IMG/VR virus record: IMGVR_UViG_3300031555_002904
DNA length: 64,000 bases
Source of the DNA: a virus
Taxonomy: Duplodnaviria; Heunggongvirae; Uroviricota; Caudoviricetes
Reading direction: 5' to 3' (one strand)
In this document: piece after piece, positions 1 through 64,000 of the stretch
Position numbering within the stretch: position 1 is the first letter of the stretch
Layout of the letters: every line of letters begins with the position of its first letter
Program-made: the position numbers and the translations under genes
The notes under the pieces: generated by a model
The model's input: only the letters and a program-made list of their open reading frames with translations
What the model was told of the DNA's origin: nothing
Databases searched by the model: none

Positions 1-558
1 ATTCGGTATTTTGCCGATGGTGGCAATTATGTCATCGACGGTCATCCTACTCTAGTCATCGGCGGAGCTTATTCTGTTGATAAGTATTGGCGGCTCATTC
101 GGGCCGGATACTCTGCGACTGATGGGGCTATTGCAGACCCTAAGAAATGCGGCTGGTTTAAAGATGAGTGTCTAACCCAAGAGGAAATGACTGCCATCCA
201 GGAGAGTAATGTTGGCAAGAAGTTTGACCTTGTGCTCACTCATACCTGTCCCTTTGATTGGGAGCCTACTGACCTCTTTCTTGGTTGCATTGACCAGACT
301 ACTGTAGATACCTCTATGGAATGGTGGATGAACCAGGTTAAGGATACTTTCGATTGGAACGTATGGCTTTTCGGTCATTTCCATGCAGACCGGATTGAGC
401 GGCCTCATGTTCAACAGTTCTATATGGATTATGAAGATTTGGATAGCATCTGGAATCGGTGGAATGACCAGTGTACTTACGCTGACGAGTGGGATTTGGA
501 TAAGAGTCCTTATATGGCTCTGTGGGATATGGAGACTGATTATGGCAAAAAATGCTGA
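1..558 (+). CDS. calcineurin-like metallophosphoesterase, C-terminal part (5' end outside window)
   Basis: Frame 1 is open from base 1; the translation ends ...WLFGHFHADRIE..., a GHxH metallophosphatase motif; stop is TGA at 556-558. Confidence 0.55.
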   Translation: MRYFADGGNYVIDGHPTLVIGGAYSVDKYWRLIRAGYSATDGAIADPKKCGWFKDECLTQEEMTAIQESNVGKKFDLVLTHTCPFDWEPTDLFLGCIDQTTVDTSMEWWMNQVKDTFDWNVWLFGHFHADRIERPHVQQFYMDYEDLDSIWNRWNDQCTYADEWDLDKSPYMALWDMETDYGKKC

Positions 559-754
559 TTTTGTTATTCCATTTCATTTTGTAATGAGAATTAAGGACAT
601 TCCAGAAGATGAATTAGAAGATTATGTAAATGACATTCAAATGGCATTACATGAAATATTCTATTCCAGCGATATAGACGACGACCATTTCGAGGTAAAA
701 ATTTGTGCTCCCGATTACGCAAAAAGTTATAAGGAGTATGTTTATGAGGATTAA
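542..754 (+). CDS. hypothetical small acidic protein
   Basis: ATG at 542 overlaps the upstream stop; 70 aa ORF in the + gene array. Confidence 0.4.
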   Translation: MAKNADFVIPFHFVMRIKDIPEDELEDYVNDIQMALHEIFYSSDIDDDHFEVKICAPDYAKSYKEYVYED

Positions 755-1001
755 AGATTATCTAATTGCCGTGGGAACTGCGGCCGCAGGTGCCTTAGCG
801 ATTACACTTCTTCTTGCTCTTCTGGCATTAATTGGCTGGCCTGTCGTTTGGGTTGTTCTTGTTGTTGTATTCTTACCTAAGACCTACTCTTGGGCAGTTG
901 AATATCGTGAGAACAGAGAACCTAACTATATTGGCTATTTAATTGAAAAAGCCGAAAATGCTTTTAAAGGCAAGTCTAAAGACAGTAAGATTGAATTTTA
1001 A
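744..1001 (+). CDS. small membrane protein
   Basis: AAGGAG at 731-736 then ATG 744; two hydrophobic helices (AITLLLALLALIGWPVVWVVLVVVFL). Confidence 0.5.
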   Translation: MRIKDYLIAVGTAAAGALAITLLLALLALIGWPVVWVVLVVVFLPKTYSWAVEYRENREPNYIGYLIEKAENAFKGKSKDSKIEF

Positions 1002-1004
1002 GTA

Positions 1005-1034
1005 AAGACCCTATGGCAACCATAGGGTCTTTAT
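1005..1034 (+). terminator. rho-independent terminator
   Basis: Hairpin aagaccctatgg/caac/ccatagggtctt followed by a T run. Confidence 0.6.
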
Positions 1035-1062
1035 TGATTTTTTATAAAAAATATGTTATAAT
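1034..1062 (+). promoter_or_regulatory. conserved phage promoter P1 (TTGATT-17-TGTTATAAT)
   Basis: -35 TTGATT 1034-1039, 17 nt A/T spacer, extended -10 TG-n-TATAAT 1057-1062, then ATATATAG; first of about 18 near-identical copies. Confidence 0.7.
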
Positions 1063-1092
1063 ATATATAGAAAGTAAAGAGAGGAGAAAGTT

Positions 1093-1278
1093 ATGAATAA
1101 GTTTTATAGCGAGATTGATAAGGCTCTCCAATCTTACGAGAATTATAAGCCTTACCACACACGCAGTATTGAATGGATTTCCAATCGAATCTCTTGGTGT
1201 TGGAAATGGCGAAAAATCACAAAGGAACAGATGGAAGAACTCTGTGATAGAGTAATCAAAGTTTTAGAAGGGGATTGA
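1093..1278 (+). CDS. hypothetical protein
   Basis: RBS GAGAGGAGAAAG then ATG; 61 aa. Confidence 0.5.
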   Translation: MNKFYSEIDKALQSYENYKPYHTRSIEWISNRISWCWKWRKITKEQMEELCDRVIKVLEGD

Positions 1279-1282
1279 TACT

Positions 1283-1423
1283 ATGATTATTAAGTACATT
1301 TGGTGTACCAGCCGTTATGATAAGCATTATCGCAAGTGGCATGAACGAACCTGGAAGGGATGGTTCTTATTCGGTTTCATTCCTCTGTATGTTACTACTG
1401 TTGAGTATTTAATTAAAGGTTAA
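1283..1423 (+). CDS. hypothetical small protein (46 aa)
   Basis: ATG overlaps the upstream stop; fills the gap before 1437. Confidence 0.3.
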   Translation: MIIKYIWCTSRYDKHYRKWHERTWKGWFLFGFIPLYVTTVEYLIKG

Positions 1424-1436
1424 AGGAGGCGACATT

Positions 1437-2177
1437 ATGTTAGCTGGTATCTATGATTCTTTCCAGCACTGGGGCGAAAAGCACCAGACTGTCTGGATTT
1501 ATTCCGACCCTCACTTCAATGATGATGAACTTGCCGGCGGCATTAAGGGTCGTCCTTCCGCCGAAGAGCAGGTTAAGAGAATCAACGCAAAGTGCGGCCG
1601 CCGCGACTGTCTGGTTATTCTGGGCGACGTTGGTGACATCGAGTATGTGCGTCAGCTTCGTGCTGAATATAAGGTTCTGATTATGGGTAACCATGATGCC
1701 GGCGCTTCTAACTACAAGCGCAAGGTCATTACTCGTGTTTATGACCAGGATAAGTTCACCAAGGAAGAAGTTCTCGCTGAAATGAGAATGTATTTCCATA
1801 ATTGGAAAATTACCATCAATGAGTCTTGGGAGTTTCACGCTCCTTTTAAGCGTTGGGTCGCAACTGCAGACAACCTGCTGTTCGATGAGGTGTATGAGGG
1901 TGCCCTCATCGTTGGTGAGAAGTTGATTCTGACTCATGAGCCTGTGGAAATTCCTTGGTTGTTTAACATCCATGGTCATGACCATGCCGGTCATAAGAGA
2001 GCTAACCACCTGAACGTCTGCTCTGATGTCATTGGTTGGGAGCCTGTGAACTTCACTCAATTCCTCAAGTCTGGTTTTGCTTCCAAAATTCAGACTATCC
2101 ATCGTGAAACCATTGATAACGCTACCAAGCGTAAGGCTAAGCGTGGAGGTAAGAAAATTGGCGAAGTTCGTCGTTGA
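1437..2177 (+). CDS. calcineurin-like metallophosphoesterase
   Basis: RBS AAAGGAGG; motifs DPHFND, LGDVGD, GNHD, HGHDH. Confidence 0.8.
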   Translation: MLAGIYDSFQHWGEKHQTVWIYSDPHFNDDELAGGIKGRPSAEEQVKRINAKCGRRDCLVILGDVGDIEYVRQLRAEYKVLIMGNHDAGASNYKRKVITRVYDQDKFTKEEVLAEMRMYFHNWKITINESWEFHAPFKRWVATADNLLFDEVYEGALIVGEKLILTHEPVEIPWLFNIHGHDHAGHKRANHLNVCSDVIGWEPVNFTQFLKSGFASKIQTIHRETIDNATKRKAKRGGKKIGEVRR

Positions 2178-2187
2178 TGAAGAAGTC

Positions 2188-2421
2188 GCCATGGCTACCA
2201 TTGAAAAATGGCAATCTGGCGAATTAACAAAAGCCCTGTTTAGGGATGTATTTTCCAAAAGTCAAGAAGTAAAATGCTGCGATACTTGCGGCGACGGCAG
2301 AGGTCCGTTTTCAACACGCGGCATTGAAGGAAAATGCTATTGTAAGAGAAGCCGCAAATATGAAAAACCTACACACTACTGTGCAGCTTGGAAGGAGAAG
2401 AGAAAAAATGCCAGTGAATGA
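2188..2421 (+). CDS. small Cys-rich protein
   Basis: In-frame ATG inside ORF 2077-2421; contains CCDTCGDG...CYC. Confidence 0.35.
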   Translation, partial: AMATIEKWQSGELTKALFRDVFSKSQEVKCCDTCGDGRGPFSTRGIEGKCYCKRSRKYEKPTHYCAAWKEKRKNASE

Positions 2422-3214
2422 TGCTCTTGGCACTCGTATGAAAACTTTCTACGAGCAGGTGCCGAAAACCCGTTTGGTGAGACGAATGCCCGTCGCAATT
2501 CGCCTCGACGGTAAAGCCTTCCACACTTTCACTCGTGGCTTCCAAAAGCCTTTCGATAAAGTGCTGGGAAATGCGATGGTAAAAACCATGGAACATCTGT
2601 GTAGAAATATCCAGGGTTGTGTCTTCGGTTACACCCAGTCTGACGAAATCACTCTCCTGTTGATTGACTACCAGACTCTCGATACCAGTGCCTGGTTCGA
2701 TTATGAAGTACAGAAGATGTGTTCTATCTCTGCTTCTATGGCAACCATGGCGTTCAACAAATATTTTGCCGAGGAAGTTGGTACTTGGCGTAGCCGTCAG
2801 TGGAGCGACCCTCGTCACACTGACCCCGAATGGTGGGAGCAGCAGGATAAGCTATATAGTCTTTACTGCGAGAAAGCATCTATTGGTGCTATGTTCGACT
2901 CTCGCGTGTTCAACATTCCCAAAGAGGAAGCCTGTAATCTGATTTACTGGCGCCAGCTTGACGCAACCCGCAACTCCATTCAGATGGTTGGTCAGGCATT
3001 CTTCTCTCACAGTAAGCTCCAGGGTTGCTCTTGTAGCGTAATCCAAGATATGCTCCACGAGCAAAAAGGTATCAACTGGAACGATTTTCCAACTCGTTGG
3101 AAGCGTGGCACTGCCTGGACTCGTGAAACCGGTATTGACTACGATATGCCGATTCTCAAAGGTGAGGACCGCAAATATGTTGATAAAGTAATTTATATAG
3201 AGGAAGGAATGTAA
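2408..3214 (+). CDS. Thg1-like protein (tRNA-His guanylyltransferase family, tRNA 5'-end repair)
   Basis: RBS GGAGAAG; MKTFYE...RLDGKAFHTFTRG...YTQSDEITLLL matches the Thg1/TLP core. Confidence 0.7.
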   Translation: MPVNDALGTRMKTFYEQVPKTRLVRRMPVAIRLDGKAFHTFTRGFQKPFDKVLGNAMVKTMEHLCRNIQGCVFGYTQSDEITLLLIDYQTLDTSAWFDYEVQKMCSISASMATMAFNKYFAEEVGTWRSRQWSDPRHTDPEWWEQQDKLYSLYCEKASIGAMFDSRVFNIPKEEACNLIYWRQLDATRNSIQMVGQAFFSHSKLQGCSCSVIQDMLHEQKGINWNDFPTRWKRGTAWTRETGIDYDMPILKGEDRKYVDKVIYIEEGM

Positions 3215-3220
3215 AATATT

Positions 3221-3460
3221 ATGGTTTGTCCTAAATGTGGAAGCACAAATGTAAATACTCAAGCAGTTGCTGTTACTAAAAACAAACATCATGGATTATT
3301 GTGGTGGATTTGCTGGGGATGGTTTTGGGTGCCAATGAAATGGCTCTTTTTTACGTTACCTGCTCTAGTGTTTAAAATCTTTGCTCCAAAGCGAACAAAA
3401 ACTAAAGTTCAAACTTATTGCTCTTGTCAGCAATGTGGTTATACTTGGAGGGTTCACTAA
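3221..3460 (+). CDS. zinc-ribbon membrane protein
   Basis: CPKCGS...CSCQQCGY pair of CxxC motifs flanking a W-rich transmembrane segment. Confidence 0.5.
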   Translation: MVCPKCGSTNVNTQAVAVTKNKHHGLLWWICWGWFWVPMKWLFFTLPALVFKIFAPKRTKTKVQTYCSCQQCGYTWRVH

Positions 3461-3591
3461 TGGATATTCGTGGTTTTCTGACTTGTGTCGCAATGTGGCT
3501 GTGTAGCGTTGATGGCTACAATGCCATTCAGTATGCTCGCCACTATTGGCGATTTAGAACAGCTAATAAAACATTGGCTAATTAAAAAGAT

Positions 3592-3620
3592 AAGCCCTTT
3601 CTCAACAGAAAGGGCTTATT
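3592..3620 (+). terminator. rho-independent terminator
   Basis: aagcccttt/ctcaacaga/aagggctt then T run. Confidence 0.6.
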
Positions 3621-3648
3621 TGATTTTTATAAAAAAATATGTTATAAT
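3620..3648 (+). promoter_or_regulatory. conserved phage promoter P2
   Basis: TTGATT 3620-3625, 17 nt spacer, TGTTATAAT ending 3648; directly upstream of the sigma gene. Confidence 0.7.
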
Positions 3649-3694
3649 ATATATAGAAAATGAAAAAAGATAAAGTTTGATAGGAGAGTGCATA

Positions 3695-4597
3695 ATGGAA
3701 CAGAATGAAGTTATGATTATGGAAGAAGATGCTCGTGAAATGAACGAGACCTATGATTATGATACCAATGTTGTTCTGGATGGTGTTAAGGCTTATCTAA
3801 AGTCTATTGGCAATCATCCTCGCCTGTCTTTTGACCAGGAGAAGGAACTTTCTGTTAAGGCTCTCGCAGGCGACAGAGATGCGGTAAACACTCTGGTTGA
3901 GTGCAATCTGCTTCTGGTTGTATCTGTTGCGAAGAAGTATTATGGTTGCGGCTTGCCGCTGCTTGACCTCATCCAGGAGGGCAATCTCGGTCTGATTAAG
4001 GCGGCTGAAAAGTACGATGGCTCCAAGGGCTTCCGATTCTCTACCTACGCAACTTACTGGATTCGCCAGGCCATTTCTCGCGCACTGGGCGACCAATCTC
4101 GTACCATTCGTATTCCTGCTAATATGGTTGAACTCCTGTCTAAGGTGAAGAAGGCAACTGCGGAACTCACTCAGAAGCTCGGCAGAGCTCCCTCTGATAA
4201 GGAAATTGCGGCTCATATGGGCGTTGAACTGGACAAGGTCCAGACTGTTATGGACCTGGCACAGGCTACTACCTCTCTCGACACCCCCGTTGATGATGAG
4301 GGTGAAACCTGTATGGGCGACCTAATTGCGGACCACAGTGCAGAGAATCCTATGGCAAATATTATCCGTGAAGCGAACAGTCAGATTATCGCTGCGGTAT
4401 TTGACACTCTGGGCGCTCGTGAAGCTGAAATTCTCAAGATGCGTTTCGGTATTGATGCCGAAAAGGCTATGACTCTTGAGGAAGTTGGTCAGCACTATGG
4501 CCTGTCCAAGGAGCGTATTCGCCAGATTGAAAATAAGGCTATCCGTAAGCTCAGAAATCCTGTTCGTGCGAAGATGCTAAAGGAGGCCATGGCATAA
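3695..4597 (+). CDS. RNA polymerase sigma-70 family factor (regions 1.2 to 4)
   Basis: RBS AGGAGAG; region 2 [20 protein letters not shown]...[13 protein letters not shown]; region 4 ILKMRFGI...TLEEVG...[17 protein letters not shown]. Confidence 0.9.
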
Positions 4598-4598
4598 A

Positions 4599-4832
4599 AT
4601 GAAATATCGTATTATCAAAGAAGATGAGCTAAGAGAACTAATCTATGCTGCAAATAAGTGTTGCGCATTAGAGCAAGGTGGAGTTGATAACTGGACCTGG
4701 TATGGAGAGTCTTGTCACGACTTCCTGGAACAATGTAGCCAGGATATCGGACGAGATATCGAAGACCTTGAAGAACTGGCTGATATTGACCTTGCAGCTT
4801 ATCCAGAGATAGAAATTGAAGAGGGAGATTAA
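4599..4832 (+). CDS. hypothetical acidic protein
   Basis: ATG overlaps the sigma stop (TAAAATG); 77 aa. Confidence 0.5.
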   Translation: MKYRIIKEDELRELIYAANKCCALEQGGVDNWTWYGESCHDFLEQCSQDIGRDIEDLEELADIDLAAYPEIEIEEGD

Positions 4833-4845
4833 ACTCCCTCTTTTG
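4821..4845 (+). terminator. rho-independent terminator
   Basis: gaggga/gattaaac/tccctc then TTTT. Confidence 0.55.
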
Positions 4846-4871
4846 ATTTTTATTAAAAAATATGATATAAT
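4843..4871 (+). promoter_or_regulatory. conserved phage promoter P3
   Basis: TTGATT 4843-4848, 17 nt spacer, TGATATAAT 4863-4871. Confidence 0.7.
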
Positions 4872-4909
4872 ATATATGTAAAGAATGAAAGAAAGGAATT
4901 GATGAATAT

Positions 4910-5818
4910 ATGAATTTTTACTTAGACTTTGAGGCAACGAGATTTTCAAATCGAATTATCAGTATCGGCTGCGTCGCTGGAACGGGTGAGACATTTGAAA
5001 CATATGTCAAGCCTGGCGACAAAAAGAAGGTCGATAAGTTCATCACCGAACTGACCGGTATTACCAATGAAATGCTGGCTGAAGCTCCGGACGCAGATGC
5101 TGCGTTCAAGATGCTGTATGATTTCATTGAAGCCAATAGCGACGGTGAAGCTCCTGCCTATTATGTCTACGGCAATTCGGATGCCGAATTTATCAATTCC
5201 ACACTCCGTCATATGAGCGATACGCAGGCTTGTGTCTGCGCCCAGGCTATCGCAGGCAATCTAATTGACTACGCATCTGTGGTGAAGAAGTTCTTCGTCG
5301 CAAAGAACGACCTGGCTCTTCGTAAGGTGTATATGCTTATCCAGGAGCAGAAAGAACTGGTTCAGAAGCATGATGCTCTGGAAGACGCTCGTATGCTTGA
5401 AACCGTTGTGGCTCACTTGTATGATAAGTGTAAGCCCGAAGATAAGGAAACTATTCTGGCTATGCCTTCTCAGCCTCGTCCCCATATCGGCAAAAAGGCT
5501 CCTGCGGTTTTCCAGAAGTGGAATTCTCAGCCTAAGTGGGAAGCAGAAACTGGCGCTGATGAAAATCATTGGATGCTCAAGTGCGTCGACCAACATAGCG
5601 GTCAGGCAAAGTATTTCAACGATTTCAACACCGCTGCTTTGTGGGTTATCAAGTACATCGCCCGCAATGTCAGTCCTAAGAACGCTGACTCTGTAAGAAA
5701 GATTGAGGCTGCGGTCAAGGCCGCTCCTCAGACTGGAAAGTGCCGTTATAATTGCTATTGGGAGTATTCTCCCGAGGGAGCAATTGCGGCCGCCGCTAAG
5801 GAGGAAGCTAATGACTAA
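4910..5818 (+). CDS. DEDDh 3'-5' exonuclease (DnaQ-like) with C-terminal extension
   Basis: YLDFEAT (exo I), YGNSDAEF (exo II), HDALEDARML (exo III). Confidence 0.7.
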   Translation: MNFYLDFEATRFSNRIISIGCVAGTGETFETYVKPGDKKKVDKFITELTGITNEMLAEAPDADAAFKMLYDFIEANSDGEAPAYYVYGNSDAEFINSTLRHMSDTQACVCAQAIAGNLIDYASVVKKFFVAKNDLALRKVYMLIQEQKELVQKHDALEDARMLETVVAHLYDKCKPEDKETILAMPSQPRPHIGKKAPAVFQKWNSQPKWEAETGADENHWMLKCVDQHSGQAKYFNDFNTAALWVIKYIARNVSPKNADSVRKIEAAVKAAPQTGKCRYNCYWEYSPEGAIAAAAKEEAND

Positions 5819-6092
5819 GACTATGACGGTCGGAGAGCTGATGAAGCAGTTGGCGGTTTTCCCGCCAGAATTACCTATCTTTTTCTATGATATAGATAAA
5901 GAGCGAGATTCCAACCTGGAAGTTCTTGAGTTGGCTGGGCCGCAGCTTAACCCCGATGATGGAGGGAATATTATTCCTTCTTCCCCTTATTACTGTAAGG
6001 GAGTTTGTAATGTTGAAGATTATTGGCAGGAACATGGAAATACAATTTTCCTTTGCCTGCGTGAACAGACATATAAGGAGAGACACGAATGA
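5811..6092 (+). CDS. hypothetical protein, paralog of the next gene
   Basis: RBS GGAGGAAG; VGELMKQLAVFPPELPIFFY...EVLEL matches the same motif in 6089-6445. Confidence 0.5.
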   Translation: MTKTMTVGELMKQLAVFPPELPIFFYDIDKERDSNLEVLELAGPQLNPDDGGNIIPSSPYYCKGVCNVEDYWQEHGNTIFLCLREQTYKERHE

Positions 6093-6445
6093 GATATACT
6101 ACCGTTGCTGATTTGATTTCTGCTTTGCAGAAGATGCCCCAGGATGCTCCCGTTTTTAGCTATTCTGAAACCGATGAATGCGATAGTCGTATTGAAGTTG
6201 TGGAATTGTATACGCCTACAAAGGAAGATGAAGACGATTTTGCGACTGCGGTCGCAGAAAACCCCGAATGGCCCTGGATTACTCCCCCTCATGGTTGCCA
6301 GGGAGATTCTTATGTTGCTGACTACTGGAGAGAAAATAAAAAGGTTTCTCCTGTCGTATATGTCAGAGAATCTGTCTGGGAAGATAGAGATAATACAAAA
6401 AATGGAATTAGAAAGGAGAATGTGCTATGCATTGTGGATATGTAA
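6089..6445 (+). CDS. hypothetical protein, paralog of 5811-6092
   Basis: ATG overlaps the upstream stop (ATGA); VADLISALQKMPQDAPVFSY...EVVELY. Confidence 0.5.
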   Translation: MRYTTVADLISALQKMPQDAPVFSYSETDECDSRIEVVELYTPTKEDEDDFATAVAENPEWPWITPPHGCQGDSYVADYWRENKKVSPVVYVRESVWEDRDNTKNGIRKENVLCIVDM

Positions 6446-7845
6446 CTACTTTGAAGGATGTACGTCCCCATCCTAACGCAGATAAGCTGGTTCTGGCAAC
6501 CTGCTTTGTAAATACTGTCTGCGTCGCAAAGGATAAGTACACCGAGGGCGAGATTGGTGTATATTTCCCCGTAGACCTGCAGCTGTCTATGGAGTTTTGT
6601 CAGAAGAACGGTCTTTTGGCTGTATATGAGAACGGAAAGAATGTTTCCGGCGGCTATATGGACCCCGCTAAGAGAAATGTAAAGGCAATTAAGCTGCGTG
6701 GTGAGCAGTCTGATGGTCTGTTCCTACCTTTGTCTTGTCTCGCCTACACTGGCGTAGATATGGACTCCTTGAATATCGGCGACTCCATCACTACTGTGAA
6801 TGGACATGAAATCTGCCGTAAGTACATTCCTCGCAGCAAGCATCAGGCAACTGCGGCCGGCGGTGCTGGTAAGCGCGCAAAGCGTAAGGCAAAGCGCTCT
6901 ATCGCACCTGTGTTCTATGAGCACATTGATACTGAGCAGTTGGCTTACAACCTACATGTGTTTAAGCCTGGTGACTTGATTGAGATTACTCGTAAGCTCC
7001 ACGGAACTTCCGCTCGTACTTCTCATACCAAGGTTTTGAAGGGCTTTAAGCGTACTTTACTGGATATTATCCTGCGTCGTGAGGGCACTCCTATCTACGA
7101 TTGGGGTTATGTATCTGGTACTCGCCGCACTGTTCTGGATACTTTTGATGGTGGTTTCTACGGCTCTAATGAGTTCCGTAAGCCTTATCACGATTTCTTT
7201 GAGGGCAAGTTGCTGAAGGGCGAGACTGTCTACTACGAGATTGTTGGCTTCACTCACGAGGGTCAGCCTATTATGGGCGTATGTAACAACAAGAAGCTGA
7301 ACGATAAGGAGTTCGTAAAGAAGTATGGCGAGACTACTACTTTCTCTTACGGCTGCGCTCCTGGTGTTCAGTACGAACTTGAGTTCAATGAGCAAGGTGA
7401 TGTTGTAAACCGCATCCCCTTCTACCACAAGAACGATATCTATGTATATCGTATGACCATGACTAACGAGGATGGCGAGGTTGTAGAGTACACTCCTGAC
7501 CAGATGCGTCATCGTTGTATGTACATGGGTGTTAAGACCGTTCCTCTGCACTGGTATGGCTTCATTCCCGAGAATCCTGGTTCCAAGGAAGATGACACTA
7601 TCTCTGCCGGTGAATGGGTCTTGAATAAGGCAGAACAGTTCTACGATGGTGAAGAGCCTATTGACCCTACTCACATCCGTGAGGGCGTCGTAGTTCGTGT
7701 AATCAATCGTCCTACTTTCACCGCCTATAAGCACAAGAACTTCCAGTTCAAGGTGCTGGAAGGCATCATCAAGGAGAACGCCGAGGCTCCTGATATGGAG
7801 GAAGCAGATGGACTGGACGAGGATACTGAGGCCGAAACTGTTTGA
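6427..7845 (+). CDS. RNA ligase-like nucleotidyltransferase with N-terminal tRNA-binding (Myf/EMAP OB-fold) domain
   Basis: N-terminus HPNADKL...KAIKLRGEQSDGLFL (tRNA_bind signature); ligase motif I ITRKLHGTS; motifs IV/V EGVVVRV, AYKHKNFQFK. Confidence 0.65.
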   Translation: MHCGYVTTLKDVRPHPNADKLVLATCFVNTVCVAKDKYTEGEIGVYFPVDLQLSMEFCQKNGLLAVYENGKNVSGGYMDPAKRNVKAIKLRGEQSDGLFLPLSCLAYTGVDMDSLNIGDSITTVNGHEICRKYIPRSKHQATAAGGAGKRAKRKAKRSIAPVFYEHIDTEQLAYNLHVFKPGDLIEITRKLHGTSARTSHTKVLKGFKRTLLDIILRREGTPIYDWGYVSGTRRTVLDTFDGGFYGSNEFRKPYHDFFEGKLLKGETVYYEIVGFTHEGQPIMGVCNNKKLNDKEFVKKYGETTTFSYGCAPGVQYELEFNEQGDVVNRIPFYHKNDIYVYRMTMTNEDGEVVEYTPDQMRHRCMYMGVKTVPLHWYGFIPENPGSKEDDTISAGEWVLNKAEQFYDGEEPIDPTHIREGVVVRVINRPTFTAYKHKNFQFKVLEGIIKENAEAPDMEEADGLDEDTEAETV

Positions 7846-7855
7846 TTTCCAGAGC

Positions 7856-8014
7856 ATGGAAGAATATGGGGAGTGGCTATGTAGCCACTCCCAAGATGTA
7901 CCAGACCCAGGAGAAGTTTGGTGCTTTAGAATACACGCAGAGGATTATTTTTGGATTAAAATTGGCGATGGTGTAAGAAAATATTCTGACCTGTGGCCGA
8001 TGTATGGGAGGTAA
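7856..8014 (+). CDS. hypothetical small protein
   Basis: Internal ATG of ORF 7808-8014 after the upstream stop. Confidence 0.25.
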   Translation: MEEYGEWLCSHSQDVPDPGEVWCFRIHAEDYFWIKIGDGVRKYSDLWPMYGR

Positions 8015-8018
8015 AGTC

Positions 8019-8255
8019 ATGGATAAATATACCCTCCAAGAGCAAGCCTATAAGAAAGGATTTCAAGATGGGTTTGCGGAAGGCGCAGAGAGAGGTAAGT
8101 CTGAGTGGGTATATGCAGATAATAGTGAAATTATCTGTAAGGCTTGCGGTACGCGCCAAGCTAGATTTTATGGAACGGGTGAATCCGTTCATCGCTACGA
8201 ACAAAATTACTGTCACTATTGTGGCTGTTTAATGACATATAATTTGAAAGGATAA
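8019..8255 (+). CDS. small zinc-finger protein
   Basis: RBS GGGAGG, 8 nt, ATG; CKACG...CHYCGC. Confidence 0.45.
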   Translation: MDKYTLQEQAYKKGFQDGFAEGAERGKSEWVYADNSEIICKACGTRQARFYGTGESVHRYEQNYCHYCGCLMTYNLKG

Positions 8256-8512
8256 TGGAAACCATGTTTGAATTTTTAAAAAAGACTCCTACAATCACTC
8301 CTTTGGAAAGTTTACAGAATCGTTCTGCCAGTGCAGTAAGCATTATTCGTTCCACGATTGACCAACTTAAGGCAACTAATGAGGCCATCGACCAGGAACA
8401 CGCAAATAACGATTCTGCCATCGTGAAGTTAAATACAACCAACTCCGCTTTGGAAACTCTAAAGGCGGACAATGCTAAGGTTATCGCAAATTTTGAGAAT
8501 TTGCTGTCCTAA
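8255..8512 (+). CDS. hypothetical protein
   Basis: ATG overlaps the upstream stop; 85 aa. Confidence 0.5.
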   Translation: METMFEFLKKTPTITPLESLQNRSASAVSIIRSTIDQLKATNEAIDQEHANNDSAIVKLNTTNSALETLKADNAKVIANFENLLS

Positions 8513-8524
8513 AAAAGTGTCCTA

Positions 8525-8553
8525 TTGATTTTTTTATAAAAAATTTGTATAAT
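8525..8553 (+). promoter_or_regulatory. conserved phage promoter P4
   Basis: TTGATT 8525-8530, 17 nt spacer, TGTATAAT 8546-8553. Confidence 0.65.
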
Positions 8554-8587
8554 ATATTATAAAGAAAAGTAAAGGAGAATTTCCACC

Positions 8588-26576: not shown

Positions 26577-28910
26577 ATGGCGATTAAAACCTATAAAAAG
26601 GGAACTGCTACTCAATTGAGTACAAATTTTAAATCTACTGAATTTGACTGTCATGGCTCTGGTTGTTGCTCTTCAACTTTAGTTGATGAAAATTTGGTTA
26701 AATATCTCCAAAAAATCAGAAATCATTTTGGTAAATCAGTGCATATCAATAGTGGTTTTAGATGTAAGACCCACAACGCTAATGTTGGTGGCGCATCCAA
26801 GTCCAATCATATGGACGGCGAAGCCGCAGATATTAGAATTGATGGAGTAACCCCATTAGAAATCGCTCAATATGCTGAACATATCGGTATGTTGGGTATC
26901 GGTGTTTATAGCTGGGGTGTTCATGTTGATACTCGTACATCTAAATACTTTTGGTATGATGGTGGCGCAAGTAATGTAAAAACTTTTGGTGGAAGCTTTG
27001 TGGAAGAAGATACCACTCCTACTATTGATACAAGTAAAATTGTAGATAAAGCTGCTGACCCAAAAGTTATTTGGGATTTCTTAAAATCTCAAGGATTAAA
27101 TGATTATGGTATTGCTGGATTAATGGGTAATTTATATGCTGAATCTGGATTAAAACCAACTAATTTACAAAATACTTATGAAAAGAAACTTGGATATACT
27201 GATGCTGAATACACTGCCGCAGTTGACCAAAAAATTTATAAGAATTTCGTAAATGATAGTGCTGGATATGGTCTAGCTCAATGGACTTATTACTCCCGCA
27301 AACAAAATATGTTAACCTTCCATACTAAAAAAGGTAAGTCAATTGGTGATTTAAATACTCAATTAGAGTTTTTAGTTCATGAATTAACTACAAGTTATAA
27401 GAGTTCAGTTTGGGAAGTTCTAAAATCAGCAAAATCTGTTTTAGAAGCATCTAATGCAGTATTGTTGAAGTTTGAGCGTCCTGCTGACCAAAGTACCGCT
27501 GTACAAAATAAACGAGCCTCTTTTGGACAGGGATACTATAATAAATATCATGTTAACGATACTGTTGTGGCTCCAACAGTACCAAGTCAAGGAGGAACTG
27601 GTAAGATGAAATATTCCGCATCTAATAAGCCCCTTGTATGTATGCAGACACAGAGCACTTGCTACAAGGGCACATCTAAAATGACTGTTAAGGGTGTACT
27701 GTGGCACTCTACTGGTGCTAATAATCCTAATTTAAAACGCTATGTTCAGCCAAGCGATAATGCTTCTGACAAAGCAGCCATGTTAAAACTATTAGGAACT
27801 AATACTTATAAAAACGACTGGAACCATGTATCTGTACAAGCAGGATTAAACTGCTGGATTGGTAAATTAGCTGATGGTACAGTAACTACTGTTCAAACTA
27901 TGCCTTGGGATTATAAGCCTTGGGGTTGTGGTTCTGGTTCTCGTGGTTCTTGTAATAATGGTTGGATTCAATTTGAAATTTGTGAAGATAGCTTGACAAG
28001 TAAGGCTTATTTTGAAGAGACTTATAAAGAAGCTTGTGAAATTACTGCTTATCTATGCAAAATGTATGGATTAGACCCAAAAGGCACTGTAAGTTATGCT
28101 GGAGCAACTGTTCCTGTTATTTTATGTCATGCTGATTCTCATAAATTAGGATTGGGTTCTAATCACGGAGATGTATTACATTGGTTTAAGAAATACGGTA
28201 AAACTATGGATGATGTCCGCAATGACGTTGCCGCTTTAATGGGAAGTACTTCTCAAATTACTCCTCCAGAAGAAGAGGATGAGCCAGAAGTAGTAACTCA
28301 GCTATATCGTGTACGTAAGAGTTGGGCTGATGCTAAGTCTCAAATTGGTGCATATACTAAATTAAGTAATGCAAAGGCTGCTTGTGATAAGGCTGGTAAA
28401 GACTATTTTGTATTTGATGGCAATGGTTTTGTTGTTTATCCTGAATCTGCTGTTGTTGTAAAACCAACTCCTGAAACTCCAACTAATACTTTAAAAGTTG
28501 GCGATGCTATTAAGCTGTTGCCTGGTGCAACTTACACTTCTGGTAAAGCAATTCCTAACTGGGTGTTCAAATCTAAATTATATTTGAGAGAAATCCGTGC
28601 TAATACTGGTAGTTATGTATTCTCTACCCAAAAAACAGGTGCCGTAACTGGTGTTGTTGCTCCTAAGTTTGTAGTTCCCTATGACACAGTAATTGAAGGT
28701 ACTAATAGCGGTGGTTCTACTTTTACTCCTTATTTGGTAAAAGTTACTGCTGATGTATTAAATGTCCGCCAGAAGGCAACTACCTCTTCTCCAATTACCA
28801 CTCAGATTAAAAATGGTGGAGTTTTCACTATTGTAGCTGAAGATGGCAAGTGGGGTAAATTAAAGTCTGGCGCAGGCTGGATTCACTTGGATTATACCAA
28901 GAAGCTCTAA
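26577..28910 (+). CDS. multidomain peptidoglycan hydrolase (M15 zinc D,D-peptidase plus lysozyme-like domain plus C-terminal binding region)
   Basis: RBS AAAGGAGAG; SGFRC..HN..VGG...S.H..G.A.D (peptidase M15); GIAGLMGNLYAESG...AQW (phage lysozyme-like). Confidence 0.75.
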   Translation: MAIKTYKKGTATQLSTNFKSTEFDCHGSGCCSSTLVDENLVKYLQKIRNHFGKSVHINSGFRCKTHNANVGGASKSNHMDGEAADIRIDGVTPLEIAQYAEHIGMLGIGVYSWGVHVDTRTSKYFWYDGGASNVKTFGGSFVEEDTTPTIDTSKIVDKAADPKVIWDFLKSQGLNDYGIAGLMGNLYAESGLKPTNLQNTYEKKLGYTDAEYTAAVDQKIYKNFVNDSAGYGLAQWTYYSRKQNMLTFHTKKGKSIGDLNTQLEFLVHELTTSYKSSVWEVLKSAKSVLEASNAVLLKFERPADQSTAVQNKRASFGQGYYNKYHVNDTVVAPTVPSQGGTGKMKYSASNKPLVCMQTQSTCYKGTSKMTVKGVLWHSTGANNPNLKRYVQPSDNASDKAAMLKLLGTNTYKNDWNHVSVQAGLNCWIGKLADGTVTTVQTMPWDYKPWGCGSGSRGSCNNGWIQFEICEDSLTSKAYFEETYKEACEITAYLCKMYGLDPKGTVSYAGATVPVILCHADSHKLGLGSNHGDVLHWFKKYGKTMDDVRNDVAALMGSTSQITPPEEEDEPEVVTQLYRVRKSWADAKSQIGAYTKLSNAKAACDKAGKDYFVFDGNGFVVYPESAVVVKPTPETPTNTLKVGDAIKLLPGATYTSGKAIPNWVFKSKLYLREIRANTGSYVFSTQKTGAVTGVVAPKFVVPYDTVIEGTNSGGSTFTPYLVKVTADVLNVRQKATTSSPITTQIKNGGVFTIVAEDGKWGKLKSGAGWIHLDYTKKL

Positions 28911-29075
28911 TCGTTTATTATAACTCATTCTGAAAGTTTTTAATATTTCTATTCTATTTTATAGCATGTGTGGGCGCATGTGAAAGTAGTAGCGAGCAAG
29001 ATAATACCATGTAAGATAATATAGATGAAAAAATATTATAAGACAAGTAGGAATGAGTTATTTTTATAAAAGGTG

Positions 29076-29399
29076 ATGAAAATGAAAAAGAAAAAGACTG
29101 AAAATAAAATGGAATTTTCTAAACGACTATTACTCCAAGAGTCATTGTTGATTTGGATTATTACAATCGCATTTATTATTTTAGCTTTCGTATGCGTAGC
29201 AAACCAATTCTTTGGTGAACTACCTTGGTTAGCTGCTATGTGCGGCTTCCCCTGGACCGCATATGGAGCAAGTCAAGCTTTTTATTTCAAAAAAGCGGAA
29301 AAAGAAAATACTAAAGGCGGAATTAAATATGAAACTGTTATGGCGGATTATTGTGAAGAAATTCCTCCCGAACAGTTTGATGCGTCCGCAAATGGATAA
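29076..29399 (+). CDS. membrane protein, holin candidate
   Basis: Two transmembrane segments, charged C-terminus, immediately downstream of the lysin. Confidence 0.45.
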   Translation: MKMKKKKTENKMEFSKRLLLQESLLIWIITIAFIILAFVCVANQFFGELPWLAAMCGFPWTAYGASQAFYFKKAEKENTKGGIKYETVMADYCEEIPPEQFDASANG

Positions 29400-29414
29400 T
29401 AAGGAGGATAAATT

Positions 29415-29819
29415 ATGGAATGGTTACCACTATTATATGAAATTTTGCAAGTTTGTGTAATTCCTCTATTGGGTGTTTTAACTGCTTACATTGTTAAATA
29501 CATCAAGGTAAAGAGCGTTGAAATTCAAGCAGGTGTAGATAATGATATGGCTGACAAGTATATTGCCATGGTCGCTGATACTGTGTCTGCTTGTGTTATT
29601 GCTACCAATCAAACTTATGTTGAAGCATTAAAGAAAGAAAATGCTTTCACTGCTGAAGCACAAAAAGAGGCTTTTCAATTAACATATAATGCTGTTATGG
29701 CTATTTTGACTGATGAAGCTAAAGAATATTTGGCTGAAATCTATGGCGATGTATCTACTTATATTACCAACAAGATTGAAGCTGAAGTAAATATTAGCAA
29801 AATCGTTCCTGTTGAATAA
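29415..29819 (+). CDS. membrane-anchored protein (holin or spanin candidate)
   Basis: RBS AAGGAGG; N-terminal transmembrane helix then a helical domain. Confidence 0.4.
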   Translation: MEWLPLLYEILQVCVIPLLGVLTAYIVKYIKVKSVEIQAGVDNDMADKYIAMVADTVSACVIATNQTYVEALKKENAFTAEAQKEAFQLTYNAVMAILTDEAKEYLAEIYGDVSTYITNKIEAEVNISKIVPVE

Positions 29820-29826
29820 TTTTTTT

Positions 29827-29867
29827 GGGCGAGACAATCATATGGTTGTCTCGCCCTTATTTTTTTT
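29827..29867 (+). terminator. rho-independent terminator
   Basis: gggcgagacaa/tcatatgg/ttgtctcgccc then T run. Confidence 0.7.
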
Positions 29868-29887
29868 GTCCAATAAAGAAATTTTAG

Positions 29888-29916
29888 TTGATTTTCTAAA
29901 AAATCTTTGGTATAAT
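29888..29916 (+). promoter_or_regulatory. promoter (TTGATT-17-TATAAT)
   Basis: TTGATT 29888-29893, TGGTATAAT ending 29916. Confidence 0.55.
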
Positions 29917-29960
29917 ATACACATAAGAAAAAATCTTAAGAAATTTGAAAGGAGAACGAT

Positions 29961-31856
29961 ATGTCAGATTATGGTGTAAAAGACATAAAAACACTAGAAG
30001 GTATCGAAGCTATCCGACTACGTCCAGGTATGTATATCGGTTCAGTTGGACCTGATGGTGTTAGACACATCACACTCGAAATCATTTCTAACGCAGTTGA
30101 TGAATACTTAAACGGACATTGCACTAACTGTATTATTACGGTTGGCTCCGATGGAGTTATTCGTATCGCAGATAATGGTCGTGGTGTTCCGTTTGGAAAA
30201 GCTGAAGATGGTAGTGAAACTCTGGTGAATGTTTATACAAAACTTCATACAGGCGCAAAATTTGATAGTGATGGTAAAACTGGTTATAACACTTCTGGTG
30301 GTATGAACGGTGTCGGTGCCAAGGCTACAAATGCTCTATCTTCTTATTTTGCTGTTGAATCTGTGCGTGATGGAAAATCTGCTTACGCAGTTTTTGAAAA
30401 AGGTGAATTGAAATCTTATGAAGAGCAACCTTTTACAAAGGGACTACACGGAACTACAATCAGTTTCAAGCCCGATGAGACTATCTTCAAAGAAGGAATT
30501 CGTCTTGAATATGCCCCACTAAAGAAACAAATCCAAGAGCTAGCTTATCTATCTCCTGGTATGGTGTTTAACTTCAAATATGAAGATAAAGAAGAAGAAG
30601 TTATCACTTCTCAAAATGGTATTCGAGATTATATCAATGATTTAAATAAAGATAAAAATAAGGTAACTTCCGTATTCTATACTGAAAATATGGAAGATAG
30701 AATTGGTGTTAAGATTGCTATGCAGTATAATGATACTTATACTGATATGTATAAGCTCTATACCAACTCTATTCCTAATAGTGCGGGAACCCACTTAACC
30801 GGTTTTAGAACCGCACTCACGCAAACTATGAATGACTATGCTCGTGATAATAAGCTCCTAAAGGAGAAAGATGCTAATATTACTGGTGAAGAATTGAAGG
30901 AAGGTTTGGTTCTGGTTCTATCCTTCATTATGCCTGACCCTGTTTTCTCCGGCCAGACGAAAGATGTTCTTTCCAGTAGTGAAGCAAGAACTGCGGTTCA
31001 GCGTTTAACCGCCCGTGAAATCCGAGTATGGCTCGACGCAAATCCCAAAGACGCAAAAGCCATTGTTGATAAAGCACTTTTGGCACGTGCAGCCCGTGAA
31101 AAAGCTAAAAAGGCCAAGGAAACCGTTCGTAAAGTTGACAACAAGCGTCGTGTGATTATGCCTGACGTACTTGCGGATGCCAGCTCTAAAGAGCGTCACA
31201 AATGTGAAGTCTTTATTGTTGAGGGTAAATCTGCTGCAGGTACAACAATTGAAGCTCGTGACAGAGGTACTCAAGCAGTATTCCAACTTCGTGGTAAGCC
31301 GCTAAATGTTTTGAAGTGCGACCTACATAAGGCTCTTCAGAATAAAGAAATCAGCGGTATGGTTGATGCTTTTGGTTTAGAAGTTAAGGACGGTAAGATT
31401 ATCGTTGATGAAACTAAGTTGAGATATGGTAAATTCATCATTACCGCAGATGCTGATGTTGATGGTTCTCATATTCGTGTTCTATTCCTAACTTTTATTT
31501 GGAAGTTCTGTCCAGACCTACTGGATAAGGGATATATTTATGCCGCTGTACCTCCACTATATAAAGCAACTATTGGAACTAAAATCCAGTATTTAAAGGA
31601 TGATGCTGCTCTTGAAGAATTCCGCAAAACCAATAGTAAGAAATTTGAACTTGGTCGTATGAAGGGTCTAGGTGAAATGGACCCTGATGAAATGGCTGAA
31701 ACTGTTATGAGTGCGGAGACTCGTACTTTAAAGCAGATTACCATGGAAGATGCGGCCGCCGTGGCAAATGTCTTTATGAGCTTAATGGGTGAGTCTGTAA
31801 CTCCTCGTAAGAAGTTTATTGAAGATAACGCTTGGAGGGCAAATATCGATGTCTGA
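29961..31856 (+). CDS. gyrB: type IIA topoisomerase ATPase subunit (GyrB/ParE-like)
   Basis: GHKL ATPase (GLHHLV-like region), TOPRIM EVFIVEGKSAAG, PLRGKPLN, DADVDGSHI. Confidence 0.9.
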   Translation: MSDYGVKDIKTLEGIEAIRLRPGMYIGSVGPDGVRHITLEIISNAVDEYLNGHCTNCIITVGSDGVIRIADNGRGVPFGKAEDGSETLVNVYTKLHTGAKFDSDGKTGYNTSGGMNGVGAKATNALSSYFAVESVRDGKSAYAVFEKGELKSYEEQPFTKGLHGTTISFKPDETIFKEGIRLEYAPLKKQIQELAYLSPGMVFNFKYEDKEEEVITSQNGIRDYINDLNKDKNKVTSVFYTENMEDRIGVKIAMQYNDTYTDMYKLYTNSIPNSAGTHLTGFRTALTQTMNDYARDNKLLKEKDANITGEELKEGLVLVLSFIMPDPVFSGQTKDVLSSSEARTAVQRLTAREIRVWLDANPKDAKAIVDKALLARAAREKAKKAKETVRKVDNKRRVIMPDVLADASSKERHKCEVFIVEGKSAAGTTIEARDRGTQAVFQLRGKPLNVLKCDLHKALQNKEISGMVDAFGLEVKDGKIIVDETKLRYGKFIITADADVDGSHIRVLFLTFIWKFCPDLLDKGYIYAAVPPLYKATIGTKIQYLKDDAALEEFRKTNSKKFELGRMKGLGEMDPDEMAETVMSAETRTLKQITMEDAAAVANVFMSLMGESVTPRKKFIEDNAWRANIDV

Positions 31857-32079
31857 GTATCATGGATATTGGTTTTGGGATTTGGGCGATGATAAAATCA
31901 TCCAAGCTCAAGATTTAATGGATGAATATTGTCTATTAAATTGCCCTCAAAGTGTTATTGGCCCATTTAAGACAGAGGCTAGTGTCAATTTATATAAAGC
32001 CGCACATCCCGATGAAAGTAAAAAATTCAATGAAATGTTGAAAGATATGGAGGAATTTTATTATGGCGAATGTAATTAA
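31852..32079 (+). CDS. hypothetical protein
   Basis: ATG overlaps the gyrB stop (ATGTCTGA). Confidence 0.4.
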   Translation, partial: SEYHGYWFWDLGDDKIIQAQDLMDEYCLLNCPQSVIGPFKTEASVNLYKAAHPDESKKFNEMLKDMEEFYYGECN

Positions 32080-32299
32080 AGTTGCTCCTGGTGATACAAT
32101 TTTATTCACCATTGGTGATGATGTTGATATTGATGAATATAAGGCGATTAGTGAAAAGCTAATTAGCCTATTAAATACTCCTAATATAGTTTTAATGCCT
32201 GAATATGCAATTAAAGATGTGACTGTATTTAAGCGTGAACTAACAGGAACAAGTAATATGTTTTTAGATGGAGGTTATATTTATGACCAACGCTACTAA
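32063..32299 (+). CDS. hypothetical protein
   Basis: 78 aa ORF in the array. Confidence 0.4.
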   Translation: MANVIKVAPGDTILFTIGDDVDIDEYKAISEKLISLLNTPNIVLMPEYAIKDVTVFKRELTGTSNMFLDGGYIYDQRY

Positions 32300-32672
32300 T
32301 GTAATCTCTATGGAGAATCGTAGACAATATACTTATGCTGATACAAATAAAGCATCTATTTTTGGTGGGGTAATCGGTAAGTATACTGGTTATCCTTTCC
32401 AGGTTGTAAATATTCAACCAAATGATGTAATTTTACTTAAAATTGCTGATAATTTAAGTTTGAGAGAGTGTCAAACAATTCAAAAAGAAATGAATGAAAC
32501 TTTTCCAAATAATACAGTAATTTTATGTAATGACCACATTTTGAAGGGTATTACAGTTCTACGAGGCGAAACTGAAAAAATTAGTGATACAGTTGATATT
32601 TTATCAACAATTGATGTAGATAAAATGTTTGAAGAACTATTGAAAGGAAACCCGAATGATTTTCTATACTGA
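32283..32672 (+). CDS. hypothetical protein
   Basis: RBS GGAGG then ATG 32283. Confidence 0.4.
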   Translation: MTNATNVISMENRRQYTYADTNKASIFGGVIGKYTGYPFQVVNIQPNDVILLKIADNLSLRECQTIQKEMNETFPNNTVILCNDHILKGITVLRGETEKISDTVDILSTIDVDKMFEELLKGNPNDFLY

Positions 32673-33132
32673 TGGTTCCTGCGTTGGGAACGGAAAAGTG
32701 AACGCAAGTGGTGGTTACGGCATTGTTGGCGTTGACGAAAATGATTGTGTTCAGTTCGTCCGTGCCAAGAGAACAAATGGAACTACCAATAATAGAGAAG
32801 AATTGAAAGCTATTCTATATGTTATGCTTAATTATGGAGAAAAATGCGATGATTGGGGCCAGCCTCCGATTGTATATAGCGACTCCGCATATTGTGTAAA
32901 TACTTTCAATGAATGGATGTTTAATTGGGCAAGAAATGGTTGGGTTAAAAGTGATAAAAAAGTTCCCGAAAATCTTGATTTAATTCAAGCCTATTATGAT
33001 TGGTATAAGCAAGGTTTTCGTATTGATTTGAGAAAAATCAAAGGTCATGCTGGACATGAATGGAATGAACTTGCTGACCAGCTTGCTACTGGTTATATTT
33101 CTGAGGAAGAAGCATATGCCACATATAACTAA
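32656..33132 (+). CDS. rnhA: ribonuclease HI
   Basis: YTDGSC...GGYGIV...NNREELKAI...YSDSAY...KGHAGHEWNELADQLA. Confidence 0.85.
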   Translation: MIFYTDGSCVGNGKVNASGGYGIVGVDENDCVQFVRAKRTNGTTNNREELKAILYVMLNYGEKCDDWGQPPIVYSDSAYCVNTFNEWMFNWARNGWVKSDKKVPENLDLIQAYYDWYKQGFRIDLRKIKGHAGHEWNELADQLATGYISEEEAYATYN

Positions 33133-33481
33133 GTATTCAGAAAAAATGCAATGTATTAAACCTCCAATAGATAAGTTATGGAAAGAAGATTTGGAACGAA
33201 AATATGTGCGGATTCCAGAAGGCGTAGCAGAAGCCGCACATACTGCAGTTCGTGCCTTAGCTATTCCACCTTATATGCTTGAGAGGTTACGAGAACTTCC
33301 TACTCAATATTCATATATGACACCAGAAGATAAGTGTAGTATTTTTGATTTAGTTGAGGAAGTTATTAGTAATACAATGAAATCGAATTGGACAGAAGAA
33401 AATTTTTTGAAAGATTTTGTAGAGATAAAGGAGGTTCCTTATGGGAGATATAATTCAGACTCCGATTATCGGGGAAGTTGA
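33116..33481 (+). CDS. hypothetical protein
   Basis: ATG overlaps the RNase H end; 121 aa. Confidence 0.35.
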   Translation: MPHITKYSEKMQCIKPPIDKLWKEDLERKYVRIPEGVAEAAHTAVRALAIPPYMLERLRELPTQYSYMTPEDKCSIFDLVEEVISNTMKSNWTEENFLKDFVEIKEVPYGRYNSDSDYRGS

Positions 33482-35816
33482 GCAAAGTTTCCTTGATTAT
33501 AGTTTGAGTGTTATTACCGATAGAGCCATCCCTTCAGCGGAAGATGGTTTGAAACCTGTTGCTCGTCGTATTCTTTGGGATATGTTCGATAAGGGTTATC
33601 ATAATAATAAAAAGTTTGTAAAATGTGCTCAACCAGTCGGTGATACGATGGGTCGTTTCCATCCTCACGGCGATGCTTCTATTTATGGTGCGTTAGTGTG
33701 GTTGAGTCAACCTTGGAATATGAGATACCCTCTTATCTCTTTCCATGGTAATAATGGTTCACGTGATGGATACGAGGCTGCAGCTTATCGTTATACTGAA
33801 TGTAAACTATCTAAAGCAGGCGAAGAAATGCTTGCTGATATTAAGAAAGATACTGTCGATTGGCAATTAGCATATACCGATGTGGAAGAAGAGCCAGTCT
33901 ATCTGCCTGGTCGTATTCCCAATTTGATTGTGAATGGTACTTCTGGTATCGCAGTTGCGATGGCTTGTAGCTTCGCACCTCACAATTTAAATGAAGTTAT
34001 GGATGCGGCAATCCATGTAACTCAAAACCCTAATTGTGATATTAAGGAAATTTTGAATTACATTTCCGGACCTGATTTCCCAACTGGCGGATTAATTATT
34101 AACAAAGACGAATTACCCGCAGCTTATCTAACAGGTAAGGGCAGAGCAAGAATCAGAGGAGAGTACAAAATTGAATCTGATAAACGTGGCGATAGTATCG
34201 TCTTTACTTCCATTCCTTATAAGGTATCTAAAGAAGACCTTGTAAAGGAAATTGATAAGCTTTGTGAGGAAGGTAAATTGGAAGGAATTACTACCATCCG
34301 AGACGAAAGTAACAAAGATGGTGTGCGTTTCGTTATTGAATTAGCAAAGGGAATTTCTGCTGAACCTATTATCGCAAAGTTGTTTAAATTAACTCGCTTA
34401 GAGGATACTTATAGTTTCAATCAGGTTGCTCTGGTTGAGAAGAAACCTCAGCTTTTGAATATTAAGCAACTTTTGGAAATTTATATTGCTCACCAGAAAG
34501 ATGTTCTGTTGAGAAAAACTAAATATGAAGCTAATAAAGTTGCGGCTCGTATTCATATCTTGGAAGGTCTGTTGAAGGCTCTTGAAGATATTGACAATAT
34601 CATTGCTCTTATTAAGAAGAGCGAGTCTGCGGCAGCTGCTAAGGTTGTTCTTATGAACCAGTATGGTTTCTCTGAAGCCCAGGCTAAGGCGATTCTTGAT
34701 ATGAAGCTTTCTAAGTTGGCAAAATTAGAGAAAGTTGAGATTGAAAATGAAAGAGCTGAGCTTATATCTGAGTTAGAGAGACTACAGGGAATTCTGCAAA
34801 ATCCAACGCCAGAGTTAGTTAAGGGTTTTACAGAACTTAAAAAGACTTATGGCGACGCTCGCAGAAGCACTATAACTCAGGTTGCTTCCACTAAGGAAGA
34901 GAAGGAAATCGAATTCGTCGAGCCAGAGAAGTGTGTTGTTATTATGACTGAGGGTGGTCTCGTTAAGAGAATTCCTGCAACTAGCTTCCGTACCCAGAAG
35001 CGAAATGGTAAGGGTGTAAAAACTCAAGATGATATTACTCATGCAGTAATTCGTACTAATACGATTGACTCTTTGATGATTTTCTCTGATAAGGGCAAGA
35101 TGTATCGTCTACTTGTCAATGATGTTCCAGTAGGAACCAATGTAAGTAAGGGTCAGTCTATCAAGTCCCTAATCAATATGGATATGGATGAACAGCCTGC
35201 TGTAATGTATTCTATTTATAGAGATACTGATGCTGCATATGTATTGTTCGTAACTAAAAATGGATTAGTTAAGAAAACAAGTCTTGAAGAATATGTTAAG
35301 ACTAAGAAAAAGACTGGCATTGCAGCAATTACCATTAAAGATGGTGATGAGCTTGCCGCAGTATCTTTGGTTAAGGACGAACAGTTAATCCTGGTAACTA
35401 AGAATGGTATGGCAATTAGATTTGATTCTAAGGAAGTAAGTCCTACTTCTCGTGCCACTTCTGGTGTAAAGGGTATTAACTTGGGTGCCGATGATGAAAT
35501 TGTCGCCGCAATTCCTGTCCGTAATACAAATGATAAATTGGCAATCTTCGTTAATGGTGGATACTGTAAGAAGTTTGGTCTTGACGAACTTCCTCTCCAG
35601 AAGAGAGCAGGTAAGGGTCTGATGTGTTATAAGCCTACTGATACTACTGGTAAAGTGGTTGCGGCAACCCTTGTTGAAGATAGTGATTGTGTATTGATTT
35701 TGGGTGATAAGAGCAGTATTTGTATCGAAGCATCCGAAATTCCAAACCTTGGTAGAGCTTCTATTGGCAATGTTGTTATCAAGAATAGTAAAGTTCTATC
35801 TGTAAGTAAGGTATGA
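33441..35816 (+). CDS. gyrA: type IIA topoisomerase subunit A (GyrA/ParC-like)
   Basis: DGLKPVARRIL, active-site region AAYRYTEC, C-terminal beta-pinwheel repeats. Confidence 0.9.
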   Translation: MGDIIQTPIIGEVEQSFLDYSLSVITDRAIPSAEDGLKPVARRILWDMFDKGYHNNKKFVKCAQPVGDTMGRFHPHGDASIYGALVWLSQPWNMRYPLISFHGNNGSRDGYEAAAYRYTECKLSKAGEEMLADIKKDTVDWQLAYTDVEEEPVYLPGRIPNLIVNGTSGIAVAMACSFAPHNLNEVMDAAIHVTQNPNCDIKEILNYISGPDFPTGGLIINKDELPAAYLTGKGRARIRGEYKIESDKRGDSIVFTSIPYKVSKEDLVKEIDKLCEEGKLEGITTIRDESNKDGVRFVIELAKGISAEPIIAKLFKLTRLEDTYSFNQVALVEKKPQLLNIKQLLEIYIAHQKDVLLRKTKYEANKVAARIHILEGLLKALEDIDNIIALIKKSESAAAAKVVLMNQYGFSEAQAKAILDMKLSKLAKLEKVEIENERAELISELERLQGILQNPTPELVKGFTELKKTYGDARRSTITQVASTKEEKEIEFVEPEKCVVIMTEGGLVKRIPATSFRTQKRNGKGVKTQDDITHAVIRTNTIDSLMIFSDKGKMYRLLVNDVPVGTNVSKGQSIKSLINMDMDEQPAVMYSIYRDTDAAYVLFVTKNGLVKKTSLEEYVKTKKKTGIAAITIKDGDELAAVSLVKDEQLILVTKNGMAIRFDSKEVSPTSRATSGVKGINLGADDEIVAAIPVRNTNDKLAIFVNGGYCKKFGLDELPLQKRAGKGLMCYKPTDTTGKVVAATLVEDSDCVLILGDKSSICIEASEIPNLGRASIGNVVIKNSKVLSVSKV

Positions 35817-36088
35817 GAACGATTTATTTCAGACCAAGTATGCCTATCGTTGAGTCGGGACGAGAAATGTCCCGACTCTATGAGTGGTTTGGCGAACAAA
35901 ATGGTATTGAAATCAGAATGAACGATTTTACTTTTGCTCAAATTTTACATCGAATTAATATAAATCCAAATGATAAAATTATGTTTTTTGATGAACCTAT
36001 GTTTGTATATGGTTATAGAGTCCAATTAGTAGAAGATGTTCCAGATTTTTATGTCAATATATTTGACTTCAGTGATTTCTGGAGTTGA
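35813..36088 (+). CDS. hypothetical protein
   Basis: ATGA overlap with the gyrA stop. Confidence 0.4.
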   Translation: MRTIYFRPSMPIVESGREMSRLYEWFGEQNGIEIRMNDFTFAQILHRININPNDKIMFFDEPMFVYGYRVQLVEDVPDFYVNIFDFSDFWS

Positions 36089-36113
36089 CAAAATAAAAAA
36101 TTTTTTCTATAAT
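36085..36113 (+). promoter_or_regulatory. promoter (TTGACA-17-TATAAT)
   Basis: TTGACA 36085-36090, TATAAT 36108-36113, RBS AAGGAGAA. Confidence 0.6.
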
Positions 36114-36138
36114 ATATATGTAATTAAGGAGAATAGAA

Positions 36139-38130
36139 ATGGATAGTATCTATGATAAAATCAAGTTTCTTGTAAGATACCTTAACGAATGTACAAAAGC
36201 ATACGATGAAGGTAATCCAAAAATTACGGACGAAGAATGGGATAATAAATATTTTGAGTTACAAGAATTAGAAAAAGAAACAGGTTTGATTTTATCTAAT
36301 TCTCCTACTCAATCTATTTCTTATGAAGTTGTAAATGCTTTGAAAAAAGTTGAACATTCTCATAAGATGTTATCTCTTGAAAAAACTAAATCCGTTGATG
36401 AAGTTTCTGCTTTTGTAGGTAAAAAGGACTTCTTGGCTATGTGTAAGATGGACGGTTTAACTTGTTCTCTTACTTACCGCAACGGAGAATTAGTTTCTGC
36501 GGAGACTAGGGGAAATGGTCTTGTCGGTGAAGATATCCTGCATAATGCAAGAGTTCTTCCTTCAATTCCAAGTAAAATTCCTTATATGGATGAATTGGTT
36601 ATTGATGGAGAAATCATTTGCACCTATACTGATTTTGAAAAATTCAGTTCAGAATATAAGAACCCTAGAAATTTCGCCGCAGGCAGTATTCGTCTTTTAG
36701 ACTCCAAAGAATGTGCAAGCCGCAATCTTACATTTGTTGCGTGGGATGTTCTCACTCCAATGATGTTTGATGATGGTACCGAGTACAAACTTAGCCAAAA
36801 ACTTAATTATCTTGTACCTTTTGGATTTACTATAGTTCCATATGCGACTGGTCCTGCTTATTACGCAGATGATACTGAGGTTGAAATGGATATGTTTATT
36901 GAGCAAGTGACTCAAATGGCTCAAGGATATAGTTATCCAATTGATGGTGTAGTTATTAAGTTTAATGATTGTGCTTATGGTCGTTCTCTTGGAGAAACAA
37001 CGCATCATTTCAAAAATGCTCTGGCATATAAATTCTATGATGAAACTTACCAGACTAGCTTGTTGGATATTGAATGGACGATGGGTAGAACCGGTGTCCT
37101 TACTCCCGTTGCTGTCTTTGAACCAATCGACGTAGATGGTTCGACCGTAGAAAGAGCTAGCTTACACAATGTAAGTATTCTAAATGAAACTTTACATGGT
37201 TGGGGTTATAAAGGCCAAAAGGTGGACGTCTTTAAGGCTAATATGATTATTCCTCAGATTGCGTCTGCGGAAGAACCCGAGGATTTACCTCAGTATGATT
37301 ATCCTTGGTTTGAACGCCCCAATTGTTGTCCTGTGTGCGGCGGTGAGGTCAAGTATAGTAAGTTGAATGACTCTATGAATCTGACCTGTGTCTCTCCAAC
37401 TTGTCCTGGTAAACTAATCAATCGTCTGGACCACTTCTGCGGTAAGAAAGGTCTTGATATGAAGGGTATCTCAAAGGCAACTTTAGAGAAACTGATTGAT
37501 TGGGGTTGGGTCAATGATTTTACTGACATTTTTGAACTTTCCATTCGTAGAAGTGAATGGGTCCAGAAGCCTGGATTTGGAGCCAAATCCGTCGAGAAGG
37601 TTCTGAACGCTATTAATACTGGCGCAAATTGTGAACTACATCAGTTCATTGCGGCCCTCGGTATTCCGTTGATTGGCTCAACGGCATCGAAAGAATTGGC
37701 AAAGCACTTTGAAACTTGGGAAAAGTTTGTCGAGGCAGCGGAAGGTGGTTTCGCTTTCTACACTCTTCCTAATTTCGGTGGTGAAATGCATAATAGTTTA
37801 GTTAGCTTTAATTATGCCGAAGCAAAACTACTTGCTGACCATTATATTCACTTTAATGCACCTGAAGTCGCTCCCGCCCCGGTCGGCGAGAGTTTAACTG
37901 GAAAAACTTTTGTAATTACTGGAAAACTCACTCATTTCAAGAACCGTGATGAAATCAAGGCACGAATTGAGGCTCTTGGAGGAAAGGTAACTGGTTCTGT
38001 TTCTAAGAACACAAATTTCCTCATTAACAATGATGTGAATTCCACTTCCTCTAAGAACATGACTGCCAAGTCATTGGGGATTCCAATCTTGTCAGAATCT
38101 GACTTCATTCAGACTTTTGGAATCGAGTAA
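36139..38130 (+). CDS. ligA: NAD+-dependent DNA ligase
   Basis: Adenylation KMDG, OB fold, Zn finger CPVCGG...CPGK, HhH, C-terminal BRCT. Confidence 0.9.
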   Translation: MDSIYDKIKFLVRYLNECTKAYDEGNPKITDEEWDNKYFELQELEKETGLILSNSPTQSISYEVVNALKKVEHSHKMLSLEKTKSVDEVSAFVGKKDFLAMCKMDGLTCSLTYRNGELVSAETRGNGLVGEDILHNARVLPSIPSKIPYMDELVIDGEIICTYTDFEKFSSEYKNPRNFAAGSIRLLDSKECASRNLTFVAWDVLTPMMFDDGTEYKLSQKLNYLVPFGFTIVPYATGPAYYADDTEVEMDMFIEQVTQMAQGYSYPIDGVVIKFNDCAYGRSLGETTHHFKNALAYKFYDETYQTSLLDIEWTMGRTGVLTPVAVFEPIDVDGSTVERASLHNVSILNETLHGWGYKGQKVDVFKANMIIPQIASAEEPEDLPQYDYPWFERPNCCPVCGGEVKYSKLNDSMNLTCVSPTCPGKLINRLDHFCGKKGLDMKGISKATLEKLIDWGWVNDFTDIFELSIRRSEWVQKPGFGAKSVEKVLNAINTGANCELHQFIAALGIPLIGSTASKELAKHFETWEKFVEAAEGGFAFYTLPNFGGEMHNSLVSFNYAEAKLLADHYIHFNAPEVAPAPVGESLTGKTFVITGKLTHFKNRDEIKARIEALGGKVTGSVSKNTNFLINNDVNSTSSKNMTAKSLGIPILSESDFIQTFGIE

Positions 38131-38159
38131 TTGACAAAAAGAAAAAAATTTTGTATAAT
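38131..38159 (+). promoter_or_regulatory. promoter (TTGACA-17-TATAAT)
   Basis: TTGACA 38131-38136, TGTATAAT ending 38159. Confidence 0.55.
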
Positions 38160-38191
38160 AAAATCGTAAAGATTAAGGATGAAAATTTTCA

Positions 38192-38383
38192 ATGAAGAAA
38201 AAAGAACTCAAGAATCTGGCTGTAAAAATCGCTAAGTGCGAACGAATCATTCAAACGAGCGATGATAAGAAAGCCGTTCATCAAGCAGAAGAAGAAATTA
38301 TGCGTCTCTCAAGTTCCGTCGATAGACTGGAAGATATGGTCGCTATTGACGAGCTTGTGATGGAACTGCTTGAGAAAAATTAA
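38192..38383 (+). CDS. hypothetical protein
   Basis: 63 aa helical ORF. Confidence 0.4.
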   Translation: MKKKELKNLAVKIAKCERIIQTSDDKKAVHQAEEEIMRLSSSVDRLEDMVAIDELVMELLEKN

Positions 38384-38392
38384 AAAAAATTC

Positions 38393-38421
38393 TTGACTTT
38401 TCAAAAATTTTTTGATATAAT
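38393..38421 (+). promoter_or_regulatory. promoter (TTGACT-17-TATAAT)
   Basis: TTGACT 38393-38398, TGATATAAT ending 38421. Confidence 0.5.
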
Positions 38422-38492
38422 ATTTACATAACCGAGAGGTTAGAAAATATAAACTAAAAAAATATTATTTATTAAGAAGGAGATTATTTACT

Positions 38493-38768
38493 ATGGCTAT
38501 GAAGGAAAATTCCAAGAAGGTTCTGAATTATTTGAAGGAGATTAACGGCGAGAACGTAACTGCTGCTGACGTTGCTGCTGCTCTGGGTCTAGAGAAGCGC
38601 TCTGTTGATGGCATCTTTACTTCCGCTATTCAGCGTAAGGGCTTGGGTGTTCGTACTCCCGCTGAAATCGAGCTAGAGGATGGTACTCACAAGCAGGTTA
38701 AGTTCCTGTCTCTGACTCCTGCAGGCATGAGCTTCGACCCTGACGCAACTGAAGAAGCTGCTGAGTAA
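38493..38768 (+). CDS. small winged-helix-like protein, paralog of 41567-41920
   Basis: RBS AAGGAG; VLNYLKEINGENVTAADVAAALGLEKRSVDGIFTSAIQRKGL parallels ILKFLQEHQETPMWKARDIAEGLFISSRAVSGAMRKLVTDGFV. Confidence 0.5.
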   Translation: MAMKENSKKVLNYLKEINGENVTAADVAAALGLEKRSVDGIFTSAIQRKGLGVRTPAEIELEDGTHKQVKFLSLTPAGMSFDPDATEEAAE

Positions 38769-38784
38769 TTTTGACATATACTAA

Positions 38785-38818
38785 GGGGTAAGATATTAAA
38801 TATCTTACCCCATTTTTC
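38785..38818 (+). terminator. rho-independent terminator
   Basis: ggggtaagata/tttaaa/tatcttacccc then TTTTTCTT. Confidence 0.7.
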
Positions 38819-38824
38819 TTCCAT

Positions 38825-39817
38825 ATGGTGGAATTACTTATTTTTCTAATTTCGTTCATCTTGTCGTCCCTTATTACGGGATATGTTGTATATCGCATTC
38901 TGCGTCCCCGCATTCACGCGGCGCTGGAGTTGGATGCGCAGACTGCCAAAGAGAACGAAAGAATTTAGGAGTAGAATCGTTTAGCCGAAGAGGGCCGCAT
39001 ATGGCTTGAAGCTGAAACTAAACGACTAACAGAAGAAAATAGTAGGTTGTTGCTCCAAAAGGACTCAACCATTGAATAGATTAACACATTAAATAGTAGT
39101 ATTACAGCTATGGAAAAGCAGGCTCAAGAAGCCGCAGATTTATTTTATAGTTCAAAAATGGAAGTCGCTCAAGAAAATCTGGCTCGCTCTTTGGAGCTTG
39201 AAGCATAGAAATATCAAAAGAATGTCGCTTCTTTTGAAGTATAGTATCAAGAAACCGTAGCTGGCTTGATGGAATAGTATAAAGCTCTTGAAGGAAATGT
39301 GGCTATTATGCGTGCTACAAACGATGCCGCAGTTGCCGCAGCCAAGAGAGCAGAAGAAATGAAAGACCAACAAGACTACTATCGCATTTAGCTTTCTGCC
39401 GCAGACCTCCACGAAATTGAGCTTCTGCGTGAGGTAGAACCTTATTTGCGTGATAAAGAACCTTTAAATAAGGTTATTTGGAAATGCTATTATGAAAAAC
39501 CAACGACAGATATGATTGGTAGAGTTATTGGTTCTGGTGTTCATACTGGAATTTATAAAATTACTGAAATCTCTTCTGGAAAATGTTATGTTGGTTAGGC
39601 TGCCAATTTAGCAGACCGCTGGAAATAGCATATTAAACGAGGTGTAGGTGCAGACGCACCCACTCGTAATAAATTATATCCTGCAATGATTGCGGCCGGA
39701 CCCGAGAACTTCACTTTCGAGGTTGTTGAAGAGTGCGACCGTTCCAGACTGGACGAGAGAGAAGATTACTGGCAAGATTATTTTAAAGCAAAAGAGTTTG
39801 GATATAGTATTAAATAA
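38825..39817 (+). CDS. membrane-anchored coiled-coil protein with C-terminal GIY-YIG (T5orf172-like) nuclease domain; 9 in-frame TAG sense codons
   Basis: A 331-codon frame with no TAA or TGA, but TAG at 38966, 38972, 39077, 39206, 39242, 39275, 39389, 39596 and 39626. C-terminus GIYKITEISSGKCYVG-[TAG]-AANLADRWK-[TAG]-HIKRG is the GIY-x10-YIGQ...R..QH signature, with both Q positions encoded by TAG. Confidence 0.75.
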
Positions 39818-39830
39818 AAGGAGTTAATTT

Positions 39831-40103
39831 ATGTATCGTATTATTGATAGCCGTAGTTCCGGCAAGACAAGTAGATTGATGCTTTTGGCAAAGGAAACTA
39901 ATTCCGCAATTGCCTGTATGAATCCACATGCCATGAGAGCAAAAGCTCACGCATATGGCATTACTGGTATTGAATTTATCAGTTATAGTCAGCTCTTTAA
40001 TGGCGAGTACGAAGGTGATGTAATGATTGATGAACTGGAAGTTTTTGTTCAAAATTACATTGATTGTAAATTAACTGGATATAGTTTGTCAAATGAGGAT
40101 TGA
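39831..40103 (+). CDS. small P-loop-like protein
   Basis: RBS AAGGAG; SRSSGKTS degenerate Walker A. Confidence 0.4.
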   Translation: MYRIIDSRSSGKTSRLMLLAKETNSAIACMNPHAMRAKAHAYGITGIEFISYSQLFNGEYEGDVMIDELEVFVQNYIDCKLTGYSLSNED

Positions 40104-40107
40104 GAAT

Positions 40108-40998
40108 ATGAAAATTATTTCTAATGCTGACCAGTATATGTATTCAATGATTAAGGAAATCAAAGAATACGGATATAAGGATGAAAATCCCCGCCCTCAT
40201 TATGCGGACGGCACTCCCGCACACACCTACTCTGTAAATCATACTTTTAGAACTTATGATTTGAGTAGAGGTAATTTCCCCATTTGCACTCTAAGACCCC
40301 AGGCTTGGAAAACTGGTATTAGAGAAATTTTCACGATTTATCAGCATCCAACCAATAACATCAAAGAGATGCATGAGCGTGGAGTTACCTGGTGGGATGA
40401 ATGGGATATTGGCGATGGCACTATCGGACAACGATATGGTGCAACCGTAGACCGCTATGATTTAATCAATAATTTGATTGAAGATATTAAAAATGACCCA
40501 TATGGTCGCCGCAAGATTGTTTCACTATGGCAAGAAACTGACTTGCATGAGACTCCTGGCTTAGCTCCATGTGCGTTCCTTACTATTTGGAATGTTCGTG
40601 GCGAGTACCTGGATATGATGCTTGTTCAGCGTAGTGGTGATATGCTTACTGCTTCTGGCCCCGGTGGAATTAATGAAATTCAATATGCTGCATTACTAAT
40701 GATGATTGCTCGTCATACTGGTTATCAGCCCGGCGTTTTTACTCACGTTGTTGCTAATGAGCAGATTTATGACCGTCATCTTGAGGCTGCTGATGAAATG
40801 CTTCGTCGCTTTGATGAAAAATCTAACGCTGATTGGGAGAAATTCCAGTCAGACCCCGAAGAATGGAAAAAGCAACGCAAGCCAATGCTCGTATTGAATC
40901 CAAACGCAACTAACTTTTTTGAAATGACAATTGATGACTTCACTATGGAGAATTATGAACCTATGAAGCCACAATTGAAATTGGAGTTGGGAATTTAA
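40108..40998 (+). CDS. thyA: thymidylate synthase
   Basis: RRKIVSLWQ, catalytic PCAFLTIWNV, LVQRSGDMLTASGPGG. Confidence 0.85.
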   Translation: MKIISNADQYMYSMIKEIKEYGYKDENPRPHYADGTPAHTYSVNHTFRTYDLSRGNFPICTLRPQAWKTGIREIFTIYQHPTNNIKEMHERGVTWWDEWDIGDGTIGQRYGATVDRYDLINNLIEDIKNDPYGRRKIVSLWQETDLHETPGLAPCAFLTIWNVRGEYLDMMLVQRSGDMLTASGPGGINEIQYAALLMMIARHTGYQPGVFTHVVANEQIYDRHLEAADEMLRRFDEKSNADWEKFQSDPEEWKKQRKPMLVLNPNATNFFEMTIDDFTMENYEPMKPQLKLELGI

Positions 40999-40999
40999 A

Positions 41000-41497
41000 A
41001 TGATTTCTGCAATTGTTGCTGTTGATAATAATTGGGGAATTGGTTATAATGGAGACCTATTGGAACATATTCCAGAAGATTTGAAGTATTTCAAGGCACT
41101 CACTACTGGCCATGTTGTAGTGATGGGAAGAAAAACCTGGGATTCATTACCCCAAAAGCCACTTAAAGATAGACTAAATATTGTTATCTCCAGATAGCCA
41201 AGAGGTCCTCTTGGAAACATGACTTTTAGCATTCCAATGGATGAAGCTAAAGTACGAGTTTCTTTGTCTGATGATGATGAAGAATGGTTTATTATTGGCG
41301 GTGGCTCAATATACCAAGAATTCCTTTCTGTTTGTGACCGTGTTTATGTGACAAAAATTTATAAAGACCACGATAATGTTGATACTTATTTTCCGAATCT
41401 AGATGAATCGGAAGAGTGGGCGCCTGCTGCGTGCGGACAGCTACTAACATATAACGACTTAACTTATCAGTTCTGGCAATATGACAGAATTAGTTGA
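41000..41497 (+). CDS. folA: dihydrofolate reductase with in-frame TAG at 41195-41197
   Basis: MISAIVAVDNNWGIGYNGDLLEHIPEDLKYFK...VVMGRKTW...[TAG]...FIIGGGSIYQEFL; the two ORF halves 41000-41197 and 41219-41497 share one frame. Confidence 0.8.
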
Positions 41498-41522
41498 TTT
41501 TTTAAATTAAATTTGTTATAAT
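41494..41522 (+). promoter_or_regulatory. conserved phage promoter
   Basis: TTGATT 41494-41499, 17 nt spacer, TGTTATAAT ending 41522. Confidence 0.65.
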
Positions 41523-41566
41523 ATATATACAAGGTAAATAAAAAAGAAAGTGAGTTATCTGTAAAA

Positions 41567-41920
41567 ATGAGTAAAAAGCAAGAATTTATTAAGTATGTAA
41601 ATGAGTTGATTGTCGCGGCTCCGAATATTCAGCCGAATGAAGATGCAAGTCTTTATTGGTCTGCGTTCTGTGGACTGGACGAAAATGGCGAAAAACCTTT
41701 GTTTACCGATAATGGTAAGTTAATTCTGAAGTTCCTCCAGGAGCATCAGGAAACACCTATGTGGAAGGCAAGAGATATTGCTGAAGGTCTGTTTATCAGT
41801 TCTCGTGCAGTCTCCGGTGCGATGCGTAAGCTAGTCACTGATGGTTTCGTCGAAAAGGTTGGTCAGGACCCGGTTATCTACTCTATCACTGACAATGGAA
41901 AAAATATTGAGATTGAATAA
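41567..41920 (+). CDS. winged-helix DNA-binding protein (putative regulator)
   Basis: ARDIAEGLFISSRAVSGAMRKLVTDGFVEK wHTH-like. Confidence 0.5.
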   Translation: MSKKQEFIKYVNELIVAAPNIQPNEDASLYWSAFCGLDENGEKPLFTDNGKLILKFLQEHQETPMWKARDIAEGLFISSRAVSGAMRKLVTDGFVEKVGQDPVIYSITDNGKNIEIE

Positions 41921-41937
41921 GGAGATTTAATTTAATT

Positions 41938-42876
41938 ATGAAAAAGACTATGATTAATCAGACTCACATTGAGGGTATTTTGTATGAGCATGACTTAACT
42001 TTGAAGGAGTCTGGAGAGACCTCCAAGAATCCTGGAACCAAGTTCATTTCTGGTACTATCAGCATTGCAACTGATGATGCTATGACTAATATTGTTCCAG
42101 TTCATTTCACTTATGTGACTGCAACTTTCGGTTCCGGCAAGCCCAATGATACTTTCACTACTTTGAGTAATATCATTAATGGCACTTTCGGTTCTTATAT
42201 GAAGGATGGTGCTGATAAGGCCGTTAAGCTTCGCGTTGACTCTGCATTGGGTCTAAATGAGTTCTATACCGACCGTAATGGTAAGGAAGAGCTTGTTTCT
42301 GCAAAGCGTAACGAAGGCGGTTTCGTTCATAAGGTTGATGCCTTGGACGAAGATGAAAAGGTTCGTAACACTTTCAAGGCTGATATGGTTATCACTTCTG
42401 TAAAGCATATTGATGCTGACGATGAGAAGAACCTGCCTGAGAAGTGCATTGTTAAGGGTGCTATCTTCGACTTCCGTAAGAGTTTGCTTCCTATTGAGTT
42501 CAGCGCTACTAATCCTAACGCTATGAGATATTTTGAGAGTCTTGAGGCTTCTCAGAAGAATCCTGTGTTCACTTGTGTTTGGGGACGTCAGGTATCTGAA
42601 GTCGTTGTTCGTCAGATTGTAACTGAGTCCGCATTCGGTGAGGACGAGGTTCGTGAGGTTAAGAATACTCGTCGTGATTTCGTCATCACTGGCGCAGCTA
42701 AGGAGCCTTACGTATGGGACGACGAGAGTTCTATCACTGCTGCTGAGCTGAATGAAGCTATCCAGAAGCGTGAGGTTGATTTGGCTGCTATGAAGAAGCG
42801 TCAGGATGAATATAAGGCATCTCGTAACGCTGCTCCTAAGGCCGCAGCTCCTGCTCAGGGCGGATTTAATTTCTAA
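41938..42876 (+). CDS. hypothetical protein of the replication/recombination module (possible ssDNA-binding or mediator)
   Basis: RBS AAGGAG; 312 aa; Ala/Pro-rich C-terminal tail ending GGFNF; upstream of a Sak4-like ATPase. Confidence 0.4.
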   Translation: MKKTMINQTHIEGILYEHDLTLKESGETSKNPGTKFISGTISIATDDAMTNIVPVHFTYVTATFGSGKPNDTFTTLSNIINGTFGSYMKDGADKAVKLRVDSALGLNEFYTDRNGKEELVSAKRNEGGFVHKVDALDEDEKVRNTFKADMVITSVKHIDADDEKNLPEKCIVKGAIFDFRKSLLPIEFSATNPNAMRYFESLEASQKNPVFTCVWGRQVSEVVVRQIVTESAFGEDEVREVKNTRRDFVITGAAKEPYVWDDESSITAAELNEAIQKREVDLAAMKKRQDEYKASRNAAPKAAAPAQGGFNF

Positions 42877-42899
42877 TTTAAACTGAGGAGGACATAAAC

Positions 42900-43871
42900 A
42901 TGGCAATTGATTTATTGGCTCTACAGCCTCATAAAGTTTCTCGTGACCTAAGTGGTTACATCACATATATTTACGGCGCTCCTAAGTGCGGCAAGACTAC
43001 TCTTGCCGTACAGATGGATAAGGCCCTTCTAGTTGCTTTCGAACCTGGTTATCACGCATTGCCTGGTGTTATGGCACAGGATGTTACTTCCTGGGCCGAA
43101 ATGAAGCAGCTGTACCGTCAGTTGAAGGACCCTCGTGTTCAGGAGATGTATCGCTGTGTTATTATTGACACTATTGACATCGCTGCCGACCGTTGTAAGA
43201 AGTATATCTGCAATCAGAATGGCATTGAGGACTTAGGTGACCTTGGCTACGGTAAAGGTTGGACTAAGTTCAAGGAAGAGTTTAATGAAGTATTCCGTGG
43301 CTTGACTCAGTTGGGTTATGCAGTATTCTTCATTGGACACGATAAGCCCGAATCCATTGATAATCCCGATGGTACTAAGACTTTGAAGATTCGTCCTACT
43401 CTAAGCAACTCCACCAAGACTGTTATCGCTGGTATGGCTGATATTTACGGTTATGCTCATCAGAAGGCCGCAGGTGAGATGTCTGTTCTGACTCTGCGTG
43501 ATGCTTCTGGTACTATTGAGTGCGGCTGCCGTTTCAAGTATATGCCTACTGAAATTGTTATGAGCTACAAGAATCTTGTTAATGCTTTGAATGAAGCTAT
43601 TGACAAGGAAGCCGCTGAAACTGCTGGTCAGTTCGTAACTAGCGAGCGCATTGTTGCTCCTACTGCGGTAACTTATGATTACGATGCTCTGATGGCTGAA
43701 TTCCAGGACTTGGTCGGTCAGCTAATGAGTAAGGGTACTACCAACGGCCCCAAGATTACTGCTATTGTTGAGAGATATCTTGGCAAGGGCAAGAAGGTAG
43801 GAGACACCACTCCTGAGCAGGCTGAATTCGTTAGCTTGATTGTTGCTGACATTAAGTCTGACCTAATGTAA
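42900..43871 (+). CDS. RecA-fold AAA ATPase (Sak4/AAA_24-like recombination protein)
   Basis: RBS GAGGAGG; Walker A GAPKCGKTTLA; Walker B VIIDTID. Confidence 0.6.
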   Translation: MAIDLLALQPHKVSRDLSGYITYIYGAPKCGKTTLAVQMDKALLVAFEPGYHALPGVMAQDVTSWAEMKQLYRQLKDPRVQEMYRCVIIDTIDIAADRCKKYICNQNGIEDLGDLGYGKGWTKFKEEFNEVFRGLTQLGYAVFFIGHDKPESIDNPDGTKTLKIRPTLSNSTKTVIAGMADIYGYAHQKAAGEMSVLTLRDASGTIECGCRFKYMPTEIVMSYKNLVNALNEAIDKEAAETAGQFVTSERIVAPTAVTYDYDALMAEFQDLVGQLMSKGTTNGPKITAIVERYLGKGKKVGDTTPEQAEFVSLIVADIKSDLM

Positions 43872-43885
43872 GAATTTGTATCAGG

Positions 43886-43911
43886 TCGGGGCGTTCCGCT
43901 CCGACTTGATT
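43886..43911 (+). terminator. terminator-like hairpin
   Basis: gtcggggcg/ttc/cgctccgac then T run. Confidence 0.5.
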
Positions 43912-43934
43912 TTTTTTATTTTTTATGGTATAAT
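43906..43934 (+). promoter_or_regulatory. conserved phage promoter
   Basis: TTGATT 43906-43911, 17 nt spacer, TGGTATAAT ending 43934. Confidence 0.6.
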
Positions 43935-43968
43935 ATATTATAAGAAATGTAAGAAAGGAGCATAAGGT

Positions 43969-44628
43969 ATGGCACATATGGTTCTCTGTCCTTATTGTAA
44001 ATAGAAGTTTGACAGAGATAAGGAAGAATATGCGTTAATCGGTGCGCGTCGCTATGCACACGCCGCCTGTATGCTTCGTGAAGCAGAGAAAGACCCAAAC
44101 TATGTAAAGAAAGAAATCATTGACCCACTTGATAATGTTAAGTGTGCATATTGTCAAAAACCAATGTCCAAGAAAGACGCAGATTGCGTTATGATTGGAA
44201 ATAATAAATATGTTCATAAGGCTTGTCAAGAGCTTGAAGAGAAGCGTGAAAAAACTGATAAGGAACAGTTGGAAGATTATATTAAAGAATTATTTAATAC
44301 AACTTACATTGACCCAAGAGTTAGAGCGCAGATTAAAAAGTATGTTGAGGAATTCAATTATACATATTCGGGCATTCGCAAAGCATTAGTATATCATTAT
44401 GAAATAAAAGGCGGAGACAAGTCAAAAGCAAATGGTGGTATTGGTATTGTACCTTATGTGTATGAAAATGCTTATAACTACTATTATAATTTATGGCTTG
44501 CCAAGCAGAAAAATAAAGATGTTGAAGTCGAACAATATACTCCAAAGGTCAAGGAGATTGTTATCCCCAGGCCGCAGAGAAAAGTTAAAAAGCGTCCGTT
44601 ATTCACATTTTTAGACGAGGAGGAGTAA
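43969..44628 (+). CDS. tandem zinc-finger protein with in-frame TAG at 44002
   Basis: RBS AAGGAG. First repeat CPYCK-[TAG]-KFDRDKEEYALIGARRYAHAAC and second repeat CAYCQKPMSKKDADCVMIGNNKYVHKAC. The TAG sits where the second repeat has Q/K. Confidence 0.65.
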
Positions 44629-44631
44629 ATA

Positions 44632-46173
44632 ATGGGCAGTAAGTATGTAGATACAACTGCGATTATGCAGGTAATTGGCTGCGTGTTTAATACCCCTCAG
44701 CTTCTGGAAGCGACTGATAGATATTCAATTGTCGATGAAGATTTCGCAGACCCTTTCCATAAAACTGTTTTTGGTGCGATTTATAAAATCCATGAATTGG
44801 GTGCGAATAAAATCACATTGGAGAGTATCTCCGATTTCTTATCGTCAAGACCCAAGAGTGCTGCGGTATATAAGCAAGGCAAGGGCGAAGAGTGGTTACT
44901 GAAGATTTCAGAAAACGCAATGCCATCAGCATTTGATTACTATTATGGACGATTAAAGAAATTCTCTTTACTTCGTGCATTTGATAACTGCGGAATTGAT
45001 GTTACCGATATTTATGACGCAGATAATATTTTAGATACAAAGAAAAAGCAACTCCAAGAGGACCAATTAGATAATTCAACTTTGGAAGAAATTGCTGATA
45101 AAGTTGATAAAAAGATTGATGATATTCGACTTCAATATGTTGATGACGCTTTTGGAGAAGCACAGCAAGCCGGTGATGGAATTTTTGATTTGATTGAAAA
45201 ATTCAAAGAGCATCCAGAAGTCGGTGTACCTCTATATGGCCCGCTTATTAATACAGTTACTCGTGGCGCAAGATTGAAGAAATTCTATCTTCGTTCTGCG
45301 GCAACCGGTATCGGTAAAACTCGTTCAATGATTGCGGACTGCTGCTATATTGGTTGTAATAAGATTTACGATGAAACTTTTGGATGGATTGGTAGTGGCC
45401 CTGCCGAGCCAGTTTTATTCATCACAACAGAGCAGGAACTTGAAGAAATTCAAACTATGATGCTTGCGTTCTTATCTAACGTTAACGAGGAACATATTCT
45501 TAATGGCGAATATGGCGAAGGCGAAGAGGAACGAATTCTTCAAGCGGCAAAGTTATTAAAAGAAAGTCCTATTTATGTAGAAGAGTTGCCTGACTTCTCT
45601 CTACAGGATGTTGAAAATAAAATCAAAAAGAATATTCGTGAACATGATGTAAAATATGTGTTCCACGATTATATTCATACAAGTTTGAAAATCTTGGAAG
45701 AAATCACAAAGCGTTCTGGTGGCGTTAAGTTGAGAGAAGATAATATTCTATTCATGCTGTCAACTCGTTTAAAAGACATTTGTAATCAGTATGGTGTGTT
45801 TATTATGTCAGCAACCCAGTTGAACGGTGATTACCAAGATAGTAAAACTCCCGACCAGAACTTACTGCGTGGTGCGAAAGCCATTGCGGATAAGATTGAC
45901 TATGGTTCTATTTTGTTGTCTGTAAAAGATGATGATTTGGTATCTCTGGAAAATATATTGTCCTCTAATATTTTTGAAAGACCTACAATTAAGATGTCTA
46001 TTTATAAAAATAGACGAGGACGATACAAGGGTGTAATTTTGTGGTGTAAGGCTGATTTGGGTGTTTGCCGAATTAAACCAATGTTCTGCACCACATATGA
46101 TTATGAAATGGTGAGTATTGATGATGTTCGTATTAGAATCGATGAAGAGTCAGCTTTCGAGTGCGAAGATTGA
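44632..46173 (+). CDS. dnaB: DnaB-like replicative DNA helicase
   Basis: Walker A LRSAATGIGKTR; SATQLNGD (Q motif); about 510 aa with N-terminal DnaB-like helical domain. Confidence 0.75.
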   Translation: MGSKYVDTTAIMQVIGCVFNTPQLLEATDRYSIVDEDFADPFHKTVFGAIYKIHELGANKITLESISDFLSSRPKSAAVYKQGKGEEWLLKISENAMPSAFDYYYGRLKKFSLLRAFDNCGIDVTDIYDADNILDTKKKQLQEDQLDNSTLEEIADKVDKKIDDIRLQYVDDAFGEAQQAGDGIFDLIEKFKEHPEVGVPLYGPLINTVTRGARLKKFYLRSAATGIGKTRSMIADCCYIGCNKIYDETFGWIGSGPAEPVLFITTEQELEEIQTMMLAFLSNVNEEHILNGEYGEGEEERILQAAKLLKESPIYVEELPDFSLQDVENKIKKNIREHDVKYVFHDYIHTSLKILEEITKRSGGVKLREDNILFMLSTRLKDICNQYGVFIMSATQLNGDYQDSKTPDQNLLRGAKAIADKIDYGSILLSVKDDDLVSLENILSSNIFERPTIKMSIYKNRRGRYKGVILWCKADLGVCRIKPMFCTTYDYEMVSIDDVRIRIDEESAFECED

Positions 46174-46249
46174 GCGTGGCTCAAGAAGTAAATTAAATTT
46201 GTTACACGATTCCGATTTTGGAATTATTGATAAAAAGGAGATTAATGAT

Positions 46250-46552
46250 ATGGCAGAGTTTGTAAAGAAGAATAATAACGGCAAGAGAAACAATAACCGC
46301 AAGCCCAATAACAATACACCTCGTTTGGACGGAGCTTTTAACAAGAAGCGTGACACCATTCCCGCTCCTGATGTTTGCGCCGGCACTTTCGAGTACAAGA
46401 TGGGCAAGGTCATGGCTGAGCAGATTCTCAATGACGCCAAGACTAAGAGCGGTAAGTTGCCCAAGCCCGCACAGGAGATTCTGTGTGATTATGTAAACCG
46501 CGAGTGCGGTTTGAAAGGATTCTGCGTCAAGGTTCTTGTTGATATTAATTAA
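46250..46552 (+). CDS. basic Asn-rich protein
   Basis: RBS AAAAGGAG; KRNNNRKPNNN low-complexity region. Confidence 0.4.
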   Translation: MAEFVKKNNNGKRNNNRKPNNNTPRLDGAFNKKRDTIPAPDVCAGTFEYKMGKVMAEQILNDAKTKSGKLPKPAQEILCDYVNRECGLKGFCVKVLVDIN

Positions 46553-47655
46553 TGTTAGTATTTGACAAAACGAAAATCAGAGAAGCTCTAACAGACGAAA
46601 ATATATACGATTTGTTGCAGGAATGGGGTGGAGACCCTGGACGTGAAGTGTTCGGGTTTACCTCCACTACCATCTGCCACAACCCTCCCGGTGAAGGAAG
46701 TAGAAAATTATATTACTATGAAAATACTGGGTTGTTTCGTTGTTATACAGGTTGTGATAGCTACTTTGATATTTTCGAACTAACTACTAAGGTCGCTAAA
46801 ATCCAATGGGATAAAGAGTTCGACCTAAATGACGCAGTTAGGTGGATTGCCCAACGATTTGGATTTTCTGGCGACCATGAAGACCGTCCAGAAGATGAAG
46901 CATTAGACGATTGGAAATACCTTGCTAACTACGAGCGTATTCAAGATGTTGTTGTGAAAACCAACACGGTCGTCTTAAAAGAATATGAAAATGATATATT
47001 GGAACGCTTCAACTACTCTGTGAAGATAGGTCCCTGGTTGCGGGAGGGTATTACCCAAGCCGCACTTGACCAAGCAAGAATTGGTTATTATCCAGGAGGA
47101 GACCAAATCACAATTCCGCACTTCGACAAAGATGGTCGATTTATAGGTTTGCGTGGGCGAACACTATGTGCGGAAGAGGGCGAGCGATTCGGCAAGTATA
47201 GACCTATGAGAATTAATCGTGAGTTATATAATCATCCTCTTGGAATGAATTTATATAATTTCAACAATAGTAAAGATAATATCAAACTGATGAAGAAAGC
47301 GATTATTTTTGAAGGTGAAAAATCTTGTTTGTTATATCAATCATATTTTGGATTGGAAAATGATATTTCGGTTGCGTGCTGCGGGTCGAGTGTGTCATCA
47401 TACCAGATACAAATGCTCATAGAAGCTGGCGCCGAAGAAATTATTGTCGCATTTGATAGACAGTTCCAAGAAATCGGTGATGAAGAATTTAAACATTTAA
47501 AGACTAATTTAGTAAGATTAAGAGATAAATATAAGACCTTTGTTTTGATTTCATTTATTTTTGATAAGAACATGATTACTGGTTATAAGGACAGTCCGAT
47601 TGACTGCGGCCCCGATACATTTTTAAAGCTATTTAAAGAGAGGATTGTTTTATGA
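46552..47655 (+). CDS. dnaG: DnaG-like DNA primase (zinc-binding plus TOPRIM)
   Basis: CHNPPGEGSRKLYYYENTGLFRCYTGC zinc ribbon; TOPRIM IIFEGEKSCLL...VAFDRQ. Confidence 0.75.
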   Translation: MLVFDKTKIREALTDENIYDLLQEWGGDPGREVFGFTSTTICHNPPGEGSRKLYYYENTGLFRCYTGCDSYFDIFELTTKVAKIQWDKEFDLNDAVRWIAQRFGFSGDHEDRPEDEALDDWKYLANYERIQDVVVKTNTVVLKEYENDILERFNYSVKIGPWLREGITQAALDQARIGYYPGGDQITIPHFDKDGRFIGLRGRTLCAEEGERFGKYRPMRINRELYNHPLGMNLYNFNNSKDNIKLMKKAIIFEGEKSCLLYQSYFGLENDISVACCGSSVSSYQIQMLIEAGAEEIIVAFDRQFQEIGDEEFKHLKTNLVRLRDKYKTFVLISFIFDKNMITGYKDSPIDCGPDTFLKLFKERIVL

Positions 47656-47969
47656 TGAAAGGTGTTATCTGGTCTTATGATAGAGCGGGTGATGGAATTG
47701 AAAAACTAAAATATATCAGAGATAGATATATTTGGTCTGGTATTAATCCTACTAGAGAAGTTTATTCTCGTCAAAATTCTTGGGTTGAGTTTGAGAATGG
47801 CGACATATGGAGAGTTGCTAGTGCTAGCGAGTCTAGTAGAGGTATTCGCTCCAATTATGCTTGGATTGACTCCCGGTGCAGTGAAGAATTCGTCGATTGC
47901 GTTATTAAAAGAACCTTGATTTGTTATAACGGTCCTCGACATTATGAATTTTTTCATGCCAAGGAGTGA
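47652..47969 (+). CDS. hypothetical protein
   Basis: ATGA overlap; 105 aa. Confidence 0.45.
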   Translation: MMKGVIWSYDRAGDGIEKLKYIRDRYIWSGINPTREVYSRQNSWVEFENGDIWRVASASESSRGIRSNYAWIDSRCSEEFVDCVIKRTLICYNGPRHYEFFHAKE

Positions 47970-48033
47970 TAATTGATTTGAAACATTTTTCAAATAAATA
48001 GTTGGTGGTCTACATGAAAGGAGGTTGAATTCT

Positions 48034-49770
48034 ATGGAATATCAACTTTTAGCATCTCGCATCCCGCCTAGAGAATTAAGTGCGGTCGAACAGGTGCTGT
48101 TTAATCGAGGTATTGACCCCGAAAATGTAGAACACTATTTAAACACAACAGATGAAGATATTCTTAATCCATAGATGATTATGAATGTCGCAGAGGGCGC
48201 AAAAGTCCTCGTGAAACACATTGCACAAGGTGACAAAGTTCTAATTTAGATTGATAGCGACTGTGATGGTTATACTTCAGCCGCCGCTTTAATCAACTAT
48301 TTAAATCGTCTTTTCCCCGGCTTTGTGCAATCTAATATTTACTATCGTATCCATACGGGGAAACAACACGGAATTCTTTTGGAAACCATCCCTGATGATG
48401 TAAAACTGGTTATCGCACCAGACTCTAGTTCTAATGACTATGATGAACATCAACAGTTGAAGTCCAAAGGAGTGGATGTGTTGGTAATTGACCACCATGA
48501 AGCAGATAAAATTTCCGAAAATGCTGTGATTATTAACAATCAACTTTGTGATTATCCCACCAAGTCTTTGTCTGGAGTTGGAATGGTATATAAGTTCTGT
48601 TCTTATATGGATGAACTCCTCAATGTTGATTACGCAGATGATTATTTGGATTTGGTCGCACTGGGCATGGTGGCCGACATGATGGACTTACGAGATTTTG
48701 AAACGAGACATCTGATTACACGCGGTCTTGAAAATATTCGTAATCCATACTTCAAAGGTATGGTAGACAAACAAGCGTATTCGCTGAAAGGTGAAATCAC
48801 ACCTATTGGAGTAGCTTTCTATATTGCTCCCTATGTAAATGCCACTATTCGAATGGGAACGCAAGAAGAAAAGCTCATGCTATTCGAGTCTATGCTTGAC
48901 TATCGGGGATATGAACTAGTCCCATCAACCAAGAGAGGATGTAAGGGTCAGCAGGAGACAAGAGTAGAGCAGGCTTGTCGTAATTGCACAAACATTAAAA
49001 ATAGACAGACAAAAGCAAGAGACGCAGCCTTGGAGAACATTGAACGCATAATCAAAGAAAAAAATCTGTTAGAGAATAAGATTTTGGTTGTCAAATTAGA
49101 TACTTTTGCGGCCGATAGAAACCTTACTGGTTTGATTGCAAACCAACTAATGGCGAAATATCAACGACCAGTTCTGCTACTAAATAAGACAGTAGATGGC
49201 TGGGAGGGTTCAGGAAGAGGATACGATAAATCGAAATTTGATAACCTAAGAGAATTCTTAAAGGAAAGTGATTTAGTCATGTATGCCGAAGGCCATGCTA
49301 ACGCATTGGGTGTTGGCATTACTGATGAAGCATTTAAAACCTTTATTGAATACTCTAATCGAGAACTCGCAGAATTTGACTTTACCCCATGTTATAAAGT
49401 TGATTTCATTTTCAATGGTGCTGATTTCCGTGGAAAAGATATTGTTGAAATCGCTGAACTCAAATCTTTATGGGGCCAAGGAGTCGATGAACCTTATGTG
49501 GCGATTGAATACATTAATGTATATGCAGGTAATGTAGTTTTAATGTCGCCCGATAAGAGTCCGACTCTGAAGATAACCTTGCCAAATGGCACGAGTTTAA
49601 TCAAATTCAAGTCGTCACAAGAAGAGTATGAAAAACTCCGCTCCGAATCCGGATGCATTACTATCAACGTTGTGGGTAAATGTGAGCGCAACGTTTGGAA
49701 TGGAACGGTAACACCACAAATTATTATTGAAGATTACGAAATCGTAGGAGAACAGAAATACTATTTCTAA
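48034..49770 (+). CDS. recJ: RecJ-like DHH/DHHA1 ssDNA exonuclease with in-frame TAGs at 48172 and 48247
   Basis: RBS AAAGGAGG. DHH motif I VLI-[TAG]-IDSDCDGYTSAA; motif III LVIDHHEA; DHHA1 C-terminal GGGH-like region. The ORF track sees only 48325-49770 because of the two TAGs. Confidence 0.8.
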
Positions 49771-49809
49771 TAAATAATGACGGCCTGATAGAAATATTAG
49801 GAGGAAATT

Positions 49810-50697
49810 ATGAAAAGAAAAATTATTTGTTTAGTTGCTATATTGAGCTTGTTATTCGCAGGATTGGCTGCTACGATTGCCATCACTGCCAGTGCAAATC
49901 AATCTATACCAACTGAACCAGTTGCTACTATTTCGGAAGCTTACATCCCTTCTGAGCCTTCTGAACCGGTTCTTGAAACCGAACCAGAAGAAGAGATAAT
50001 TATATTAGAAGTTGTAGAGGTCGAGCGTGTCGAACCTGCTACATTAGACGAGGCTAATACTGCATTAGAAGATGCCATCTTTCGCAAAGATACAACAAAA
50101 TCAGTGTATGAAGGATTATTGCTCTTGGGCTATGATACAGAACACCCGGCGGTAGTCATGGCTAAAACTGATTTCGAGAATGCTGAAGCAGATGTTGAGT
50201 ATTATACCGAACAACAGTTAATTCGCCAAGAGGAAGAGAATTGGAGAGGGCGCGCAGAGGAATATCCGGTCGCCACTCAAGCTTGGCTCTATATGAAGAA
50301 TGAACTTGGTTTTAGTGATATTGTTTGCGCTGGTATCATGGGTAACATGATGGCAGAATGCGGCGGTTGCTGGACTTCCGACCTTGACTGGGACGTAAGT
50401 AGTTCTAGTGGTTTTGGTATGATTCAGTGGTTAGGCGGCCGCAAACAGCAGTTATTTTCAATCTATGGAAATAATCCCAGTGTTGAAAACCAGCTTGACT
50501 TCGTAAAAGACGAATTATATGGAACTAATGGAGTGACTAAGCAGGTTACTGACAGTCAGCTCGATAAGATTATAAATGCAGAAACTCCTGAAGATTGTGC
50601 TTATGCTTTCGCTTGTTATTATGAGCGTTGTGGCGAAGGACATCGTTGGGTGCGTAGAGATTACGCAAGACGTGCTTACGAGTATTTCGTAGGCTAA
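49810..50697 (+). CDS. secreted lysozyme-like protein (paralog of the lysin middle domain)
   Basis: Signal peptide, acidic linker, AWLYMKNELGFSDIVCAGIMGNMMAECGG...MIQW. Confidence 0.6.
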   Translation: MKRKIICLVAILSLLFAGLAATIAITASANQSIPTEPVATISEAYIPSEPSEPVLETEPEEEIIILEVVEVERVEPATLDEANTALEDAIFRKDTTKSVYEGLLLLGYDTEHPAVVMAKTDFENAEADVEYYTEQQLIRQEEENWRGRAEEYPVATQAWLYMKNELGFSDIVCAGIMGNMMAECGGCWTSDLDWDVSSSSGFGMIQWLGGRKQQLFSIYGNNPSVENQLDFVKDELYGTNGVTKQVTDSQLDKIINAETPEDCAYAFACYYERCGEGHRWVRRDYARRAYEYFVG

Positions 50698-50705
50698 TAT
50701 AAATA

Positions 50706-50740
50706 GGGAACATAATTTAATATTATGTTCCCATTATTTT
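50706..50740 (+). terminator. rho-independent terminator
   Basis: gggaacataat/ttaa/tattatgttccc then ATTATTTT. Confidence 0.6.
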
Positions 50741-50760
50741 CATTTATAGGAGAAAATAAG

Positions 50761-51219
50761 ATGTCACAGTTACATTCAATTGCGGTGAATGGCACCGTAT
50801 ATGAACTACCATCAATGAATCAATTTTCAAGTCAAATACAAGATTTGGCTCGAGCTATGTCATCTACTGGGGTTACGGCTTATGAAATGACTTAGGCAAT
50901 TAAAAGAATGAATGAAGTTCTTTCTCGTCTAGAATATCATAGTAGTGAGATTACTGCTATTAAAGATGACTTGCATGATTTGCGATATGAGTGTGAAAGT
51001 CGAGATGCTGCATTACAAGCAATAATTGATATAGATGAAATAAAAATAGACGAGCTCCGGTCGGCCTTGGACGAGAAGACCGAAAACCCAAATCAAAAAG
51101 GGGATTTAGAAATTTTTTCCCAAATTGAGCAAAATCCATTTTTACCTGGTTTTGTCGACCTTGATAGTGAGGACTTTATACAACAGCGACCCTTATGGGA
51201 TTTTACCGTTGATTTTTAA
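50761..51219 (+). CDS. hypothetical protein with in-frame TAG at 50893
   Basis: RBS GGAGAAAATAAG; ATG 50761 shares a frame with ORF 50908-51219 across one TAG. Confidence 0.5.
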
Positions 51220-51247
51220 TATAAATTTTGGTATAATAAAAATAAAA
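51219..51247 (+). promoter_or_regulatory. conserved phage promoter
   Basis: TTGATT 51219-51224, 17 nt spacer, TGGTATAAT ending 51247. Confidence 0.55.
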
Positions 51248-51259
51248 AGGTGAATGTAA

Positions 51260-51538
51260 ATGAATAGAGAAGCACAAAAATTAGTAGAAAAATTAAATAA
51301 GGTTTATGTTGACCGAGACGAATTAAATCGAGTCTGTAAAGATAGGCTTGATTTTGGCTTTGATAGTATTTACTTCAGATTTGCTGAGGTATGTGATGAA
51401 TTAGCCATATATAAGGCTCGTGTTGAGCGCACTGACCCAATTGAAGAAAAGCGTCGTATGAATAGTCGTAAACAACATTTCTATATGACTCTTGAGCAAC
51501 TGGTTCATGCGCATGACCAGGAGGATGATATAAAATGA
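51260..51538 (+). CDS. hypothetical protein
   Basis: RBS AAAAGGTG; 92 aa. Confidence 0.45.
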   Translation: MNREAQKLVEKLNKVYVDRDELNRVCKDRLDFGFDSIYFRFAEVCDELAIYKARVERTDPIEEKRRMNSRKQHFYMTLEQLVHAHDQEDDIK

Positions 51539-52725
51539 TTTTAACAGCTAAACAAGAAGAGGGATTAAAGATTGCGGTTTCTCGTTATAAGTCGCATGAA
51601 GCCTACACTTGTATCTCCGGCTACGCTGGCACAGGTAAGTCTACATTGATTAAGTTTATCATTGCGGCCCTTGGTCTAGAACCCGAGCAAGTGTGTTATG
51701 TGGCATATACTGGTAAGGCCGCACAAGTGTTAAAGCAGAAGGGGTGTCCTAATCCTTTTACTGCTCACAAATTGCTTTATAAAGCAAAACCCATGCCAAA
51801 TGGCACTTTTAAATTTGAACCAAAACCCTCCTTGGATGATGGGTTGGAAGTTATTATTGTTGATGAGGTTTCTATGCTTCCAAAAGAAATGTGGTTGAGA
51901 TTGTTGTCACATCGCATTCATGTTATTGCGTGCGGCGACCCCTTCCAGTTACCTCCCATCGACAAGGATAGTGATAATCATGTACTTGACCATCCGCATA
52001 TTTTCTTGGATGAAATTATGCGACAGGCATATGATAGTGAAATTATTCGTTTCTCTATGTGGATTCGTGAAGGCAAGCCTCTTAACGAATTCCCTGCATC
52101 CGGTCAACAAGTAATGTTTGTAAAGCCAGAAGAAATCGTAACTGGAATGTACGATTGGGCAGACCAAATTCTTTGTGCGACTAACGCAAAGAGAAATGCG
52201 ATTAATATGAATATGCGCCAGATTAAAGGATTCGGACCCGAACCCGCAGTTGGTGATAAGATTATTAGTTTGAGAAATCAATGGGAGTTCTTCTCTAATG
52301 GAGTTGTAGACCCAGCTCCTTTAACTAATGGCACTATTGGAGTTATCCAGCGCACTGACCGTTATGATATGAGTCTTCCATTCTGGATTAGTGAGAAAAA
52401 AATTCCTATTTTATATACAAACATGATTGACGAGAATGGTGATGTATTTAATTATATTCCCGTCGATTATACCTCTTTGACTACTGGTGAGAAATTCTTA
52501 ACTGGTAAGCAAGAGTTCCAGATGCGTAAAAATCCTAAATGTCCTGACCCTCCATTCGAATTCGCCTATGCCTATGGTATTACTTGTCATAAAGCACAAG
52601 GCTCTGAGTGGGGTAAGGTAATGGTCTATGAAGAAGGTTTTCCTTATGAAAAGACCGAGCATGCACGCTGGGCATATACTGCGGCAACCCGTGCCAGTGA
52701 AAAACTCGTTTGGGTGAGACCGTAA
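51535..52725 (+). CDS. SF1B DNA helicase (Dda/RecD/Pif1-like)
   Basis: Walker A SGYAGTGKST; VIIVDEVSML; CGDPFQLPPI. Confidence 0.75.
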   Translation: MILTAKQEEGLKIAVSRYKSHEAYTCISGYAGTGKSTLIKFIIAALGLEPEQVCYVAYTGKAAQVLKQKGCPNPFTAHKLLYKAKPMPNGTFKFEPKPSLDDGLEVIIVDEVSMLPKEMWLRLLSHRIHVIACGDPFQLPPIDKDSDNHVLDHPHIFLDEIMRQAYDSEIIRFSMWIREGKPLNEFPASGQQVMFVKPEEIVTGMYDWADQILCATNAKRNAINMNMRQIKGFGPEPAVGDKIISLRNQWEFFSNGVVDPAPLTNGTIGVIQRTDRYDMSLPFWISEKKIPILYTNMIDENGDVFNYIPVDYTSLTTGEKFLTGKQEFQMRKNPKCPDPPFEFAYAYGITCHKAQGSEWGKVMVYEEGFPYEKTEHARWAYTAATRASEKLVWVRP

Positions 52726-52727
52726 GG

Positions 52728-52756
52728 TTGACTTATAATAAAAATTTTGGTATAAT
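52728..52756 (+). promoter_or_regulatory. promoter (TTGACT-17-TATAAT)
   Basis: TTGACT 52728-52733, TGGTATAAT ending 52756. Confidence 0.55.
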
Positions 52757-52789
52757 TATTATATAATAAATAAGTGAAAGGATATTCAT

Positions 52790-55700
52790 ATGGGAACATA
52801 TTTCAACATACATAATCATACGATGTATTCGAATATCCGTTTGCTCGATTGTATCAATAGACCAAAAGACCTCATTGACAAAGCGATTGAGTTAGGTCTG
52901 TCTGGCATTGCGATTACTGACCATGAGTGTTTATCTGCACATATGGAAGTAAATCAATATGCAAAGGAGATTAAAAAGAAACATCCTGACTTTATTATCG
53001 CTCTTGGCAATGAGGTTTATTTAGTAGATAAACGAGAAAATGGTATTAAATATTATCACTTTATCTTGACTGCGAAAGATGCTATTGGACATAAAGCACT
53101 TCGTGAATTGAGTTCTATCGCCTGGTATAATTCTTATGTTGACCGAGGAATGGAACGTGTTCCGATTACTAAAGAGGAACTGACAAAAATTATGTCCAAG
53201 TATAAAGGACACGTAGTAGCATCAACTGCGTGTATGGGCGGAGAGTTATCTACGGCCGCCTATAATATGGTGTGTGCGGAAACTGTAAATGATATGGCTT
53301 CTGCAAAAGTTTTTTATGACCAGATTTGTGATTTCATCACTTTTTGTAGAGATATTTTTGGTGATGATTTCTATATTGAGTGTGCGCCTTCAACTGCGGA
53401 AGACCAGTGTGCAACGAATCGCAAGTTATATCGTATCGCAATGGCATATGATATTCCAATCATTGTGGGCACTGACTCTCATTATCTGACAAAAGCAGAT
53501 AGATTTGTTCATAAATCTTATTTGAATTCAAAAGGCGGCGAACGTGAGGTTGATAGCTTCTATGAGTTTGCTCATCTGATGAGCTATGATGAGGTTTATG
53601 ATTTATTAAAGGATTGCTTCGGTGATGGCACAATCGCAGAGCAAATTCTAAATAATTCTCATCAATTGAGATTAAAATATCAAGAGTATTCTCTTGAAAG
53701 AAAACAAATGATTCCTAAGATTGATTTGCCTGATTATCCTGCATCAAATGAACGATGGAGATTTTCTAGCCATCCATTACTGAATGAACTTTTAACTAGC
53801 GATAATATTCAAGAGCGTTATTGGATAAATGAGTGTCTAAAGTCTTTAGAGGAAAAAGGTTTATTATTATATGATGAATACTTAACTCGTCTTGAGACTG
53901 AGGCTGATGTTATTAAAGATATTGGAGAGAAATTAGATGACTGCTTGTTCGCCTATTTTAACACCTTCAAACACTATATCGACCTATTCTGGGAATGTGG
54001 CTCAATTGTTGGCCCAGGTCGAGGCTCGGCCACAGGATTTCTGTCTAACTACCTCTTGGGCATTACCCAGCTCGACCCAGTTAGATGGGGCTTACCTTAT
54101 TGGCGTTTCCTTAACAAGGAAAGAGCCGAATTGCCCGACATCGACATTGACCTTGCACCATCAAAGCGACCCGCAATCTTTGACGCAATTCGAAGAGAAC
54201 GTGGAGAACTTGGTTTGGTCCAGGTTGCAACCTTCGGAACAGAGGGTACGAAATCAGCTATACTCACGGCTTGCCGCGGTTATAGAAGCGAGGATTACCC
54301 AGATGGAATCGATGTCGACCTCGCACAATACATGTCTTCACTGGTGCCACAGGAACGAGGATTCCTTTGGTCAATCAATGATGTCGTCTATGGAAACGAA
54401 GAAAAAGACAGACGACCCGTGGCTCCGTTCATACGTGAGGTAAACAACTATCCTGGTTTGTTGGATATTATTATGTCCATTGAAGGATTGGTTAATAAGC
54501 GTTCCTCTCACGCATCTGGTGTCATTCTATATGGTGATGACCCATTTGAAACTGCAAGTTTTATGAGAACTCCAAGTGGAGATTTAATTACTTGTTATGA
54601 CCTGCATAAGGCTGAGGCCGCCGGTGATACCAAGTATGACTTCCTGGTAACTGAAATTTCTGATAAGATTATCAAATGTTTTGAGTTACTTGTTGAAGAT
54701 AATGTAATTGAAAAAATGGGTCTGCGTGACCTTTATAATAAGTATATTCATCCAGAAGTGATTGATACAAGCGACCAACGCATTTGGGACCATCTTGCGG
54801 CCGGTGATGTGTTGGATGTATTCCAGTTCAGTACTGGCGTCGGCTTGGCAATTGCGAAGAAATTAAAGCCTCAAAATCCTATGGAGATGACTGCGGCGAA
54901 CGCTATGATGAGACTTATGTCTGAAAAAGATAAAGAGTCTCAACAGGATAGATATGTTCGTATTCAGCATCAAGGTTTGGATGTTTTCGACCGAGAAATG
55001 GATAAAGCAAACTTCACTCCCGAACAAAAAGCATTAATGCATAAGCATTGTGACCAGTATTGGGGATGTTGCGCTCTCCAGGAGCAGATGATGGAACTTC
55101 TAATGGATGTAGCTAGTTTCACTCTGGGTGAAGCTAACAATGCAAGAAAGATTGTTGGTAAGAAACAAATGAGTAAGATTCCTCAATTGCGTGAGCAGGT
55201 ATATGGAAACTTTGATGACGTTCGAGTGGCAAACTATTTCTGGGAGAATGCGATTGCACCTCAGTTGGGTTATGCATTTAGCTTGAACCACTCTCTACCT
55301 TACTCATTCGTAGGTATTCAGTCTATTTATTTCGTTATTAATTTCAATCCAATTTATTGGAATACTGCTTGTTTGATTGTTAACAGTGGTTCTTTGGAAG
55401 ATAATAGTGAAGAAGAGATTGTAGATATTTATGCTCCAGAAGCACAAGATTTAGCAGAGGGAGTTAAGTTTATTGACTTGCCCGATAAGTCTGCGAAAAT
55501 TCGTAGAACTGCGGCAACCGATTATGGTAAGATTGCAAAGGCGATTGGAGACATCCAAGCCGCCGGCATTAAGGTTAGTTTAGCTGACATTAATAAGTCT
55601 AAGTTCGGTTTCGCTCCCGATGTTGAAAACAATCGAATTCTATTCGGTCTAAAGGGTATGTTAAATGTAGGTGATGATGTGGTTGCGGCAATCATTGCGA

Positions 55701-56752
55701 ATAGACCATATAGTTCACCCAAGGACTTCTTGAATAAGGTTAAACCTGGTAAGCAAGCTATGATTTCTCTAATCAAGGGTGGAGCCTTTGATAGTATGGA
55801 AGATAGAAAGTTTACTATGGCCTGGTATATTTGGGAGACTTGTGATAAGAAGAGTCGAATCACTTTGCAGAATATGGGTGGTTTAATTAGACATAATCTT
55901 CTGCCTGAAAAGACTCCTGAACAGATTATGGCTCGTAGAGTATATGAGTTCAACAGATACTTAAAAGCAATTACAAAAGCTGATAAGTATACATATGCAG
56001 GAATGTATAGTCTTGATGAAAGAGCGATTGCGTTCTTACATGAAATTGAATGTGATGATATTATGGAAACAGATAACTTATCTTGGTATGTAAAAACCAA
56101 GGCTTGGGATAATATCTACCAGAAGCATATGGATGTATTTAGAAAGTGGATTGCCTCTGATAAGGAAGCTATCTTGGATGCTTTAAATACTGAAATCTTT
56201 ATGCAAGATTGGGAGAAATATGCTAAAGGAACTATTTCCGCATGGGAAATGGAAGTATTATGTTTCTATTATCACGAGCATGAGTTGGAGCATATCAATA
56301 ATGATAGATATGGTTTTGTAGACTTTTATAGTCTACCAGAAGACCCAGTAATTGAAAAGACTTTTACAAAGGGTGGCAAAGATATTCATATCTTTAAACT
56401 GAATCGTATCTGCGGCACTTGCATTGCAAAGAATAAGACAAAGAGTACGGTAACTATTTTGACTACAACAGGTGTTGTAAATGTCAAGTTTAGAAAAGAA
56501 TATTTCACAATGTTTGATAAGCAGATTTCTGAGCGTCAAGCAGATGGTACGAAGAAGATTATGGAGAAATCCTGGTTTAATCGTGGAAATATGATTGTGG
56601 TTACTGGTATTCGTTCTGGTGATGATTTCGTGTCTAAGAAATATGCTTCTACGGGCGGTCACCAGCTATATAAAATTGATGCAGTTCTTCCTAATGGAGA
56701 ATTGATTTTGAAAGACTCTCGTTATCAAGGAGGCATTGAGGAAGATGCTTAA
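52790..56752 (+). CDS. dnaE: DNA polymerase III alpha subunit (DnaE-type, PHP domain)
   Basis: N-terminal PHP motif FNIHNHTMYS...GIAITDHECL; 1320 aa. Confidence 0.85.
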   Translation: MGTYFNIHNHTMYSNIRLLDCINRPKDLIDKAIELGLSGIAITDHECLSAHMEVNQYAKEIKKKHPDFIIALGNEVYLVDKRENGIKYYHFILTAKDAIGHKALRELSSIAWYNSYVDRGMERVPITKEELTKIMSKYKGHVVASTACMGGELSTAAYNMVCAETVNDMASAKVFYDQICDFITFCRDIFGDDFYIECAPSTAEDQCATNRKLYRIAMAYDIPIIVGTDSHYLTKADRFVHKSYLNSKGGEREVDSFYEFAHLMSYDEVYDLLKDCFGDGTIAEQILNNSHQLRLKYQEYSLERKQMIPKIDLPDYPASNERWRFSSHPLLNELLTSDNIQERYWINECLKSLEEKGLLLYDEYLTRLETEADVIKDIGEKLDDCLFAYFNTFKHYIDLFWECGSIVGPGRGSATGFLSNYLLGITQLDPVRWGLPYWRFLNKERAELPDIDIDLAPSKRPAIFDAIRRERGELGLVQVATFGTEGTKSAILTACRGYRSEDYPDGIDVDLAQYMSSLVPQERGFLWSINDVVYGNEEKDRRPVAPFIREVNNYPGLLDIIMSIEGLVNKRSSHASGVILYGDDPFETASFMRTPSGDLITCYDLHKAEAAGDTKYDFLVTEISDKIIKCFELLVEDNVIEKMGLRDLYNKYIHPEVIDTSDQRIWDHLAAGDVLDVFQFSTGVGLAIAKKLKPQNPMEMTAANAMMRLMSEKDKESQQDRYVRIQHQGLDVFDREMDKANFTPEQKALMHKHCDQYWGCCALQEQMMELLMDVASFTLGEANNARKIVGKKQMSKIPQLREQVYGNFDDVRVANYFWENAIAPQLGYAFSLNHSLPYSFVGIQSIYFVINFNPIYWNTACLIVNSGSLEDNSEEEIVDIYAPEAQDLAEGVKFIDLPDKSAKIRRTAATDYGKIAKAIGDIQAAGIKVSLADINKSKFGFAPDVENNRILFGLKGMLNVGDDVVAAIIANRPYSSPKDFLNKVKPGKQAMISLIKGGAFDSMEDRKFTMAWYIWETCDKKSRITLQNMGGLIRHNLLPEKTPEQIMARRVYEFNRYLKAITKADKYTYAGMYSLDERAIAFLHEIECDDIMETDNLSWYVKTKAWDNIYQKHMDVFRKWIASDKEAILDALNTEIFMQDWEKYAKGTISAWEMEVLCFYYHEHELEHINNDRYGFVDFYSLPEDPVIEKTFTKGGKDIHIFKLNRICGTCIAKNKTKSTVTILTTTGVVNVKFRKEYFTMFDKQISERQADGTKKIMEKSWFNRGNMIVVTGIRSGDDFVSKKYASTGGHQLYKIDAVLPNGELILKDSRYQGGIEEDA

Positions 56753-56981
56753 ACGATATAAGGTAAAAAATATTTATACAACCAGAGCAATTTGTGATAA
56801 GTGCGGTGGGGAGTTAATCCCCACTGGCATTTGTCTCACTACTTATCCAGCACAATATCCTTATAAGTGTGAGAATCCCGATTGCGATGGTCATGCAACA
56901 TTCTGGGAGGGTGAACTTCCCGGCAAATTAGAATACGAATTTGAGGAGGAAGTTGACATATGTACAAAATTATTGCCTTAA
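56736..56981 (+). CDS. small zinc-ribbon protein
   Basis: CDKCGG...CENPDCDGH. Confidence 0.4.
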   Translation: MRKMLKRYKVKNIYTTRAICDKCGGELIPTGICLTTYPAQYPYKCENPDCDGHATFWEGELPGKLEYEFEEEVDICTKLLP

Positions 56982-57529
56982 TGGGCGAAGCTGGGTCTGG
57001 CAAAGACCGTACAATGTAGGCGGTAATAGAAGCCAACCCTGACCTCCATGAAATTATTAGCTGTACCACTCGCCCTATGCGCTAGGGTGAGGCACATGGT
57101 GTCAATTATTTTTATTATACTCCAGAAAAATTTGGATAGAAAGTTCTTGATGGAGAGATGCTAGAGTGTACCGTTTTCAACGACTGGTTCTATGGCACCA
57201 GCTATGACTCCGTCCGCAGCGATGGAGTAATCAATATTGGCGTATTCAATCCCACAGGCGTTGAGTCTCTCTTGGCTCGTCCGGATTGTGATGTAATTGT
57301 CTTTTGGATTCAAACCAATGACAAGATTCGTTTATTGCGCCAGTTAAACAGAGAAGAAGACCCTGACGTTAGAGAAGTTGTAAGACGTTTTTAGGCTGAT
57401 TACAATGATTTTGAAGATATTGATTTTAGTTATATCGGTCTTATCAACAATACTGAAGGCGACTTAGAAGACAACGTCAAGGAGATTTTGGTCCAGAGCG
57501 GACGCAGATTCGCTCAAGGACAAAAGTAA
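56960..57529 (+). CDS. gmk: guanylate kinase with 4 in-frame TAGs (57017, 57083, 57137, 57392)
   Basis: P-loop MGEAGSGKD; TTRPMR-[TAG]-GEAHGVNYFYY matches E. coli TTRQPRPGEVHGEHYFF; FYGTS. Stop is TAA 57527-57529. Confidence 0.75.
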
Positions 57530-57614
57530 TTAATTGATTAAGCACAAACACTATATTTAGTAAGAGGTTTTTTACGCCCACACAAAATATAGTTTTTTAA
57601 ATGGAGGTTTTATT

Positions 57615-64000: not shown

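Follow-up and report, generated by a model that had tools for sequence, protein, structure and literature searches.

The GIY-YIG endonuclease I-TevI, encoded in the td intron of phage T4 (structures 1mk0 and 1ln0), carries its catalytic domain at the N-terminus and, behind a linker, a domain that binds specific DNA sequences. The I-TevI gene is mobile and intron-borne. Endonuclease II (DenA) of T4 is a GIY-YIG-type phage nuclease that degrades host DNA; it is small, soluble and expressed early, and its gene lies beside nucleotide-metabolism genes. Protein p16.7 of the Firmicute phage φ29 has an N-terminal transmembrane segment, a coiled coil and a C-terminal DNA-binding domain, the same design as that of the nuclease described here. 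This integral membrane protein organises membrane-associated φ29 DNA replication (PMC4974454). UzuA is the single-gene candidate for the anti-phage defence 'Uzume' (PADLOC PDLC03973/03974; the profile length is the same as that of phrog_26160) and, at ~280-310 aa, ends in a GIY-YIG domain. Finally, code-15 phages read TAG as Gln in a standard-code host; their recoding, proposed as a means of regulating late and lysis genes, affects mainly certain genes and largely spares those for replication (bioRxiv 10.1101/2021.08.26.457843; PMC10607447).

The window, i.e. the whole stretch of 64,000 nucleotides of Caudoviricetes DNA analysed here (IMG/VR record IMGVR_UViG_3300031555_002904), contains a TAG-rich gene for a predicted membrane-tethered GIY-YIG DNA endonuclease (Table 1). 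An earlier note on this DNA had described it as one real gene with nine TAGs and no other stop for 993 nt, and the ORF coordinates confirm this, as neither TAA nor TGA interrupts the frame. In the alignment of the orthologues, the column of codon 258 holds 29 CAA/CAG glutamines and 12 TAGs, and that of codon 268 holds 32 glutamines and 6 TAGs, with nothing else in either; since these columns of the catalytic domain are otherwise invariant Gln, TAG encodes Gln in this gene. On the gene map of the + strand no gene of the window terminates at TAG, every TAG-containing ORF runs on to TAA or TGA, and in several of them homology spans the TAG. As in the code-15 phages, TAG is Gln and the recoded codons are concentrated in a few genes. 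No suppressor tRNA(CUA) was found in the window or within 10 kb of either end, the genome extending at least ~75 kb beyond the scan. About 70 related loci (47 + 25), phAss-1 excepted, yielded none either, nor did the surroundings of a related methylase from which the search was extended; all tRNAs in these scans were ordinary ones. The phAss-1 homologue has 8 TAGs, and two tRNA-Sup(CTA) genes follow it after ~400 bp.

Table 1. Features of the nuclease gene and its surroundings (positions in the window).
Feature	Coordinates	Strand	Remarks
Sigma-70-type promoter-like site	38131..38159	+	TTGACA-17-TATAAT, 12/12; ahead of the 63-aa gene
g63, 63-aa conserved small gene	38192..38383	+	Syntenic upstream neighbour; TAG-free here, TAG-rich in some lineages
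Second promoter-like site	38393..38421	+	TTGACT-17-TATAAT with TG, 11/12; ahead of the 91-aa gene
up91, 91-aa gene	38493..38768	+	Weak winged-helix similarity; acidic C-terminal tail
Intrinsic terminator	38785..38821	+	12-bp stem and 3-nt loop (38785-38811), then T-run; ends 3 nt before the ATG; called by consensus and fold prediction
TAG-rich nuclease gene	38825..39817	+	ATG at 38825, 330 sense codons, TAA at 39815-39817; 9 in-frame TAG (= Gln) at codons 48, 50, 85, 128, 140, 151, 189, 258, 268; without upstream Shine-Dalgarno
Transmembrane helix, residues 1-23	38825..38893	+	Single; N-out/C-in by flank charges (-1 / +3); 0 TAG in any orthologue
Helical stalk, residues 24-184	38894..39376	+	Continuous, presumed coiled coil, sequence-variable; 6/9 TAGs (codons 48, 50, 85, 128, 140, 151)
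Linker domain, residues 185-240	39377..39544	+	Two-helix, family-specific, highly conserved; TAG codon 189
GIY-YIG catalytic domain, residues 241-330	39545..39814	+	I-TevI-like; TAG codons 258, 268
90-aa downstream gene, phrog_1828	39831..40103	+	Strong AAGGAG Shine-Dalgarno; syntenic in 50/86 loci

The N-terminal transmembrane helix proposed in the earlier note is borne out by a single Kyte-Doolittle peak (2.43, residues 4-22). Hydropathy and flank charges of 41 orthologues give the N-out/C-in topology, and the stalk and nuclease domain are thus predicted to be cytoplasmic. The AlphaFold2 model of the orthologue P0001, 98% identical to the window protein, has a mean pLDDT of 88 and shows a single helix (residues 2-179), the linker (192-234) and a GIY-YIG fold. 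The long helix agrees with the coiled coil of the earlier note, although the coiled coil itself is presumed; the stalk is probably dimeric, and we infer both the dimerisation and DNA as the substrate. The same note had placed most TAGs at E-x-Q-like heptad positions. No such special placement was seen: when heptads were roughly assigned, the TAG-encoded glutamines fell at b, d, g, b, g and g, the same kinds of position as those taken by CAA/CAG glutamines. The linker domain (consensus FYRL.LS..D..EI..LR…EPLNKVIWK.YYEKP.TDLIGRV.G) matches no Pfam family.

The C-terminal domain had been assigned to a GIY-YIG/T5orf172 type, with a profile search named as the check. The GIY-YIG part of this assignment stands, since the matches are significant and above the curated cut-offs (PF01541, E=3e-9, 37.5 bits versus 22.6, residues 242-322; TIGR01453, E=2e-18, 67 bits versus 56, residues 241-329). 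T5orf172 and DUF4041 (presumably PF10544 and PF13250) have to be dropped, as neither Pfam family matched the protein even at E<=1. The model contains the β-β-α-α-β-α fold of the GIY-YIG superfamily (strands 242-248, 254-259 and 296-303; helices 262-274, 284-291 and 306-319). Residues Y244, Y255, R265, H269 and E313 are invariant in alignments of 16 and 39 sequences and align with the catalytic Tyr, Tyr, Arg, His and Glu of I-TevI, which we take to be Y6, Y17, R27, H31 and E75. The profile match to I-TevI (1mk0/1ln0) has E=1e-10, and Foldseek aligned the model with I-TevI structures at a target TM-score of 0.77-0.80 (0.80 for 1ln0), an rmsd of 2.2-2.4 Å and 28% identity. All catalytic residues are present and the catalytic site is intact. 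The Asn of the C-terminal 'GYN' motif (I-TevI N90), usual in the family, is Ser in the clade of the window, a difference that might affect the enzyme. Unlike in I-TevI, the domain is C-terminal and follows a transmembrane helix, a stalk and an unrelated linker. UzuA is matched at E=1.8e-8 (residues 241-327), but only positions 184-275 of the 278 of its profile, the GIY-YIG part, align (32 bits) and the transmembrane helix, stalk and linker do not; moreover, UzuA is a host defence gene, whereas the window nuclease is a phage core gene. For the identity and architecture of the protein, and for its dependence on suppression, our confidence is high.

The gene lies in a replication module with the order gyrA…63-aa–91-aa–nuclease…YorF–AAA_24–YorH–DnaB, a block otherwise largely in standard code. 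In 75-80 of 86 loci it occupies one and the same position, as it does in a subfamily that is 28% identical. The gene up91 lies directly 5' of the nuclease in 75/86 loci and retains ~90% identity where the nuclease has ~48%. In a large clade of gut phages of Firmicutes, uncultured and ~130-200 kb in size, the nuclease gene is thus part of the core of the replication module, at a fixed position. Matches in genome contigs were to phage-sized contigs binned into Firmicutes MAGs, and no integrated prophage was seen among these contigs; Acutalibacteraceae and other Clostridia or Bacilli are candidate hosts. In the window the nuclease gene adjoins ThyA and DHFR, an arrangement reminiscent of DenA, which was absent from all our search results and is likened here by description only; as this adjacency is found in only 14/86 loci, a link to nucleotide salvage was rejected as a conserved feature. 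When the gene and its surroundings (6 kb) were compared as nucleotides with GenBank phages, only short ligase and ThyA matches came up. In protein searches of GenBank phages with two family members, phAss-1 alone matched beyond the nuclease domain, and in that phage GenBank annotates no more of the homologue than its C-terminal 144 aa. The term 'GIY-YIG' does not occur in the phAss-1 paper (PMC10607447), and a literature search for a membrane-anchored GIY-YIG phage protein returned nothing usable.

Because a conserved predicted terminator ends just before the ATG, transcription of the nuclease gene would need read-through. The hairpin is kept in the orthologue loci, where the stems differ in sequence yet remain complementary, i.e. 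they covary. The terminator together with the missing Shine-Dalgarno was found in nearly all lineages examined, including standard-code relatives. The ThyA and DHFR genes also lie downstream of the terminator and need transcription through it or an unseen promoter.

The TAG density of the nuclease gene is 27.3/1000 codons versus 1.08/1000 in the other 18,595 codons of the window (binomial p = 1.6e-10), a 25-fold excess over its neighbours. Of its Gln codons 47% are TAG, versus 3.3% elsewhere in the window. As the earlier note had counted, this is the top density in the window (9/331, or 2.7% of codons), and among the 70 ORFs on the + strand that reach 80 codons the gene ranks first. Lower values (3.7-13.7/1000) in the adjacent putative tail genes mean that late-gene status, though possible, is not a sufficient explanation on its own and the reading as 'simply a late gene' is weakened. 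This also differs from the described code-15 recoding: here TAGs are densest in a nuclease gene of the replication block rather than in a structural or lysis gene, denser also than in the adjacent tail genes, and a single gene family keeps the bias from lineage to lineage. When 67 TAG-using loci are pooled, which are phylogenetically non-independent so that the counts overstate the sample size, the nuclease family has 19.7 TAG/1000 and 57 of 60 orthologues carry TAG; of the nine other families tabulated, eight have 0.5-7.6/1000 and the tiny g63 has 17.2. In the lineage L004 there are 3 TAGs in the nuclease gene and 0 in 5,445 flanking codons, the nuclease being the sole TAG-bearing gene in 20 kb. 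The excess recurs at differing codons across lineages that are 25-50% identical, including phAss-1, and the codon 258 column flips between TAG and Gln among close relatives. Natural alleles in related phages range from 0 to 12 TAGs, with 0 in the standard-code relatives.

To explain these observations, we propose that the enzyme is tightly throttled. The N-out/C-in helix would anchor a stalk of ~155 residues, which would hold the linker and the GIY-YIG domain in the cytoplasm near the membrane. The terminator 3 nt before the ATG would act as a first throttle and the missing Shine-Dalgarno as a second. In TAG-recoded lineages there would be a third, as a phage suppressor tRNA must read each UAG as Gln against the host RF1. 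With nine UAGs the full-length yield would scale as about the ninth power of the suppression efficiency (0.2% at 50%, 39% at 90% and 91% at 99%), and a stop at codon 48 would yield only a harmless transmembrane peptide. Given this scaling and this product, active nuclease would be made only in cells with efficient suppression; a gene packed with TAGs behind a terminator is expected to give enzyme only once stop-codon suppression works. The dependence on amber suppression put forward in the earlier note is supported, and further strengthened by the lineage-wide TAG excess and by the conserved terminator without a Shine-Dalgarno. The switch-like behaviour of the synthesis, like the biological target of the enzyme, is something we infer. 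Taken as a whole, the reading as an evolved gate on a suppressor-dependent, membrane-tethered DNase is the one that we favour, with somewhat better than even confidence.

The same protein could also have gained its TAGs neutrally, the excess being a by-product rather than an evolved gate. CAG>TAG, AAG>TAG and TTG>TAG changes would have drifted to mutational equilibrium, mainly in the tolerant stalk, and selection against a poorly decoded UAG would be weak because expression is always very low and occurs only with the suppressor present. Since standard-code relatives share the terminator and lack the Shine-Dalgarno as well, low expression of the nuclease would predate recoding, as this explanation expects. 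It also accounts for the higher TAG density in the variable stalk (24.6/1000) than in the conserved linker (9.6) and GIY-YIG domain (8.0), for the ordinary positions of the TAG-encoded glutamines, and for the small g63 gene, which is about as TAG-dense in some lineages. It sits poorly with the equally diverged neighbours g117 (0.5/1000) and dn90 (4.3/1000), which remain TAG-poor, with the lower density of the adjacent putative tail genes, and with the conserved residues 185-330 of the window gene, where TAG makes up 3 of the 4 Gln codons. The recurrence of the excess in such distant lineages argues against it too. We regard neutral accumulation as a serious but rather unlikely account.

A lysis or membrane-acting late function, holin- or spanin-like or a lysis timer, would make the transmembrane helix and the coiled coil the functional part. 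Such a combination resembles i-spanins and some holin regulators. Lysis genes and transmembrane proteins are also reported to be the most recoded in other clades (Borges et al., bioRxiv 10.1101/2021.08.26.457843). The gene is in the replication module, however, and not beside a lysin, and the 777-aa cell-wall hydrolase of the window (26577-28910), 10 kb off, is TAG-free. The charge distribution places the stalk and nuclease in the cytoplasm, and conservation is highest in the nuclease and linker domains, not in the transmembrane helix or stalk. The MAG bins point to Firmicutes hosts. In Firmicutes, spanins would lack the outer membrane that they act on. The lysis-timing role suggested in the earlier note is not upheld, given a gene fixed in the replication module, a nuclease predicted to be cytoplasmic and a TAG-free hydrolase, and we consider such a role very improbable.

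More improbable still is a free-standing GIY-YIG homing endonuclease, a selfish mobile gene that is in the replication module by chance and whose unusual codons would stem from its recent transfer out of a heavily recoded phage. The catalytic domain is indeed nearest to those of I-TevI-type intron and homing endonucleases (TIGR01453, PHROG 5123/314/7168, PADLOC 'HEase'), but the match to TIGR01453 covers only positions 2-87 of 215, the domain is C-terminal, and no NUMOD, IENR1/IENR or HTH DNA-binding module was detected in the protein by profile search or in the AlphaFold2 model, a transmembrane helix and stalk being present instead. Conserved neighbours in most loci and in the distant subfamily, as well as a dN/dS of 0.11, also speak against a mobile gene. 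The fixed position, reversed layout and partial TIGR01453 match already contradict this reading. In three lineages the nuclease gene is itself the target, being interrupted by an insert with a genuine I-TevI-like ORF. A search of this intron-like insert against Rfam gave no match at gathering or at E<=1, a negative that is uninformative because the same search misses the textbook T4 td intron.

The chance that the gene is a pseudogene in decay, or that the long frame is fortuitous and holds several short ORFs in standard code, is practically nil: the standard code does break the frame nine times, and only a C-terminal fragment is annotated in phAss-1, but this reading is already contradicted by 993 nt without TAA or TGA, by 0-TAG orthologues in standard-code relatives that encode the same full-length protein, by TAGs on invariant Gln columns and by low dN/dS on either side of the TAGs. 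Compared with L002, dN/dS is 0.108 overall, with 0.129 in the N-terminal and 0.081 in the C-terminal part; purifying selection acts throughout the gene, also beyond the TAGs, and the gene is therefore not a pseudogene. TAA or TGA stops in orthologues, which the earlier note had named as a sign of decay, were found in none of ~40 distinct orthologues, and three that looked truncated owe this to the intron-like insert. RuvC, guanylate kinase, DHFR and RecJ of the window are TAG-interrupted as well and have clear homologues.

Returning to the gated, membrane-tethered nuclease, our best guess is that, towards the end of the replication phase, it processes DNA where replication or maturation takes place at the membrane. 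The φ29 protein p16.7 offers a parallel in being a membrane-anchored protein of a Firmicute phage in a replication context, but it has ~130 aa and a DNA-binding rather than a catalytic domain, and no sequence similarity between the two proteins was found; the analogy is one of architecture and context only. The main alternative role, also possible, is degradation of host or superinfecting DNA, and any specific target is proposed tentatively. We would go further only with doubt and suggest that positive selection, in repeated and independent instances, established the UAGs as a safety catch of many codons on the translation of one dangerous enzyme. The nuclease would then be among the first genes recoded when the code of a lineage begins to shift, as its being the sole TAG-bearing gene in 20 kb of L004 would fit, and so a nucleation point for that change; it would also be a core component, so far overlooked, of DNA replication or maturation at the membrane in a large clade of gut phages. 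If this is true, a polycistronic early-operon transcript could carry the nuclease gene, untranslated until suppressor activity passes a threshold.

The combination of a transmembrane anchor, a long stalk and a new linker domain is an uncharacterised GIY-YIG architecture. Thousands of gut phage contigs have the nuclease as a core gene, and standard-code pipelines mis-annotate it, as with the 144-aa fragment of phAss-1. Recoding as an expression timer is widely cited and has little gene-level experimental support; this gene is a clean test case, with a conserved and probably toxic enzyme, an otherwise standard-code operon, natural alleles of 0-12 TAGs, and a second, independent throttle, kept in nearly all of these phages, in the terminator and missing Shine-Dalgarno.

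The nuclease gene runs from ATG to TAA through 330 sense codons, with TAG at codons 48, 50, 85, 128, 140, 151, 189, 258, and 268. Its frame is free of TAA and TGA throughout, and stops are abundant on the opposite strand. With TAG read as sense, the + strand of the window is coding nearly throughout, the majority of the genes are TAG-free, and none requires TAG as a terminator. The description in the earlier note (nine TAG, one open frame, top TAG density) was accurate, and its frame and counts were reproduced. Hundreds of full-length orthologues (319-338 aa, 72-98% identity, contigs up to 203 kb) are present in the protein database, along with a second subfamily (287-320 aa) at ~28% identity. 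DNA was recovered for 65 IMG/VR loci, 45 GTDB genome-collection loci (MAG contigs), and several metagenome contigs, and orthologues carry from 0 to 12 TAG. The alignment column of codon 258 holds 29 Q and 12 TAG and that of codon 268 holds 32 Q and 6 TAG, with nothing else in either. In three related loci where TAG serves as a terminator (L015, L017, L119), the encoded protein is the same and its gene is free of internal TAG. Against the 88%-identical orthologue of the related locus L002, dN/dS was 0.108 (0.129 for the membrane helix and stalk, 0.081 for the C-terminal half), and three further orthologue pairs behaved similarly. In-frame TAA or TGA, which the earlier note had named as the mark of a pseudogene, occurs in no orthologue. 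Together with the full-length orthologues, the Gln/TAG columns, and the low dN/dS, this excludes a pseudogene or fortuitous frame. Judged from these comparisons, TAG is Gln in this gene, which is real and translated.

The nuclease gene ranks first in TAG density among the 70 + strand ORFs of the window, with 27.3 TAG per 1000 codons versus 1.08 among the remaining 18,595 (p = 1.6e-10); of its Gln codons 47% are TAG, compared with 3.3% in the rest of the window. Related loci gave 30 in the nuclease gene versus 0.3 in its flanks (L002), 36 versus 0.6 (L003), 36 versus 2.3 (L030), and 18.5 versus 0.5 (L047), and the gene was within the top few of ~20 by TAG density in each TAG-using locus. Over 67 distinct TAG-using loci the family pooled to 19.7 TAG per 1000 codons, 57 of 60 orthologues having TAG. 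The pooled values of other genes were 0.5 for the downstream family g117, 0.6 for gyrA, 0.9 for YorF, 1.8 for AAA_24, 2.6 for up91 (the 91-aa gene directly upstream), 2.9 for DnaB, 4.3 for the 90-aa downstream gene dn90, and 7.6 for YorH; the tiny upstream gene g63 (63 aa) alone approached the nuclease family, with 17.2. Divergence in g117 and dn90 is as great as in the nuclease, so relaxed constraint alone fails to explain the excess. TAG positions vary by lineage, and even close relatives differ in whether the invariant Gln258 column has TAG or CAR, which implies repeated events. Putative tail genes beyond the right end of the window, on a contig (L069) identical to it over 11,250 nt, have 3.7-13.7 TAG per 1000 codons, so that the nuclease gene exceeds the late genes at hand in TAG density. 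The excess belongs to the nuclease gene family as such and is an unusually clean and conserved case of gene-specific amber loading within a standard-code replication operon.

The protein has one hydropathy peak (KD19 = 2.43, residues 4-22), in agreement with the N-terminal membrane helix proposed before. Its flanks carry a net charge of -1 on the N-terminal side and +3 on the C-terminal side ('RILRPRIH'), a pattern common to 41 orthologues (mean C-flank charge +1.95) that predicts an N-out/C-in anchor with all the remaining protein in the cytoplasm. An AlphaFold2 model of a 98%-identical orthologue (P0001), run with a 39-sequence alignment, had a mean pLDDT of 88, with a single continuous helix (residues 2-179), a linker domain of two helices (192-207 and 212-234), and a β-β-α-α-β-α domain (242-325). 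This last, catalytic domain passes the thresholds of Pfam GIY-YIG, as the earlier note had claimed, and of TIGR01453, and both its profile (E = 1e-10) and its fold (target TM-score 0.77-0.80, rmsd 2.2-2.4 Å) match the catalytic domain of I-TevI. Residues Y244, Y255, R265, H269, and E313 are invariant in the alignments of 16 and 39 sequences. The suggested T5orf172/DUF4041 affiliation was not borne out, neither being matched in the Pfam search, and TAG-encoded Gln has no special heptad placement, falling at b/d/g as ordinary Gln does (crude heptad assignment). The linker domain (185-240) is conserved nearly as well as the nuclease domain and has no Pfam family match. The UzuA defence profile aligns over the nuclease domain only. 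BFVD holds two unnamed full-length structural look-alikes; none was found among GenBank cultured phages, where only phAss-1 matched beyond the nuclease domain. By its sequence, the gene is shown to be intact and under selection, and its product to have a membrane anchor, a stalk, and the full GIY-YIG active site; among GIY-YIG nucleases this architecture is a new variant.

Coordinates of the features discussed
Feature	Sequence	Position	Strand	Details
Thg1-like tRNA-His guanylyltransferase homologue	window	2408-3214
Sigma-70-family factor	window	3695-4597		phage-encoded
RNA-ligase-like protein	window	6427-7845
MVP_shoulder-type protein	window	8588-11104		838 aa
Cell-wall hydrolase	window	26577-28910		777 aa; Peptidase_M15, lysozyme, Amidase_2, SH3
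up91	window	38493-38768
Terminator hairpin	window	38785-38811	+	12-bp stem, 3-nt loop; then ATTTTTCTT, ending 3 nt short of ATG
Nuclease gene	window	38825-39817	+
Guanylate kinase	window	56960-57529		4 TAG, 21/1000
RuvC-like Holliday-junction resolvase	window	62198-62683		3 TAG, 19/1000
Region past right end of window	L069	11195-20471		genes turn to - strand
Nuclease homologue	phAss-1 (L067, OQ749652.1)	7467-8447		8 TAG in 326 codons
Two tRNA-Sup(CTA) genes	phAss-1	8842-9010
Insert	L051	~10742-12007
Insert	L053	~10808-12042
Insert	L057			similar position
Stretch with td group I intron	T4 (L123, NC_000866.4)	143300-145700		ORF-containing

The neighbours (GyrB, RNase H, GyrA, NAD-ligase, ThyA, DHFR and further YorF, AAA_24, YorH, DnaB, RecJ, Pol III alpha) form an SPbeta-like replication block. 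The order gyrA … g63 – up91 – nuclease – (dn90) – g117 – YorF – AAA_24 is kept in 75-80 of 86 loci and is identical in the 28%-identical subfamily; ThyA and DHFR are present in just 14 of the 86. The related contigs, of 130-200 kb, were found in MAG bins of Clostridia, Bacilli, and Mollicutes. This fixed order, together with up91 being ~90% identical where the nuclease is ~48%, marks the nuclease as a fixed core gene, and we reject the reading of it as a mobile homing endonuclease. The up91 product itself shows a weak resemblance to winged-helix proteins and has an acidic tail at its C-terminus. Among the region's most conserved genes (~90% identical while neighbours are 45-70%) and always directly upstream with the terminator in between, up91 may work together with the nuclease or regulate it. 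Elsewhere, the window encodes Thg1-like, sigma-70-family, and RNA-ligase-like proteins and one matching Pfam MVP_shoulder (major vault protein shoulder domain) and faintly Vault_3, which is unusual in phage. On contig L071, the stretch just upstream of the window encodes an EcoRI-type methylase, a GmrSD_N+HNH protein, and a tRNA-Cys.

In three different lineages (L051, L053, L057) the nuclease gene is split inside the GIY-YIG motif by a 1.23-1.26 kb insert, which separates the codons for 'YIGQAVN(I)' from those for 'ADRWKQH' and after which exon 2 resumes precisely. The insert encodes a 298-aa I-TevI-like protein with in-frame TAG, and the flanking exon of L053 has been converted to the donor type, such co-conversion being a hallmark of homing. 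Rfam did not recognise the insert, even at E<=1; the same search misses the classical td intron of T4, so a lack of Rfam hits should not be trusted for group I introns that bear an ORF. Compared directly with td, the insert has core elements in common with it: the 5′ part shares AACGGGGAA…CAATCCCGTG (local score 47 versus 23.4 ± 4.4 for shuffles), and directly past the ORF stop it shares CGACTATCC…GGGGAGTAGGG, which is not significant by score alone. A further element, a GACTATC/GATAGTC pairing, could form P7. In all likelihood the insert is a group I intron of the td type. Its splice sites are ambiguous because a 7-nt junction repeat is incompatible with the canonical 5′-exon U and ωG at once under in-frame ligation.

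The nuclease homologue of phAss-1 is full-length and ~25% identical, and the two suppressor tRNA genes of that phage lie ~400 bp downstream of it; its GenBank annotation covers only the final 144 aa, which are TAG-free, and a small fragment. No suppressor tRNA was found in the window, within 10 kb past either end, or in ~70 related loci apart from phAss-1. In the IMG/VR loci L004, L005, L006, and L007 the nuclease has 3 TAG (9.4 per 1000 codons in L004) and the 21 flanking genes (5,445 codons) have zero, sense or stop, so that this lineage may be showing recoding at its earliest stage. The next most TAG-dense genes of the window, for guanylate kinase and a RuvC-like resolvase, overlap or abut TAG-free upstream genes in TAG-free operons, and neither has its own promoter, which suggests that translation is gated for individual genes within early operons. 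On L069, a 1,175-aa protein has 5 TAG and an 808-aa (Laminin_G_3) protein 3; in the sister contig L068, a standard-code gene caller broke these into 6 and 3 pieces. The 777-aa hydrolase has no TAG, although lysis enzymes would be expected to be recoded more heavily than any other genes.

Between the predicted terminator and the nuclease ATG we found neither a promoter-like site nor a Shine-Dalgarno sequence; near-consensus σ70-type promoters precede both small upstream genes. Transcription would therefore reach the nuclease gene only by terminator read-through, and initiation is poorly equipped. A hairpin and T-run right before the ATG, mostly without Shine-Dalgarno, are found in almost all lineages examined, and the stems differ in sequence yet stay complementary. 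This layout probably predates recoding, because standard-code relatives have it too.

As to function, the core status, the strict replication-block synteny, and the targeting by a homing-type insert suggest that the nuclease acts at the membrane, in replication or DNA maturation. In architecture, φ29 p16.7 would then be an analogue. The main alternative to this role is degradation of host or superinfecting DNA; a lysis role, raised in the earlier note, found no support. The dependence on suppression raised there does stand, as the frame needs nine UAG-to-Gln events behind a conserved terminator. At each UAG the suppressor tRNA would compete with RF1, and the full-length yield would therefore follow efficiency^9 (computed as 0.002 at 0.5, 0.39 at 0.9, and 0.91 at 0.99), a steep threshold for nuclease synthesis. 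Termination at codon 48 would leave a 47-residue membrane peptide without the nuclease. We lean towards TAG being a selected gate; that it is merely tolerated in a gene expressed late and at a low level seems less likely. It has been proposed that recoding delays dangerous functions (Borges et al., bioRxiv 10.1101/2021.08.26.457843), and a nine-UAG threshold would agree with that proposal and sharpen it.
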